DNA of 47,133 nucleotides from Candidatus Berkelbacteria bacterium CG10_big_fil_rev_8_21_14_0_10_41_12 (GCA_002778735.1 PEZV01000002.1:1-47133); one strand, 5' to 3'; numbered from the stretch's first letter, positions 1-47,133 are shown. Made by a program: numbers and translations. The notes: a model not told the origin generated them from the letters alone.

Positions 1-53
1 AAGCGAGAGCCGAAGGCTCGAGCGAAGCGGAAGAATTGGCACGAAATAAATTT

Positions 54-394
54 TGGTGGAACAGGGCGGAATCGAACCGCCGTCCGAAAAGTTTCACAAG
101 AGTGGTTGACAAGCTTTGGGTTTCCTTAGTTTTGCTTAGACGGTTTACCAAGGATATCTACGCCGTCGCAAACTCGTAGGTTTTGCCCGGCGGTCGCCCG
201 AGTTAAACGCTCCGCAGGACAGTCATAGCAATTAGGCTATGACAGGTGAAAGAGCAAAGCCCGCAAAAGCGGTCTTTACTTTTTCTACTAAGGTTTTTGC
301 ACTTAGTGTTTGCAATTCAGATTAGCGAGATAAAATTGCATGCTCGGCTTGCCACTTTTTGTAAATGATCTTTCCGTCGAATCCATACTGTCCC
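54..394 (-). ncRNA. ssrA: tmRNA (SsrA)
   Basis: Minus strand reads GGGACAGTATGGATTCGACGG ... GGACGGCGGTTCGATTCCGCCCTGTTCCACCA. This gives a tRNA-Ala-like acceptor stem with a G3:U70 wobble, a T-arm and a CCA end. An internal Ala-initiated tag frame (300..232) has its TAA in a hairpin loop. smpB lies 1 kb away. Confidence 0.85.
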
Positions 395-411
395 ATATCG
401 CGAATTATATA

Positions 412-1269
412 CTATTTTGCAGATTTGTCAAGGTTAGTATTATTAAATATTATTATAGCAAAAACAATCATTAATATACTCGCTATCTGCGCAAAATCGA
501 GTCCAATCACGATCGGTTGATAGTCTGATCTGAAAAACTCCACCAAAAAACGAATAACGCCATAAGATATAAGATAATATTTGATTCCATTAATTTTGTC
601 ATTTTGCGCTTTTAAAATAAGATAAATAATGTAAGCCGCAACCAGTATCAAGCTCTCGAATAAAAAAACCGGCAGGAACGTTTGGTATCCGAAATATTGT
701 GCCGGAACGTCGGAGCTTGGAACTTGCATTGCCAAAAAACTATTTGACGGCTTGCCAACAATTTCTTTGTTGAAGTAGTTTCCCCATCGTCCAATAGCTT
801 GGGCAAGAAGAATCTGCGGCATCGAAATACTAAGGTATTCGATAATCTTTTTGTATTTAATAAATCCGTATATTGCAACTGCGATTATTCCGCCAATAAC
901 CGCCCCGTGGATCGAGAGACCGCCATTTGATATATTCAATAAATCCGCAAAATTATCGTATTGATTGTTGCTAAAGAGCAAAAAAGCTATTCTTGCGCCG
1001 ATCACTCCGCCAATGATTGCGAAGAGAATTAAACTGTCAAAAAAATCTATATCTAAATTTCTACGTTTGACTTCGCTTCGGCTAATCAGGTATGCAATTA
1101 AGACGCTTATAGCAATTAAGATGCCGTAAAAATGAATATTTATTCCAAAGATCTGAAATTGATTGAGAAGAGTTTTATTCTTAGTTAAAAAATAAAGAAC
1201 TATCTCGAATAGCGCAAGGGTTGTAACGATTATTAATGTTGGATTCTTTTTGAGAATTGAATTAGGCAC
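412..1269 (-). CDS. lgt: prolipoprotein diacylglyceryl transferase
   Basis: 285-aa polytopic membrane ORF with the Lgt signature GRWGNYFNKE and GGLSIHGAVIGG. Confidence 0.9.
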   Translation of the reverse strand: MPNSILKKNPTLIIVTTLALFEIVLYFLTKNKTLLNQFQIFGINIHFYGILIAISVLIAYLISRSEVKRRNLDIDFFDSLILFAIIGGVIGARIAFLLFSNNQYDNFADLLNISNGGLSIHGAVIGGIIAVAIYGFIKYKKIIEYLSISMPQILLAQAIGRWGNYFNKEIVGKPSNSFLAMQVPSSDVPAQYFGYQTFLPVFLFESLILVAAYIIYLILKAQNDKINGIKYYLISYGVIRFLVEFFRSDYQPIVIGLDFAQIASILMIVFAIIIFNNTNLDKSAK

Positions 1270-1309
1270 TTTTTTATGGTATCATTTCTTCGCAGAACTG
1301 AAAGTATTT

Positions 1310-1386
1310 GCACCCGTAGCTCAGTTGGTTAGAGCGCATCGTTGACATCGATGAGGTCATCCGTTCGAGTCGGATCGGGTGCACCA
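1310..1386 (+). tRNA. tRNA-Val (anticodon GAC), CCA encoded
   Basis: Hand-folded cloverleaf: acceptor GCACCCG/CGGGTGC, D arm GCTC..GAGC, anticodon stem CATCG/CGATG with loop TTGACAT, T arm ATCCG-TTCGAGT-CGGAT, then ACCA. Confidence 0.95.
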
Positions 1387-1387
1387 T

Positions 1388-1414
1388 AAAAAATCACCCA
1401 AAGGGTGATTTTTT
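1388..1414. terminator. bidirectional intrinsic terminator (tRNA-Val on +, smpB on -)
   Basis: AAAAA-ATCACCC-AAA-GGGTGAT-TTTTT: 7-bp stem flanked by an A-run and a T-run. Confidence 0.8.
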
Positions 1415-1429
1415 ATTGCGGGATAGTGA

Positions 1430-1882
1430 TTATTTATTGCGTAACTTCGTTTCTTGTTTGATCTTCTGTTCGGCATCGCGTGCTTTTAGAGTTTCCCTTT
1501 TATCAAATTTCTTCTTACCCCGCCCGATGCCGATCTCAACTTTTGCTTTTCCTCTTTTTAGATAAACCGTTAGTGGAACAAGCGTTAGGCCTTTTTCTTG
1601 TGTTACCTGAACCAACTTGGTTAATTCGCTTTTGTGAACCAATAATTTTTTTGATCTTTGCGGATCATGGCCCTGAACTTCAGTGTGAAAATGTGAGCCG
1701 ATTAAAAATAATTCCGGAGCATTATCATGCGAAATAATCTTAGCGTACGACCCCCGCAGATCCACTCGGCCGGATCTGACTGCTTTGATTTCGTCGGCAA
1801 CCAAAACAATTCCGGCTTCGAACGAATCGGTAATTTCATAGTCAAATCGCGCTTTTTTATTTTGTATTCTTTTGTCCCGCAT
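1430..1882 (-). CDS. smpB: SsrA-binding protein SmpB
   Basis: 150 aa. The N-terminus KKARFDYEI..FEAGIVL.G.EIK..R.G...L..SY is typical of SmpB, with a basic C-terminal tail. tmRNA is adjacent. Confidence 0.93.
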   Translation of the reverse strand: MRDKRIQNKKARFDYEITDSFEAGIVLVADEIKAVRSGRVDLRGSYAKIISHDNAPELFLIGSHFHTEVQGHDPQRSKKLLVHKSELTKLVQVTQEKGLTLVPLTVYLKRGKAKVEIGIGRGKKKFDKRETLKARDAEQKIKQETKLRNK

Positions 1883-1980
1883 AGATTTATAATATACCTG
1901 AATTTATTGGTTCGCAATCGTAAAATCATGTTGTTGCATTTTGTTTCTCATACTGTTAATTTCATTATAGAAAGGAGAAC

Positions 1981-2553
1981 ATGATTATAGGTATTAGCGG
2001 AATGCCGGCTGCCGGTAAAGATACGGTTTCTGAGTATCTTGAACAAAAAGAAGGTTACAACCACATTTCCCTTTCGGAGATTCTTAGAGGGATTGTAAAA
2101 GCAGAAGGAATGGAAGTTAACCTTGAAAATTTAACTAAAGTCGGTAATTTGCTGACGAGGGAATATAACAATCATTATCTTGCACAAAAGGCAATGCAGC
2201 GGGTCAGGAGGGGAAGAAATACTGTCATCTCAAGCATAAGACAGCCTGGGGAAATTGAATATCTGCGCAGCCGAAAAGATTTTTATATGGTTTTTGTCGA
2301 TGCTGATATTAAAATAAGATTTGAAAGATTGAAATTGAGGGACAGGGAAGGAGACTCAAAAACACTTAAAGAATTTAGACAGATTGAGAAAAAGCAATTG
2401 GACGGTAAGGACGGAGGTATGAATTTGCTTGAATGCAAAAAGAAATCTGATTTTGTCTTGACCAACGATGGCACGATGGAGGAGTTTATTAAAAAGATTA
2501 AAGATTTAGTGAAAAAGTTGAACGAAAGAGAGAGGAAGAAGATTGGCAAATAA
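1981..2553 (+). CDS. P-loop nucleoside/nucleotide kinase-like protein (UPF0200 / dephospho-CoA-kinase-like)
   Basis: Walker A GISGMPAAGKDT at the N-terminus. About 190 aa with the layout of small archaeal-type AAA kinases. RBS AAAGGAG upstream. Substrate unknown. Confidence 0.6.
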   Translation: MIIGISGMPAAGKDTVSEYLEQKEGYNHISLSEILRGIVKAEGMEVNLENLTKVGNLLTREYNNHYLAQKAMQRVRRGRNTVISSIRQPGEIEYLRSRKDFYMVFVDADIKIRFERLKLRDREGDSKTLKEFRQIEKKQLDGKDGGMNLLECKKKSDFVLTNDGTMEEFIKKIKDLVKKLNERERKKIGK

Positions 2554-3181
2554 ACTGATATGTTTGGTGGGGATGTGCGGCGCCGGTAAGTCCGAAGTAG
2601 CGCAGTATTTAATGAAAAAAAGGGAATTTGGTTTTGTTAGATTTGGGCAGATTACGTTGGACAAAGTCAAAGAGCTTAGGGAAAAATCTAGCGAGAAACT
2701 TGAAAAGAAGATAAGAGATGGTTTGAGAAAAAAATATGGTATGGCAGCTTTTGCCAAATTAAATATGCCCCAATTTAACGTACTTTTGAAAGAGGGTGAT
2801 GTCATAGGCGATGGGTTATATTCGTGGGAAGAATATTTAGAGTTGAAGGAAAAATATGATGATAGATTAATTGTTTTAGCAGTGTATGCTGCGCCCAAAA
2901 TCCGCTATAGACGGTTGGAAAATCGTGCCAAAAGACACGGAGAAGATAGCAAACTGCGATATAGGAGTTTTACGAAAGGGGAGGCGGCTTCTCGCGACAA
3001 GTCAGAAATTGAGAAAAGCCACAAAGCCGGACCAATCGCGATGGCAGATTATACATTCATCAACGAAGGAACACTGGGAAATTTATATAGTCAGGTAGAT
3101 GAAGTTTGTGATCGTATTTTTCGTGTCAAAGATGGTAAAGTCAGAACACGCAAAAGTAATTTTCGAAAGAACAAAATATAA
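2543..3181 (+). CDS. second P-loop kinase-like paralogue (UPF0200-like)
   Basis: Walker A LVGMCGAGKSEV. Same overall layout as the preceding ORF, including a shared ...NEGT / ...NDGT motif near the C-terminus. Overlaps the upstream gene by 11 nt. Confidence 0.55.
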   Translation: MANKLICLVGMCGAGKSEVAQYLMKKREFGFVRFGQITLDKVKELREKSSEKLEKKIRDGLRKKYGMAAFAKLNMPQFNVLLKEGDVIGDGLYSWEEYLELKEKYDDRLIVLAVYAAPKIRYRRLENRAKRHGEDSKLRYRSFTKGEAASRDKSEIEKSHKAGPIAMADYTFINEGTLGNLYSQVDEVCDRIFRVKDGKVRTRKSNFRKNKI

Positions 3182-3207
3182 CATTTTTTTAATATTACGG
3201 AGGGAAA

Positions 3208-4311
3208 ATGGATGAGGAGAAGAAAAAAAGAGTAAGCTGGGACGAATATTTTATGAATATTGCTCATCTTGTTGCTACCAGGTCAACTTGTAACAGAGGG
3301 GTGCCGATAAAATATTTATCAAAATACAAAGGTGTAGGGGCTGTTATTGTGAAAGACAGAGTCATTCTTTCGACCGGATATAATGGTTCCCCAAGAGGTC
3401 TTGATCATTGTGATGATGTCGGGCATGAGATGATAGAGGGGCATTGTGTCAGGACTGTGCATGCGGAAGCCAACGCTCTTGCCTCGGCAGCTAAACACGG
3501 TATTGCTGTTGACAAGGCAACGTTTTATACCACTGCTTCACCGTGTTACGACTGTTTTAAAATGCTTATTAATGCCGGCATAGAGAGAATTGTCTGCGGT
3601 TCGTTTTATGGAAGCCGTTATGGCGCGAGTGAAAAAGTTGTCGGTCTTGCCGCTCAAGCGGGCATACAGTTTGAATTTTTAAGATCGGAGTCGGATCAGC
3701 CACACGGATTTGATGAAGACACTATAAGAATTACCGAAGCAAAAGTGGCAGATATAAATAAGCTAAAAGTGAGAAAAATACATCCCTCGGCAACAGTGCC
3801 TTCTTATTCACACAATGGCGACGCAGGTCTTGATTTATTTGCGGTAGAAGGCGCCACAGTTGCTTCGGGCAAGCGCGCAAGTATCGGTACGGGAATTTCG
3901 GTAGAGATTCCTATGGGGTATGCCGGGCTAATTTGGGACAGGAGTGGCTTGTCGCAGAAAAAGGGATTGAAAACACTGGGCGGCGTAATTGATAGCACGT
4001 ATCGTGGTGAGATTATAGTTGGTCTTTATAACACATCCGACGAGGCAGTTGAGCTGATGAAAGGCGACCGAGTTGCGCAGATGTTAATCCAGCCGGTCGA
4101 GAGCGCAAAATTGGAGATTGTCGAAGACTTGAGCGAGACACAGCGCGCGGATAAAGGTTTTGGTAGTACGGAACGATCCGAGGGCAAGAAGTTGGAGGAA
4201 AGTGAAATTAGAGAAATAAAACAGGCTTCAGTGCCTGAAGAAATTAAGACGCAAAATAAAAACACCAGAAAGGAAGAAAATGGCGAAGGAAAAACTAAGA
4301 GCAGATGGTAA
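3208..4311 (+). CDS. fused dCMP deaminase (ComEB-type) / dUTPase
   Basis: N-terminal half carries the zinc deaminase motifs HAEANAL and PCYDCFKM. C-terminal half carries all five dUTPase motifs: [40 protein letters not shown]. Ends in a K/E-rich tail. Confidence 0.88.
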
Positions 4312-4384
4312 ATCCCCACACCCAAAACGTGCCGGTCGTAAGAATTTTCAAGTAAAAAATACTGTTGCGGTAAATAAGAATATA

Positions 4385-5626
4385 ATGAAGTCTGCAAAAT
4401 CCGGGTGGGGGGATAAAGTTTTTGCATTAATTAAAGAAGAAGAAAAAAGGCAGACAGACGGGCTTGAAATGATTGCCTCAGAGAATTATGTGTCCAAACA
4501 GGTGCTCGAGGCGACAGGGTCAGTTTTAACCAATAAATACGCAGAGGGTTATCCGGGGCACAGGTACTATGGCGGGTGTGAGGTGATTGATAAAATTGAG
4601 TCTTTGGCAATTGAGAGGCTGAAAAAATTATTTGGATGTAAATTTGCGAACGTACAACCGCATTGTGGATCCTCAGCTAATATGGCGGCATATTACGCTC
4701 TAATTAAACCGGGCGATAAACTATTGGGCCAAGCCATTGATGCAGGCGGACATTTGACACACGGCGCAAAAGTTTCATTCTCCGGACAAATCTATAAATC
4801 TTTTGGATATGGCCTGGATTCAAAGACGGGATTTTTGAATTATGAAGATATTGCGAAAATTGCAAAGAAAGTAAAGCCGAAGGTCGTTATGTGTGGCTAT
4901 AGTGCCTATCCGCGCAGTATTGATTTTAAGAAATTTAAGAAGATTGCGAGATCTGTAAATGCGTATTTAATTGCGGATATTGCCCATATTGCGGGATTAG
5001 TTGCGACGGGATATCATCAATCGCCTATTGGGATTGCGGATATTGTAACTTCGACAACGCACAAGACCTTGCGCGGTCCGAGATCGGGGATAATTATGAC
5101 TAATGACGAAGAGCTGGCAAAGAAAATTAATAGAGCAATTTTTCCGGCTCTGCAAGGCGGTCCGCTCGAGCATGTCATCGCCGCAAAGGCAGTGGCGTTT
5201 GGTGAAGCGTTGAAACCATCGTTTAAAAAGTATATCGGAGACATTCTTGAGAACATGAAAGTTTTTGCCAAGACGTTGATGTCTTTTGATTTTGATTTAG
5301 TTACCAACGGGACAGATAATCACCTTATCTTGGTTGATTTGCGAAGCAAAAATCTAACCGGACAGGAGTTTGAATCGGCGTTAGGTGAAGCAGGGATTAC
5401 GGTTAATAAGAATGGAATCCCTCTCGATCCTCTTCCGCCGAAAATAACCTCCGGAATTAGGGTTGGCACAGCCGCTTTGACTACCCGAGGTATGAGACCG
5501 AAAGAAATGCAAAGGATTGCCGAGATGTTTAATATTGTAGCGGAAAATATCTCGAACAAGAAAAAACTGCAGGAGATTAAAAGGGAGGTTAAAAGCATGA
5601 CAAAGAAGTTTCCCTTGACCCGTTAG
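4385..5626 (+). CDS. glyA: serine hydroxymethyltransferase
   Basis: [26 protein letters not shown] and the PLP-lysine region [12 protein letters not shown]. The ORF is open from 4280, but ATG 4385 gives the usual distance to the ASENY motif. Confidence 0.9.
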
Positions 5627-5634
5627 AGATAACT

Positions 5635-5895
5635 ATGCATTATACTTACATTTTGCAAAGTAAAAAAGATAATTGTTTGTATACCGGCTGTACAAAAGAT
5701 TTACGGAAGCGTTTTGATGAGCATATTCAAGGGCGAGTTTATCCTACCCGAGCCAGAGGCCCTTTTAAAATTATTTATTATGAAGCATGCTGGGATAGAG
5801 GTGATGCTTTTGCAAGAGAAAAATATCTTAAATCTGTATATGGCAAGCGATACCTAAAAAATAGGTTAAAACGCTTCCTATCTCTAACGGGGTAA
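5635..5895 (+). CDS. stand-alone GIY-YIG nuclease-domain protein (YhbQ/UPF0213-like)
   Basis: 86 aa with YTYIL...LYTGCT...R...H...G and no attached DNA-binding domain. Confidence 0.8.
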   Translation: MHYTYILQSKKDNCLYTGCTKDLRKRFDEHIQGRVYPTRARGPFKIIYYEACWDRGDAFAREKYLKSVYGKRYLKNRLKRFLSLTG

Positions 5896-5896
5896 A

Positions 5897-7285
5897 ATGC
5901 CAAAAAGAAGAGTTTATGTTTTAGAAGGTAAAACGGAGGAAGAAATTGCTATGGCGATGGCAGTGACCAGCAGGTCTCCATTGCCGTTTGATGAAATTTT
6001 ATCCCAAATAGATAGCAAAAAATCCGGCAACTTTCTCGAGAAATTTTATATCAATTATGGGCACGGTTCAATTGCGGATACGGCGTTTATCCACATTGCG
6101 ATTGAAAACATTTCGCAAATTGCGGTAAAAGCTCTTGAAAATACGCGACTTGCCGCTTATCAAGAAAAGTCCACACGGTATCAGATAATGGATCGCCGTC
6201 ATATTGTCGAGCCAAGCGAAATTAAAAAATCGCAATACCATAAGATTTATCTGGAGATAATCAATGGCTTATTTGATCTCTACGAAGAGTTTGTAAAAAT
6301 ATTATTATCAAACGCGAGAAAAAATATTAAACGTGGCAAAGATGAATCGGAAAGTGCATATGAAAATCGAATTAGAATTCCTGTAATTGATCGTTGCCGA
6401 CTAATCCTGCCAACTGCAGTAATGTGTAATGTTGGTTTGACAATGTCCGGGAGGTCAATTGAATATACGATAGCCAAACTTCTTTCCAGCCAGCTTTCTG
6501 AAGTGAGGGCGCTGGGCCAAGAAATAAAGAAGGTGGCCAATAATAACTTACCAATTTTAGTAAAGTATTCGGACCCTATAGATTATTTGATTAGGCAGGA
6601 AAAAAGTTTGCAGAAATTAGGCAAAGGGATAATTGGTAAAAGAATATTGCCACATCCTCGAGGAAAATTTGTTGAACTGGTGGAATATGACGGAAATGCA
6701 CTGGGCAAAGTTTTAAGTGCAACGCTACTTAGATTTAGCGGCAGGTCATACGCTGAGATTAAAAAAGTAGTTGGAAAAATGTCTCGGAAAGAGAAGGAAG
6801 AATTATTTGACAAGATTATTGGGAACAGAAAACAAAGACATGATAAACCCTTGAGGGAATTGGAAGCTACGCATTATACTTTTGATATTGTCTGTGACTA
6901 TGGTGCATTTAAGGATTTGCAACGTCATCGTATGACTACGCAAACACTTCAACCGTTCACAACAAGTTTAGGATACGTTGAGCCGATGAATCTTGCCGAA
7001 ACTGGCAAGGTTAAGGAATATCACGCTTTGATGAAAAAAGTCGAGAAAGTATATAAAGTAATTTCGAAAAAGTTTCCGCTGGAGGCGCAATATCTTATCC
7101 CGATGGCGTATAGAAAGAGAACCTTATTTAATATGAATTTGCGCGAAGCGATATACCTTATTGAGCTGCGCTCCCGGCCTCAAGGACATATCTCTTATCG
7201 AAGAGTTTCTTGGGAAATGTGGGATCAGATAAATAAAGTGCATCCATATTTTGCAAAACATATTAATGTGAATAAGAGCCAATAA
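5897..7285 (+). CDS. thyX: FAD-dependent thymidylate synthase, double-length ThyX-like
   Basis: 462 aa, about twice a canonical ThyX. First half has YGHGSI....FIHI and YQEKSTRY. Second half has LQRHRMTTQT. Sits between glyA and tmk. Confidence 0.75.
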   Translation: MPKRRVYVLEGKTEEEIAMAMAVTSRSPLPFDEILSQIDSKKSGNFLEKFYINYGHGSIADTAFIHIAIENISQIAVKALENTRLAAYQEKSTRYQIMDRRHIVEPSEIKKSQYHKIYLEIINGLFDLYEEFVKILLSNARKNIKRGKDESESAYENRIRIPVIDRCRLILPTAVMCNVGLTMSGRSIEYTIAKLLSSQLSEVRALGQEIKKVANNNLPILVKYSDPIDYLIRQEKSLQKLGKGIIGKRILPHPRGKFVELVEYDGNALGKVLSATLLRFSGRSYAEIKKVVGKMSRKEKEELFDKIIGNRKQRHDKPLRELEATHYTFDIVCDYGAFKDLQRHRMTTQTLQPFTTSLGYVEPMNLAETGKVKEYHALMKKVEKVYKVISKKFPLEAQYLIPMAYRKRTLFNMNLREAIYLIELRSRPQGHISYRRVSWEMWDQINKVHPYFAKHINVNKSQ

Positions 7286-7301
7286 AATTCAATGGGGTAA
7301 A

Positions 7302-8015
7302 ATGCCAAAAAAAAGTAAATTTATTGTGATCGAAGGGTCGGACGGCGTTGGCAAGAAGACGCAGGCGGATTTAATTACAAAAATGTTTAGGCGTGTTGGC
7401 AAGCAAGTTGTCTTTTATGATTTTCCACAGTATGAAAGGAGTTTTTTCGGGAAAATGGTTGCGAGCTATCTGAATGGTGAATTTGGCGATGTGGATGATG
7501 TCAGCCCGTATTTGATTTCTCTCCTGTACGCGGGTGATCGCTTTGAGGCAGCTGAGCATATAAGACACGATTTAAGGAGAGGGAAGATAGTTATTTCCAA
7601 TCGTTATACGCAGTCGAATATGGGTTTTCAATCGGCGAAAATAAAAGACGAAAATGAAAAGAAAAAATTTCTACAGTGGCTTGAGGAGTTAGAATATGGT
7701 ATTTTTAATATTCCAAAGCCGGACTTAGTAATATATCTTTATGCTCCTCATAAAATAAGCCAAAAGATGGTAGATAAAAAGACTAAGCGAGGTTATACCG
7801 ACAAAAAAAGGGATATTCATGAGAGAAATGGGAAGTTTTTAGCCAAAGTCGAGAAAGAATATTTGTCTCTTGCTAAAAGTAGTCCGGAGTGGCGAACGAT
7901 TATTTGTGTAGTGGGTGATAAAATGCTTACACCTGAGGAAATAAGTAAAAGAATTTTTGCGATTATCGAAGGTAGAAGTGTTATTAACGACCCGAAAGCT
8001 ACAACCCTCTTTTAA
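7302..8015 (+). CDS. tmk: thymidylate kinase
   Basis: P-loop IVIEGSDGVGKKTQ, DRF motif region YAGDRFEA, and a lid region with R/K residues. Confidence 0.88.
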   Translation: MPKKSKFIVIEGSDGVGKKTQADLITKMFRRVGKQVVFYDFPQYERSFFGKMVASYLNGEFGDVDDVSPYLISLLYAGDRFEAAEHIRHDLRRGKIVISNRYTQSNMGFQSAKIKDENEKKKFLQWLEELEYGIFNIPKPDLVIYLYAPHKISQKMVDKKTKRGYTDKKRDIHERNGKFLAKVEKEYLSLAKSSPEWRTIICVVGDKMLTPEEISKRIFAIIEGRSVINDPKATTLF

Positions 8016-8045
8016 AAATTGAATTTTTAGGGTAAAATTTAGCTC

Positions 8046-9779
8046 GTGGATAAAGATAAAATAGACATCGATATTGTTAGGCATTCTCTGAGCCATGTAC
8101 TCGCAGCTGCTGTAGTGAAAATGTTTCCGGAAGCTAAATTAGGCATTGGCCCAGCGATTGAAAGTGGCTTCTATTATGACTTTGATTTACCAAGGACTCT
8201 GATCCCCGAAGATTTGCCGCTTATTGAAAAGAAAATACGTGAGATTATTGCTTCTGGAGCAAAATTTGAAAAGGTTGAGATCTCCGTTGACGAGGCGTTA
8301 GATAAGCTTAAAAAATCTGATGAGGTATATAAATGCGAGCTGGTAAAGGATTTAAAAGGGGAAAATGTTAAAGGGGTCACTCTCTACAAGACAGGGGATT
8401 TTATCGATTTGTGTAAAGGTCCGCACGTCAATTCAACAGCTGATTTAAAAGATGTTGCTTTTAAACTGGATAAAATTGCCGGTGCTTACTGGAAGGGAAA
8501 CGAAAAAAATAAAATGCTGCAGAGAATTTATGGTTTAGCATTTACAACCCAGGAGGAGCTTGATGATTATCTTAAAATGCTGAAAGAAGCCGAGAGAAGA
8601 GACCATAAAAAACTCGGTCGGGAGCTTGAATTATTTTTCTTTGATGAAAATTCGCCCGGGATGCCATATTGGCTTCCTAAGGGTTTAACTATATACAATA
8701 CGCTTCTTGATTTTTGGCGATCAGAACATATATCTCGCGGTTATCAGGAAGTTAAAACGCCTTTGATGAATAAAAAGGAACTCTATGTTAGATCAGGGCA
8801 CTGGGAGTATTATAGGGAAAATATGTTCATTTCTGAAACTAACGAAGGCGAAATATATGCCCTAAAACCAATGAATTGTCCAAATGCAATGATAGTATAT
8901 GGAATAAGGCCGAGGAGTTATCGCGAACTACCGCTTCGGCTTTCCGACGCGGATACAATTCACAGATTCGAACTTTCGGGTACGCTAAATGGTCTTTTTC
9001 GCGCGAGATCATTCTCGCAAGACGATGCCCATATCTTTATTAAGGAAAACCAGATCGAATCCGAGTATAAAAATCTCTTTGAAATCGTGGAGAGGTTTTA
9101 TTCGGTATTTGACTTGAAATATTCTTATCGTATCGGGACAAGACCTGATAAGTATTTGGGGGAAAAGAAAATCTGGGATGAAGCGGAGAGAATTTTGAAT
9201 GATCTGCTTGATAAATCAGGAAGAAAATATACAATTAAAGAAGGTGACGGTGCTTTTTACGGGCCCAAAATTGATATATTAATGAAGGATTGTTTGGGGA
9301 GAGATTGGCAGATGGGGACTTTGCAGCTTGATTTTCAATTGCCACAAAACTTTAATTTGAAGTATACAGACGAGGACGGTGGTGAAAAGGTGCCGGTTGC
9401 AATTCACAGGGTAATATACGGTTCGCTCGAAAGGTTTATTGGAATTTTAACCGAGCATTACGGCGGAGCGTTTCCGGTTTGGATTGCACCAATCCAAGTA
9501 ATTATTTTGACAATATCGGATAAGCAGATTGATTATGCTGAGGAGATAAAAAAGAAGCTCGAAAAAGAAAAGATTAGGGTCGAATTAGATGCACGAAACG
9601 AATCGATCAATAAGAAAATTCGCGGCGCGGAGCTTCAAAAAATTCCGTATATGCTGATAATCGGACAAAAAGAGGTTGAAAAAGATAATCTCTCTTTAAG
9701 ATCGCAAAAAGAAGGTGATTTGGGAGAATTTGACCTTCAAAAATTCATCAAGCGACTAAAAGATGAATCGCCAAAATAA
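8046..9779 (+). CDS. thrS: threonine--tRNA ligase (no N-terminal TGS domain)
   Basis: GTG start. Begins at the editing-domain motif HSLSHVLAAAV. Class II core with FRARSFSQDDAHIF and a C-terminal anticodon-binding domain. Confidence 0.92.
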   Translation: MDKDKIDIDIVRHSLSHVLAAAVVKMFPEAKLGIGPAIESGFYYDFDLPRTLIPEDLPLIEKKIREIIASGAKFEKVEISVDEALDKLKKSDEVYKCELVKDLKGENVKGVTLYKTGDFIDLCKGPHVNSTADLKDVAFKLDKIAGAYWKGNEKNKMLQRIYGLAFTTQEELDDYLKMLKEAERRDHKKLGRELELFFFDENSPGMPYWLPKGLTIYNTLLDFWRSEHISRGYQEVKTPLMNKKELYVRSGHWEYYRENMFISETNEGEIYALKPMNCPNAMIVYGIRPRSYRELPLRLSDADTIHRFELSGTLNGLFRARSFSQDDAHIFIKENQIESEYKNLFEIVERFYSVFDLKYSYRIGTRPDKYLGEKKIWDEAERILNDLLDKSGRKYTIKEGDGAFYGPKIDILMKDCLGRDWQMGTLQLDFQLPQNFNLKYTDEDGGEKVPVAIHRVIYGSLERFIGILTEHYGGAFPVWIAPIQVIILTISDKQIDYAEEIKKKLEKEKIRVELDARNESINKKIRGAELQKIPYMLIIGQKEVEKDNLSLRSQKEGDLGEFDLQKFIKRLKDESPK

Positions 9780-10188
9780 ACAAGTCCGTGTTGGCTGTGG
9801 TGCACTAATTATCAACGAAAAGGATGAAACGTTATTGATAAAGCGCGGAACTAAGGCTAAAAATCAATCTGGCATTTGGTCGCAACCCGGAGGGGCAATT
9901 GATTTTGGCGAAACAGTTGAGCATGCGATCAAGCGTGAGATCGATGAGGAACTGGATGTTACGGTTAAGCTAATAAAGTATCTTTGTTACACTAATCAAA
10001 TCTTAAACAAAGAGAGTCAGCACTGGGTTGCAATTAGTTATTTGGCAGAAATTATTAAGGGTGAGCCAAAAAATTTAGAAGCGCATAAGCATGACGACAT
10101 GAGATGGTTCCCGGTAGATAAACTTCCTTCTAAACTTTCAATTACAACTAAAGATTCGACAAAAGCGTATTTATCTTCGCGTAAATGA
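9763..10188 (+). CDS. NUDIX hydrolase
   Basis: Nudix box GGAIDFGETVEHAIKREIDEELD. 141 aa. Confidence 0.85.
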   Translation: MNRQNKQVRVGCGALIINEKDETLLIKRGTKAKNQSGIWSQPGGAIDFGETVEHAIKREIDEELDVTVKLIKYLCYTNQILNKESQHWVAISYLAEIIKGEPKNLEAHKHDDMRWFPVDKLPSKLSITTKDSTKAYLSSRK

Positions 10189-11211
10189 CAAGATCTTATT
10201 TAGCTTATGCCAACGGCGCTGTTTTTCTTTCCATGAAATTGGATCGCCGAGTTTATATGCAGCTGTGCCTGCTCGCGGCGAGTATTTGTTGATATAGGCC
10301 ATCCTGTAGCCGACTTTTTTAAATACGCCGAGGGTGTCTTGAAATTCTTTTTCATCTTCTCCCGGAAAACCGACAATAACATCTGTTGTAATTTTAATTT
10401 TTGGATTTGCTTTACGGATTTTATCTACGATTTCTAAATATTGTTTTATTGTATACGGGCGATTCATTAATTTTAATATTTTATCCGAACCGGACTGCAG
10501 TGGCAAGTGAATCTCCTTTTTGATTTTCGGCAAAGTTGCCACTGCCTCGATGATATCATCCGTCATATCTTTTGGGTGGTTGGAAATAAAAGAAACCATA
10601 AAATTTCCCTTCAATGAGTTTAACTTTTTGAGTAAAGTGGCAAAATCTTTCTTTTTACTTTTATCTTTTATCTTTTCACTTTGGTTATAGGAGTTCACAT
10701 TTTGTCCGAGCAGTGTAATTTCTTTATGCCCGGCATCTATTATTTGCTTTGCTTCTTTTATGATTTCATTCATCGGCCGAGATATTTCACGTCCTCGAGT
10801 GTAGGGGACAGCGCAATATGAACAGAAGTTGTTGCACCCGTTCATTATCGGCAGAAAATGAGTTTTAGGTTTGTCATTCCGGAGAGTTTGGCTCTGTCTA
10901 TTTAAAATTTTTGAAAGTGTTTTTTTATCAAAACTGTCAAGCACTCTGATATTTGATTTCTTGAATTTTCTTTTGTCTGCCTCTATTACACAGCCGAGAA
11001 TAAAAATTTCCTTACCTTTCCACTTGTTAATTCTTCCCATTAATCTGTCAACAGCAGTTTGTCGTACCGCACAAGCAACGACAAAAATATATTGAGCCGA
11101 ATTTTCGCCGGTTTTTTTGAATCCGAGATCCTTCAGAACTTTTTCTAATTTTGCCGAGTCGTATTTATTTTGCTGGCAACCTAAAGTAAGAATCCAATAG
11201 TTGAGATCCAT
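10171..11211 (-). CDS. radical-SAM methylthiotransferase, MiaB/RimO-like, no TRAM domain
   Basis: UPF0004 N-terminal domain (LGCQQNKYDS) and radical-SAM cluster motif CNNFCSYCAVPYTRGRE. Ends after the radical-SAM domain. Confidence 0.8.
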   Translation of the reverse strand: MDLNYWILTLGCQQNKYDSAKLEKVLKDLGFKKTGENSAQYIFVVACAVRQTAVDRLMGRINKWKGKEIFILGCVIEADKRKFKKSNIRVLDSFDKKTLSKILNRQSQTLRNDKPKTHFLPIMNGCNNFCSYCAVPYTRGREISRPMNEIIKEAKQIIDAGHKEITLLGQNVNSYNQSEKIKDKSKKKDFATLLKKLNSLKGNFMVSFISNHPKDMTDDIIEAVATLPKIKKEIHLPLQSGSDKILKLMNRPYTIKQYLEIVDKIRKANPKIKITTDVIVGFPGEDEKEFQDTLGVFKKVGYRMAYINKYSPRAGTAAYKLGDPISWKEKQRRWHKLNKILSFTRR

Positions 11212-11969
11212 TATTTATTAGTGTCTTCGGGAGTTCTCTTTTCGGTTTTCTCTTCTACTCGGGCTTCGTCAGTAGCTTTTTCTTCGCCTTCTTTAGCCTC
11301 TCCACCTTCTTCCTCTTCAGCTCCCGCCTCAGTTTCCATTTGTTCGATCGCTTCTTTTTCTTTTTCGGCTGCCGATTCCTCTAATTCTGCAAGCTCTTCT
11401 TCGCTTCGCGGAGGCTCAACGTTAGCAACTACCTCTTCCGGTTCATCCAAGACAGTAATCCCATTTGGAACCTTCAAATCTTTTATCAAAATGGAATCTT
11501 CAAATGTTTTCAGTGCACTGATATCAACTTGAATTCCACTAACCAAATTGCCCGGCAGACATTCGACCTCAATCGAGTCCTTATTTTGGACCAAGCTTCC
11601 CTCAAGGTTTTTGACTGCATTGGATTCCCCAATAAATTCGAGCGGAATTTCTGTTTTGATTTTTTCATCCATTTTTACTCTATAGAAATCAATATGAATA
11701 ATTTTACCCGTGACTGGATTAAACTGCGGATGCGAAGCAATTACCTTTGTTGCTTTTTCATTATCTATTTTGAGGTCAATCAAAGTTGAATATCCTGCTT
11801 TTTCTATTGCCTGATCGAGCTCTTTGTCGGGGGTTTTGATCGAAACATTTTCTAATTTATGTCCATATAAAATGGCGGGTACATAACCTTGCGCACGCAA
11901 GTCCTTGACCCTTTTTCCATACACGTCGCGTTTTTGGGCTTGTAATAGAATTTCTTCGTTTGTATTCAT
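11211..11969 (-). CDS. rplY: 50S ribosomal protein L25 / Ctc with acidic tail
   Basis: RDVYGKRVKDLRAQGYVPAILYG at the N-terminus, a second Ctc beta-domain, and an E-rich tail of about 60 aa. Confidence 0.88.
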   Translation of the reverse strand: MNTNEEILLQAQKRDVYGKRVKDLRAQGYVPAILYGHKLENVSIKTPDKELDQAIEKAGYSTLIDLKIDNEKATKVIASHPQFNPVTGKIIHIDFYRVKMDEKIKTEIPLEFIGESNAVKNLEGSLVQNKDSIEVECLPGNLVSGIQVDISALKTFEDSILIKDLKVPNGITVLDEPEEVVANVEPPRSEEELAELEESAAEKEKEAIEQMETEAGAEEEEGGEAKEGEEKATDEARVEEKTEKRTPEDTNK

Positions 11970-11992
11970 GCTAAATTAAAAACCACTGGTTT

Positions 11993-12021
11993 ATTTTACC
12001 CTAAATTTTTGATTCAATCAA
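11993..12021 (-). promoter_or_regulatory. candidate sigma70-type promoter for rplY
   Basis: Minus strand reads TTGATT-17 nt-TAAAAT. It sits about 25 nt upstream of the rplY ATG. Confidence 0.45.
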
Positions 12022-12350
12022 GAGCTTTGCCAGAGTTCTTCAAAACTGCTCGTGAGACCTTCTATTCGAGAATTTATTTGAGATAATTCTTCGTCGGTTA
12101 TTTTTCCTTGGGAAATTGGGTGAAAATGTGCTTCTTGCGGTTTACCTCTTGTCTCGCCTCCGGTTTTCTGTAAGCTCGCCAGATATGTAACCACGGTCGG
12201 TTCATGTCCTTTGGAGCAGAAGGTTTGAAAGATATAAATGTTGTCGATATAGCCACGCAGACGAATCTCATTTTCTCCGTAAGATCCGTGGCATACCGGA
12301 CAGGTTAGAAAGTTTCTGGCTTGGCTTATGATTTGTTGTATTAAATTCAT
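12018..12350 (-). CDS. hypothetical protein with CxxC...CxxxH zinc-ribbon-like motif
   Basis: 110-aa ORF containing CPVCHG ... CSKGH. No family recognised. Confidence 0.5.
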   Translation of the reverse strand: MNLIQQIISQARNFLTCPVCHGSYGENEIRLRGYIDNIYIFQTFCSKGHEPTVVTYLASLQKTGGETRGKPQEAHFHPISQGKITDEELSQINSRIEGLTSSFEELWQSS

Positions 12351-12404
12351 ATTTTACTCTCTAAATGCGGATTATATATTATTTTGTGCTTGTCGTCAAA
12401 CGTC

Positions 12405-14825
12405 TTATTTAAAGCTCATAACGGTTCCTAAAGCTCCGAGGGCGTACCCGAGAGTGCTGGGGGGCGTATAGGGTTGATATGGCGAATATGTCCCATATGT
12501 TCCGGTATTTGGCAAATAATATGTTGGTCCATAAAGTTGCGGGCATATCTGTAGTAGTTGCAATTGCTGTTGGTTTGGAACCAAGGAACTGGCATATCTG
12601 GTATAGTATGCCGTCTTGCATTGCTGGAGCGTCGGATAACCGTTGTAAGCAGAAGTCTGCCCGTACGGATATTGATATTGGTTAGTCGGGTAGTTTGGCT
12701 GATAAGCGCTATATCCGTTTCCGGAGAAGAGATATGGGCTAAATCCGCATTGGTTAAATAAATCAAGATTAATATTGATATTGCCGCTATTGCCTTTTGC
12801 GAGAAGCTGAGTAATGGCAATCCCGCCAAGCGCGTTTTTGATGCTGTTGCTTGTGCTATTGTTGCTGAATCCTAACTCGTAAACGGCGTAAGCGTACCCT
12901 AAATTTTTTAGCAAATTAGAGTCCGCACTGATTCCAATTTGCGCCGCGAGCCCGGGGTTTTTATCAACGCAATCCTTTACCATATTTGCAAATGTTTTCT
13001 GATCCGCGGGATTATTCGGATCCAATTGGGGTTTGGTTAGGAGTTGATTAGTCCAGCCGGGCTGGGGAGTGTCGGGATTATAATAAAGAGCACTAACGCT
13101 CGATAGGGGATTTTGAGCATCGCCGGCTGTGGTTGCGATGTAATAATTATCCTTAAGCCCCGGCACCCTGCTGACTGTATAACTGGCGGGAGCGGCTGGT
13201 ACTTCTGCACCTTTATTTGGTGCCAATTCAAGGTTATTTGTGTCTAAATTTATCGATCCCGAGTCGCTTGTGATGGAGAATTGAACACTTTTTGACTGAT
13301 ATCCGGATTTGCTTAAGCTCAAAGTGTAAGTACCTTTAGGAATATATGGGATTGAGACGATTGAGGTATCTCCACCTTCGGGAGTCATACCGGTGACATT
13401 TACAGCATTTGAGCCGGCTCCACTAAGGCGATTTTTGAGATTAGTATAGTCATTGGCGATAGCGCTGGTGCTTTGCGTTTTTGTTTTAATTTTATCAATA
13501 GTGCCGCTGCTAATATTTGGTGTGTCTGTCTGGTCAGAATTTTTTATATTAGTACCGACAAGATCGCCCACCGAATCAAAAACTTTCTTCAAGTTCGAGG
13601 TAAGTGCGCCGCTGGTTTGGTCTGAGGACGAGGTCTGATTGCCATTTTCGTCTATCGAAGCGGCTTTGGCGTTGTTTGAAGATGTGCCGACAAGCGAAAA
13701 GTTTACACCTCCGATTCGCACCATATTGCCGCTAAATCCTCCCGATTTTCTCTTGGCGCTGAAAATGATTGTATTTTGGCCGCTTGGGACGCTGTACTGC
13801 CCGGGCTGGGCCTGTGCGGTGTAGTTTACCGAGTCGGATGCTTGGCTGGAGGAACAATTTATTCGAAATTCATATAGATTTTGGGGAGTGGAGTATGGCA
13901 AAGGCGCTGACATGTTAACGGCAGTATTCTGATTGGCCGGCTTGTATGCAATGAGATAAAGTTTACCGGAGCTGTTCATTTGATTGGCAAGCTGGTTGAA
14001 TTTGGATAAATCCGTATAAAGCTTTCCTGTTTTGTCGGTAATGCCTACTGTTTGTGGCTGTGTGCCGTTGTCAGTAAGAGCAATTTGTGCATCTTTTATA
14101 GGGGTATTAACCGTTCCGGCTGTTGTTACAGAGAAGGTTACAGTGGAAACATTGTGTTGTTGGGCGGTTGTACCTCCTTCTGAAGAGGTGCCGGACCCTG
14201 AACCTGCCCCAGTTGTACCTCCTTCTGAAGAGGTGCCGGACCCTGAACCTGCCCCAGTTACTCCTCCTTCCTGTTCCCCTGATAAACTCGGCTGATCGCT
14301 AATTGGGTTTTTAGGACTTTCGACTTGCGTAGCTTGAGAGCTGTCGCCGGGGTTTGATTTCGGAGGTGAATAATAGCCGCTTGCAGAGCGGATTTGAATG
14401 ATTCCACTGGGAATATTTGCCTCGGAGATATAGTAGTCACTTGCCTTACCAGGGGCACAAGTAATATTAGCGCTGTAAACTAATTTCGAGCTTGAATTAG
14501 TTTGTGGCATATGAATAACGGCGTAATATGGTGTTGTGCTGGCCGGGATGGTAGCAGAACGATTGGTGTTTGAAATTATCGCTACAGGGCTAATGCCCAT
14601 TAGACTGGGATTAGATTGCACTCCCATTTTAGTGTTGTAATCTAGAATATAAACATATTTAGAAGAAGAAGCAGCATCTTCAACGATATCTTTATCTAAA
14701 GCGATTCTACATTCATCTGCTGGACTTGACGTTGACGCAAAAATACCCCAGAAATTATTTCTATAGCCTATGTATGCAATTACTCCAAGTGTAACCACTG
14801 CTCCGGCGACGATAAGCGAAGTGAT
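12405..14825 (-). CDS. large membrane-anchored low-complexity surface protein
   Basis: About 800-aa ORF rich in S/T/N/Q/G. It has CarboxypepD_reg-like beta-sandwich stretches and a tandem GGTTGAGSGSGTSSE repeat, plus a Q/N/Y/P-rich C-terminal third. The track starts it at GTG 14798; I extend to ATC 14825 to recover the full TM anchor (see findings). Confidence 0.7.
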   Translation of the reverse strand: MTSLIVAGAVVTLGVIAYIGYRNNFWGIFASTSSPADECRIALDKDIVEDAASSSKYVYILDYNTKMGVQSNPSLMGISPVAIISNTNRSATIPASTTPYYAVIHMPQTNSSSKLVYSANITCAPGKASDYYISEANIPSGIIQIRSASGYYSPPKSNPGDSSQATQVESPKNPISDQPSLSGEQEGGVTGAGSGSGTSSEGGTTGAGSGSGTSSEGGTTAQQHNVSTVTFSVTTAGTVNTPIKDAQIALTDNGTQPQTVGITDKTGKLYTDLSKFNQLANQMNSSGKLYLIAYKPANQNTAVNMSAPLPYSTPQNLYEFRINCSSSQASDSVNYTAQAQPGQYSVPSGQNTIIFSAKRKSGGFSGNMVRIGGVNFSLVGTSSNNAKAASIDENGNQTSSSDQTSGALTSNLKKVFDSVGDLVGTNIKNSDQTDTPNISSGTIDKIKTKTQSTSAIANDYTNLKNRLSGAGSNAVNVTGMTPEGGDTSIVSIPYIPKGTYTLSLSKSGYQSKSVQFSITSDSGSINLDTNNLELAPNKGAEVPAAPASYTVSRVPGLKDNYYIATTAGDAQNPLSSVSALYYNPDTPQPGWTNQLLTKPQLDPNNPADQKTFANMVKDCVDKNPGLAAQIGISADSNLLKNLGYAYAVYELGFSNNSTSNSIKNALGGIAITQLLAKGNSGNININLDLFNQCGFSPYLFSGNGYSAYQPNYPTNQYQYPYGQTSAYNGYPTLQQCKTAYYTRYASSLVPNQQQLQLLQICPQLYGPTYYLPNTGTYGTYSPYQPYTPPSTLGYALGALGTVMSFK
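14170..14259. repeat. perfect 45-bp tandem duplication (2 copies) inside the surface-protein gene
   Basis: GTACCTCCTTCTGAAGAGGTGCCGGACCCTGAACCTGCCCCAGTT occurs at 14170-14214 and again at 14215-14259. Confidence 0.95.
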
Positions 14826-14896
14826 TTTACCCTTATAGTTTAAATTAAACAGTTTTATAAGAGCCCTTCCTTTATAAGTTCCATTGGCTTAATATA

Positions 14897-14925
14897 ATTT
14901 TAACTAATGCCTGAACAATTTTCAA
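14897..14925 (-). promoter_or_regulatory. candidate promoter for the surface-protein gene
   Basis: Minus strand reads TTGAAA-17 nt-TAAAAT immediately after the trmD stop. Confidence 0.5.
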
Positions 14926-14928
14926 TAC

Positions 14929-15570
14929 TTAGTTACGGGTATATGAATTTGCCTTTCTCCATTTTGCGATTTCACCGTGATTTCCACTTAAAAGAACAGC
15001 GGGTATCTTTGTTTTTTTATATATCTCCGGCTTGGTATATTGAGGTGCCTCTATCCTGCCTTTTTTGTTGTGTGATTCGTCTTGAGCTGATAGTTTATTG
15101 CCCAAAACACCTTTTTGAAGCCTGGCAAGAGAGTCAATCATAACAAGCGCCGGCATTTCTCCTCCTGAGAGAACATAATCACCAATAGAAACGATTTCAT
15201 CGGCCTCGTCGAGAGTTCTCTGGTCGAAACCTTCGTAGTGGCCGCAGACCAAGATAATATCTTTTTCTTCGGCGATTTTCTTAATAATTTGTTGATTGAG
15301 ACGTTTGCCCTTAGGCGAAAGCACTATAACACGTGGCTTCCCGGTTTTTATTGATGAGATTGTCTTTCCGATAACATCAGGCCTTAGAATCATTCCCGGT
15401 CCACCTCCATAAGGCGTATCATCAACTGTTTTTCTCTTTCCTAACCCGAAATCACGCAGATCGATTATTTCAAGCTTAATTAATCCGTTTTTAATAGCTC
15501 GGCCAATGATGGAATACTCTTTTATTGACTCGATAATATTTGGGAATAATGTAATTACTTTTATTTTCAT
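14929..15570 (-). CDS. trmD: tRNA (guanine37-N1)-methyltransferase
   Basis: MKIKVITLFP..., DDTPYGGGPGM, LVCGHYEGFDQR, IGDYVLSGGE. Confidence 0.93.
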   Translation of the reverse strand: MKIKVITLFPNIIESIKEYSIIGRAIKNGLIKLEIIDLRDFGLGKRKTVDDTPYGGGPGMILRPDVIGKTISSIKTGKPRVIVLSPKGKRLNQQIIKKIAEEKDIILVCGHYEGFDQRTLDEADEIVSIGDYVLSGGEMPALVMIDSLARLQKGVLGNKLSAQDESHNKKGRIEAPQYTKPEIYKKTKIPAVLLSGNHGEIAKWRKANSYTRN

Positions 15571-15602
15571 ATTACATATTATAAATTACTATTTTACTAT
15601 AC

Positions 15603-15640
15603 AAAAACCGCCGCACTTATAAAAACTGTGGCGGTTTTTG
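15603..15640. terminator. bidirectional intrinsic terminator between the KH gene and trmD
   Basis: AAAAA-CCGCCGCAC...GTGGCGG-TTTTT. Confidence 0.7.
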
Positions 15641-15651
15641 TTTTTGATTGC

Positions 15652-15981
15652 TTAGATAATGTCTGTTGATTGTTCCTCTTTATCTTTATTGTCGCTTTTG
15701 TCATCCTTCTCAACACTCTTCATTTCTTTGCCGCCCTCCGGCTCAATAATTTTAAGGTTGACTCTTGCATTCTCTTTTGCGCCCAGAACTCGAAGTAAAG
15801 TCCTTAAGCTCTTTGCGGTTTTGCCTTCCTTGCCGATTATTTTACCCATATCGGCTGGGTTAACGGTTAGTTCTATGAGAACGCCCATTTCATCAACTTT
15901 ACGCTCAACTTTTACATCATTTGGGTTGTCAACAATTGCCTTGACAACATATTCCACAAAATTCTTATCTTGGTCTGCCAT
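15652..15981 (-). CDS. KH-domain RNA-binding protein (YlqC/UPF0109-like) with K/D/E tail
   Basis: VKAIVDNPNDVKV..., and GKIIGKEGKTAKSLRTLL contains the GxxG KH motif. Conserved position after rpsP. Confidence 0.85.
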   Translation of the reverse strand: MADQDKNFVEYVVKAIVDNPNDVKVERKVDEMGVLIELTVNPADMGKIIGKEGKTAKSLRTLLRVLGAKENARVNLKIIEPEGGKEMKSVEKDDKSDNKDKEEQSTDII

Positions 15982-15999
15982 CTAACCTCCTGGTTAAAT

Positions 16000-16503
16000 T
16001 TATTGATTTTCTTTTTTATCTTTCGGTTTTTCTTCCTGTTGGTCAGCTGTTTTTGGCATTGCGGATTTTTGCTCATTAGCTATTGCTTCAGGAGTTTTTT
16101 CGGGCTCTTGAGTCGCTGCACTTCCATTTTTTTCTTCTCTCGGCTTTTTATCCGTTGTATTTGTTGCTTCGCTTGGCCTCTTAGCTTCCGACCTGCTTTC
16201 CTTTTTTTCTTGTTTCTCTTCCTTTGTCTTAGGAGCCTTTTTGGCATCCGGGATGTATATAATGTTTTTGTGCTTGATTTTATTTTCAATCAAAAATTTT
16301 GCCATCGAATTTGATGGTTTTGCTCCCTTGGATACAAGTTCAAGAATCTGATCCTTGCTAATCTTAGATTCTTTGGTAACAGGGTTGTAATACCCTAATA
16401 TTTTTAAAGCGTTAGATTTAACGGCGCTCTTTTTATCTGTTAAGACGATTCTGTAGAACGGGCTGTTTTTTTTGCCAGTTCTCTGAAATCTGATGGTCAG
16501 CAT
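16000..16503 (-). CDS. rpsP: 30S ribosomal protein S16 with a K/E-rich extension of about 85 aa
   Basis: MLTIRFQRTGKKNSPFYRIVL..., GYYNP. Confidence 0.92.
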   Translation of the reverse strand: MLTIRFQRTGKKNSPFYRIVLTDKKSAVKSNALKILGYYNPVTKESKISKDQILELVSKGAKPSNSMAKFLIENKIKHKNIIYIPDAKKAPKTKEEKQEKKESRSEAKRPSEATNTTDKKPREEKNGSAATQEPEKTPEAIANEQKSAMPKTADQQEEKPKDKKENQ

Positions 16504-16636
16504 TTGCTTCCTTTGCTTCTATTTGCCCGCTCACTAACCTTTCGACAAGTTTCCACCAGAGACAGGCAGGATGGTGAGAGGTTTTGTTCTCACGCTATAT
16601 TTGCGGAAATTCATCTCCTACGAACAGGAGCTTTAC

Positions 16637-17437
16637 TTAATGAATCCTAACAAAATCTGGGAATTTTGTCAATAATTTGGGATAACCGTTTCTAAAATCT
16701 TGGGTTGACATCGGTTTTTTGCCTTCAGGTTGAATTTTCTCAACAATAAGTTTTTTTGAGGATTTTTTAGCTTGCCAAATGATAAACTTCTTGTCCTGAA
16801 TTAGGAAATATGCCTTTTCTTTTGGGAAGTAGCATAAGATTTTTCTCATTGCAGATTCAGGATTGTCGGAGTCGGTTATTTTGAGGTCTGAAGAACGGAT
16901 TTTTTGGCAATATGTAGCTTTGGAATTATCTTGTTTGGTAGACTTAATTTTGGTTATTTTGTTTAATTTGTTGATTTCTTTTGCAGCCGAGAGCAATATT
17001 TTCTTTAGCAGTTTTTCATATGTGTTGTTTTTATTTGAAATATTTTTTTGTATTACTATTTCGCCACAGTCAATTTTTTCATTAACTTTAATAATCGAAT
17101 AACCGATTTTCCCCCCTGTGAGGATTGATGATTGGAGAGGGGATGGTCCTCGAAATTTTGGCAAAATTGACGGGTGGATATTTAAAAGTTTTCCATTAAA
17201 TAATTTAATAATTTTCGATGGGATTACATACGAAAAAGAAAATACAACCGCTAATTCATTATCGGTATTAGGTTTTTTTAGATATTTGGACCAGGATTCT
17301 ACCGTTATTCCTTCTGAGCGAGCGTATTTTGAGAAAAACCCACTTTTTTCAGGTTTATTTATTACGAGCAAAATTTTTTTTGCTTGAATATTGTCCATTA
17401 ATAAAGAAGAGAGGGGATTATTTGTAAATATTATCAT
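16637..17437 (-). CDS. fmt: methionyl-tRNA formyltransferase (short form)
   Basis: LLNIHPSILPKFRGPSPLQSSIL. Overlaps def by 4 nt. Confidence 0.82.
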   Translation of the reverse strand: MIIFTNNPLSSLLMDNIQAKKILLVINKPEKSGFFSKYARSEGITVESWSKYLKKPNTDNELAVVFSFSYVIPSKIIKLFNGKLLNIHPSILPKFRGPSPLQSSILTGGKIGYSIIKVNEKIDCGEIVIQKNISNKNNTYEKLLKKILLSAAKEINKLNKITKIKSTKQDNSKATYCQKIRSSDLKITDSDNPESAMRKILCYFPKEKAYFLIQDKKFIIWQAKKSSKKLIVEKIQPEGKKPMSTQDFRNGYPKLLTKFPDFVRIH

Positions 17438-17916
17438 TGAATTTTTCTGTCTTTAATAAGCGTGCCGTTTAAGTGATCGACTTCATGCATTAACGCTCTA
17501 GCCATCAGGCCCCTAGCTTTGATTTTTTGTTTTTTCCCTTGTTGGTTAATATATCGGCAGTGTAGCTTTTCCGGTCTTGCGATATTGTACTCAATTCCAG
17601 GGAAAGATAAGCACCCTTCTTTCTCAATAATTTGCTTTTTAGTTTTCCAGGTAATTTCGGGGTTGATAAGTATTAACTCCGGGATGTCCGGTGAATCCTC
17701 TTTTGCCTTTTTATTATCATCCTTATCCTTATAATAATATCCAACCACGCAGAGTCTGGTGTTTTTTCCAATCTGTGGCGCAGCGAGGCCAATCCCATCT
17801 ATAGTTTTAAGTAATTTCTTCATATCGGCTGCCAATTTTAAAAGATTGGCGTCAATCTTCTCGACGCTTTCCGATTTTTTTTCTAAGATTTTGTTGGGGT
17901 AAGTTAGCAATTCCAT
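17434..17916 (-). CDS. def: peptide deformylase
   Basis: GIGLAAPQIG, EGCLSFPG, HEVDHLNG. Confidence 0.93.
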   Translation of the reverse strand: MELLTYPNKILEKKSESVEKIDANLLKLAADMKKLLKTIDGIGLAAPQIGKNTRLCVVGYYYKDKDDNKKAKEDSPDIPELILINPEITWKTKKQIIEKEGCLSFPGIEYNIARPEKLHCRYINQQGKKQKIKARGLMARALMHEVDHLNGTLIKDRKIQ

Positions 17917-19079
17917 GAGTGTTTTTCTCCCTCGAGATTTTTGGTGATGGACTTGTAAATTTCGATTAACTTGCCGGTTTGGTTTTTAGCATTAAATCGC
18001 CTTGCTTTTATTCTGGCATTTCTCCCGAGGTGGACGAGCTTGTTTGGAGCGCGAAGCAGATTAATTATTTTATCTGAAAAATCATTTAAGTCAAGTTTGG
18101 AGATTACACCGTCCACTCTGTCATCTATAAAATCAGCTGCTCCGGACCCTTTGATAGCGATAACCGGAGTGCCGGATGCAAATGATTCAAGGGTTACTAA
18201 ACTTTGCGACTCCAGTGGCGAGGGGACTAATGTCAAATCGCAAGCGCCGTAAATTTTATTAACCTTATTTTTAGGTAGATACCCCGTTGTGGTAATGGAG
18301 CCGGAAAATGGTTGACGCGCTATTAGTTCAAGGATGTCTTGCTCTATAGGGCCACCTCCGATAATCAGAAGATGAACATTCTCAAGCGCCTGCCAGACTT
18401 TCTTAAAAGCTTTAAGGAGGAATTCAATATTTTTTTCCTTCGAGATTGAACCCACATAGAGCAGAACTTTATTTTCTGGACGAACTGAGAAATTCATCCG
18501 CATTAAATGTGGGGGGTATGAAATAAAATCTCCCGGGTAAATTCCTGTGGCCAAAACCTCAATATCAGTTTTTACCATTTTTTTCTCGATGTATTTTTTG
18601 GCGCTTGCGCTTGGCGCTATAATAAGATCAGTATTATTTAAATAATTTCTGAAAGTTGTTTCGCATGCCCTTTTTGCGCCTTCCGGTGACTGAAAAGGGG
18701 AATGGTTGAAATAACAGAATTCAGGAAAGAGATTGTGAACTGTATGCACCAGTGGGACTCCTGCTATATCCGCAAGTTGTCTTGGTTTATTGGTGTAGCT
18801 GTAGTAAAAGTGAGAGTGGACTATATCAAGCCCCAGCTTCTTAATTTTTTCTCTATTAAAATTAATTTTCCAAAAAACTGGCTTATTTTTAATAAAAGGA
18901 CTGTAAACTACAGGCACCCGGGCTATATACTTATCGCTATCCTTCCAAGATTCAATTTTGGGAGCGAAAATGTAAACTTTGTGTCCCTGTTTTTCCAATT
19001 CTCTTCTAAAGGTATGAATTGAAACTGTAACTCCGTTTGCTATCGGAGAAAAAGAATCAGTAAAGAATGCAATTCTCAT
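17904..19079 (-). CDS. glycosyltransferase family 4 (GT-B)
   Basis: N-terminus RIAFFTDSFSPIANGV and C-terminal PSPLESQSLVTLESFASGTPVI (E-x7-E region). Confidence 0.8.
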   Translation of the reverse strand: MRIAFFTDSFSPIANGVTVSIHTFRRELEKQGHKVYIFAPKIESWKDSDKYIARVPVVYSPFIKNKPVFWKINFNREKIKKLGLDIVHSHFYYSYTNKPRQLADIAGVPLVHTVHNLFPEFCYFNHSPFQSPEGAKRACETTFRNYLNNTDLIIAPSASAKKYIEKKMVKTDIEVLATGIYPGDFISYPPHLMRMNFSVRPENKVLLYVGSISKEKNIEFLLKAFKKVWQALENVHLLIIGGGPIEQDILELIARQPFSGSITTTGYLPKNKVNKIYGACDLTLVPSPLESQSLVTLESFASGTPVIAIKGSGAADFIDDRVDGVISKLDLNDFSDKIINLLRAPNKLVHLGRNARIKARRFNAKNQTGKLIEIYKSITKNLEGEKHSWNC

Positions 19080-19096
19080 ATTTATATAATACCAGA

Positions 19097-20821
19097 TTAA
19101 TTGATATCTATTGGGTCAACGTAGAATTTAGCGTTGTTAAGTCGGTTAAGTAATTTTTTTATTTCCTCGTGATTTTTCTCGATTTGATTATGATTAAAAA
19201 AGAGTAGGTAATTGTTCTCTAACTCGATATTTTTTTGGGCAAATTTAGTAATTTCGGTAACTGTTTGCGCATCACGGGAATCCCGTTTCACTTCAGTGAT
19301 TTTTATTAACTTTGTTGCTGGCGGAAAACTGCTATTAAGACGCTCCTTAATTTCTTGGGAATAAAATTTTCTCCAATCGTTTTGTATAATTGCGCAGACG
19401 ACTGGATCATCTAAATTTTTTGATATTATTACCATTTGTTCGTATTCAAAATCATTAAATTGGCGAATTAATTTAAATAATTTTATTCTCTGGTCGAAAA
19501 ACGGACTTTCGAATAAATTGTCGAAGCTTTCAAAAATTATCAAATCAATTTTTTTTTCTATCCGCAAAATTGAGTTTAATGTGGCGAGAGTCAGGGTAGA
19601 AGGTTCAATTTTATTATTCTTTGTGACAAGTGATATCTTGAACTGTGAAAATTCATCCTTTAGTCTGGAATAGACCGCACTTAAATTTTTTGAGCTCTCA
19701 ATAACATTTCTTCCTTTGCATTTACTACAAATTAAATCGGCTTTTGTATTGCACTCTGCGCATGTTTGAGATGAGCTGATGAATTTGTCGCTCTTGCAAA
19801 TTGAACATTCAATTTTATCTTTGCAATCTACGCAGTAAAATTGGTCGTTAAGAGACCACGATCCGGCGATTAATACGTTCTTGCCTACACGAAGAAATCC
19901 TTTAATTTTTTGTCCAAGCCCCGGATCAAAAATATTTTTAGTGTTTAGAGCAGTTATATTTTCTTTCCTACGTGAATCCTCTGCAACACTAAGCTGTTTC
20001 TTTTTGTAGCCGATAAAGGCGCTAAGCGATATAGCACTATCAAAAAAAGTTAATTTAGCGCTGTGAATTTTTGAAAGCATCATAGCAACTTTGCGCGCAT
20101 TTGCTCTTGGAAATTGATCTTCTTGGTATGCAAAATTGTCCGGTGAAATCATCATAATATGTCGGAGGTTGGTAAAAGGAAGAAAATTCCCCGGTCTAGT
20201 TGCTATCACAATCTGGTTTTTGCCAGAGAGTAGTTTATTAAATGTCTTAATTTTTTGTGCTTGAGGAATTTGGCTATTGTAAAGGGTCAAATTATTTCTG
20301 TAGGTATTTCTCAAAGAGTTGTAGTATTGATTGGCCTGTATAATCTCAGGAACTATTATAAGGTATTGTCCTGAAAAATTTATTGTTTGTTTAATTAGGG
20401 GAATAATATTTGATTTTGGGCAGATTTGAAATGTGTATTTTACCTTAAGCTGACTCTTCTGCCAGGTTTTAGCAGTTGCCTTTAAATCAGACAAATATTT
20501 GTCGGAGATGTTTGGCAGGAAAGAAAATATTGCATCGGCAAGAGAGGAAAAATATTCCTTTGCGATTTGTCCAGCCAATATAAACTGATTGTCTGTTATT
20601 ATTGCGACCGGAGTCAGAATCTTTTTAATCGATTTTAGTTCACGTCGAGTATCGGAGGTCTTTTTTTTGCCGAAAACAATTCCCTGAGTCAAAGATTGGC
20701 CGAAAGGAACTTTTATTAGTTGCCCTTTCTCTAATTTTTGTCCTGCAATATAATCGAAACAACTGTCTTTTGACAATTTTCTTTTTACAAGAACACTGTA
20801 AATTCCCACACCAAACCTCAA
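19097..20821 (-). CDS. priA: primosomal protein N' (PriA)-like, ATPase motifs degenerate
   Basis: PriA layout: N-terminal 3'-DNA-binding region (FDYI...G..IKVPFG....GIV), LIIVPEI, and a Cys-rich zinc region (CVDC..C.IC...C.EC...CSKC). No GxGKT Walker A, and the DEEH box reads SPDN. TTG start at 20821; GTG 20809 is an alternative. Confidence 0.7.
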   Translation of the reverse strand: MRFGVGIYSVLVKRKLSKDSCFDYIAGQKLEKGQLIKVPFGQSLTQGIVFGKKKTSDTRRELKSIKKILTPVAIITDNQFILAGQIAKEYFSSLADAIFSFLPNISDKYLSDLKATAKTWQKSQLKVKYTFQICPKSNIIPLIKQTINFSGQYLIIVPEIIQANQYYNSLRNTYRNNLTLYNSQIPQAQKIKTFNKLLSGKNQIVIATRPGNFLPFTNLRHIMMISPDNFAYQEDQFPRANARKVAMMLSKIHSAKLTFFDSAISLSAFIGYKKKQLSVAEDSRRKENITALNTKNIFDPGLGQKIKGFLRVGKNVLIAGSWSLNDQFYCVDCKDKIECSICKSDKFISSSQTCAECNTKADLICSKCKGRNVIESSKNLSAVYSRLKDEFSQFKISLVTKNNKIEPSTLTLATLNSILRIEKKIDLIIFESFDNLFESPFFDQRIKLFKLIRQFNDFEYEQMVIISKNLDDPVVCAIIQNDWRKFYSQEIKERLNSSFPPATKLIKITEVKRDSRDAQTVTEITKFAQKNIELENNYLLFFNHNQIEKNHEEIKKLLNRLNNAKFYVDPIDIN

Positions 20822-20907
20822 TTTTTTCTTTTAAGAGACAAGGTGATAAAGTTATTTGAAAGATTATCTGACATTGTTGCGGACATTGTTGCAAATTTGG
20901 TGTGGCG
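20805..20907. repeat. inverted-repeat element, copy C
   Basis: CCACACCAAA (20806-20815) pairs with TTTGGTGTGG (20896-20905), loop 80 nt. The interior carries a tandem GACATTGTTGC x2. Related to copies at 23090 and 45063. Confidence 0.7.
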
Positions 20908-20912
20908 ATGAA

Positions 20913-21878
<966 letters not shown>

Positions 21879-21912
21879 TTATTGCAAAGTGAAATTATTT
21901 CAAGAGTTTATA

Positions 21913-23046
21913 TTAGAACGGTGGGACTGGCCTACCGCCAATTATAAGTTCAAAATGAAGGTGCGGACCGGTTGATCTTCCTGACGATCCTGAATATCCA
22001 ATAACTTGTCCTTGTGAAACGTAATCACCGGCGCTAACAGCGAAACCTGAAAGGTGCGCATATCTTGTGGTCCTTCCCCCTCCATGGTCTACAACTATCT
22101 GGTTGCCATAACCGCCGTTCCAGCCAGAACTGACAATAGTCACTTTACCTGAATCTGCCGCTGCCACCGATGTGCCAATAGGTGCCATATAATCAATTCC
22201 CGTATGTCCTCCTCCAAAGCCTCTCGAAATCCCGTTATGGCTTATCGGTACAATAAGACTACCCGAAGAAGTGCCGTCATATGCGGAAGATTGTTGGGTA
22301 CTGCTTCTGGCAGATAAAGATCTCGAGGTTGAAGCGGCAAGAACTTTTGTTTGTTTCGCGGCGAGCTCTTTTTGTCTTTTTTCCTCAGCTGCTTTGCGCT
22401 CTTCCTCTTCCGCTTTTTTAATAGCAACAATCCAATCATCAGAGGTGGAAGTGTCTTTCTTGGGAATTGAAAGTTCCATACCTTCTTTAATGTTTTTGGT
22501 ATTAGTCGGACTTATATTGTTTGCATCTAGAATAGTTGCAACGTGCAAATTAAATTTTTCAGCAATTTGTGTAATTGTTTCTCCTTGAGCAACCGTGTAT
22601 GTTGCGGCTTGTCTGACGGGCTCGGGCGTCGTTGTACCTTCGTTAACTTGTAACTGTTTTGCAACATCATATTCATTTTTGGTGATCATCATAGAAAGAG
22701 CAACATCACTTTTCTTCTCTTCAATACCCGGAGTATATTTAGATATATCTTCGACAAACGTACCAGCTTTCATGGGGTCAATTGGGTCTGAATACATTGA
22801 AATATCTCTGTATATTTGACTGTTGACAGACGCTTCGGAAACCCAAGGAATTAGTGCAATAAAAGCAAGAAGTATAATATTCAAGGTAGATCGCTTACCA
22901 ATAGGTGAGCTAAAGAAAACCTTTATTTTTAAAGAGTTAACAAAAAATAAAGTTCGAACTTCGTTAGCCAAAATCCGAATTTTTTTAATTAGAAACCTTG
23001 TTCTTTTATTTTCTACAGAGGGAGGTTCCTCTAAATTTGTAATCAT
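21913..23046 (-). CDS. LysM-domain M23 family metallopeptidase
   Basis: N-terminal TM segment. LysM domain YTVAQGETITQIAEKFNL..ILDANNI. M23 motifs HTGIDY and GSSGRSTGPHLHFE. Confidence 0.88.
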   Translation of the reverse strand: MITNLEEPPSVENKRTRFLIKKIRILANEVRTLFFVNSLKIKVFFSSPIGKRSTLNIILLAFIALIPWVSEASVNSQIYRDISMYSDPIDPMKAGTFVEDISKYTPGIEEKKSDVALSMMITKNEYDVAKQLQVNEGTTTPEPVRQAATYTVAQGETITQIAEKFNLHVATILDANNISPTNTKNIKEGMELSIPKKDTSTSDDWIVAIKKAEEEERKAAEEKRQKELAAKQTKVLAASTSRSLSARSSTQQSSAYDGTSSGSLIVPISHNGISRGFGGGHTGIDYMAPIGTSVAAADSGKVTIVSSGWNGGYGNQIVVDHGGGRTTRYAHLSGFAVSAGDYVSQGQVIGYSGSSGRSTGPHLHFELIIGGRPVPPF

Positions 23047-23062
23047 CTTTTATACGTAAGTT

Positions 23063-23090
23063 AGTATATAGTCCAGCTAAGCGTTGTCAA
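23063..23090 (-). promoter_or_regulatory. candidate promoter for the M23 peptidase gene
   Basis: Minus strand reads TTGACA-16 nt-TATACT, ending about 17 nt before the ATG. Confidence 0.5.
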
Positions 23091-23192
23091 CCCCCACGCC
23101 AAACTATAACTGCCGTTTTTCAATTATTTTGGTAAGTACAATTAATCAACCCAGTTAGTTAAGCAAAACTCTCAGGGTTTGGTGTGTGCGGT
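23090..23192 (-). repeat. inverted-repeat element, copy A
   Basis: Arms ACCCCCACGCCAAAC (23090-23104) and GTTTGGTGTGTGCGGT (23177-23192). In the core, 30 of 36 positions are identical to copy B when reverse-complemented. Confidence 0.75.
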
Positions 23193-23217
23193 CAAGCCTT
23201 AGGGTGCTCTTTATTAT

Positions 23218-24432
23218 TTATTTATTGCCTAACTGCACCGAGATAGTTTCGGGAGAAAAAGATATTACGGAAAGGCTCCCCGGGAGTCCATTTATTGTTT
23301 TTGAATAGGGAATTGAGAATGTTGAGTTTTTTCTGTTAGTTAAATCAATGTCTACGGATAATAAGTCTGAGTTGATAGAATCTAACAAGTCTCTCGAACC
23401 CGCTATCGTAGCCTGTATAGATGGAGGAGCTATCGAAATTATCCGCTGATCAGCGGATAGATTAACCGGATTAACTTTGATAGAGAAATTTTCAACTGCC
23501 TCGACTTGACTAATAGTTAATGTTACCTTCACAAGATTAGTTTTATCTTCAAGAACTATACCGCTCGGGATGTTGAGGGAAATTGTTATTGTCTTTGTTT
23601 GATTAAGCCCAGAAATATCGATCAATTTTGTTTCAATATATTTGGTTTGCGCAATCGTGTTTGCGCTCCCCGAAATTAGTGCTGTTTCAGGGTCTATTGT
23701 AACCGAACTTATAGCATAACCATCAGCCAAGTTTCCTTGGAATACTGGTTTGATGCTGACAGTTTTAGTCCCGGCTGTTTTATCGACCACGACATCAACG
23801 CTAACCTCAGAAGGGTAAAACTTAATGTCTTTCAGTTGTTCACCGTCTGCTGAAAATGCTGACAAACTAGCGACTTTTGTGAAATTATTATTCTCGCCGG
23901 ATAACTTGATTGTGGCGACAGCTTCATTTGCCAATTTGATTTCACTTTCAGGGCCTTGCACTTCAACCTCGGGTGGAGAAATGGTTTTCTCAATTGCTGA
24001 AAAGCCGTCAGCAGCTTTTGCTTCGAACTTGACGCGCACAGGAACGGTCTTTGTGACGATGGGCTCAATTTTGACCGTAACTACACGCGGATCCCGATCG
24101 ATTATTTGGATGTTGGAATTTGCCGAAGTGACCGTAACGTCTTTCTCGTATGTTCCACTCGAGAGTCCGCTCAGGTCGACAAAAGCTTTAAAATTATCCG
24201 TACTAATATCTTTTAGAGCAATTGAATCAGATCTTATTTTTATTGAAACGGAGTCATTGTCGAGAAGCGCAACCAGGCCGCCTTGGATATTTCTAGGTTC
24301 TATAATTATTTTCCCTGGAAAATTTACAACAGAACTTGCGTTTGTTGTTGTGTAAATCCAAATTACTAAGGCAATAATTACAGAAATTAATTTAGATGGC
24401 CAATTCGAAAATATTTTTTTTGACAGTTTCAT
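23218..24432 (-). CDS. cdaR: YbbR-domain protein (CdaR-like regulator of CdaA)
   Basis: N-terminal TM segment followed by repeated YbbR-like beta domains. Overlaps cdaA by 4 nt, the canonical cdaA-cdaR order. Confidence 0.8.
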   Translation of the reverse strand: MKLSKKIFSNWPSKLISVIIALVIWIYTTTNASSVVNFPGKIIIEPRNIQGGLVALLDNDSVSIKIRSDSIALKDISTDNFKAFVDLSGLSSGTYEKDVTVTSANSNIQIIDRDPRVVTVKIEPIVTKTVPVRVKFEAKAADGFSAIEKTISPPEVEVQGPESEIKLANEAVATIKLSGENNNFTKVASLSAFSADGEQLKDIKFYPSEVSVDVVVDKTAGTKTVSIKPVFQGNLADGYAISSVTIDPETALISGSANTIAQTKYIETKLIDISGLNQTKTITISLNIPSGIVLEDKTNLVKVTLTISQVEAVENFSIKVNPVNLSADQRIISIAPPSIQATIAGSRDLLDSINSDLLSVDIDLTNRKNSTFSIPYSKTINGLPGSLSVISFSPETISVQLGNK

Positions 24433-25256
24433 TTTTTATTTTCCTTCAGATTCAAAAGCTGCATCAACCGATTTTTCAAACTTTCTTGGGTTAAACCGGA
24501 TTCCAGTATTCCGTCAACAGCGATAGATATTTCTCCTCTTTCTTCTGAAACGATGATTACAATTGCGTCCGAAATTGTTGATATTCCTATCGCAGCGCGA
24601 TGCCGTGTGCCGAGACGATAATCGAATTTGGACTCGGAGAGGGGGAGAATTGTTCCTGCAGCTTTTATTTTATTTCCGGCGATAATGACCGCACCGTCGT
24701 GAAGTGGTGCTTTGGGCGAAAAAATATTGAGCAGCAATTCTGTAGAGAGTCTAGCGTCAAGTACTGTGCCTTTCTCGACATGTTCTTTGAGCTTTTGATT
24801 TCTTGAGAGAACAATCAGGGCTCCCGTTTTATTTTTTGAGAGAATTGCGCATACTTCGGAGATAATATCAATAATGCTAATAAGCTGATTTTTTCGTAGC
24901 TTATTAAAATCATTGACTAATTTAGCGGTACCAATTTTTTCGAGTGCATTTCTAAGTTCTGGCTGAAAAACGATTGGAATAGCGACCACGATAGCAGTTA
25001 AGGCATATTTAAGGATAAAGTTAAGGGCTGTGAGATTTAGAGTTCTGCCGAAAAACCAGATAACAAATAACAGTCCAATACCGTATAGAATCTGAACCGC
25101 CCTAGTTTCTTTGATAATTGTGTATATCCAATAAAATAATGCGGCTACAATAATGATATCTAAGACCGAAATAAAATTGAATTTTGAAAATATCGCTTCA
25201 AATAGAGACAGAGTTTGATCTGCCGATCCTAAGACTTTGACTACGCCTGGATTTAT
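24429..25256 (-). CDS. cdaA: diadenylate cyclase CdaA (DisA_N domain), non-canonical start
   Basis: The track ORF (GTG 24989) holds only the DAC domain (PLHDGAVII, GTRHRAA). The in-frame upstream 270 nt encode the expected three TM helices and the TRAVQ motif. That stretch has no ATG/GTG/TTG. A strong AAGGAGG lies 5 nt before ATA 25256. Confidence 0.75.
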   Translation of the reverse strand: MNPGVVKVLGSADQTLSLFEAIFSKFNFISVLDIIIVAALFYWIYTIIKETRAVQILYGIGLLFVIWFFGRTLNLTALNFILKYALTAIVVAIPIVFQPELRNALEKIGTAKLVNDFNKLRKNQLISIIDIISEVCAILSKNKTGALIVLSRNQKLKEHVEKGTVLDARLSTELLLNIFSPKAPLHDGAVIIAGNKIKAAGTILPLSESKFDYRLGTRHRAAIGISTISDAIVIIVSEERGEISIAVDGILESGLTQESLKNRLMQLLNLKENKK

Positions 25257-25292
25257 TTTCCCCTCCTTTTAATTTAAGTATATTTCCTTTTT

Positions 25293-27080
25293 TTATTTAT
25301 TCAACTTTTTCTTTATGGATTTTACAATTTCTTCAGTTCTGATGAATTCGGCGATATCGCCTTCTTTTAATCTGGCAGCACCCTGATAACTTATTCCGCA
25401 TTCATCATTTTGCTGCGCTTTGTTTACACTTCCTTGCCCTTTCTTAACGCTAATAGTTTTAAGTTCGTAGATTTTTTCACTATCTCTCAATATTTCTATT
25501 TTGGTTGCCGGTGTCACCTCTCCGGCAGTGACTAAGCCACCGAATATTCCACTTTCCTTCTCAGTCCTGAAAATTTTAAGAATCTTCATTTTGCCTATCC
25601 TGGTTTCGACAATCTCCGGTTCGAGCATTCCTTCCAACGCAGACACTATATCATCAAGCAACTGGTATATTATGTCGTATTTGGAAATTTTAATTTTATT
25701 TTGTTCAGCCAATTTACGAACATTTGGTGGGACAGGAGCTTTAAAAGCGATTATGACTGCCTCTGTTGAAATGGCAAGGTTGATATCAGATTCATTAACT
25801 GGCCCGACTGAAGCAGAAATAATTTTTATGCCAATATCGTCGGATGCAATTTCGCTTAGAGAATTTTTTATTGCGCCAAGCGAACCTTGTACATCTGCTC
25901 TTAGTATTAAATTTAATTCTTTTATTTTGCCCTCTTTGGCCTGTTTGGAGATTTCTACCAATCCTGTGCCCGAGGAAAATCCCTTAACATTTTTTTGTTT
26001 CTTATTGCTCTCAGCAATTGTTTTTGCCGTTTTCTCGTCTGGTGCGGCTTTAATTATGCTCCCAGATCTGGGAATATTTTTGAATCCGGAGACAAGTACG
26101 GGCATTGAGGGACCGGCTTCTTTGATTCTTTTTCCTGTCCAGTCTTCCAGGATCCTGATCTTTGCGCTTTCGTCGTCAAAGATTATACTATCTCCAACGT
26201 GTATTATTCCTTCTTGGATTAAAATTGTAGCAACTACTCCCTTGCCTGGCTGCATCTTACTCTCGATGATGACGCCCTTTGCTGGTTTGTTTATGTCGGC
26301 TTTTAATTCAGCAAGATCGGCATTTAAAATAATCATCTCTAAAAGCTCGTGGATATTAGTGCCGTCTTTTGCTGAAACCGGCACCATAATAGTTTTTCCG
26401 CCCCATTCTTCGGGAATAAGACCCTGGTCGGAAAGCTCTCTTTTGACCATTTCTTGATCAGCTTCCGGCTTATCAATTTTATTAATTGCCACAATAATGG
26501 GCACCTTGGCGGCTTTTGCGTGACTGATAGCTTCTATTGTTTGTGGCTTTACACCATCGTCTGCTGCTACAACAAGAATGACAATATCAGTAATGTTTGC
26601 GCCCCGCGCTCGCATCATCGAGAATGCTTCGTGGCCAGGCGTGTCGATAAAAGTAATTGTTCTTTCGGATTTTTTCCCCGATTTACTCTGCAGACTGATT
26701 ACCGTTTGATATGCGCCTATATGTTGAGTTATGCCTCCTGATTCTTGATCGATAACATTGGTCTGTCTTATTCTGTCTAATAGTTTTGTTTTACCATGGT
26801 CGACATGTCCCATAATTGTGACAACCGGTGGCCTAATCTCTATCTTGGGTTTCTTGCTCGATTCAAAATGGACTTCATTTCCCCTCTCTTTTTCTTCTCG
26901 AGTCTCAAATCCGAATTCGTCTGCGATAATAGACGCAGTTTCAAAGTCGATGCTTTCGTTGATAGTTGCCATAACGCCATTTTGAATAAGCTTGGCCACA
27001 ATTCCTGACGGAGATATACCAATCTTTTCGGACAATGTTCTAATGGGTACAACAACCGGGAGTGATATCTTTTTATCCAT
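25293..27080 (-). CDS. infB: translation initiation factor IF-2
   Basis: G domain [24 protein letters not shown]. 595 aa. Confidence 0.95.
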
Positions 27081-29704
27081 TATTTTTCATCCTTATAATA
27101 TCTGATATGTAAGCTCGGACTTTGTTTATTATGCTTCTCGTCGTTATCGGGCTTTATGGGTGGGCTCCCGCTATCAATTGTTTCGATTATTTCGTCTTTG
27201 ATAATATGGATTACTGAAGCGGTTTTATCGTTGGCGTTAAGCCTAATTAATCTTACGCCCTGCGTGTCGCGCCCGAGTTTTTTGACAGATTTGAGTGAGA
27301 TTCTAATAACTTGACCATGCCTGGAGCAAATAATCATGTCGCCTTCATTGCCCTCTACAACACTTGCCTCGACTACCAAACCAGTTTTAACGGTTGTTTT
27401 AACTGCTTTTACACCGGATCCGCCCCTATGCTGCCTGGGATGATTTCGGCTTATATTTGTGCGTTTGCCATAGCCGTTTTCGAGAATAGTCAACAGGTCT
27501 GAATCAGTGTCGTCTTTAGAGAGAATATCGAGGGATATCAGGTCATCGCTCTCGCGCAGCTTAATTCCACGCACTCCCGAAGTCCCTCTTTGCATTGGCC
27601 TGGCATCTTTTTCGTCGAAGAGGATTGACTGTCCCTTCCTACTTACCATAATTATTTGGTCTTCACCGGAGCTGGTTGTCGCAAATCTTAATTTATCATC
27701 GGGTCTTAACTTAATTGCGATTAAACCACTTTTTCTTATATTTTTGTAAGCCTCAATTTTTGTTTTTTTAATCAGTCCTCTTTTAGTAGCAATAATAAAG
27801 AACTTTTTGTCTTGCAGCTTATCTTTTGTATCAGTTAAGATAGTTGTTACGTTTTCATCTTGCCCGATTTGAATAAGATTGGCGATTGCTTGCCCCTTTG
27901 CCTGACGGCTGGCTTGCGGGATTCCATAAACCATTGTAGAAAATAACCTACCCTTTTCGGTGAAAAAGTAGATGGTATCCAGGGTGTTAGTTACCACCAT
28001 TTCTTTTACAGAATCTTCTTCCTTGGGTGTCATTCCAACAATTCCCTTGCCTCCGCGCGCTTGTTTTTTATATGTATCGATTGGAACTCTTTTAATATAG
28101 TTCTCATTAGTAATTGTTACGATTGTTTTTTCATTAGGAATCAAATCCTCTGCCTTGAAAGAATCCAATTCGCTTTTAATAATTTTTGTCCTTCTGTCGA
28201 AGCCATATTTGGACTTGATTTCTTTGAGTTCGTCTGAAATTATGGAAAGAATCTTTTTTTCGTCGGATAGAATTGCTTCAAGTTCTTTAATTAGTTTTAA
28301 TTTTTCAGCAAGCTCATCGTCCACTTTTTGCCGCTCAAGTGCTGCAAGAGCCGAGAGACGCATATCCAAAATTGCATTTGCTTGAATTTCGGAGAATTCA
28401 AATTTGGCGATTAGATTTTTGAGAGCATCCTCGCGATTTGCAGATTTTTTGATTATAGTAATTATCTCATCAATATGGTTAAGCGCTTTTTTTAATCCTT
28501 CCAGTATATGCGCTCGCTCTTTTGCTCTGGTGAGATCAAACTCGATTCTTCTGCGTACAACTATTTGTCTATGTTTTATATACTCATCGAGGGCAGATCC
28601 GAGAGTAAGTATTCTGGGTTGAATTCCGTCAATTAAAGCAAGAAGATTAACATGAAATGCGCTTTGCAAAGGAGTAAGAGAAAATAACTTATTTAAAACT
28701 TTTTTGGGATAAGAAGCAGATTTTAATTCTATGACAATTCGGACACCTTCTTTTTTATCCGATTCGTCCCTGATATCAGTGATACCGTCAATTTTTTTGC
28801 CCTTTACTAAATCGGCAATCTTTGTAATCAGATCGGATTTGTTGACTTGGTAGGGGATTGAAGAAATGACTATCCTAAGTCCTCTTTTTGACTCTTCTAT
28901 ATTTGCCTGGCCCCTGATTATAATTTTGCCTTTGCCGGTAGTGTAAGCATTTCTTATTCCTTCGGCGCCGTGAATTTCACCATTTGTCGGTAAATCGGGA
29001 CCTTTAATAAACTCCATCAAATCGTCCGTTGTGGATTGTGGATTATCGATAAGATGGATTATGCCATCACACAGTTCACTCAAATTATGCGGCGGAATAT
29101 TTGTAGCCATTCCGACTGCGATTCCAACTGCGCCGTTAAGTAATAGATTAGGAAGTTTTGAAGGTAAAACGGACGGTTCTTTGAGTGTTCCGTCGTAGTT
29201 ATCGATATATTTGACAGTCTTCTTGTCAATATCTGAGAGCATCTCGCCGGAAGGCGCTGTTAATTTTGCTTCAGTGTAACGCATAGCTGCCGGAGGATCG
29301 CCATCAATCGAACCAAAGTTTCCCTGTCCTTTGACAAGCGGAACTGACATGGAAAAATCTTGTGCCATTCGCACCAGAGTGTCGTAAATTGCGGTGTCGC
29401 CGTGCGGATGATATTTACCCATAACCTCACCAACAATCTTGGCTGATTTTGTGCTTTTGCTGCTCGAGTAGAGATTCATCTCGCCCATTGTAAACAAAAT
29501 CTTGCGATGTACCGGCTTGAGCCCGTCTCTGGCATCGGGCAAGGCTCTTGCGACAATAACACTCATAGCATAATCAAGATACGATTGTTCCATTTCTTGA
29601 GTTATGCTTCTCTCAATTACTTTCCCAACTCCAACGATATTTTTAACTTCCGGCTCGTTATTGTTTGATAATGGTTCTTGCTTTATTTCTTTTTTCTCTT
29701 CCAT
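27080..29704 (-). CDS. gyrA: DNA gyrase subunit A
   Basis: DGLKPVHRKIL, AAMRYTEAKL (active-site Tyr), and a C-terminal beta-pinwheel. Confidence 0.96.
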   Translation of the reverse strand: MEEKKEIKQEPLSNNNEPEVKNIVGVGKVIERSITQEMEQSYLDYAMSVIVARALPDARDGLKPVHRKILFTMGEMNLYSSSKSTKSAKIVGEVMGKYHPHGDTAIYDTLVRMAQDFSMSVPLVKGQGNFGSIDGDPPAAMRYTEAKLTAPSGEMLSDIDKKTVKYIDNYDGTLKEPSVLPSKLPNLLLNGAVGIAVGMATNIPPHNLSELCDGIIHLIDNPQSTTDDLMEFIKGPDLPTNGEIHGAEGIRNAYTTGKGKIIIRGQANIEESKRGLRIVISSIPYQVNKSDLITKIADLVKGKKIDGITDIRDESDKKEGVRIVIELKSASYPKKVLNKLFSLTPLQSAFHVNLLALIDGIQPRILTLGSALDEYIKHRQIVVRRRIEFDLTRAKERAHILEGLKKALNHIDEIITIIKKSANREDALKNLIAKFEFSEIQANAILDMRLSALAALERQKVDDELAEKLKLIKELEAILSDEKKILSIISDELKEIKSKYGFDRRTKIIKSELDSFKAEDLIPNEKTIVTITNENYIKRVPIDTYKKQARGGKGIVGMTPKEEDSVKEMVVTNTLDTIYFFTEKGRLFSTMVYGIPQASRQAKGQAIANLIQIGQDENVTTILTDTKDKLQDKKFFIIATKRGLIKKTKIEAYKNIRKSGLIAIKLRPDDKLRFATTSSGEDQIIMVSRKGQSILFDEKDARPMQRGTSGVRGIKLRESDDLISLDILSKDDTDSDLLTILENGYGKRTNISRNHPRQHRGGSGVKAVKTTVKTGLVVEASVVEGNEGDMIICSRHGQVIRISLKSVKKLGRDTQGVRLIRLNANDKTASVIHIIKDEIIETIDSGSPPIKPDNDEKHNKQSPSLHIRYYKDEK

Positions 29705-29759
29705 TGATTTGATTTCTTATTTTTTACTTTTCACTTTCATCTTTTGACTTTGAACTTTT

Positions 29760-31691
29760 TTATATATCTAAATTTTGTACCAATTTTGCTTTTTGCTGAA
29801 TAAATCTTTTTCTTGGAGGTACTTCATCACCCATTAACATTGAAAAAACTTGATCTGCTATCTCGCCATCCTCGATTTTTGCCTGCACTAAAATCCGGTT
29901 TTCCGGATTCATTGTGGTTTCCCACAGCTGATCAGGGTTCATTTCACCCAAGCCTTTATATCTTTGAATGGAATATTTGGCGCCTTTATTTTTTTCCAGC
30001 CATGTATTCATATTGTCGTCGTTATAAAAGTATTCTTTTTCTTTTCCTAACTGTGCAAGATAAAGCGGTGGCTGGGCAAAATAAATATATCCTTTTTCGA
30101 AAAATGGTTTGAAATGTCTAAAGAAAAATGTGAGCAAGAGTGTGCGAATGTGGCTTCCATCAACATCAGCATCAGTCATTATAATTATTCTGTGATACCT
30201 TGTTTTTTCTATGTCCAGATCCTCGCCGATACCTGCGCCGATAGCGACAATAAGCGCTTTTATTTCATCCGAAGAAAGCATTCGATCTAACCTTGCCCTT
30301 TCCACATTTAAAATTTTTCCTTTAAGCGGTAATATCGCCTGAAAGGTTCGATCACGGCCCTGTCTCGCCGAACCGCCTGCGGATTCTCCCTCGACGATAA
30401 ATAGTTCTGACTTGGCGGGATCTTTACTGGAGCAATCTGTCAATTTACCCGGTAAGGTCATTCCTTCCAGAGCGCCTTTTCGGATAACTGTTTCACGTGC
30501 TGCTCTCGCTGCTAAACGTGCTTTAGCGGAAAGTAGAACTTTCTCGATAATCTTCCTGGCTTCATTTGGGTGCTCTTCTAAGTAAGAACCCAAGCCGGTA
30601 TAAACTACTGACTCCACTGTTCCTTTCATTTCGGGATTTCCGAGCTTGGCCTTTGTTTGTCCCTCAAATTGCGGCTCGGTCAACTTAACCGACAGGACAG
30701 CAGTTAAGCCCTCTCTGGCGTCGTCTCCCGTTATGACAGCATCCATTCCTTTGAGAAATTCTTTTTTCTTGGCATAATCATTGAGCGCGCGTGTCAAAGC
30801 CGTCCTAAATCCAGTAAGATGCGTTCCTCCCTCGATTGTATTTATATTATTGGCAAATGAATAGAGGTGCTCATTGTAGTCATCTGCATAGGCTATAGCA
30901 GCTTCAATAGGTGCCGGTTCATCTTCTTTGTTGTTAGTGATATAGATTGGCGGATCAAATATAGGATTTTTATTTTGGTTGATGTGTCTGACGAAAGCAA
31001 TAACACCACCTTCAAAGTAAAAGGTATATTGCCTTTCTTTTTCTTCGCGCAAATCTTTCACGCGAATTTTTATTCCTTTGGTCAAATATGCGTGTTGGCG
31101 GGCACGATCCGTGATGGTATTCCACGAAAATTTGATGTTTGAAAAAATTTCCGGGTCTGGCTTGAAGGTTATAATCGTGCCGGTGTTTGCTTCCGGCTCG
31201 GCCTTGGATATCAATTTGCCTTTTGGTTTCCCCCTTGAATATTCTTGAGTATATATTTTTCCATCCCTCTTGACTTCGGCAATAAGTTGTTCTGAAAGTG
31301 CATTAACAACGGAAACACCGACTCCGTGGAGACCGCCGGACACTTTATAACTCCCGTTTTGGCCGAATTTTCCTCCGGCATGAAGTTTAGTGAGAACTGT
31401 CTCGAGAGCCGACAAACCGGTTTGCTTGTGTTTATCTACCGGAATTCCCCGTCCATCATCAGTAATGCGAACTTCGTTTTCACCCAATATCTCAATATTA
31501 ATATTTTTGGCATATCCCGCCATAGCTTCATCAATGGCATTGTCCAAAACTTCCCAAACCAAATGATGAAGACCTTCTATGCCGGTTCCGCCAATGTACA
31601 TTCCAGGGCGTTTTCTAACAGGTTCCAGACCTTCTAAGACTGAAATAGAGGATGCATCATAATTTGTTTTTTTTGCTTCTTCTTGATTCAT
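29760..31691 (-). CDS. gyrB: DNA gyrase subunit B
   Basis: GLEPVRKRPGMYIG, LHHLVWEVLDNAIDE, the Toprim motif EGESAGG, and PLKGKILNVE. Confidence 0.96.
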   Translation of the reverse strand: MNQEEAKKTNYDASSISVLEGLEPVRKRPGMYIGGTGIEGLHHLVWEVLDNAIDEAMAGYAKNINIEILGENEVRITDDGRGIPVDKHKQTGLSALETVLTKLHAGGKFGQNGSYKVSGGLHGVGVSVVNALSEQLIAEVKRDGKIYTQEYSRGKPKGKLISKAEPEANTGTIITFKPDPEIFSNIKFSWNTITDRARQHAYLTKGIKIRVKDLREEKERQYTFYFEGGVIAFVRHINQNKNPIFDPPIYITNNKEDEPAPIEAAIAYADDYNEHLYSFANNINTIEGGTHLTGFRTALTRALNDYAKKKEFLKGMDAVITGDDAREGLTAVLSVKLTEPQFEGQTKAKLGNPEMKGTVESVVYTGLGSYLEEHPNEARKIIEKVLLSAKARLAARAARETVIRKGALEGMTLPGKLTDCSSKDPAKSELFIVEGESAGGSARQGRDRTFQAILPLKGKILNVERARLDRMLSSDEIKALIVAIGAGIGEDLDIEKTRYHRIIIMTDADVDGSHIRTLLLTFFFRHFKPFFEKGYIYFAQPPLYLAQLGKEKEYFYNDDNMNTWLEKNKGAKYSIQRYKGLGEMNPDQLWETTMNPENRILVQAKIEDGEIADQVFSMLMGDEVPPRKRFIQQKAKLVQNLDI

Positions 31692-31723
31692 AACAAAAAA
31701 TTACTCCTTAAAGTTCTTAGTGT

Positions 31724-31752
31724 ATTTTACCACTTTTATAGATATAACACAA
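31724..31752 (-). promoter_or_regulatory. candidate gyrB promoter
   Basis: Minus strand reads TTGTGT-17 nt-TAAAAT (TGG just upstream of the -10), 30 nt upstream of the gyrB ATG. Confidence 0.45.
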
Positions 31753-31835
31753 ATGTCCCAAATTCGAAAATCTTCATTTCCACTTGCAAAATATATGTTT
31801 TTAAAAGTACGAACGATCCTTTTACAATAGGGCAT

Positions 31836-31873
31836 AAAAGAGAAAGGGCTGGGACAGTTAGACCGCCCAGCCC
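31836..31873 (-). terminator. GC-rich intrinsic terminator closing island 1
   Basis: Minus strand reads GGGCTGGG-12 nt loop-CCCAGCCC followed by TTTCTCTTTT, 35 nt after the gpsA-like stop. Confidence 0.75.
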
Positions 31874-31907
31874 CATTTTATGTGCTTGGGTTCAGATGCC
31901 TCGGCCA

Positions 31908-32870
31908 TCACAGCCAGCCTGACCTTCTTCCTTCGAGCGATTTGCGTGCTTCTTTGACGGTCAACTGTCCGTCAAGGATGTGTTTGGTACAATGCAGGTA
32001 AGGCAGGTCGGTCGCTGACATACCGGGCTTCTTGCACATCTCGTACACGTTGTTGAAGCTCTCAACCACGCCGCGCTCGTTCTCAATTCGAGATCGGACC
32101 TCGTCCGGATACGAACCTTGAGCGATGAGCAAACCAACATGATAATTGCGGCTGCCGGAACTTGAGCAGAGATTTTCATCGGCTCTAAGAATCCGGCGGA
32201 CACATTCAGCGTCATGGTCGGCGCTCGCGCAGGTGTCCCAGCGGTGCATGCCGGTGATCTTCGCGGCCTCGGCCTCGATACTTGCTTGTACTAATGCCAA
32301 AGTCGAGGGTTCGCCTAACAACTCCCAGTCGGCCATTCCGCGTTGGAGGGAGACGATTGTCCGCAGTTGGTTCAAGTGAACAATCGTCATAGGATCGTGC
32401 CATTTGACCGGCCAGAAGTTCGAGATCTCACGGATCAATATCTCGGCGCCATTGTCTGCTCGGCGATAACTAGGGTATGCCGCGACGATCATGCCGACAA
32501 TCTCACCTCGCAGTAGACTCTCTGAGAGAACAGCGCCGGTTAGGTAGTAGACCCCATTCCAGCGATTGTCCTGGAAGATGTCTTTGCTGAGGCCACCTTT
32601 CTGGACGAGCCAGAGCGACGTCGATAGGTGATCACCTTCGAGTTGTGCGAGCACTTCCGGAACCGCGGCGGCCGGCGTGGTGATAAAGACGTGATCGAAC
32701 TCATCCACATCAGGCAGACCCGTTGTTACCTTGTCCGCGCCGAACTTCTCGGCGGCCGACTGTGCCTTGGCCGGATCGCGGATGTACATCAGGCAGTTAT
32801 GACTTGCTCCTTCAAAGGCGTGAAATAGTCCCTGTCCGAAGTGGCCGGCACCGATAATTGCGACCCTCAT
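31908..32870 (-). CDS. divergent NAD(P)-dependent glycerol-3-phosphate dehydrogenase-like protein
   Basis: G+C-rich. MRVAIIGAGHFG Rossmann start. The C-terminal SRNYHVGLLIAQG...VVESFNNV...LPYLHCTKHIL resembles GpsA SRNRR.G..LGQG...VVEG......MPI...Y.VL. ATG 32870 overlaps the upstream stop (TAATG), with GGAGG 9 nt upstream. The track ORF is open to 32894. Confidence 0.65.
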   Translation of the reverse strand: MRVAIIGAGHFGQGLFHAFEGASHNCLMYIRDPAKAQSAAEKFGADKVTTGLPDVDEFDHVFITTPAAAVPEVLAQLEGDHLSTSLWLVQKGGLSKDIFQDNRWNGVYYLTGAVLSESLLRGEIVGMIVAAYPSYRRADNGAEILIREISNFWPVKWHDPMTIVHLNQLRTIVSLQRGMADWELLGEPSTLALVQASIEAEAAKITGMHRWDTCASADHDAECVRRILRADENLCSSSGSRNYHVGLLIAQGSYPDEVRSRIENERGVVESFNNVYEMCKKPGMSATDLPYLHCTKHILDGQLTVKEARKSLEGRRSGWL

Positions 32871-34606
32871 TAAGAGAGCCTCCTTATGCGGCATGCGGCT
32901 TTTGCCGCGGCTTGCTTGATGTGTTCGATCTGCTTGTCAGTGATCGCTCCGCCGTCACCGGTGCGCAGCGCTCCGGTCCCGTCGGAGCGAGAGTTGCAGA
33001 TCTTGGCGATATGCAGGACTTCTAGCAGGTCGTACTTACCGCCCACTCCGCCAAGATATTTGGTTTCGCCTGCTTCGGCTAGTGCCTGCGTCTGGAAGAG
33101 ACAGGCGAACGACATGTCTTCGGGCAAGCCAAGAATGCTTGGGAGGTTAGCATTTTTGCATTCAACCAGCCCCCCGTCATAGACCAATACGTCTTCGCGT
33201 GAGACCTTGAAGTCCCTAGGGCGCGCGATATCGCAGACAATCGCTCCCGGCCTTAGAGTAGTCTCATCAATCTCGAGTTCCGTAGCCGAGGAGGTCGCTG
33301 AGATGATAAGATCGGCTTCAGATAGCGCCTCGTTCAAATCACTTGCCACGACGACGTCAAGGTCAGGGTGTGTGATGTGAATCTGTTGCTGGCATATTGC
33401 CGCTCGTTGCAGTGTCCGATTATAGAGAATGATCTTTCTAATAGGCAGCAGCTCGGCGGCCAACATGGCGGCAACGGAACCGACTCCGCCCGTGCCGATG
33501 ACAAGCAGGACGCAGTCCTTGATGTCCTTGCCCATCTTCTGGCATGCCAGGTTGAGTGAACCCACACCGATCCATGCGGTGTAGTCATTGCCGGTCGTAA
33601 TGTGGATCCGGCCGTGAAAACGGTCCCGCAGAACTTGCCCTCTATTGCCGACGATGGCTGTATAAGCACCGAGTCCGGCGTGGGTTGCTCCAGCCATTGC
33701 TCCTAAACGGATCATGCGCGAAATGGCCCAGAGGGCAAACTGCTGATGCCGCATCATGAAGCTTGGATCTATCGGCACCGGAGGGATTAAGCCTTGACTT
33801 GGCTTGCGCCAGTCTTCCCTCCCGTCAACTCTGTTCCAAAACATCGCCTCGCGGACGAAAGCCGCCGGGTAGATAAGGAAGAGAAGCGGCGCCAGGAGAG
33901 AGTTGAAGAACCAGTAAGGCAGAAACGCTAGGCGTGGACTCTTCTTGACAAAGTAGTCCTTGAGATAGGTCGGGTCGTCTGTGGTGGGGTGCACCACGAA
34001 GCCGTATTGCAGACACGGCCGACCCTTTTTGGAGTTTGGCTCGTAGCCGAGCTTGATCAGGTTAAGGTTCAGGATATGGCCCCAGAGAACCAGAGCGAAA
34101 GTCGCCCAGACCCAGCCACTGTTTCCCCACCCGATCCCGATCGCGAACATCGCCGTGAACAGAAATGCGGCGGCTACGCTCGCCAGCGAAGTGTAACCGC
34201 TCTTCTTCTTGAGAAGCGCGAAGAACGCCAGCGCAACCAGGGCGAACGGCCACCATAAGGCCGCTGCGACTCCCAAGAATGTGGCCACACCTTTGCCGCC
34301 CTGGAATGTCAGCCAGAACGGGTAGCGATGGCCCGCTATGACCATGAAGCCGCACAGGGCTTGGAAGCTGTAGCCATAGCCGTAGTGCCGCGCCAGCATG
34401 ATCGCAACGAAACCCTTGAAGGCATCAAACACGACTGCGGGCACATACAGATTCTCACAACCCTTAACCCGCTTCAGATTGGAGGCGCCGACATTACCAG
34501 AGCCGAGCTTCCGCAGGTCACGACCCGTTGCGAGGTAGCATAGCAGCCATGCAGCCATCGATGCCCCAATGACGTATGACCAGAGCAGCAGATACAGCTC
34601 TTGCAT
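32870..34606 (-). CDS. fusion protein: PlsY (acyl-phosphate:glycerol-3-phosphate acyltransferase) + acyl-ACP-reductase-like NAD(P) dehydrogenase domain
   Basis: G+C-rich. N-terminal PlsY motifs GSGNVGASN and HRYPFWLTFQGGKGVAT, with multiple TM helices. C-terminal domain has YGFVVHPT, TTGNDYTAW, the Rossmann stretch VLLVIGTGGVGS, NRT and MSFAC. I prefer ATG 34606; the track ORF is open to 34663. Confidence 0.7.
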   Translation of the reverse strand: MQELYLLLWSYVIGASMAAWLLCYLATGRDLRKLGSGNVGASNLKRVKGCENLYVPAVVFDAFKGFVAIMLARHYGYGYSFQALCGFMVIAGHRYPFWLTFQGGKGVATFLGVAAALWWPFALVALAFFALLKKKSGYTSLASVAAAFLFTAMFAIGIGWGNSGWVWATFALVLWGHILNLNLIKLGYEPNSKKGRPCLQYGFVVHPTTDDPTYLKDYFVKKSPRLAFLPYWFFNSLLAPLLFLIYPAAFVREAMFWNRVDGREDWRKPSQGLIPPVPIDPSFMMRHQQFALWAISRMIRLGAMAGATHAGLGAYTAIVGNRGQVLRDRFHGRIHITTGNDYTAWIGVGSLNLACQKMGKDIKDCVLLVIGTGGVGSVAAMLAAELLPIRKIILYNRTLQRAAICQQQIHITHPDLDVVVASDLNEALSEADLIISATSSATELEIDETTLRPGAIVCDIARPRDFKVSREDVLVYDGGLVECKNANLPSILGLPEDMSFACLFQTQALAEAGETKYLGGVGGKYDLLEVLHIAKICNSRSDGTGALRTGDGGAITDKQIEHIKQAAAKAACRIRRLS

Positions 34607-34677
34607 GTGTTTCCGTCCTTTCTTGTGTATGTCAACGCCGATTTTGCGGCTTACATCGAGCATAACTCGATCTGGAA

Positions 34678-34706
34678 ATTATAGAATAAAAATAGCTTTT
34701 GCACAA
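34678..34706 (-). promoter_or_regulatory. candidate promoter driving island 1 operon
   Basis: Minus strand reads TTGTGC-17 nt-TATAAT. It lies in the AT-rich flank about 70 nt upstream of ATG 34606. Confidence 0.55.
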
Positions 34707-34757
34707 TAAAATAAAATTTCTTTTTCAAGAGTTAGAATTTTGCAAGGGTTAGACCAT

Positions 34758-36158
34758 TTAAAAAGAGAGATCTTTTATCAACTGTGTATCGATTTGTTTT
34801 TTGCCGAATAAGTCAAGATGTAAGCTGTCAAAATTTGTTCCCGGCTGACGCATAATAATAAGTTTGTAGTTTTTTTTGGTGATATTGGAAGGCAATTGAT
34901 ACTGAATTTTAACGCTTGATTCTTTGCCAAAACCCGTGCTGAACCAAAACCCGATTGATTTTTTGCCCGACTCGATTGCCTCGTCGCAATTATCGGGATA
35001 TATTCCTTCTCCTGCCAACTTTACAGACTCAATTTTTGCATCCATCGGGACAAGAACGCGTGTATAGTTTCGGTTGAGAATATCGGGTCCCAACGGATTC
35101 GGATTATGAGTACGAACAATAGTCAATTCAGATTCTAAATCTTTGCCTTTTTGCCTTACATTAAGGTTAAGTACTTGGTCAATATTTAAGCTTGATTTGC
35201 CGCCGTTTAAATTTGCGTTGATTACGTAGAGAAAATCATTTCCCCACTGTGGTATGTTTCCTCCCCATCCCCTTTTCTCGATTAAACTCTGAATTTTTGT
35301 ATCGCTTGAATAAATAATTACATTTTTTTCGTTTAGGTATAAAAAGGTTTTCGAAAAAAGTTTGAACTTGCCAATACCTTTGAACTTCTCTGTTAATTTT
35401 GGGAGAATTTCGAGAAGAATTTTTTTAGGTTCATTTTCTACTTTATTTTTCTCGTTGAACCAGTAATCTTGATCAATCTTTTGGCTCATAATAGAAGAAA
35501 AATTGTCACAGTTTATCTCGGTCCCGTCGCTAAGCGTAATCGGTCCGGTAATTTTTAATAGATCTATAACGGTTGTTGAAGATATGGCGATTACGTTATC
35601 AATAGGTTTCTCCCATCCTTGCCCGAAGTACCAAGAAAGCGTTTTGGCTGCTTCGGGAAAATCAGTATCCCAGTTTGCATTTACAAAAGTTTGAGGGCGG
35701 TTGATGAATGTTTCGCGCACCGGTTTTGGGGCGTTGTCGAGATCCATTGCGACAAGCTGATTGTCATTACGATAGACATTCGTTTCGATATTAAAATTAA
35801 TTTGAGGCTTAATTATTTTCTTATCAACGGATAATGTAGCAAAACTACCCCAAAATCCGCCTGTCGGACGTAGCTCTGCCGAGTTTTGGAAACCAATAAG
35901 AGTATTTTTGCCACGCAGGGAATTGGCAATTTTTAGTATTACGAATGTCTCAGAATTGAAAAAAATTAGGGCAAGAGCCAATATCACCAGGACAAGAATT
36001 AATCCTCCGACCTTAAATTTTCTTACGGGGTTAATTCGGATGATGCGTATTTTTTGGGAACTTCTAACATAATCTGCGCGGATTTTTTTAACGTGCTTGA
36101 GTTTTTTTATGTCTAAGTCTTGAATTCTTTTGTGTCGGTTAGGAGAAACTTGCCCCAT
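34758..36158 (-). CDS. DUF4012 domain-containing membrane-anchored protein
   Basis: N-terminal TM segment, then LIGFQNSAELRPTGGFWGSFA, which matches the DUF4012 core as I remember it. Confidence 0.7.
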   Translation of the reverse strand: MGQVSPNRHKRIQDLDIKKLKHVKKIRADYVRSSQKIRIIRINPVRKFKVGGLILVLVILALALIFFNSETFVILKIANSLRGKNTLIGFQNSAELRPTGGFWGSFATLSVDKKIIKPQINFNIETNVYRNDNQLVAMDLDNAPKPVRETFINRPQTFVNANWDTDFPEAAKTLSWYFGQGWEKPIDNVIAISSTTVIDLLKITGPITLSDGTEINCDNFSSIMSQKIDQDYWFNEKNKVENEPKKILLEILPKLTEKFKGIGKFKLFSKTFLYLNEKNVIIYSSDTKIQSLIEKRGWGGNIPQWGNDFLYVINANLNGGKSSLNIDQVLNLNVRQKGKDLESELTIVRTHNPNPLGPDILNRNYTRVLVPMDAKIESVKLAGEGIYPDNCDEAIESGKKSIGFWFSTGFGKESSVKIQYQLPSNITKKNYKLIIMRQPGTNFDSLHLDLFGKKQIDTQLIKDLSF

Positions 36159-36160
36159 CC

Positions 36161-36778
36161 TTATTTTTTGATTGATTCTTTGATGAATACTATTCCCAGG
36201 GCGACGAAGAGACCGACAAAGAGCCCAATTAGAGTGTTAATCAAAATTGGCTTAGGCGAGGCAATGACGACGGGATTAATGTAACTAACAGTAAATTCTT
36301 CACTAGCGCTCGAAAATGAAGATTCAATTTGGTATTTTGCCAATTGGGCCGAAGTCTCAATTATCTTGCCCGCTTTTTCTTTATTTGTGTTGTTGTAGTT
36401 AACCGTGACTACGGCAGCGGTCGAGACTTGTTTTTTAGCAGTAAAAATTTTTGCAAGTGATCTTAGATTTGCGCTGGGCAAATTGTAACCAGCTTTTGAA
36501 AAAACCTCACTGACAAACGATGGGGATGAAAACAGTCCGATAATTGAGTCACCTAAATCGCTCGATGCCTGAATTGAATAATATTTATCATATTCGTAAT
36601 AGTTTGCGTTGGATTGGTTGTCGGATTTTGTTTTTGCCACTGATATTGCTGTTGATGATTGGTATTCGACCGGTTTTCTCACCGTTGACCAATATGCGCC
36701 GATGACAAAAACCGCGATTATGACCACAAGCAAAATTATATTTTTCCAGATAATGCTGAGGTAATCTTTAAGTTCCAT
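36161..36778 (-). CDS. Wzz-like polysaccharide chain-length determinant protein (short)
   Basis: MELKDYLSIIWKNIILLVVI... N-terminal Wzz-type TM segment, a periplasmic middle region and a C-terminal TM segment. Confidence 0.6.
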   Translation of the reverse strand: MELKDYLSIIWKNIILLVVIIAVFVIGAYWSTVRKPVEYQSSTAISVAKTKSDNQSNANYYEYDKYYSIQASSDLGDSIIGLFSSPSFVSEVFSKAGYNLPSANLRSLAKIFTAKKQVSTAAVVTVNYNNTNKEKAGKIIETSAQLAKYQIESSFSSASEEFTVSYINPVVIASPKPILINTLIGLFVGLFVALGIVFIKESIKK

Positions 36779-36789
36779 AATTTCTCCTT

Positions 36790-37863
36790 TTATAGGGATT
36801 TTATTATACTTAACATTTTATCCTTAAAGTGTTTCGAATCGAATTTCATAGACGATTTGATTAATTTATTTCTATCAAAACTCAGTTTCTCAAATTTCGC
36901 AATTGCAGCTCTCAAGCTTTTAGCGGTCTGATTATCAAATAATACTCCGGTTTTTTTATCCTCTATAATTTCCAGTATACCACCTTTTTTGTAACCGATT
37001 ACCGGAGTACCGGCCGCAAGCGATTCGACTGGCACTATACCGAAATCTTCATCGGCGCAGAAAATTGTGGCTCGCGCTTGACAGTAAAGATGTACTTTTT
37101 CTCTTTCACCAATCTGACCTGTAAATGTAATTTCATTACCGGCAATTCTTTTAAGTTTTTTCAGTTCGGGTCCGGATCCGGCAATAATCAATTTTCTGCC
37201 AATATTTTTACATGCTTTAATTGCCAAATCGATTTTCTTATATGCAATGAGGCGGCTGATAGTAAAGTAGTAATCGCGCCGAGAGGAAGTTTTAACGTTT
37301 TTGAAAAGATCGGTAGCAATTGGGGGATAGACAACTTTGCTTTCACAACCATAATATTTTTTTATTCTCAGGGCGCTATTTTGGGAGTTCGCAATAAACT
37401 GATCAACGGATTTATTTGATTTTAAATCCCATTTTTTTAGCCATTTTATGATGAGATTTCCCAAGGGCAACTTTGCAAGTCTGTTATCTAAATCCGGTTC
37501 CCAAACGTATCTCATAGGAGTATGGCAATAACAAATATGTCTTGAACCGGAGGGTTTTTTTATTCCTTTTCCAAAGGCAGATGAGCTTGAAATAATAAGA
37601 TCATATCCCTCCAGATTTAGACTGGAAATTGCCATAGGGAGAAGAAAAAGTGCAAGTTGATGAATTTTGTTGAGAACAGGTATCTTTTGCAGAAAACTTG
37701 TTTTTACCCTTCGTTTTTTTAATTTAGGGTGATTACTGGGGTCAAAAACGGTAGTAAATATGTCGGCTTGGGGAAACATTTTTGCCAACTCGTAAACAAC
37801 TACTTCGGCACCGGCTCGGCTTGTTAGCCATTCGGCAACAATAGCGATTTTTTTAGGTTTCAT
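36790..37863 (-). CDS. glycosyltransferase family 4 (GT-B)
   Basis: KIAIVAEWLTSRAGAE N-terminus and the C-terminal EDFGIVPVESLAAGTPVIG motif. Confidence 0.8.
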   Translation of the reverse strand: MKPKKIAIVAEWLTSRAGAEVVVYELAKMFPQADIFTTVFDPSNHPKLKKRRVKTSFLQKIPVLNKIHQLALFLLPMAISSLNLEGYDLIISSSSAFGKGIKKPSGSRHICYCHTPMRYVWEPDLDNRLAKLPLGNLIIKWLKKWDLKSNKSVDQFIANSQNSALRIKKYYGCESKVVYPPIATDLFKNVKTSSRRDYYFTISRLIAYKKIDLAIKACKNIGRKLIIAGSGPELKKLKRIAGNEITFTGQIGEREKVHLYCQARATIFCADEDFGIVPVESLAAGTPVIGYKKGGILEIIEDKKTGVLFDNQTAKSLRAAIAKFEKLSFDRNKLIKSSMKFDSKHFKDKMLSIIKSL

Positions 37864-39299
37864 CAGTAACTACCCTTTCCAAATAAAACCGCTCTAATGG
37901 TTCGCAGTATTATGTAGAAGTCGAGCCAAATAGTCCAATTCTCAAGATAAAAAATATCGAGTATTGCTTCCTCGTCGAAGGTCAAATCACTTCTTCCCGA
38001 TATTTGAGCAACTCCAGTAATCCCCGGTTTTATTAAAAGGAGCTTTCTTTGCTCTGGCGTATAGTTTTTTACTTCTTTTGGTTGGTGAGGCCTGGGTCCT
38101 ACAACACTCATATTCCCCGCCAGAACATTAAAAAATTGTGGTAGTTCGTCCAAGCTGGTTCGTCTCAAGAAATTGCCAATCGGGGTGACTCGCGGATCGT
38201 TATATATTTTGTATACAGCGCTGCCTTTTTTAAGATTTTGTTTTTGGATTAAGGTATCCTCGAATTTCTCAGCGCGGGTTCCACCATAAAGTTTGCCAGT
38301 GCAATACTCTATGTACATTGTTCTAAATTTTAGTGTTTCAAACTCGCCTTTATCCCCGATGCGGATATTTCTATAAACTATAGGTCCCTTCGAGGTCGTT
38401 TTAATAATAACTGAGATTACCAGATAAACAGGGGATAAAATTATTATTGCAAAGATGGATATAATTGCATCGCAAAGACGTTTTGCAATCCACCCCCAGC
38501 CATCCAGTGCTGTTCCCCGAAATTCAATTATTGGCAATCCGGCAAAGTTATCATATTCAAGTGTTTTGACGCCGGCTTGTGCATATGTTGGTACTGATTT
38601 GAAACCCACCCCGTTTTCTTGACAGGTTCGCAGATAGTTAAATAACATTTCATCATCCACTTTGTTGTCAGTAACTATAACTTCATCGGCCTTGTATTTT
38701 TTTATAATTTTTTCAAGTTCTGCAGTTGGTCCGAGATTTTCAATTACGCTCTTCGGGTTATTTTTGTCGCTGATATATCCAATTATCCGGTATCCCAGTG
38801 AGGGCTTGTTTTTAACCTGCTGAATTATCCGAAGTGTTGTCGGATTGATTTCACCAAGCAGTATCAATTTACGTTTTCCAATATTAAACAAAAGCAAACT
38901 GGTCTTAACAAGATGCAGTATTGTGCGTTCCGCCAAGACAAAAATAATAGCTAAAATCCAGATGTAAAATACGATTAACCTTGAAAAGAAATCGCTGCGA
39001 TTGAGAAAAACCCAGAGGACAAGAATCATAGCGCCCAAGCTTGCACTAGTTATAATCTGTCCAATCTCAGCAAGCCCTTTTCTTTTGACAGAATAGGGAC
39101 CCGAGATGATAAAAACCAAAATCCAAAGTGGAGTCATGATGAGAGCTAACTTCAAGTATTGTTCAAATGGCCAGATGTATATTACAGGAAGAATTAACGA
39201 ACTTGATCTGGCGAAATAAGCTACAATAAAAGCGGCAAATATCATAATGAAATCTGCCGGTATCAAGATCACGGAAAAAAATTGATCAAATTTTTTCAT
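37863..39299 (-). CDS. polyprenyl-phosphate sugar phosphotransferase (WbaP/bacterial sugar transferase family)
   Basis: Four or five N-terminal TM helices. C-terminal catalytic domain has RIGDKGEFETLKFRTM and DELPQFFNVLAGNMSVVGPRP. Confidence 0.88.
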   Translation of the reverse strand: MKKFDQFFSVILIPADFIMIFAAFIVAYFARSSSLILPVIYIWPFEQYLKLALIMTPLWILVFIISGPYSVKRKGLAEIGQIITSASLGAMILVLWVFLNRSDFFSRLIVFYIWILAIIFVLAERTILHLVKTSLLLFNIGKRKLILLGEINPTTLRIIQQVKNKPSLGYRIIGYISDKNNPKSVIENLGPTAELEKIIKKYKADEVIVTDNKVDDEMLFNYLRTCQENGVGFKSVPTYAQAGVKTLEYDNFAGLPIIEFRGTALDGWGWIAKRLCDAIISIFAIIILSPVYLVISVIIKTTSKGPIVYRNIRIGDKGEFETLKFRTMYIEYCTGKLYGGTRAEKFEDTLIQKQNLKKGSAVYKIYNDPRVTPIGNFLRRTSLDELPQFFNVLAGNMSVVGPRPHQPKEVKNYTPEQRKLLLIKPGITGVAQISGRSDLTFDEEAILDIFYLENWTIWLDFYIILRTIRAVLFGKGSY

Positions 39300-39361
39300 T
39301 TTTTGTTTATATTTATAGCAGATTAGAGGTTTTTAATCAATTAGATTAGACTATTTTAACG

Positions 39362-39390
39362 AAAAACTCTGCCCCGGGGACAGAGTTTTT
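39362..39390. terminator. palindromic intrinsic terminator
   Basis: AAAAACTCTGCCCC/GGGGACAGAGTTTTT. Confidence 0.7.
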
Positions 39391-39408
39391 CGTGTATAAA
39401 ACTATTAT

Positions 39409-39609
39409 CTATTTTGATTTTTTGAGCATCGGAAGGCCGGTTCTCGAGTTTTCCATCACCGAGTAGCCATCTGGCAGCTCGCAAGCATTATCTTTTGCTT
39501 CTCTTGCGAAATAGTAGATGACCTGTTTTCTTCCGCCTCTCAACGTTACCTCTTTCGAGTGTAAGTAGTATGTCTCGCCAGTCTTTTGTGATTTTACGCT
39601 GTACGCCAT
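39409..39609 (-). CDS. small conserved hypothetical protein
   Basis: 66 aa, MAYSVKSQKTGETYYLHSKEVTLRGGRKQVIYYF.... ATG 39609 is preceded by the extended SD GGGGGGTGAT. The track begins at GTG 39618. Confidence 0.6.
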   Translation of the reverse strand: MAYSVKSQKTGETYYLHSKEVTLRGGRKQVIYYFAREAKDNACELPDGYSVMENSRTGLPMLKKSK

Positions 39610-39664
39610 TAATATCACCCCCTTCCTATATTTTTATGTTCTCACCTGATTATATGGTATGCTA

Positions 39665-40108
39665 CTATGTTGTCAACCCTTCCGTATCTATTTTTGTGTC
39701 AATTCCCATGTCAGCACTTAGCATTTTTGTATAAATAATAGGGGTAATTACCGCTACTGCATAACTTAATCCTATATACCACTGGGAATATATCTTTCCG
39801 CTATTTCCCTCAAAGAGTAAATTAATAACAAGAAAATCTAAAAGAGCAAATGTGACTAATAAGATTATAGAATAGGAAAGTGCAGATTTTACATTGTGGA
39901 AATGGTGCTTTCTCATGGCGAAATAAATTCCACTCAGGATAAAAACAATATAGATTATCCCGATATAATAACTTGATTCACTGGATCCCTGCGAGATCAA
40001 AAATCCGATAAGCAAGTTTGCAATTAACCAGATTATTGTTGCATCTATTACATTTCGCCAGCTTACCTTGGGAATCCTTTGAATTGTCAGTGATATTTTT
40101 TCTTTCAT
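39665..40108 (-). CDS. hypothetical integral membrane protein (4 predicted TM)
   Basis: 147-aa hydrophobic ORF. No family recognised. Confidence 0.55.
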   Translation of the reverse strand: MKEKISLTIQRIPKVSWRNVIDATIIWLIANLLIGFLISQGSSESSYYIGIIYIVFILSGIYFAMRKHHFHNVKSALSYSIILLVTFALLDFLVINLLFEGNSGKIYSQWYIGLSYAVAVITPIIYTKMLSADMGIDTKIDTEGLTT

Positions 40109-40124
40109 TTTAGCTCCTTAATTA

Positions 40125-40805
40125 TCATTTAAGATAATCAAACCTCAAAGAAAGCATCTCGTCAATAGGTTTATAATTTTTGCGGTGAATGTCACAAGGC
40201 CCAAATTTTCTTATTTTCTCGAGGTGATCCCTTGTTCCGTAACCACAATTTTGTCCCCACCCGTATTTCGTGTATTGTTCTTTAGTTGAAAGTTTTTCCA
40301 TAAGATTATCTCTTGTTACCTTTGCAATTATTGAAGCAGCGGCGATAGACGCAGATATTTCATCTCCTTTGGTTATCGAGAATTGATCGATGTTAGTGTT
40401 TGGAAGTTTGTAGAAATCAAGGAGTAAAAAGTCCGGCTGGGGATTTAGCAATTTTATTGCTCTCAAGTAAGAAATATAAGTAGCTTCTTGGATCCCAACA
40501 TCATTTATTTCTTGGGTAGATGCAATCCCAACAGACCAAGAAATTGCCCTTTCAACTATTTTTCCAAGTAGCACTTTACGTTCATCAACCTTGAGTTTTT
40601 TTGAATCCATCACTTTAAGATTTATCCTTGAGGGAAGAATTATTGCGGCGCTGATGAGCGGACCGGCTAAAGCGCCTCGTCCCGCTTCATCAATTCCGCA
40701 CACACTAAACTTACCACAATTTTTTATTGCACGTTCAAGTTTAAAGGAAGGTCGTTTCCGATCACATGTCCGGAGCTGGCGGGACAGGAGGTTCGGGAAT
40801 TCCAT
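40125..40805 (-). CDS. rnhB: ribonuclease HII
   Basis: CGIDEAGRGALAGPL, plus downstream DSKKL and the D-containing motifs. Start is uncertain: the track opens at 40886, ATG is at 40805 and GTG at 40703. Confidence 0.85.
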   Translation of the reverse strand: MEFPNLLSRQLRTCDRKRPSFKLERAIKNCGKFSVCGIDEAGRGALAGPLISAAIILPSRINLKVMDSKKLKVDERKVLLGKIVERAISWSVGIASTQEINDVGIQEATYISYLRAIKLLNPQPDFLLLDFYKLPNTNIDQFSITKGDEISASIAAASIIAKVTRDNLMEKLSTKEQYTKYGWGQNCGYGTRDHLEKIRKFGPCDIHRKNYKPIDEMLSLRFDYLK

Positions 40806-40920
40806 TTTGTGTATCGATTGATGCACTGTTTGCATCATCAATATTTGAATTTGACTTCGTGCACCCAGAAAATGCCAAGGCAACAATAAATATTGTTGCT
40901 AAAATAAGTACCTTTTTCAA
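40762..40920 (-). CDS. small putative lipoprotein (not in ORF track)
   Basis: TTG start 4 nt after AGGAGG. MKKVLILATIFIVALAFSGC is a type II signal peptide with a lipobox Cys20. 52 aa with a Pro-rich end. lgt is present in the window. Confidence 0.6.
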   Translation of the reverse strand: MKKVLILATIFIVALAFSGCTKSNSNIDDANSASIDTQNGIPEPPVPPAPDM

Positions 40921-40981
40921 TAATCCTCCTTTTTAATAGTTTGACAGATTATATTATAGCATTTCTATAATTATTTCAAAC

Positions 40982-41296
40982 TTATGCGATCAAAGATAAA
41001 ATGATAAGAGCAACAGCTAAGGGTATAAAGATAAGCGAAAGATACTTGCTGACTCTAAAAGTTGGCTGGAGATAGAACGTAAAAAATAGAAGAGCGTTGA
41101 TGATAGATATAATAAAAAAGGTAGGTTTGTTGTAATTTAGAATCACTAAAATAATATTCATCGATGCGCCTAAAACTACCCATGCGTTAGCAGACCAGAG
41201 TTTTAGTGCCCTGATTGATCGCACTACTCCTACTGCCTCGATGAAAAATATCAAACTCAATACCGCAAAAATTGTATTTTCTACCCTCATAATCAA
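40982..41296 (-). CDS. hypothetical membrane protein (3 TM)
   Basis: 104-aa hydrophobic ORF. Confidence 0.5.
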   Translation of the reverse strand: MIMRVENTIFAVLSLIFFIEAVGVVRSIRALKLWSANAWVVLGASMNIILVILNYNKPTFFIISIINALLFFTFYLQPTFRVSKYLSLIFIPLAVALIILSLIA

Positions 41297-41314
41297 CAGT
41301 GATTGCCCCTACAA

Positions 41315-41340
41315 GAAAGAGCCTTTTTTAAGGCTCTTTC
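41315..41340 (-). terminator. intrinsic terminator after the acidic-protein gene
   Basis: GAAAGAGCC-TTTTTTAA-GGCTCTTTC. Confidence 0.65.
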
Positions 41341-41353
41341 AAGATAAGTTTTG

Positions 41354-41539
41354 TTATTCCTTTTCTTCTTCCTTTTTTTCTGCTTCACCTTCTTCCTTTG
41401 CTCCCTCGGCTTCCTCTTCTCCACCTTCGGTCACTTTCGTTGCTCCTCCGGCTACTTCTTCTTCGCCTTTCGTTTCTTCATCTGTATCTGTTGTGTCATC
41501 AGCTTGGTCATCTGCTGGTTTGTTATCCCAATCTGCCAT
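41354..41539 (-). CDS. small hyper-acidic protein
   Basis: 61 aa, MADWDNKPADDQADDTTDTDEE.... About half the residues are D/E. ATG is preceded by GGGGGGGTGAT. Confidence 0.55.
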   Translation of the reverse strand: MADWDNKPADDQADDTTDTDEETKGEEEVAGGATKVTEGGEEEAEGAKEEGEAEKKEEEKE

Positions 41540-41605
41540 TGATATCACCCCCCCCTCAATTTTGCTTTTTTAATTATAAAAACAAATTTTGCGCTAAATA
41601 CAATA

Positions 41606-41836
41606 CTATTTTTTGTTCTTTGTCTGGAATGCGAGAAGATATATGATTTCCAGTATTCCAAGTGTATTTAAAACTAAAATGATAATAAACCAGGGAAGTT
41701 GATTATTCCGTCCGGCTCGCCACAGGGCCCAACCTTTCCAGAAAATTGACCATATTAAGAGAGGCAGAAAAATATTAGCGTTGATCGGTATGGAATATGA
41801 CGATCCGATAGATGTAAATAGGTTTCCAATATTCAT
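41606..41836 (-). CDS. DUF5652-family small membrane protein
   Basis: WKGWALWRAGRNNQLPWFIIILVLNTLGILEIIYL matches my recollection of the DUF5652 core. Confidence 0.65.
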   Translation of the reverse strand: MNIGNLFTSIGSSYSIPINANIFLPLLIWSIFWKGWALWRAGRNNQLPWFIIILVLNTLGILEIIYLLAFQTKNKK

Positions 41837-41884
41837 TTAAACCTTATTTCCTTATCTCCAGCTTTATTATAAACAAAATGGTTA

Positions 41885-42496
41885 CTATAATAAAGTTCTT
41901 TTGTCAAGGAATTTCATGCGGTTATAAATTTCTCGGGTCAAGCGTACATCTTGTTTGCAATATTCTAAAATTTTTTTAATCTTGCCAGCCTTAAATGTAT
42001 CGTAGACCTTATCGCCTGAGAGACCTAATTTTGAAGTTTTAAGATTTAGGATTTTCGAGAGAGTATCTAAACTGATTGAGCTATTGGCCCAATATTCCCA
42101 TTCACGCATTGTATCATAGATTGGGCTGCTGCGGTATCTCGCAAAAGATAATATTTGGGATGGTCTAACGGCATTTATAATAGATCGTTTATAAATGTAG
42201 CGCAGATCAAAATCCATTACGTTATGCCCAATAAATAGGTCAACGTTTTTTGCTATATCCCAGAATTTTTCCAAAATCTCTTTTTCGCGTTTGCTATATA
42301 TTATATCTATACGCTCGTTGTCTTTAGCATACCCGATGCAAAGAATCCTCCCAAAGTTACCGTCTAACGCACTCCTTCGGAAAAAGGTCTCAAAATCTTC
42401 TTTTTGGACGAACTGCTTATCGTATTTTTCCTTGAAATATTCCCGATATTTATCTGGTGCGGGAATGGTTTCAATATCTAAAAATAATTTATTCAT
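41885..42496 (-). CDS. DEDDy 3'-5' exonuclease, PolB-exonuclease-like (RNase H fold)
   Basis: LDIETIP (DxE), GHNVMDFDLRY, YCKQDVRLT (Yx3D). Overlaps the lysK 3' end by 8 nt. Confidence 0.7.
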   Translation of the reverse strand: MNKLFLDIETIPAPDKYREYFKEKYDKQFVQKEDFETFFRRSALDGNFGRILCIGYAKDNERIDIIYSKREKEILEKFWDIAKNVDLFIGHNVMDFDLRYIYKRSIINAVRPSQILSFARYRSSPIYDTMREWEYWANSSISLDTLSKILNLKTSKLGLSGDKVYDTFKAGKIKKILEYCKQDVRLTREIYNRMKFLDKRTLL

Positions 42497-44057
42497 TTAT
42501 ATCGAGTAAATTGGTAACTTTTTCCTTACCGAGAGCGAGAAAAAAAGTGTTTAATCTTGGGCCTGTTTCTTGTCCGATTAACAGCATATAAATATTTTTG
42601 AAAAATTTTCTTTGGATTTTTTTAAGTTCTTGGGTGTCTTGAGTTTGTGATTTGGGAATATCATACAATAAATTCATCAGAGCTTCCTCGCTCCAATGCT
42701 GGTCAAGTTTTTTAATGAGTTTTTTAATCATTTCTTTTTGCCCTTGGGGCAATTTGGCGAAATAGTCTTTATTGGCGTTACTCTCGACACTGACGCGATA
42801 CTCGGGAGGGGCATAATTTTCAGTCCAATTAAGTGCGCTATTAAATCTCGCGTCTAAATTATCTTGGCTAAATTTAGCACCGGCTTTTTTAAGAAGTTTT
42901 TCGAGCTCGGTCCTGTTGCCTTTAGTGAGTTGGACAAATGAAGCAAGCTGTCGGAAGGAAAGACTGTTTGGTTTGATTTTTCTGCCGGGTTTGATTTGAC
43001 TATAAAAACCGATCTGTTTTTCTTCGTCTGTTGCCGAGTTTGTAGAGATTTTTCCTGCGAACCGATCAAATTCAGCGTAGTTTTTTAGAATTTGCTGATC
43101 AAAGGCAAAATTTAACATAGATAGAGGTTTAGTCTTGGCATAAAACCACCTTATTATTTCGGGTTCGTAGATGGCTAAGAGGTCGGAGATTTTTATTACA
43201 TTGCCGAGTGAACTTGACATTTTGGCATTCATCCCGACTATGCCGATAAATTCATACGCTTGATATACGGGTGCAGGATTATTAAATATTTCCTGAGATA
43301 TTTTACTTGCGACATCAAACGATCCACCCCGTGTGGAATGTTCTTTACCACCCGGTTCAAATGAGACTTTTTCATAACTCCACCTCATTGGCCAGTCAAT
43401 TTTCCATACTAACTTGCCAATATTTTTTTTGGAAATATCCGCGGTTTCTTTGTGAGAGCACTTGCATTCGTAACTGACAAGATTTTCCCCATCATAATCT
43501 GTTATCTTTGTGGAATCCTTATTACAGGCTTCGCAATAAACCGTTAGGGGATAATATTTTTCAATATCTTCTTTGGAGAAATCTTGCACTTTGAAGTTAA
43601 ATAGGATTCTGGCAATTTCTTTTCTCCTTTGAAGAGCTATTTTGATGAGAGGATAATATTTATTATCCAAATACATCTTGTGCTGATAAATAAAGCGAGG
43701 ACGAATCCCGACTTTGGCAAGATCTTTTTCAACATCTTTTTCGAAGTGTACCGAATACGAATCATGGCAGCCATAAGGGTCTGGCACTTTATAGAGTGGC
43801 ATACCGATATATTTAGAGAATTCTTCCGGAACGCCCTTGGGAATTTTGCGCAGCCGGTCGTAATCGTCCCAAGAACAGATAAATTCGGCATCTTTGCCCG
43901 CTTCCTTTAAGCCGCGAAAAACAAATTCGCTGGTGATGGCATCGCGCAAGTTGCCGATGTGAACTATGCCAGAAGGAGTAATTCCGGCCGCACAGACATA
44001 TTTGTCTGTTTTTTTAGTGTCAATTATTTTTTTTACACACTCGTCAATCCAGTACAT
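42489..44057 (-). CDS. lysK: lysine--tRNA ligase, class I
   Basis: Rossmann class I signatures PSGIVHIGNLRD (HIGH) and KMSSSLGN (KMSKS). 522 aa with the class I LysRS layout. Confidence 0.9.
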   Translation of the reverse strand: MYWIDECVKKIIDTKKTDKYVCAAGITPSGIVHIGNLRDAITSEFVFRGLKEAGKDAEFICSWDDYDRLRKIPKGVPEEFSKYIGMPLYKVPDPYGCHDSYSVHFEKDVEKDLAKVGIRPRFIYQHKMYLDNKYYPLIKIALQRRKEIARILFNFKVQDFSKEDIEKYYPLTVYCEACNKDSTKITDYDGENLVSYECKCSHKETADISKKNIGKLVWKIDWPMRWSYEKVSFEPGGKEHSTRGGSFDVASKISQEIFNNPAPVYQAYEFIGIVGMNAKMSSSLGNVIKISDLLAIYEPEIIRWFYAKTKPLSMLNFAFDQQILKNYAEFDRFAGKISTNSATDEEKQIGFYSQIKPGRKIKPNSLSFRQLASFVQLTKGNRTELEKLLKKAGAKFSQDNLDARFNSALNWTENYAPPEYRVSVESNANKDYFAKLPQGQKEMIKKLIKKLDQHWSEEALMNLLYDIPKSQTQDTQELKKIQRKFFKNIYMLLIGQETGPRLNTFFLALGKEKVTNLLDINE

Positions 44058-44162
44058 ATTAAAAAGTTAAAAGTTGAAAGTCAATAACCAGAAAATTTAA
44101 TAACCTTTGTCTTTATCGATTTTACTAACTTAATTATTCCATTTTATCAGGAGAAAGTCAAA

Positions 44163-44187
44163 GGGCCTGATGCAATGCATCAGGCCC
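44163..44187 (-). terminator. GC-rich intrinsic terminator closing island 2
   Basis: GGGCCTGATGC-AAT-GCATCAGGCCC (11-bp stem), followed on the minus strand by TTTGACTTTCTCC. Confidence 0.7.
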
Positions 44188-44191
44188 ACGG

Positions 44192-44890
44192 CTATGCTAT
44201 AGCGGATGTTGCGGCTGGTATGGGAAGCTCAAGTTGGTCAACAGACAGGCCTTTTGCGGAGATCCGGTCGATCTCTGCTACCAGTTTGTCATAGGCGTCA
44301 AGATGCTCGACCAGGATCAGTGCTCGGCAGTCCCTGAACATTGGGAGGTAGTAGTCGCGCGTCTTGCGGTAACAGTTGGCGCGGCGCCTTTCGGCGTTTG
44401 AGGTGGCGTTAACGATAAAGTCGTCGGCGGTGAGGACATTGTGCCAACAGTCGAGGAGCTTGGCGAAGATTACTCGCCAATTGTTTGACGAGCGCATCTG
44501 CGCGACGTAGAGAACCATTGCCTCGTGTTGGCTCAGCTTACCTCGCTTGATTTTCGTGAGCGCGATGACCGCCATGGCGATCTCGATGCCGAAATACTCG
44601 GTTAATATCTCGGCGTTGACGTTATTGCCTTCTTCCAGTACGTCGTGCAGGCCAGCGATACATATCAGCGCGAAGTCACTGACTTCCCTCAGAGCTTCAA
44701 GTGTGCAGGCATAGGCGTGTTCGCACGCCGGCTGCCTTGAAGCCCTGAACTTGCCATAGAGCGCGGTGGTAATGACGTGGCCGAGTCTGGCGACGCGAGC
44801 TATGTCTTCTCCTGGACGTGTATCCAGATGAAACTCGCGCTGGAACTCGACCATACTGGGACTTCCGGGTTGCTTTGAGGCGGCGAACAC
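44192..44890 (-). CDS. HD-domain protein, SpoT/Mesh1-type small alarmone hydrolase-like
   Basis: G+C-rich. AGLHDVLEEGNNVNAEILTEYFGIEIAMAVIALTKIK resembles SpoT ALLHDVVEDT...I...FG..VA.LV.GVTK. AKLLDCWHNVLT resembles KLADRLHNMRTL. I prefer GTG 44890 (AGGAGG 6 nt upstream); the track begins at TTG 44911. Confidence 0.7.
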   Translation of the reverse strand: MFAASKQPGSPSMVEFQREFHLDTRPGEDIARVARLGHVITTALYGKFRASRQPACEHAYACTLEALREVSDFALICIAGLHDVLEEGNNVNAEILTEYFGIEIAMAVIALTKIKRGKLSQHEAMVLYVAQMRSSNNWRVIFAKLLDCWHNVLTADDFIVNATSNAERRRANCYRKTRDYYLPMFRDCRALILVEHLDAYDKLVAEIDRISAKGLSVDQLELPIPAATSAIA

Positions 44891-44941
44891 TTTATGCCTC
44901 CTATCTGTCAAGATTCGACCCCGCTAAGCGGGGGGTTATAC

Positions 44942-44967
44942 AAAAACAGTCCCGTCAAGCGGGACTG
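44942..44967 (-). terminator. terminator-like hairpin inside the leader of the HD gene
   Basis: Minus strand reads CAGTCCCG-CTTGA-CGGGACTG followed by TTTTTGT. A second related hairpin, CCCCGC-TTA-GCGGGG, lies at 44919-44933. Confidence 0.55.
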
Positions 44968-45029
44968 TCAATCGGCATAGTGATAGCAAGTTTGGGTTTG
45001 TGCATTTGTACTTTTGCCATCTTGCGATA

Positions 45030-45058
45030 ATTTTAAAGCAAGTGTATTTTGTTGTCAA
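45030..45058 (-). promoter_or_regulatory. candidate leftward promoter upstream of island 2
   Basis: Minus strand reads TTGACA-17 nt-TAAAAT. Confidence 0.5.
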
Positions 45059-45062
45059 ATTT

Positions 45063-45164
45063 ACCCCCACACTAAATCCCGAGGGTATGATTTGAACCGC
45101 TGGGTTAATTAACGTATTTACCAAAATGATTAAATTACCATTGTTGAGAGTTTGGTGTGGGGGT
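45063..45164 (+). repeat. inverted-repeat element, copy B
   Basis: ACCCCCACAC (45063-45072) pairs perfectly with GTGTGGGGGT (45155-45164), loop 82 nt. The core CTGGGTTAATTAACGTATTTACCAAAATGATTAAA is homologous to copy A. Confidence 0.75.
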
Positions 45165-45204
45165 GATATTGCCTCGCAGTTCATCGGGTGATATGGTTTA
45201 ACTA

Positions 45205-46653
45205 ATGAATAAAATTTATATAACCACCCCACTTTATTATGTAAATGACGTGCCCCATATCGGACACGCTTATACGACAATTGCGGCAGATGTGCTCAGT
45301 AGGCATTACAAAGCAAAAGGCAATGAGGTTTTTCTGTTAACTGGCACGGATGAACACGGCGCCAAAATTGCCGATGCGGCAAAGCGAGCCGGTAAAGATC
45401 CTAAAGATTTTGCCGATGAACTTGTGCCGAAGTTTATTGACACGTGGAAAAATCTTGATGTTAAATATGATGAATTTTTTAGAACTACGGACCCTAAACA
45501 TGAAGAGGTCGTCAAGGATTTTATAAAAAAACTTAAAGATAAGGGACATATTGAGAAGAAATCCTACGAGGGCTGGTACTGCATTGGTTGCGAAAAGTAT
45601 TTATCTCAAGAGGATTTGGTTGATGGCAAATGTCCTGATCACAAAACTGAGCCGGTTAAACAGTTTGAAGAGAACTATTTTTTTCTACTTTCAAAATTTC
45701 AAGAGAGGTTAATTAAGGCGATTGAATCAGGAGAATTAGATATTGCTCCAATCTCGCGCAAGAACGAGATACTCGGCAAGATAAAACAAGGTTTGCAGGA
45801 TGTGAGTATTTCTAGAGAAAATGTGCGGTGGGGAATTAAATTTCCCGGGGATGAGAAGCAGACAGTTTATGTCTGGGTTGATGCGCTAATCAATTATTAT
45901 TCTGCGACAAAGATTTATAAAGAACTTGACGATTGGGAATCGCATCCGGCAGATATTCATCTAATTGGTAAAGACATCTTATGGTTCCATGCAGTTATCT
46001 GGCCGGCAATGCTCGTGGCATTAGATCTGCCCTTGCCTAAGAAGATTTTTGCTCATGGATTTTTCACCATCGGCGGAGAAAAAATGTCTAAAACGATCGG
46101 CAATATTCTTGATCCGAATAAACTGGTAGACAAATTTGGTGCTGATGCGCTTCGGTATGCTCTGTTGCGCGAATTTCCGTTTGGCGAAGACGGGGATATC
46201 TCGGAGGAGAAAATTGCCAAGCGGTATGAAAATGATCTGGCCAATGGTCTGGGAAATTTGCTTAATCGGACTATAAGCATGATTAATAAGAATGGACTAG
46301 AAAAAGATACTTTTCAGATCAAAAAAGTTGTTCCTGATACATTAACAGTTAACGGCGTTAAATTTTCGCAGGATGAATATTATGCTCAACATATGAAAAA
46401 TTTTTCTTTTGACGATTATCTACATGATATTTGGTGGCTATATATTAAAACCTCTAATGAGCTGATTGATAGAGAAAAACCTTGGGAGTTGGCAAAAAAA
46501 AATAAAAATTTGAGTGTGCTCTATCATTGTTATAAAGAGTTGGTACAGATCTCTTATTTGTTGAATCCCTTCATGCCGAAAACTGCTGAAAAGATGAGTA
46601 AACAACTTAAGACATTAAAACCGGAGCTGTTATTTCCTAAATTGGATAAATAA
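45205..46653 (+). CDS. metG: methionine--tRNA ligase (short form, no C-terminal tRNA-binding appendix)
   Basis: PLYYVNDVPHIGHAYT (HIGH), a CxxC...CPDH zinc knuckle, and KMSKTIGN. Confidence 0.94.
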   Translation: MNKIYITTPLYYVNDVPHIGHAYTTIAADVLSRHYKAKGNEVFLLTGTDEHGAKIADAAKRAGKDPKDFADELVPKFIDTWKNLDVKYDEFFRTTDPKHEEVVKDFIKKLKDKGHIEKKSYEGWYCIGCEKYLSQEDLVDGKCPDHKTEPVKQFEENYFFLLSKFQERLIKAIESGELDIAPISRKNEILGKIKQGLQDVSISRENVRWGIKFPGDEKQTVYVWVDALINYYSATKIYKELDDWESHPADIHLIGKDILWFHAVIWPAMLVALDLPLPKKIFAHGFFTIGGEKMSKTIGNILDPNKLVDKFGADALRYALLREFPFGEDGDISEEKIAKRYENDLANGLGNLLNRTISMINKNGLEKDTFQIKKVVPDTLTVNGVKFSQDEYYAQHMKNFSFDDYLHDIWWLYIKTSNELIDREKPWELAKKNKNLSVLYHCYKELVQISYLLNPFMPKTAEKMSKQLKTLKPELLFPKLDK

Positions 46654-46665
46654 AAAGGGGGAATT

Positions 46666-47028
46666 ATGTGCCTCTATACAATATTAAGATGGGTGATCAA
46701 TGCCCTGATTCTTATGCTTTTGCCGTATGTAGTGCCGGGGGTAGAAGTGGCAAATTTCTTTACGGCGCTTGTTGTTGCAATAGTGTTGGCCTTTGTCAAT
46801 GCGGTAATCAGGCCGATTATTATTCTTTTGACTTTACCAATCAATATTTTGACACTTGGGCTTTTTACCTTATTCATTAACGGGTTTATGTTTTGGTTTG
46901 TGTCAAATATTGTCAAGGGGTTTGATGTCTCAAATTTCTGGAGTGCGTTCTTAGCTGCTCTTGTTTATTCTATTCTTTCGATTCTGGTTAGTATGATCGA
47001 CGAATCAAAGGAAACCACTCGAGGCTAA
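46666..47028 (+). CDS. DUF360 / phage-holin-family-4-like membrane protein (YvlD-like)
   Basis: 120 aa with four hydrophobic helices. NAVIRPIIILLTLPINILTLGLFTLFINGFMFW is typical of DUF360. Confidence 0.7.
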   Translation: MCLYTILRWVINALILMLLPYVVPGVEVANFFTALVVAIVLAFVNAVIRPIIILLTLPINILTLGLFTLFINGFMFWFVSNIVKGFDVSNFWSAFLAALVYSILSILVSMIDESKETTRG

Positions 47029-47133
47029 TTTAGCAAAATTATTTATCTCAAGATTTTTTTAAGAGACTTAATGTGACAGATACTTTTTGAACACTTTATA
47101 CCTGTAATATTTTACTTTGAACCTGTTGCACCT

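Follow-up and report, generated by a model that had tools for sequence, protein, structure and literature searches.

Within the PlsX/PlsY/PlsC system, PlsY of Aquifex aeolicus (PDB codes 5XJ5 to 5XJ9) clamps the phosphate of glycerol-3-phosphate (G3P) with Ser35, Arg45, Lys104, and Asn180, joined by Ser142 and His177 (PMC5700162). None of the canonical PlsY proteins among the structures and families that we matched carries a soluble catalytic domain. Cyanobacterial AAR (6JZU/6JZQ; TIGR04058) acts via an acyl-S-Cys intermediate, and the carmabin NRPS TAD (9E4S to 9E56), which has the AAR fold, has been proposed to act by non-reductive release with a different nucleophile (preprint 10.1101/2024.10.28.620694). 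The N-terminal thioester-reductase domain of PigE (4PPM) is a COG5322 domain joined to the enzyme that uses its product, a class III aminotransferase taking the aldehyde. Finally, GpsA (3K96, 1Z82, 1TXG) is marked by a GxGxxG sequence, a Lys-Gly motif, an Asp, and the phosphate-binding motif SRN.

We analyzed a 47,133-nt stretch of Candidatus Berkelbacteria bacterium CG10_big_fil_rev_8_21_14_0_10_41_12 (GCA_002778735.1, PEZV01000002.1:1-47133), a tiny bacterium of the CPR (Patescibacteria) from groundwater; this stretch is here called the window. A sequence-only reading had pointed to a G+C-rich island at 31836 to 34675 but missed its gene content, which is the most interesting part: a PlsY domain fused to an AAR-like domain, in a gene paired with a GpsA-like gene and not with plsX (Table 1). 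The PlsY::AAR-like fusion is apparently an undescribed enzyme, and the two coupled genes, which cover the first steps of membrane-lipid synthesis, would make lysophosphatidate. We lean, by a modest degree, toward the view that the island is a foreign operon, laterally acquired from an unsampled source of ~54 to 59% G+C, which would make lysophosphatidate with its fused domain supplying the acyl donor.

TABLE 1 Features of the island, its junctions, and the second islet (positions in the window)
Feature	Position	Strand	Basis
Left junction: AT-rich spacer, 28% G+C, between terminator and gyrB start	31692-31831	.	Composition
Intrinsic-terminator-like element, operon 3' end	31832-31874	-	Sequence, RNA fold
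GpsA-like NAD(P)-dependent dehydrogenase gene, 320 aa, ATG at 32870	31908-32870	-	Pfam, profile
Fusion gene, 578 aa from Met20; G+C 56.5%, GC3 0.67	32870-34606	-	ORF
AAR/COG5322-like domain, complete	32873-34005	-	TIGR04058, PigE, PF01488 matches; structure
Shine-Dalgarno AAGGAGG, 8 nt upstream of GpsA-like ATG	32879-32885	-	Sequence
PlsY (acyl-phosphate:glycerol-3-phosphate acyltransferase) domain, seven transmembrane helices	33992-34606	-	PF02660, structure
Shine-Dalgarno AAGGA, 9 nt upstream of fusion ATG 34606	34616-34620	-	Sequence
Right junction: AT-rich spacer, 27% G+C, between DUF4012 gene and island	34664-34757	.	Composition
Second G+C-rich islet: one orphan gene, 221-239 aa	44192-44911	-	Composition, ORF

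A PlsY domain fused to an AAR-like domain

At its longest, the fusion ORF encodes 597 aa and reaches 34663; we placed its start at the second Met, from which P0002 and other homologs align. The AlphaFold2 model of the protein had a mean pLDDT of 89 and a pTM of 0.86. The N-terminal 200 residues resemble A. aeolicus PlsY, including its seven-helix fold. This domain matched PF02660 at 112.9 bits (cutoff, 24.1), scored below the cutoff of the TIGR00023 equivalog model (109.8 versus 137.2), matched 5XJ5 by sequence (E = 6e-17), and was aligned by Foldseek with 5XJ6 (TM = 0.88; RMSD = 1.7), with pLDDT values of 85 to 96 for residues 1 to 190. The G3P-binding residues are kept as S36, R46, K105, S140, H177, and N180 (578-aa numbering), and the GGKG acyl-phosphate motif is present. 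The domain is predicted to acylate G3P from acyl-phosphate.

About 20 residues past His177/Asn180 and directly behind the last helix, the chain joins an AAR-fold domain of ~375 residues. Foldseek matched this domain to the whole, two-lobed AAR chain with its Rossmann C-lobe (6JZU/6JZZ; TM = 0.81 to 0.82; RMSD = 3.5 to 3.7). AAR and the fusion have in common TTGN, the GxGxxG dinucleotide-binding loop (GTGGVG in the fusion), and the catalytic-cysteine motif FAC, which aligns FAC on FAC with 6JZU; the fusion also has NRT after strand 2. The equivalent of the catalytic cysteine is Cys502 (Cys521 of the ORF; codon 33101 to 33103) and is invariant in 15/15 fusions. Unlike AAR, the fused domain is tethered to the membrane by an acyltransferase; it is only ~20% identical to AAR and has ARPRD where AAR has GYPKN. 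Against TIGR04058 it scored 55.2 bits (equivalog cutoff, 449.7). By these sequence matches, the domain is a member of the COG5322 superfamily and not an AAR ortholog.

After PlsY models, the best NCBIfam match of the C-terminal domain was the PigE thioester-reductase domain (E = 1e-25). PigE has LPRD at the ARPRD position, so that an LPRD/RPRD motif is common to both, as is the joining of a COG5322 domain to a product-using enzyme. Whereas the PigE partner takes an aldehyde, however, the acyltransferase partner in the fusion takes an activated acyl group, and the product handed over is therefore probably not an aldehyde. The TAD resembles the fused domain in its AAR fold (TM = 0.72 to 0.75; 0.74 for 9E56) and in an invariant cysteine by the nicotinamide. 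It differs in its macrodomain-like N-lobe, its NAD specificity, and its fusion to a carrier protein, and TAD activity is itself a proposal.

A divergent GpsA-like dehydrogenase

The second island gene (G+C, 55.5%; GC3, 0.64) appears from its profile matches to encode a divergent dehydrogenase of the GpsA family. Its longest ORF runs from 32894 (328 aa), and the JGI/ENA gene calls agree on the start position in Table 1. The protein passed the PF07479 cutoff narrowly (26.3 bits versus 25) and also matched PF03807; its best NCBIfam score was 35 bits, below cutoffs of 202 to 489. A six-ortholog profile aligned with 3K96 over its full length (positions 4 to 329; E = 3.3e-16) and with 1Z82 (E = 2e-11). 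GAGHFG, QKG (K91-G92), D231, and S240-R241-N242 are conserved. The Lys of the Lys-Asn pair in GPDH is catalytic. In contrast to GpsA, the very divergent window protein has Arg170-Thr171 aligned with this pair of 3K96 and 1Z82; Arg-Thr is found in it and in two close homologs, and the Arg alone is invariant in 6/6 orthologs.

Operon structure, composition, and junctions

The two genes of the island form a compact operon: each has a Shine-Dalgarno site of its own, they overlap, and a terminator hairpin follows them. The GpsA-like ATG and the TAA of the fusion gene have one base in common (TAATG, 32868 to 32872), a stop/start overlap that indicates probable translational coupling; homologous pairs in four other lineages (L097, L100, L102, and L109) overlap by 1 or 4 nt. 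Since the AAGGA site lies within the G+C-rich block, this ribosome-binding site was brought by the islet itself. The terminator hairpin, GGGGCUGGGCGGU-CUA-ACUGUCCCAGCCC at 31845 to 31874 followed by the T tract UUCUCUUUUAU, is G+C-rich and forms the left (3') edge of the island, where the sequence-only reading had placed a G+C-rich terminator. It was absent from the list of a simple terminator scan and was found by sequence and RNA fold. The neighbors, gyrB and DUF4012/Wzz polysaccharide genes, are all in the same orientation as the operon.

The G+C content of the island is 56.1%, versus 39.1% in the remainder of the window. Sliding windows gave ~55 to 57% at ~32.0 to 34.5 kb and mostly 34 to 44% across the window, and at 100-nt resolution the composition steps at ~31,846 and ~34,650 each occur within ~50 nt. 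Relative to a backbone of 36 ORFs from the window (GC3 mean, 0.369; SD, 0.031; maximum, 0.438), GC3 was 0.641 in the GpsA-like gene (z = +8.8) and 0.674 in the fusion gene (z = +9.8), and total G+C gave z values of +6.0 and +6.4. In relative synonymous codon usage (RSCU) and in tetranucleotides, the island was anticorrelated with the backbone (r = -0.2 to -0.4), whereas backbone chunks correlated with the backbone at r = 0.90 to 0.94. Sliding G+C, tetranucleotide, and codon profiles all mark the island as compositionally foreign. They bear out the earlier description of a real G+C-rich island of 2.8 kb with an abrupt shift at both ends, its GC3 lying 9 to 10 SD above the 36 backbone genes. From GC1, GC2, and GC3, the implied source G+C is 52, 63, and 58%, respectively; GC3 is therefore not lagging, and the island shows no sign of amelioration.

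The codon choice of the island had also been called unlike that of every backbone gene. It is GC3-rich, as stated, but a third ORF is alike: one more G+C-rich block in the window, the second islet, carries the same signature (G+C, 55%; GC3, 0.658; z = +9.3). This islet, flanked by class I lysS and metG, correlates with the first island (RSCU r = 0.51 to 0.63; tetranucleotide r = 0.59) and negatively with the backbone.

Ten independent contigs from ten samples, assembled by three pipelines (ENA [megahit], Logan, and JGI), matched the island at 99.87 to 100% identity. All ten cross the right junction and five (L001, L002, L004, L005, and L006) cross the left, so that 5/10 span both. The sequence-only reading had noted that a chimeric assembly must be excluded; on these contigs, the island is real, contiguous, correctly assembled DNA, and a chimera is very unlikely. 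As that reading had also reported, we found no tRNA near the island (the only tRNA and tmRNA of the window lie at 54 to 1386), no integrase among the ORFs scanned in or adjoining it, and no att-like flanking repeat. The module was found on no plasmid, phage, or viral contig.

Relatives and genomic contexts of the module

Among 5.8 billion proteins, the fusion had a single close relative (60% identical), as did the GpsA-like protein (47% identical); beyond these two metagenomic sequences, all identities were ≤36%. The module is part of a rare family, for which 1.84 billion representatives yielded at least 17 clusters (50% identity). The fusion architecture has only the following named carriers, all no more than 26 to 30% identical: a Ca. 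Berkelbacteria MAG (L097, which differs from the MAG of the window), an unclassified MAG recorded as "bacterium," and a contig like that of Oceanithermus. The PlsY half is 36 to 45% identical to stand-alone PlsY proteins, without taxonomic signal, and the domain trees are star-like. An Actinomycetota MAG (L025) encodes a stand-alone relative of the reductase-like domain (34% identity). A metagenome scan with the DUF4012 neighbor gave 0 matches, the window's own population included, and ordinary PlsY genes overwhelmed a GTDB scan.

The gene pair is kept together in L011 to L013, L015/L016, L097, L100, L102, and L109, and module pairs in CPR-like genomes are ~27 to 32% identical to one another in protein sequence. 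In 7/10 contexts examined, the module is a G+C-rich islet (+10 to +18 points) within a low-G+C, CPR-like genome, and in the other three it matches its own genome. GC3 of all seven islets implies a source of 54 to 59% G+C. The modules of L102 (44 to 46% G+C) and L103 (50%) are at host composition, and the G+C-richness is therefore not intrinsic to the genes. The flanks are different in every lineage (in L109, lspA and rplT), and these different insertion sites argue for mobility. Some low-G+C neighbors do recur: a VIT-like gene adjoins the module in L011 to L013, and the L011 copy is 50% identical to one in L097, while L015 and L100 have a DUF7544 gene (33% identical). This recurrence is a hint of long residence or of a preferred locus. 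L015 is itself a mosaic: the C terminus of its reductase domain is closest to L097 (44%), whereas the nearest relative of its GpsA-like gene is that of the window (47%, versus 26% to L097), a pattern that indicates probable cassette recombination.

Origin of the island

Lateral acquisition is favored because the island is sharp, is not a chimera, fits a source of 52 to 63% G+C, and has extremely rare relatives. The island probably came most directly from a lineage or gene pool of ~54 to 59% G+C that is still unsampled, not from an identified host. The sequence-only reading, lateral acquisition from a high-G+C donor, is supported in part by this source fit and rarity, but a single recent event is too simple, given the islets in 7/10 contexts, modules only ~27 to 32% identical, and the second islet of the window. 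Some points weigh against a lateral origin. No mobility scar, such as an integrase, tRNA, or att repeat, marks the island. If each of the seven separate islets of this rare module was acquired, many transfers would be required, and from donors hardly represented in 15 billion proteins, which is unparsimonious.

A fragment of a high-G+C organism misjoined to a low-G+C contig would show such abrupt composition changes at both ends, and the source record is a metagenome-assembled genome; even so, an assembly or binning artifact is hardly tenable. The ten contigs were assembled independently with the same junctions, the boundaries coincide exactly with intergenic spacers, and the junctions have no repeats able to mislead an assembler. 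The genes are co-oriented with their neighbors and end in a terminator that immediately precedes the gyrB promoter region, and islets of the same design occur in unrelated assemblies (L097, L100, L104, and L109). It is improbable that the module was recently transferred from a high-G+C host of the episymbiont, such as the actinobacterium that the sequence-only reading found attractive. CPR bacteria are host-attached, a source of ~56 to 58% G+C would match the composition, and L025 is an Actinomycetota MAG with a stand-alone relative; however, no donor, actinobacterial or other, can be named. Neither named Actinomycetota nor any cultured organism yielded a close protein, and the best relatives of the two genes are metagenomic. 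The PlsY half matches assorted PlsY proteins, the named fusion carriers lie elsewhere, and an exhaustive search would have caught the fusion in a well-sampled host phylum. It is possible, if doubtful, that the module has long resided in this CPR lineage, or at semi-conserved loci of related ones, its G+C kept up by selection, GC-biased gene conversion, or allele replacement. Allele replacement would then be repeated, from a shared G+C-rich pool, selection would be gene-specific, and there would be no recent arrival. The recurrence of deeply diverged islets that all imply one source range, the presence of the module in another Berkelbacteria MAG, the recurring neighbors, the L015 mosaic, and the essentially unsampled native donors all fit long residence. 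Yet the L102 and L103 modules indicate that the genes tolerate low G+C and ameliorate, and the locus of the window islet differs from that of every relative. A common foreign source would more simply account for the like signature of the second islet, which is unrelated in function, and we know of no mechanism that would hold GC3 30 points above the genome's mutational equilibrium in two genes.

Horizontally acquired islands are common in Patescibacteria, with most transfers within the phylum (PMC12455944). The present island is like them in its atypical composition, patchy distribution, metabolic add-on, and streamlined genome, but it is only 2.8 kb long, without mobility genes. Its module also forms islets in many lineages and is deeply diverged, which is not what a single island usually shows.

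A candidate supplier of acyl donor

In the CPR (Nealsonbacteria) genomes that they screened from this aquifer, Probst et al. found PlsY and PlsC present and PlsX absent; ACP-dependent enzymes were not found in CPR, and the maker of acyl-phosphate was posed as a question. They also reported many lysolipids in the CPR size fraction. We infer that the fused domain is a candidate supplier of acyl donor for CPR without PlsX, and the fusion might explain how the pathway is supplied in such bacteria without the usual helper enzyme. The GpsA-like enzyme would reduce dihydroxyacetone phosphate to G3P, and on the cytoplasmic side of the membrane the PlsY domain would acylate G3P to lysophosphatidate. 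Placed at the entrance to the PlsY active site, the fused domain would have its cysteine loaded with an acyl group from a thioester or ester donor or from a fatty aldehyde oxidized GAPDH-style. It would pass this group on, most plausibly as acyl-phosphate, and would thereby replace PlsX. The TAD authors propose release of the acyl-S-enzyme via a non-hydride nucleophile, and by analogy the same logic may apply here with phosphate.

Several observations count against this acyl-donor role. At 55 bits, the fused domain is far under the 450-bit AAR equivalog cutoff. No fusion-specific phosphate-binding feature was found, ARPRD being present also in at least one stand-alone relative (P0004) and LPRD standing at its position in PigE. 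The GpsA step is countered by the Arg-Thr in place of the catalytic Lys-Asn. The fused domain could instead be an ordinary NAD(P)H-dependent thioester reductase, AAR- or PigE-like, that yields a fatty aldehyde or alcohol for ether-type lipids or another product; myxobacterial ElbD, reportedly a reductase-acyltransferase, offers an analogy for the building of ether-type lipids. The nearest structures and families (AAR and the PigE N domain) are indeed reductases, the nicotinamide-site motifs TTGN, GTGGVG, and NRT are intact, and PigE, in the same branch, is reported to be a true thioester reductase (PMC8341465). We nevertheless consider such a reductase unlikely. All intact polar lipids in the CPR-enriched size fraction from this aquifer were acylglycerols (72/72), with no ether lipids reported (PMC7242380), and PlsY chemistry requires that the acyl donor be activated, which an aldehyde is not (PMC5700162). 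A tether ~20 residues from the PlsY G3P site brings no obvious gain for a producer of free aldehyde, and no aldehyde-consuming partner, neither an aldehyde-deformylating oxygenase (ADO) nor an aminotransferase, adjoins the fusion gene, the neighbors at the island being the GpsA-like gene, gyrB, and the DUF4012 gene.

As for the second islet, its protein had no Pfam match and matched only itself among 5.8 billion proteins. It aligned with PDB 9S6K (E = 2.7e-5), including an H...HD pattern, which suggests a weak similarity to the HD (ppGpp-hydrolase) domain of RelA/SpoT.

The islet is a compositionally distinct two-gene operon

In a 1-kb sliding window, G+C content was 55 to 57% at ~32.0 to 34.5 kb and 34 to 44% in most of the 47-kb window. 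The sequence-only reading had placed a G+C-rich island between gyrB and the polysaccharide locus, with an abrupt shift at both ends, and both claims were borne out: positions 31836 to 34675 have 56.1% G+C against 39.1% in the remainder of the window, and the transitions, at roughly 31,846 and 34,650 (100-nt resolution), are complete within ~50 nt. The block is filled by two minus-strand open reading frames (ORFs) with GC3 values of 0.641 and 0.674, exceeding the backbone mean by 8.8 and 9.8 standard deviations (36 other window ORFs of at least 120 aa; mean, 0.369; standard deviation, 0.031; maximum, 0.438). Codon and tetranucleotide usage of the islet correlate negatively with those of the backbone (r = -0.2 to -0.4); for backbone pieces of the same size, r = 0.90 to 0.94. 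The G+C, tetranucleotide, and codon profiles proposed as checks all set the islet apart. Its codon choice is GC3-rich, as that reading had held, but is not unlike that of every other gene, since the orphan ORF between lysS and metG matches it in composition. A search for flanking repeats or att sites gave chance-level matches only, in keeping with the claimed lack of a clear att repeat.

The upstream gene of the islet encodes a fusion of PlsY to an acyl-ACP-reductase (AAR)-like domain and the downstream gene a GpsA-like protein (NCBI entries COT77_00320 and COT77_00315, Candidatus Berkelbacteria bacterium CG10_big_fil_rev_8_21_14_...). The second Met is the most likely start of the fusion: it is preceded at a distance of 9 nt by AAGGA, and it is where the alignment with all homologs begins. 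The TAA stop of the fusion gene and the ATG of the GpsA-like gene share one base (TAATG), AAGGAGG lies 8 nt upstream of this ATG, and independent gene callers picked the same start. The block is bordered on the DUF4012 and gyrB sides by AT-rich spacers (27 to 28% G+C), and a promoter and terminator scan found no recognizable promoter of the islet's own. As judged from these signals, the islet is a self-contained, translationally coupled two-gene operon with its own ribosome-binding sites and terminator.

Features of the window and of related contigs
Feature	Contig	Position	Strand	Description
Fusion ORF	window	32870-34663	-	Probable start at second Met (34606), giving 578 aa
GpsA-like stop codon	window	31908-31910	-	From sequence
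G+C-rich hairpin, then T tract	window	31845-31874	-	Downstream of GpsA-like stop
Orphan gene, second G+C-rich islet	window	44192-44911	-	55% G+C, GC3 0.658; between lysS and metG
797-aa ORF	window	12405-14798	-	No Pfam match; 45% G+C (mildly raised); GC2 0.48, GC3 0.42
dCMP-deaminase::dUTPase fusion	window	3208-4311		367 aa
ThyX	window	5897-7285		462 aa; best Thy1 stretch at residues 261-450, plus second matched stretch
Class I lysyl-tRNA synthetase	window	42489-44057		PF01921, 382 bits
P0005 fusion	L014	10001-11680		Degenerate PlsY motifs
Mosaic module	L015	2-1530		Partial fusion
Two extra G+C-rich genes	L097	12935-15002		
Two extra G+C-rich genes	L015	1656-3081		
Two extra G+C-rich genes	L011	4316-4693		
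Two extra G+C-rich genes	L012	4047-4487		
Further G+C-rich genes	L100	131-1216, 1703-2787, 4558-7061		52-57% G+C; backbone ~40%
Low-G+C islet	L097	16082-18629		31-34% G+C in ~43% backbone

The earlier reading had also cautioned that an assembly chimera must be excluded. Ten contigs, each from a different sample and together spanning three assembly pipelines (ENA/megahit, Logan, and JGI), encode an identical fusion protein, and all align to the window at 99.87 to 100% identity. Five contigs (L001, L002, L004, L005, and L006) cross both junctions, all ten cross the one at 34.65 kb, and a repeat search of the flanks found no repeat at either. A chimera is thus very unlikely, because independent assemblies would have had to reproduce it identically.

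The rest of the window is housekeeping in character (tmRNA, smpB, lgt, a dCMP-deaminase/dUTPase fusion, glyA, thyX, tmk, thrS, trmD, fmt, def, priA, obg, diadenylate cyclase, infB, gyrA, and gyrB), followed beyond the island by a DUF4012/Wzz/GT4/sugar-transferase polysaccharide cluster, rnhB, class I lysS, and metG. From 44057 down to 25293, the minus strand carries all ORFs of at least 120 aa, those of the island included.

The fusion joins a PlsY domain to an acyl-ACP-reductase fold

Residues 1 to 205 of the fusion are PlsY (PF02660, 112.9 bits; E = 6e-17 against Aquifex PlsY 5XJ5), and the predicted structure superposes on 5XJ6 with a TM score of 0.88 and a root mean square deviation of 1.7 Å. 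Crystal structures of Aquifex PlsY define Ser35, Arg45, Lys104, Asn180, Ser142, and His177 as residues that bind glycerol 3-phosphate (G3P) (PMC5700162), and all six are kept in the fusion (S36, R46, K105, N180, S140, and H177). Residues ~201 to 578 make up a full-length COG5322 (acyl-ACP-reductase superfamily) domain, with matches to TIGR04058, the PigE N-domain, and PF01488; AAR 6JZU aligns with the model across its whole chain (TM, 0.81), and the carmabin terminal amidation domain (TAD) aligns at a TM score of 0.72 to 0.75. The FAC motif aligns with the catalytic Cys294 of AAR, and its cysteine is invariant in 15 fusion proteins. The TTGN motif and GTGGVG loop are intact, and the NRT motif after strand 2 suggests, by analogy with shikimate dehydrogenases, a preference for NADP(H). 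ARPRD, considered as a fusion-specific phosphate-site signature, proved not to be diagnostic; it also occurs in at least one stand-alone protein (P0004), and PigE has LPRD there.

Confidence is high along the entire model (mean pLDDT, 89; pTM, 0.86), with no disordered linker. The soluble AAR-like domain begins ~20 residues past His177 and Asn180. As these two residues are part of the cytoplasmic active site of PlsY (PMC5700162), the domain would sit at the mouth of that site.

The product of the second gene is a very divergent GpsA of 320 aa. Alone, it scores 26.3 against PF07479 (cutoff, 25) and falls below every NCBIfam cutoff, whereas a profile built from six orthologs aligns end to end with GpsA structures (3K96, E = 3e-16; 1Z82, E = 2e-11). 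It keeps GAGHFG, Lys91-Gly92, Asp231, and Ser-Arg-Asn at 240 to 242; the position of the GpsA Lys-Asn pair is Arg170-Thr171, with the Arg invariant in all six orthologs.

The module is rare but recurs in different contexts

A word-indexed search of 5.8 billion proteins found, besides the query, P0002 (60% identity) as the one protein closely related to the fusion, with the other ten matches at 36% identity or less; for the GpsA-like protein, it found only P0014 (47%). When 1.84 billion representatives were searched exhaustively with HMMER, P0002 again proved to be the sole close relative of the fusion, and at least 17 further full-length PlsY::AAR-like fusions emerged at 28 to 37% identity; the architecture is therefore a small family. 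Named sources are another Candidatus Berkelbacteria metagenome-assembled genome (MAG) (P0042) and an unclassified "bacterium" MAG (P0038). Elsewhere, the reductase-like domain occurs alone or in other fusions (P0048, P0055-P0058, P0070, P0075, P0085, and P0107), behind lipid-binding SRPBCC (polyketide-cyclase-like), PilZ, or class III aminotransferase (as in PigE) domains. Several of the proteins with this domain are ~700 aa long and have N-terminal halves of 350 to 400 aa with no Pfam match.

The PlsY half of the window protein scores higher against stand-alone PlsY (36 to 45% identity) than against other fusions (27 to 36%). Neighbor-joining trees of each domain are star-like and place the window protein and P0002 apart on a branch of their own, which gives no basis for inferring a donor. 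A GTDB scan with a six-fusion alignment gave, among the matches listed, ordinary PlsY and neither a fusion nor the window genome; plasmid, phage, and IMG/VR collections, queried for a possible vehicle, yielded neither a fusion nor a GpsA-like relative. A search of JGI metagenome contigs for empty sites, with the DUF4012 neighbor as query, gave no match, the population of the window included, which indicates that these samples are not part of that collection. A metagenome scan with an alignment of GpsA-like proteins added only L105, a 1.8-kb contig (60.6% G+C, 45% identity) whose backbone is not visible. In the open-access literature, we found no described PlsY::AAR-fold fusion or conserved pairing with a GpsA-like gene.

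The GpsA-like gene directly follows the fusion gene in 7 of the 10 contexts with DNA (the window, L011-13, L015/16, L097-99 [Berkelbacteria], L100/101, L102, and L109), usually with an overlap of 1 to 4 nt; it does not follow the fusion gene in L103, L104, and L014. In seven contexts, the module lies 10 to 18 points above its flank in G+C, with GC3 differences of +0.13 to +0.31, and in three (L102, L103, and L014) it is compositionally native. L109 closely repeats the window case, with an islet of exactly two genes placed between lspA and rplT-rpmI-infC. Flanking genes vary from lineage to lineage, and fusion proteins of different modules are only 25 to 33% identical, except for the window and L011 (60%) and L015 and L097 (44%; partial L015 fusion).

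G+C content of the module and its flank in each context
Contig	Module (%)	Flank (%)
Window	56	39
L011	57	39
L015	59	46
L097	54	43
L100	52	42-43
L104	57	43
L109	57	41
L102	45	43
L103	50	49
L014	68	67

The L014 fusion is native to a high-G+C Deinococcota context (63% G+C contig with a CarD in a 90% cluster with Oceanithermus proteins). Its PlsY motifs read ASVYNLG for GSGNVGA and GGALLVG for GGKGVAT, a change that may have left its PlsY half without acyltransferase activity. In L015, the reductase-domain C terminus is closest to L097 (44%), whereas the GpsA-like protein is closest to the window (47%) and then L011 (43%), with only 26% identity to L097. This mosaic suggests, at the sequence level, that module lineages have recombined at the boundary between the two genes.

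Additional genes accompany some of these modules. In three relatives, two more genes (about 327 and about 350 aa) extend the G+C-rich block beyond the GpsA-like gene. Neither has a Pfam match on record or a counterpart in the window; by eye, the first resembles a dihydroorotate-dehydrogenase-like TIM barrel, and an HxH motif (QMHDHWREG) in the second recalls dihydroorotase. The further G+C-rich genes of L100 include an FGAM-synthase-like pair (AIRS_C and GATase_5 domains), and G+C-rich islets may be the general form of biosynthetic add-ons in such genomes. L097 also carries an islet of opposite sign, with genes for a CfrBI-type restriction enzyme, an N6/N4 methyltransferase, and an HTH protein, 610 bp from an opposite-strand resolvase gene. 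The identical 60%-relative module has different DNA upstream of its VIT-like neighbor (sigma-70 in L011 and L013, an unrelated 111-aa ORF in L012), which indicates structural polymorphism around it.

Origin of the islet

Amelioration was assessed with the Muto-Osawa and Lawrence-Ochman regressions. GC1, GC2, and GC3 of the window islet imply a source of 52, 63, and 58% G+C, so that GC3 shows no decay relative to GC1 and GC2, and GC3 of all seven islets implies a source of 54 to 59%. The L102 module has fully equilibrated to its 44% host, which indicates that module genes do not need high G+C. The second islet of the window shares the codon and tetranucleotide signature of the main island (r about 0.5 to 0.6). 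Its gene has no Pfam match, matches nothing but itself among 5.8 billion proteins, and encodes a product with weak similarity to the RelA/SpoT HD ppGpp-hydrolase domain (PDB 9S6K, E = 2.7e-5). Population single-nucleotide polymorphisms at 44285 and 44318 both fall inside it.

The absence of GC3 decay, the low-G+C module of L102, the different insertion sites, and the second, functionally unrelated islet of like signature favor lateral acquisition from a source of about 54 to 59% G+C. The sequence-only reading had proposed such a transfer from a high-G+C donor, possibly a host such as an actinobacterium. Composition and the differing sites agree with acquisition, whereas a simple, single, recent transfer from a host is opposed: the databases hold no donor, no named high-G+C phylum has a close relative, and seven independent arrivals of one rare module would be needed. 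The recurring low-G+C neighbors (VIT-like in L011 and L097, 50% identical; DUF7544 in L015 and L100, 33%) and the L015 mosaic of two module lineages also argue against it. These points leave a substantial, though less likely, alternative: that the module is a long-time resident of these lineages, kept distinct by recurrent allele replacement or some gene-specific bias. Among 125 Patescibacteria genomes, islands from horizontal gene transfer (HGT) are frequent and most transfers occur within the phylum (PMC12455944), which is compatible with a pool within CPR. A small G+C-rich HGT islet is ordinary in itself; the fusion and its pairing are not. The module combines known kinds (the PlsY pathway, COG5322 fusions, and CPR genomic islets). 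Its occurrence as a G+C-rich islet in seven low-G+C genomes offers a test case for how streamlined symbionts gain and keep metabolic add-ons and for whether amelioration models hold in such lineages.

A possible route to acyl-phosphate

In the proposed pathway, the GpsA-like protein would convert dihydroxyacetone phosphate (DHAP) to G3P, and PlsY would join G3P and an activated acyl group to form lysophosphatidate. The fused domain would load an acyl group onto Cys502 (ORF Cys521) and deliver it to PlsY. By analogy, the most likely role of this domain is acyl-donor supply, most plausibly as acyl-phosphate via thioester phosphorolysis, which we put forward tentatively because AAR uses acyl-S-Cys, because the AAR-fold TAD has been proposed to use a non-hydride release, and because GAPDH and aspartate-semialdehyde dehydrogenase interconvert thioesters and acyl-phosphates. 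It is further suggested by the need of PlsY for acyl-phosphate (PMC5700162) and by the genomes that Probst et al. screened: in CPR (Nealsonbacteria) from this aquifer they detected PlsY and PlsC but no PlsX or ACP-dependent enzymes, and the authors asked explicitly what produces acyl-phosphate in CPR (PMC7242380). Their Crystal Geyser sample has a name with the same prefix as the MAG of the window (PMC7242380).

The main functional rival holds that the domain is an ordinary reductase making aldehyde for ether lipids. It is weakened by the lipids of the CPR-enriched fraction, in which all 72 of 72 intact lipids were acylglycerols; the candidate acyl-donor role fits these all-acylglycerol, lysolipid-rich membranes (PMC7242380). 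Acyl-phosphate supply can be joined with the exchange of cassettes, a combination that we consider unlikely as a whole. The fused domain would then be a hitherto unrecognized acyl-phosphate-forming enzyme. The cysteine thioester would be released by phosphorolysis and the product channeled straight into PlsY, with the acyl group coming from a scavenged thioester or ester or from GAPDH-like oxidation of a fatty aldehyde. The module would belong to a pool of G+C-rich cassettes exchanged among CPR lineages, repeatedly replacing resident alleles and so staying compositionally distinct from their hosts. CPR (Patescibacteria) are thought unable to make their own lipids; if true, the acyl-phosphate part of this reading would provide an entry into phospholipid synthesis independent of PlsX and FakAB and would explain how PlsY is charged in bacteria lacking PlsX and ACP. 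The fusion and its G3P dehydrogenase-like partner are a clonable candidate answer to the acyl-phosphate question.

Other features of the window

The mild G+C rise of the 797-aa ORF comes from the second codon position, which points to amino-acid composition and not to the islet signature. The dCMP-deaminase::dUTPase fusion, thyX, glyA, and tmk form a compact dTMP-synthesis cluster. Lysyl-tRNA synthetase is of class I, a form found mostly in archaea and in a minority of bacteria.
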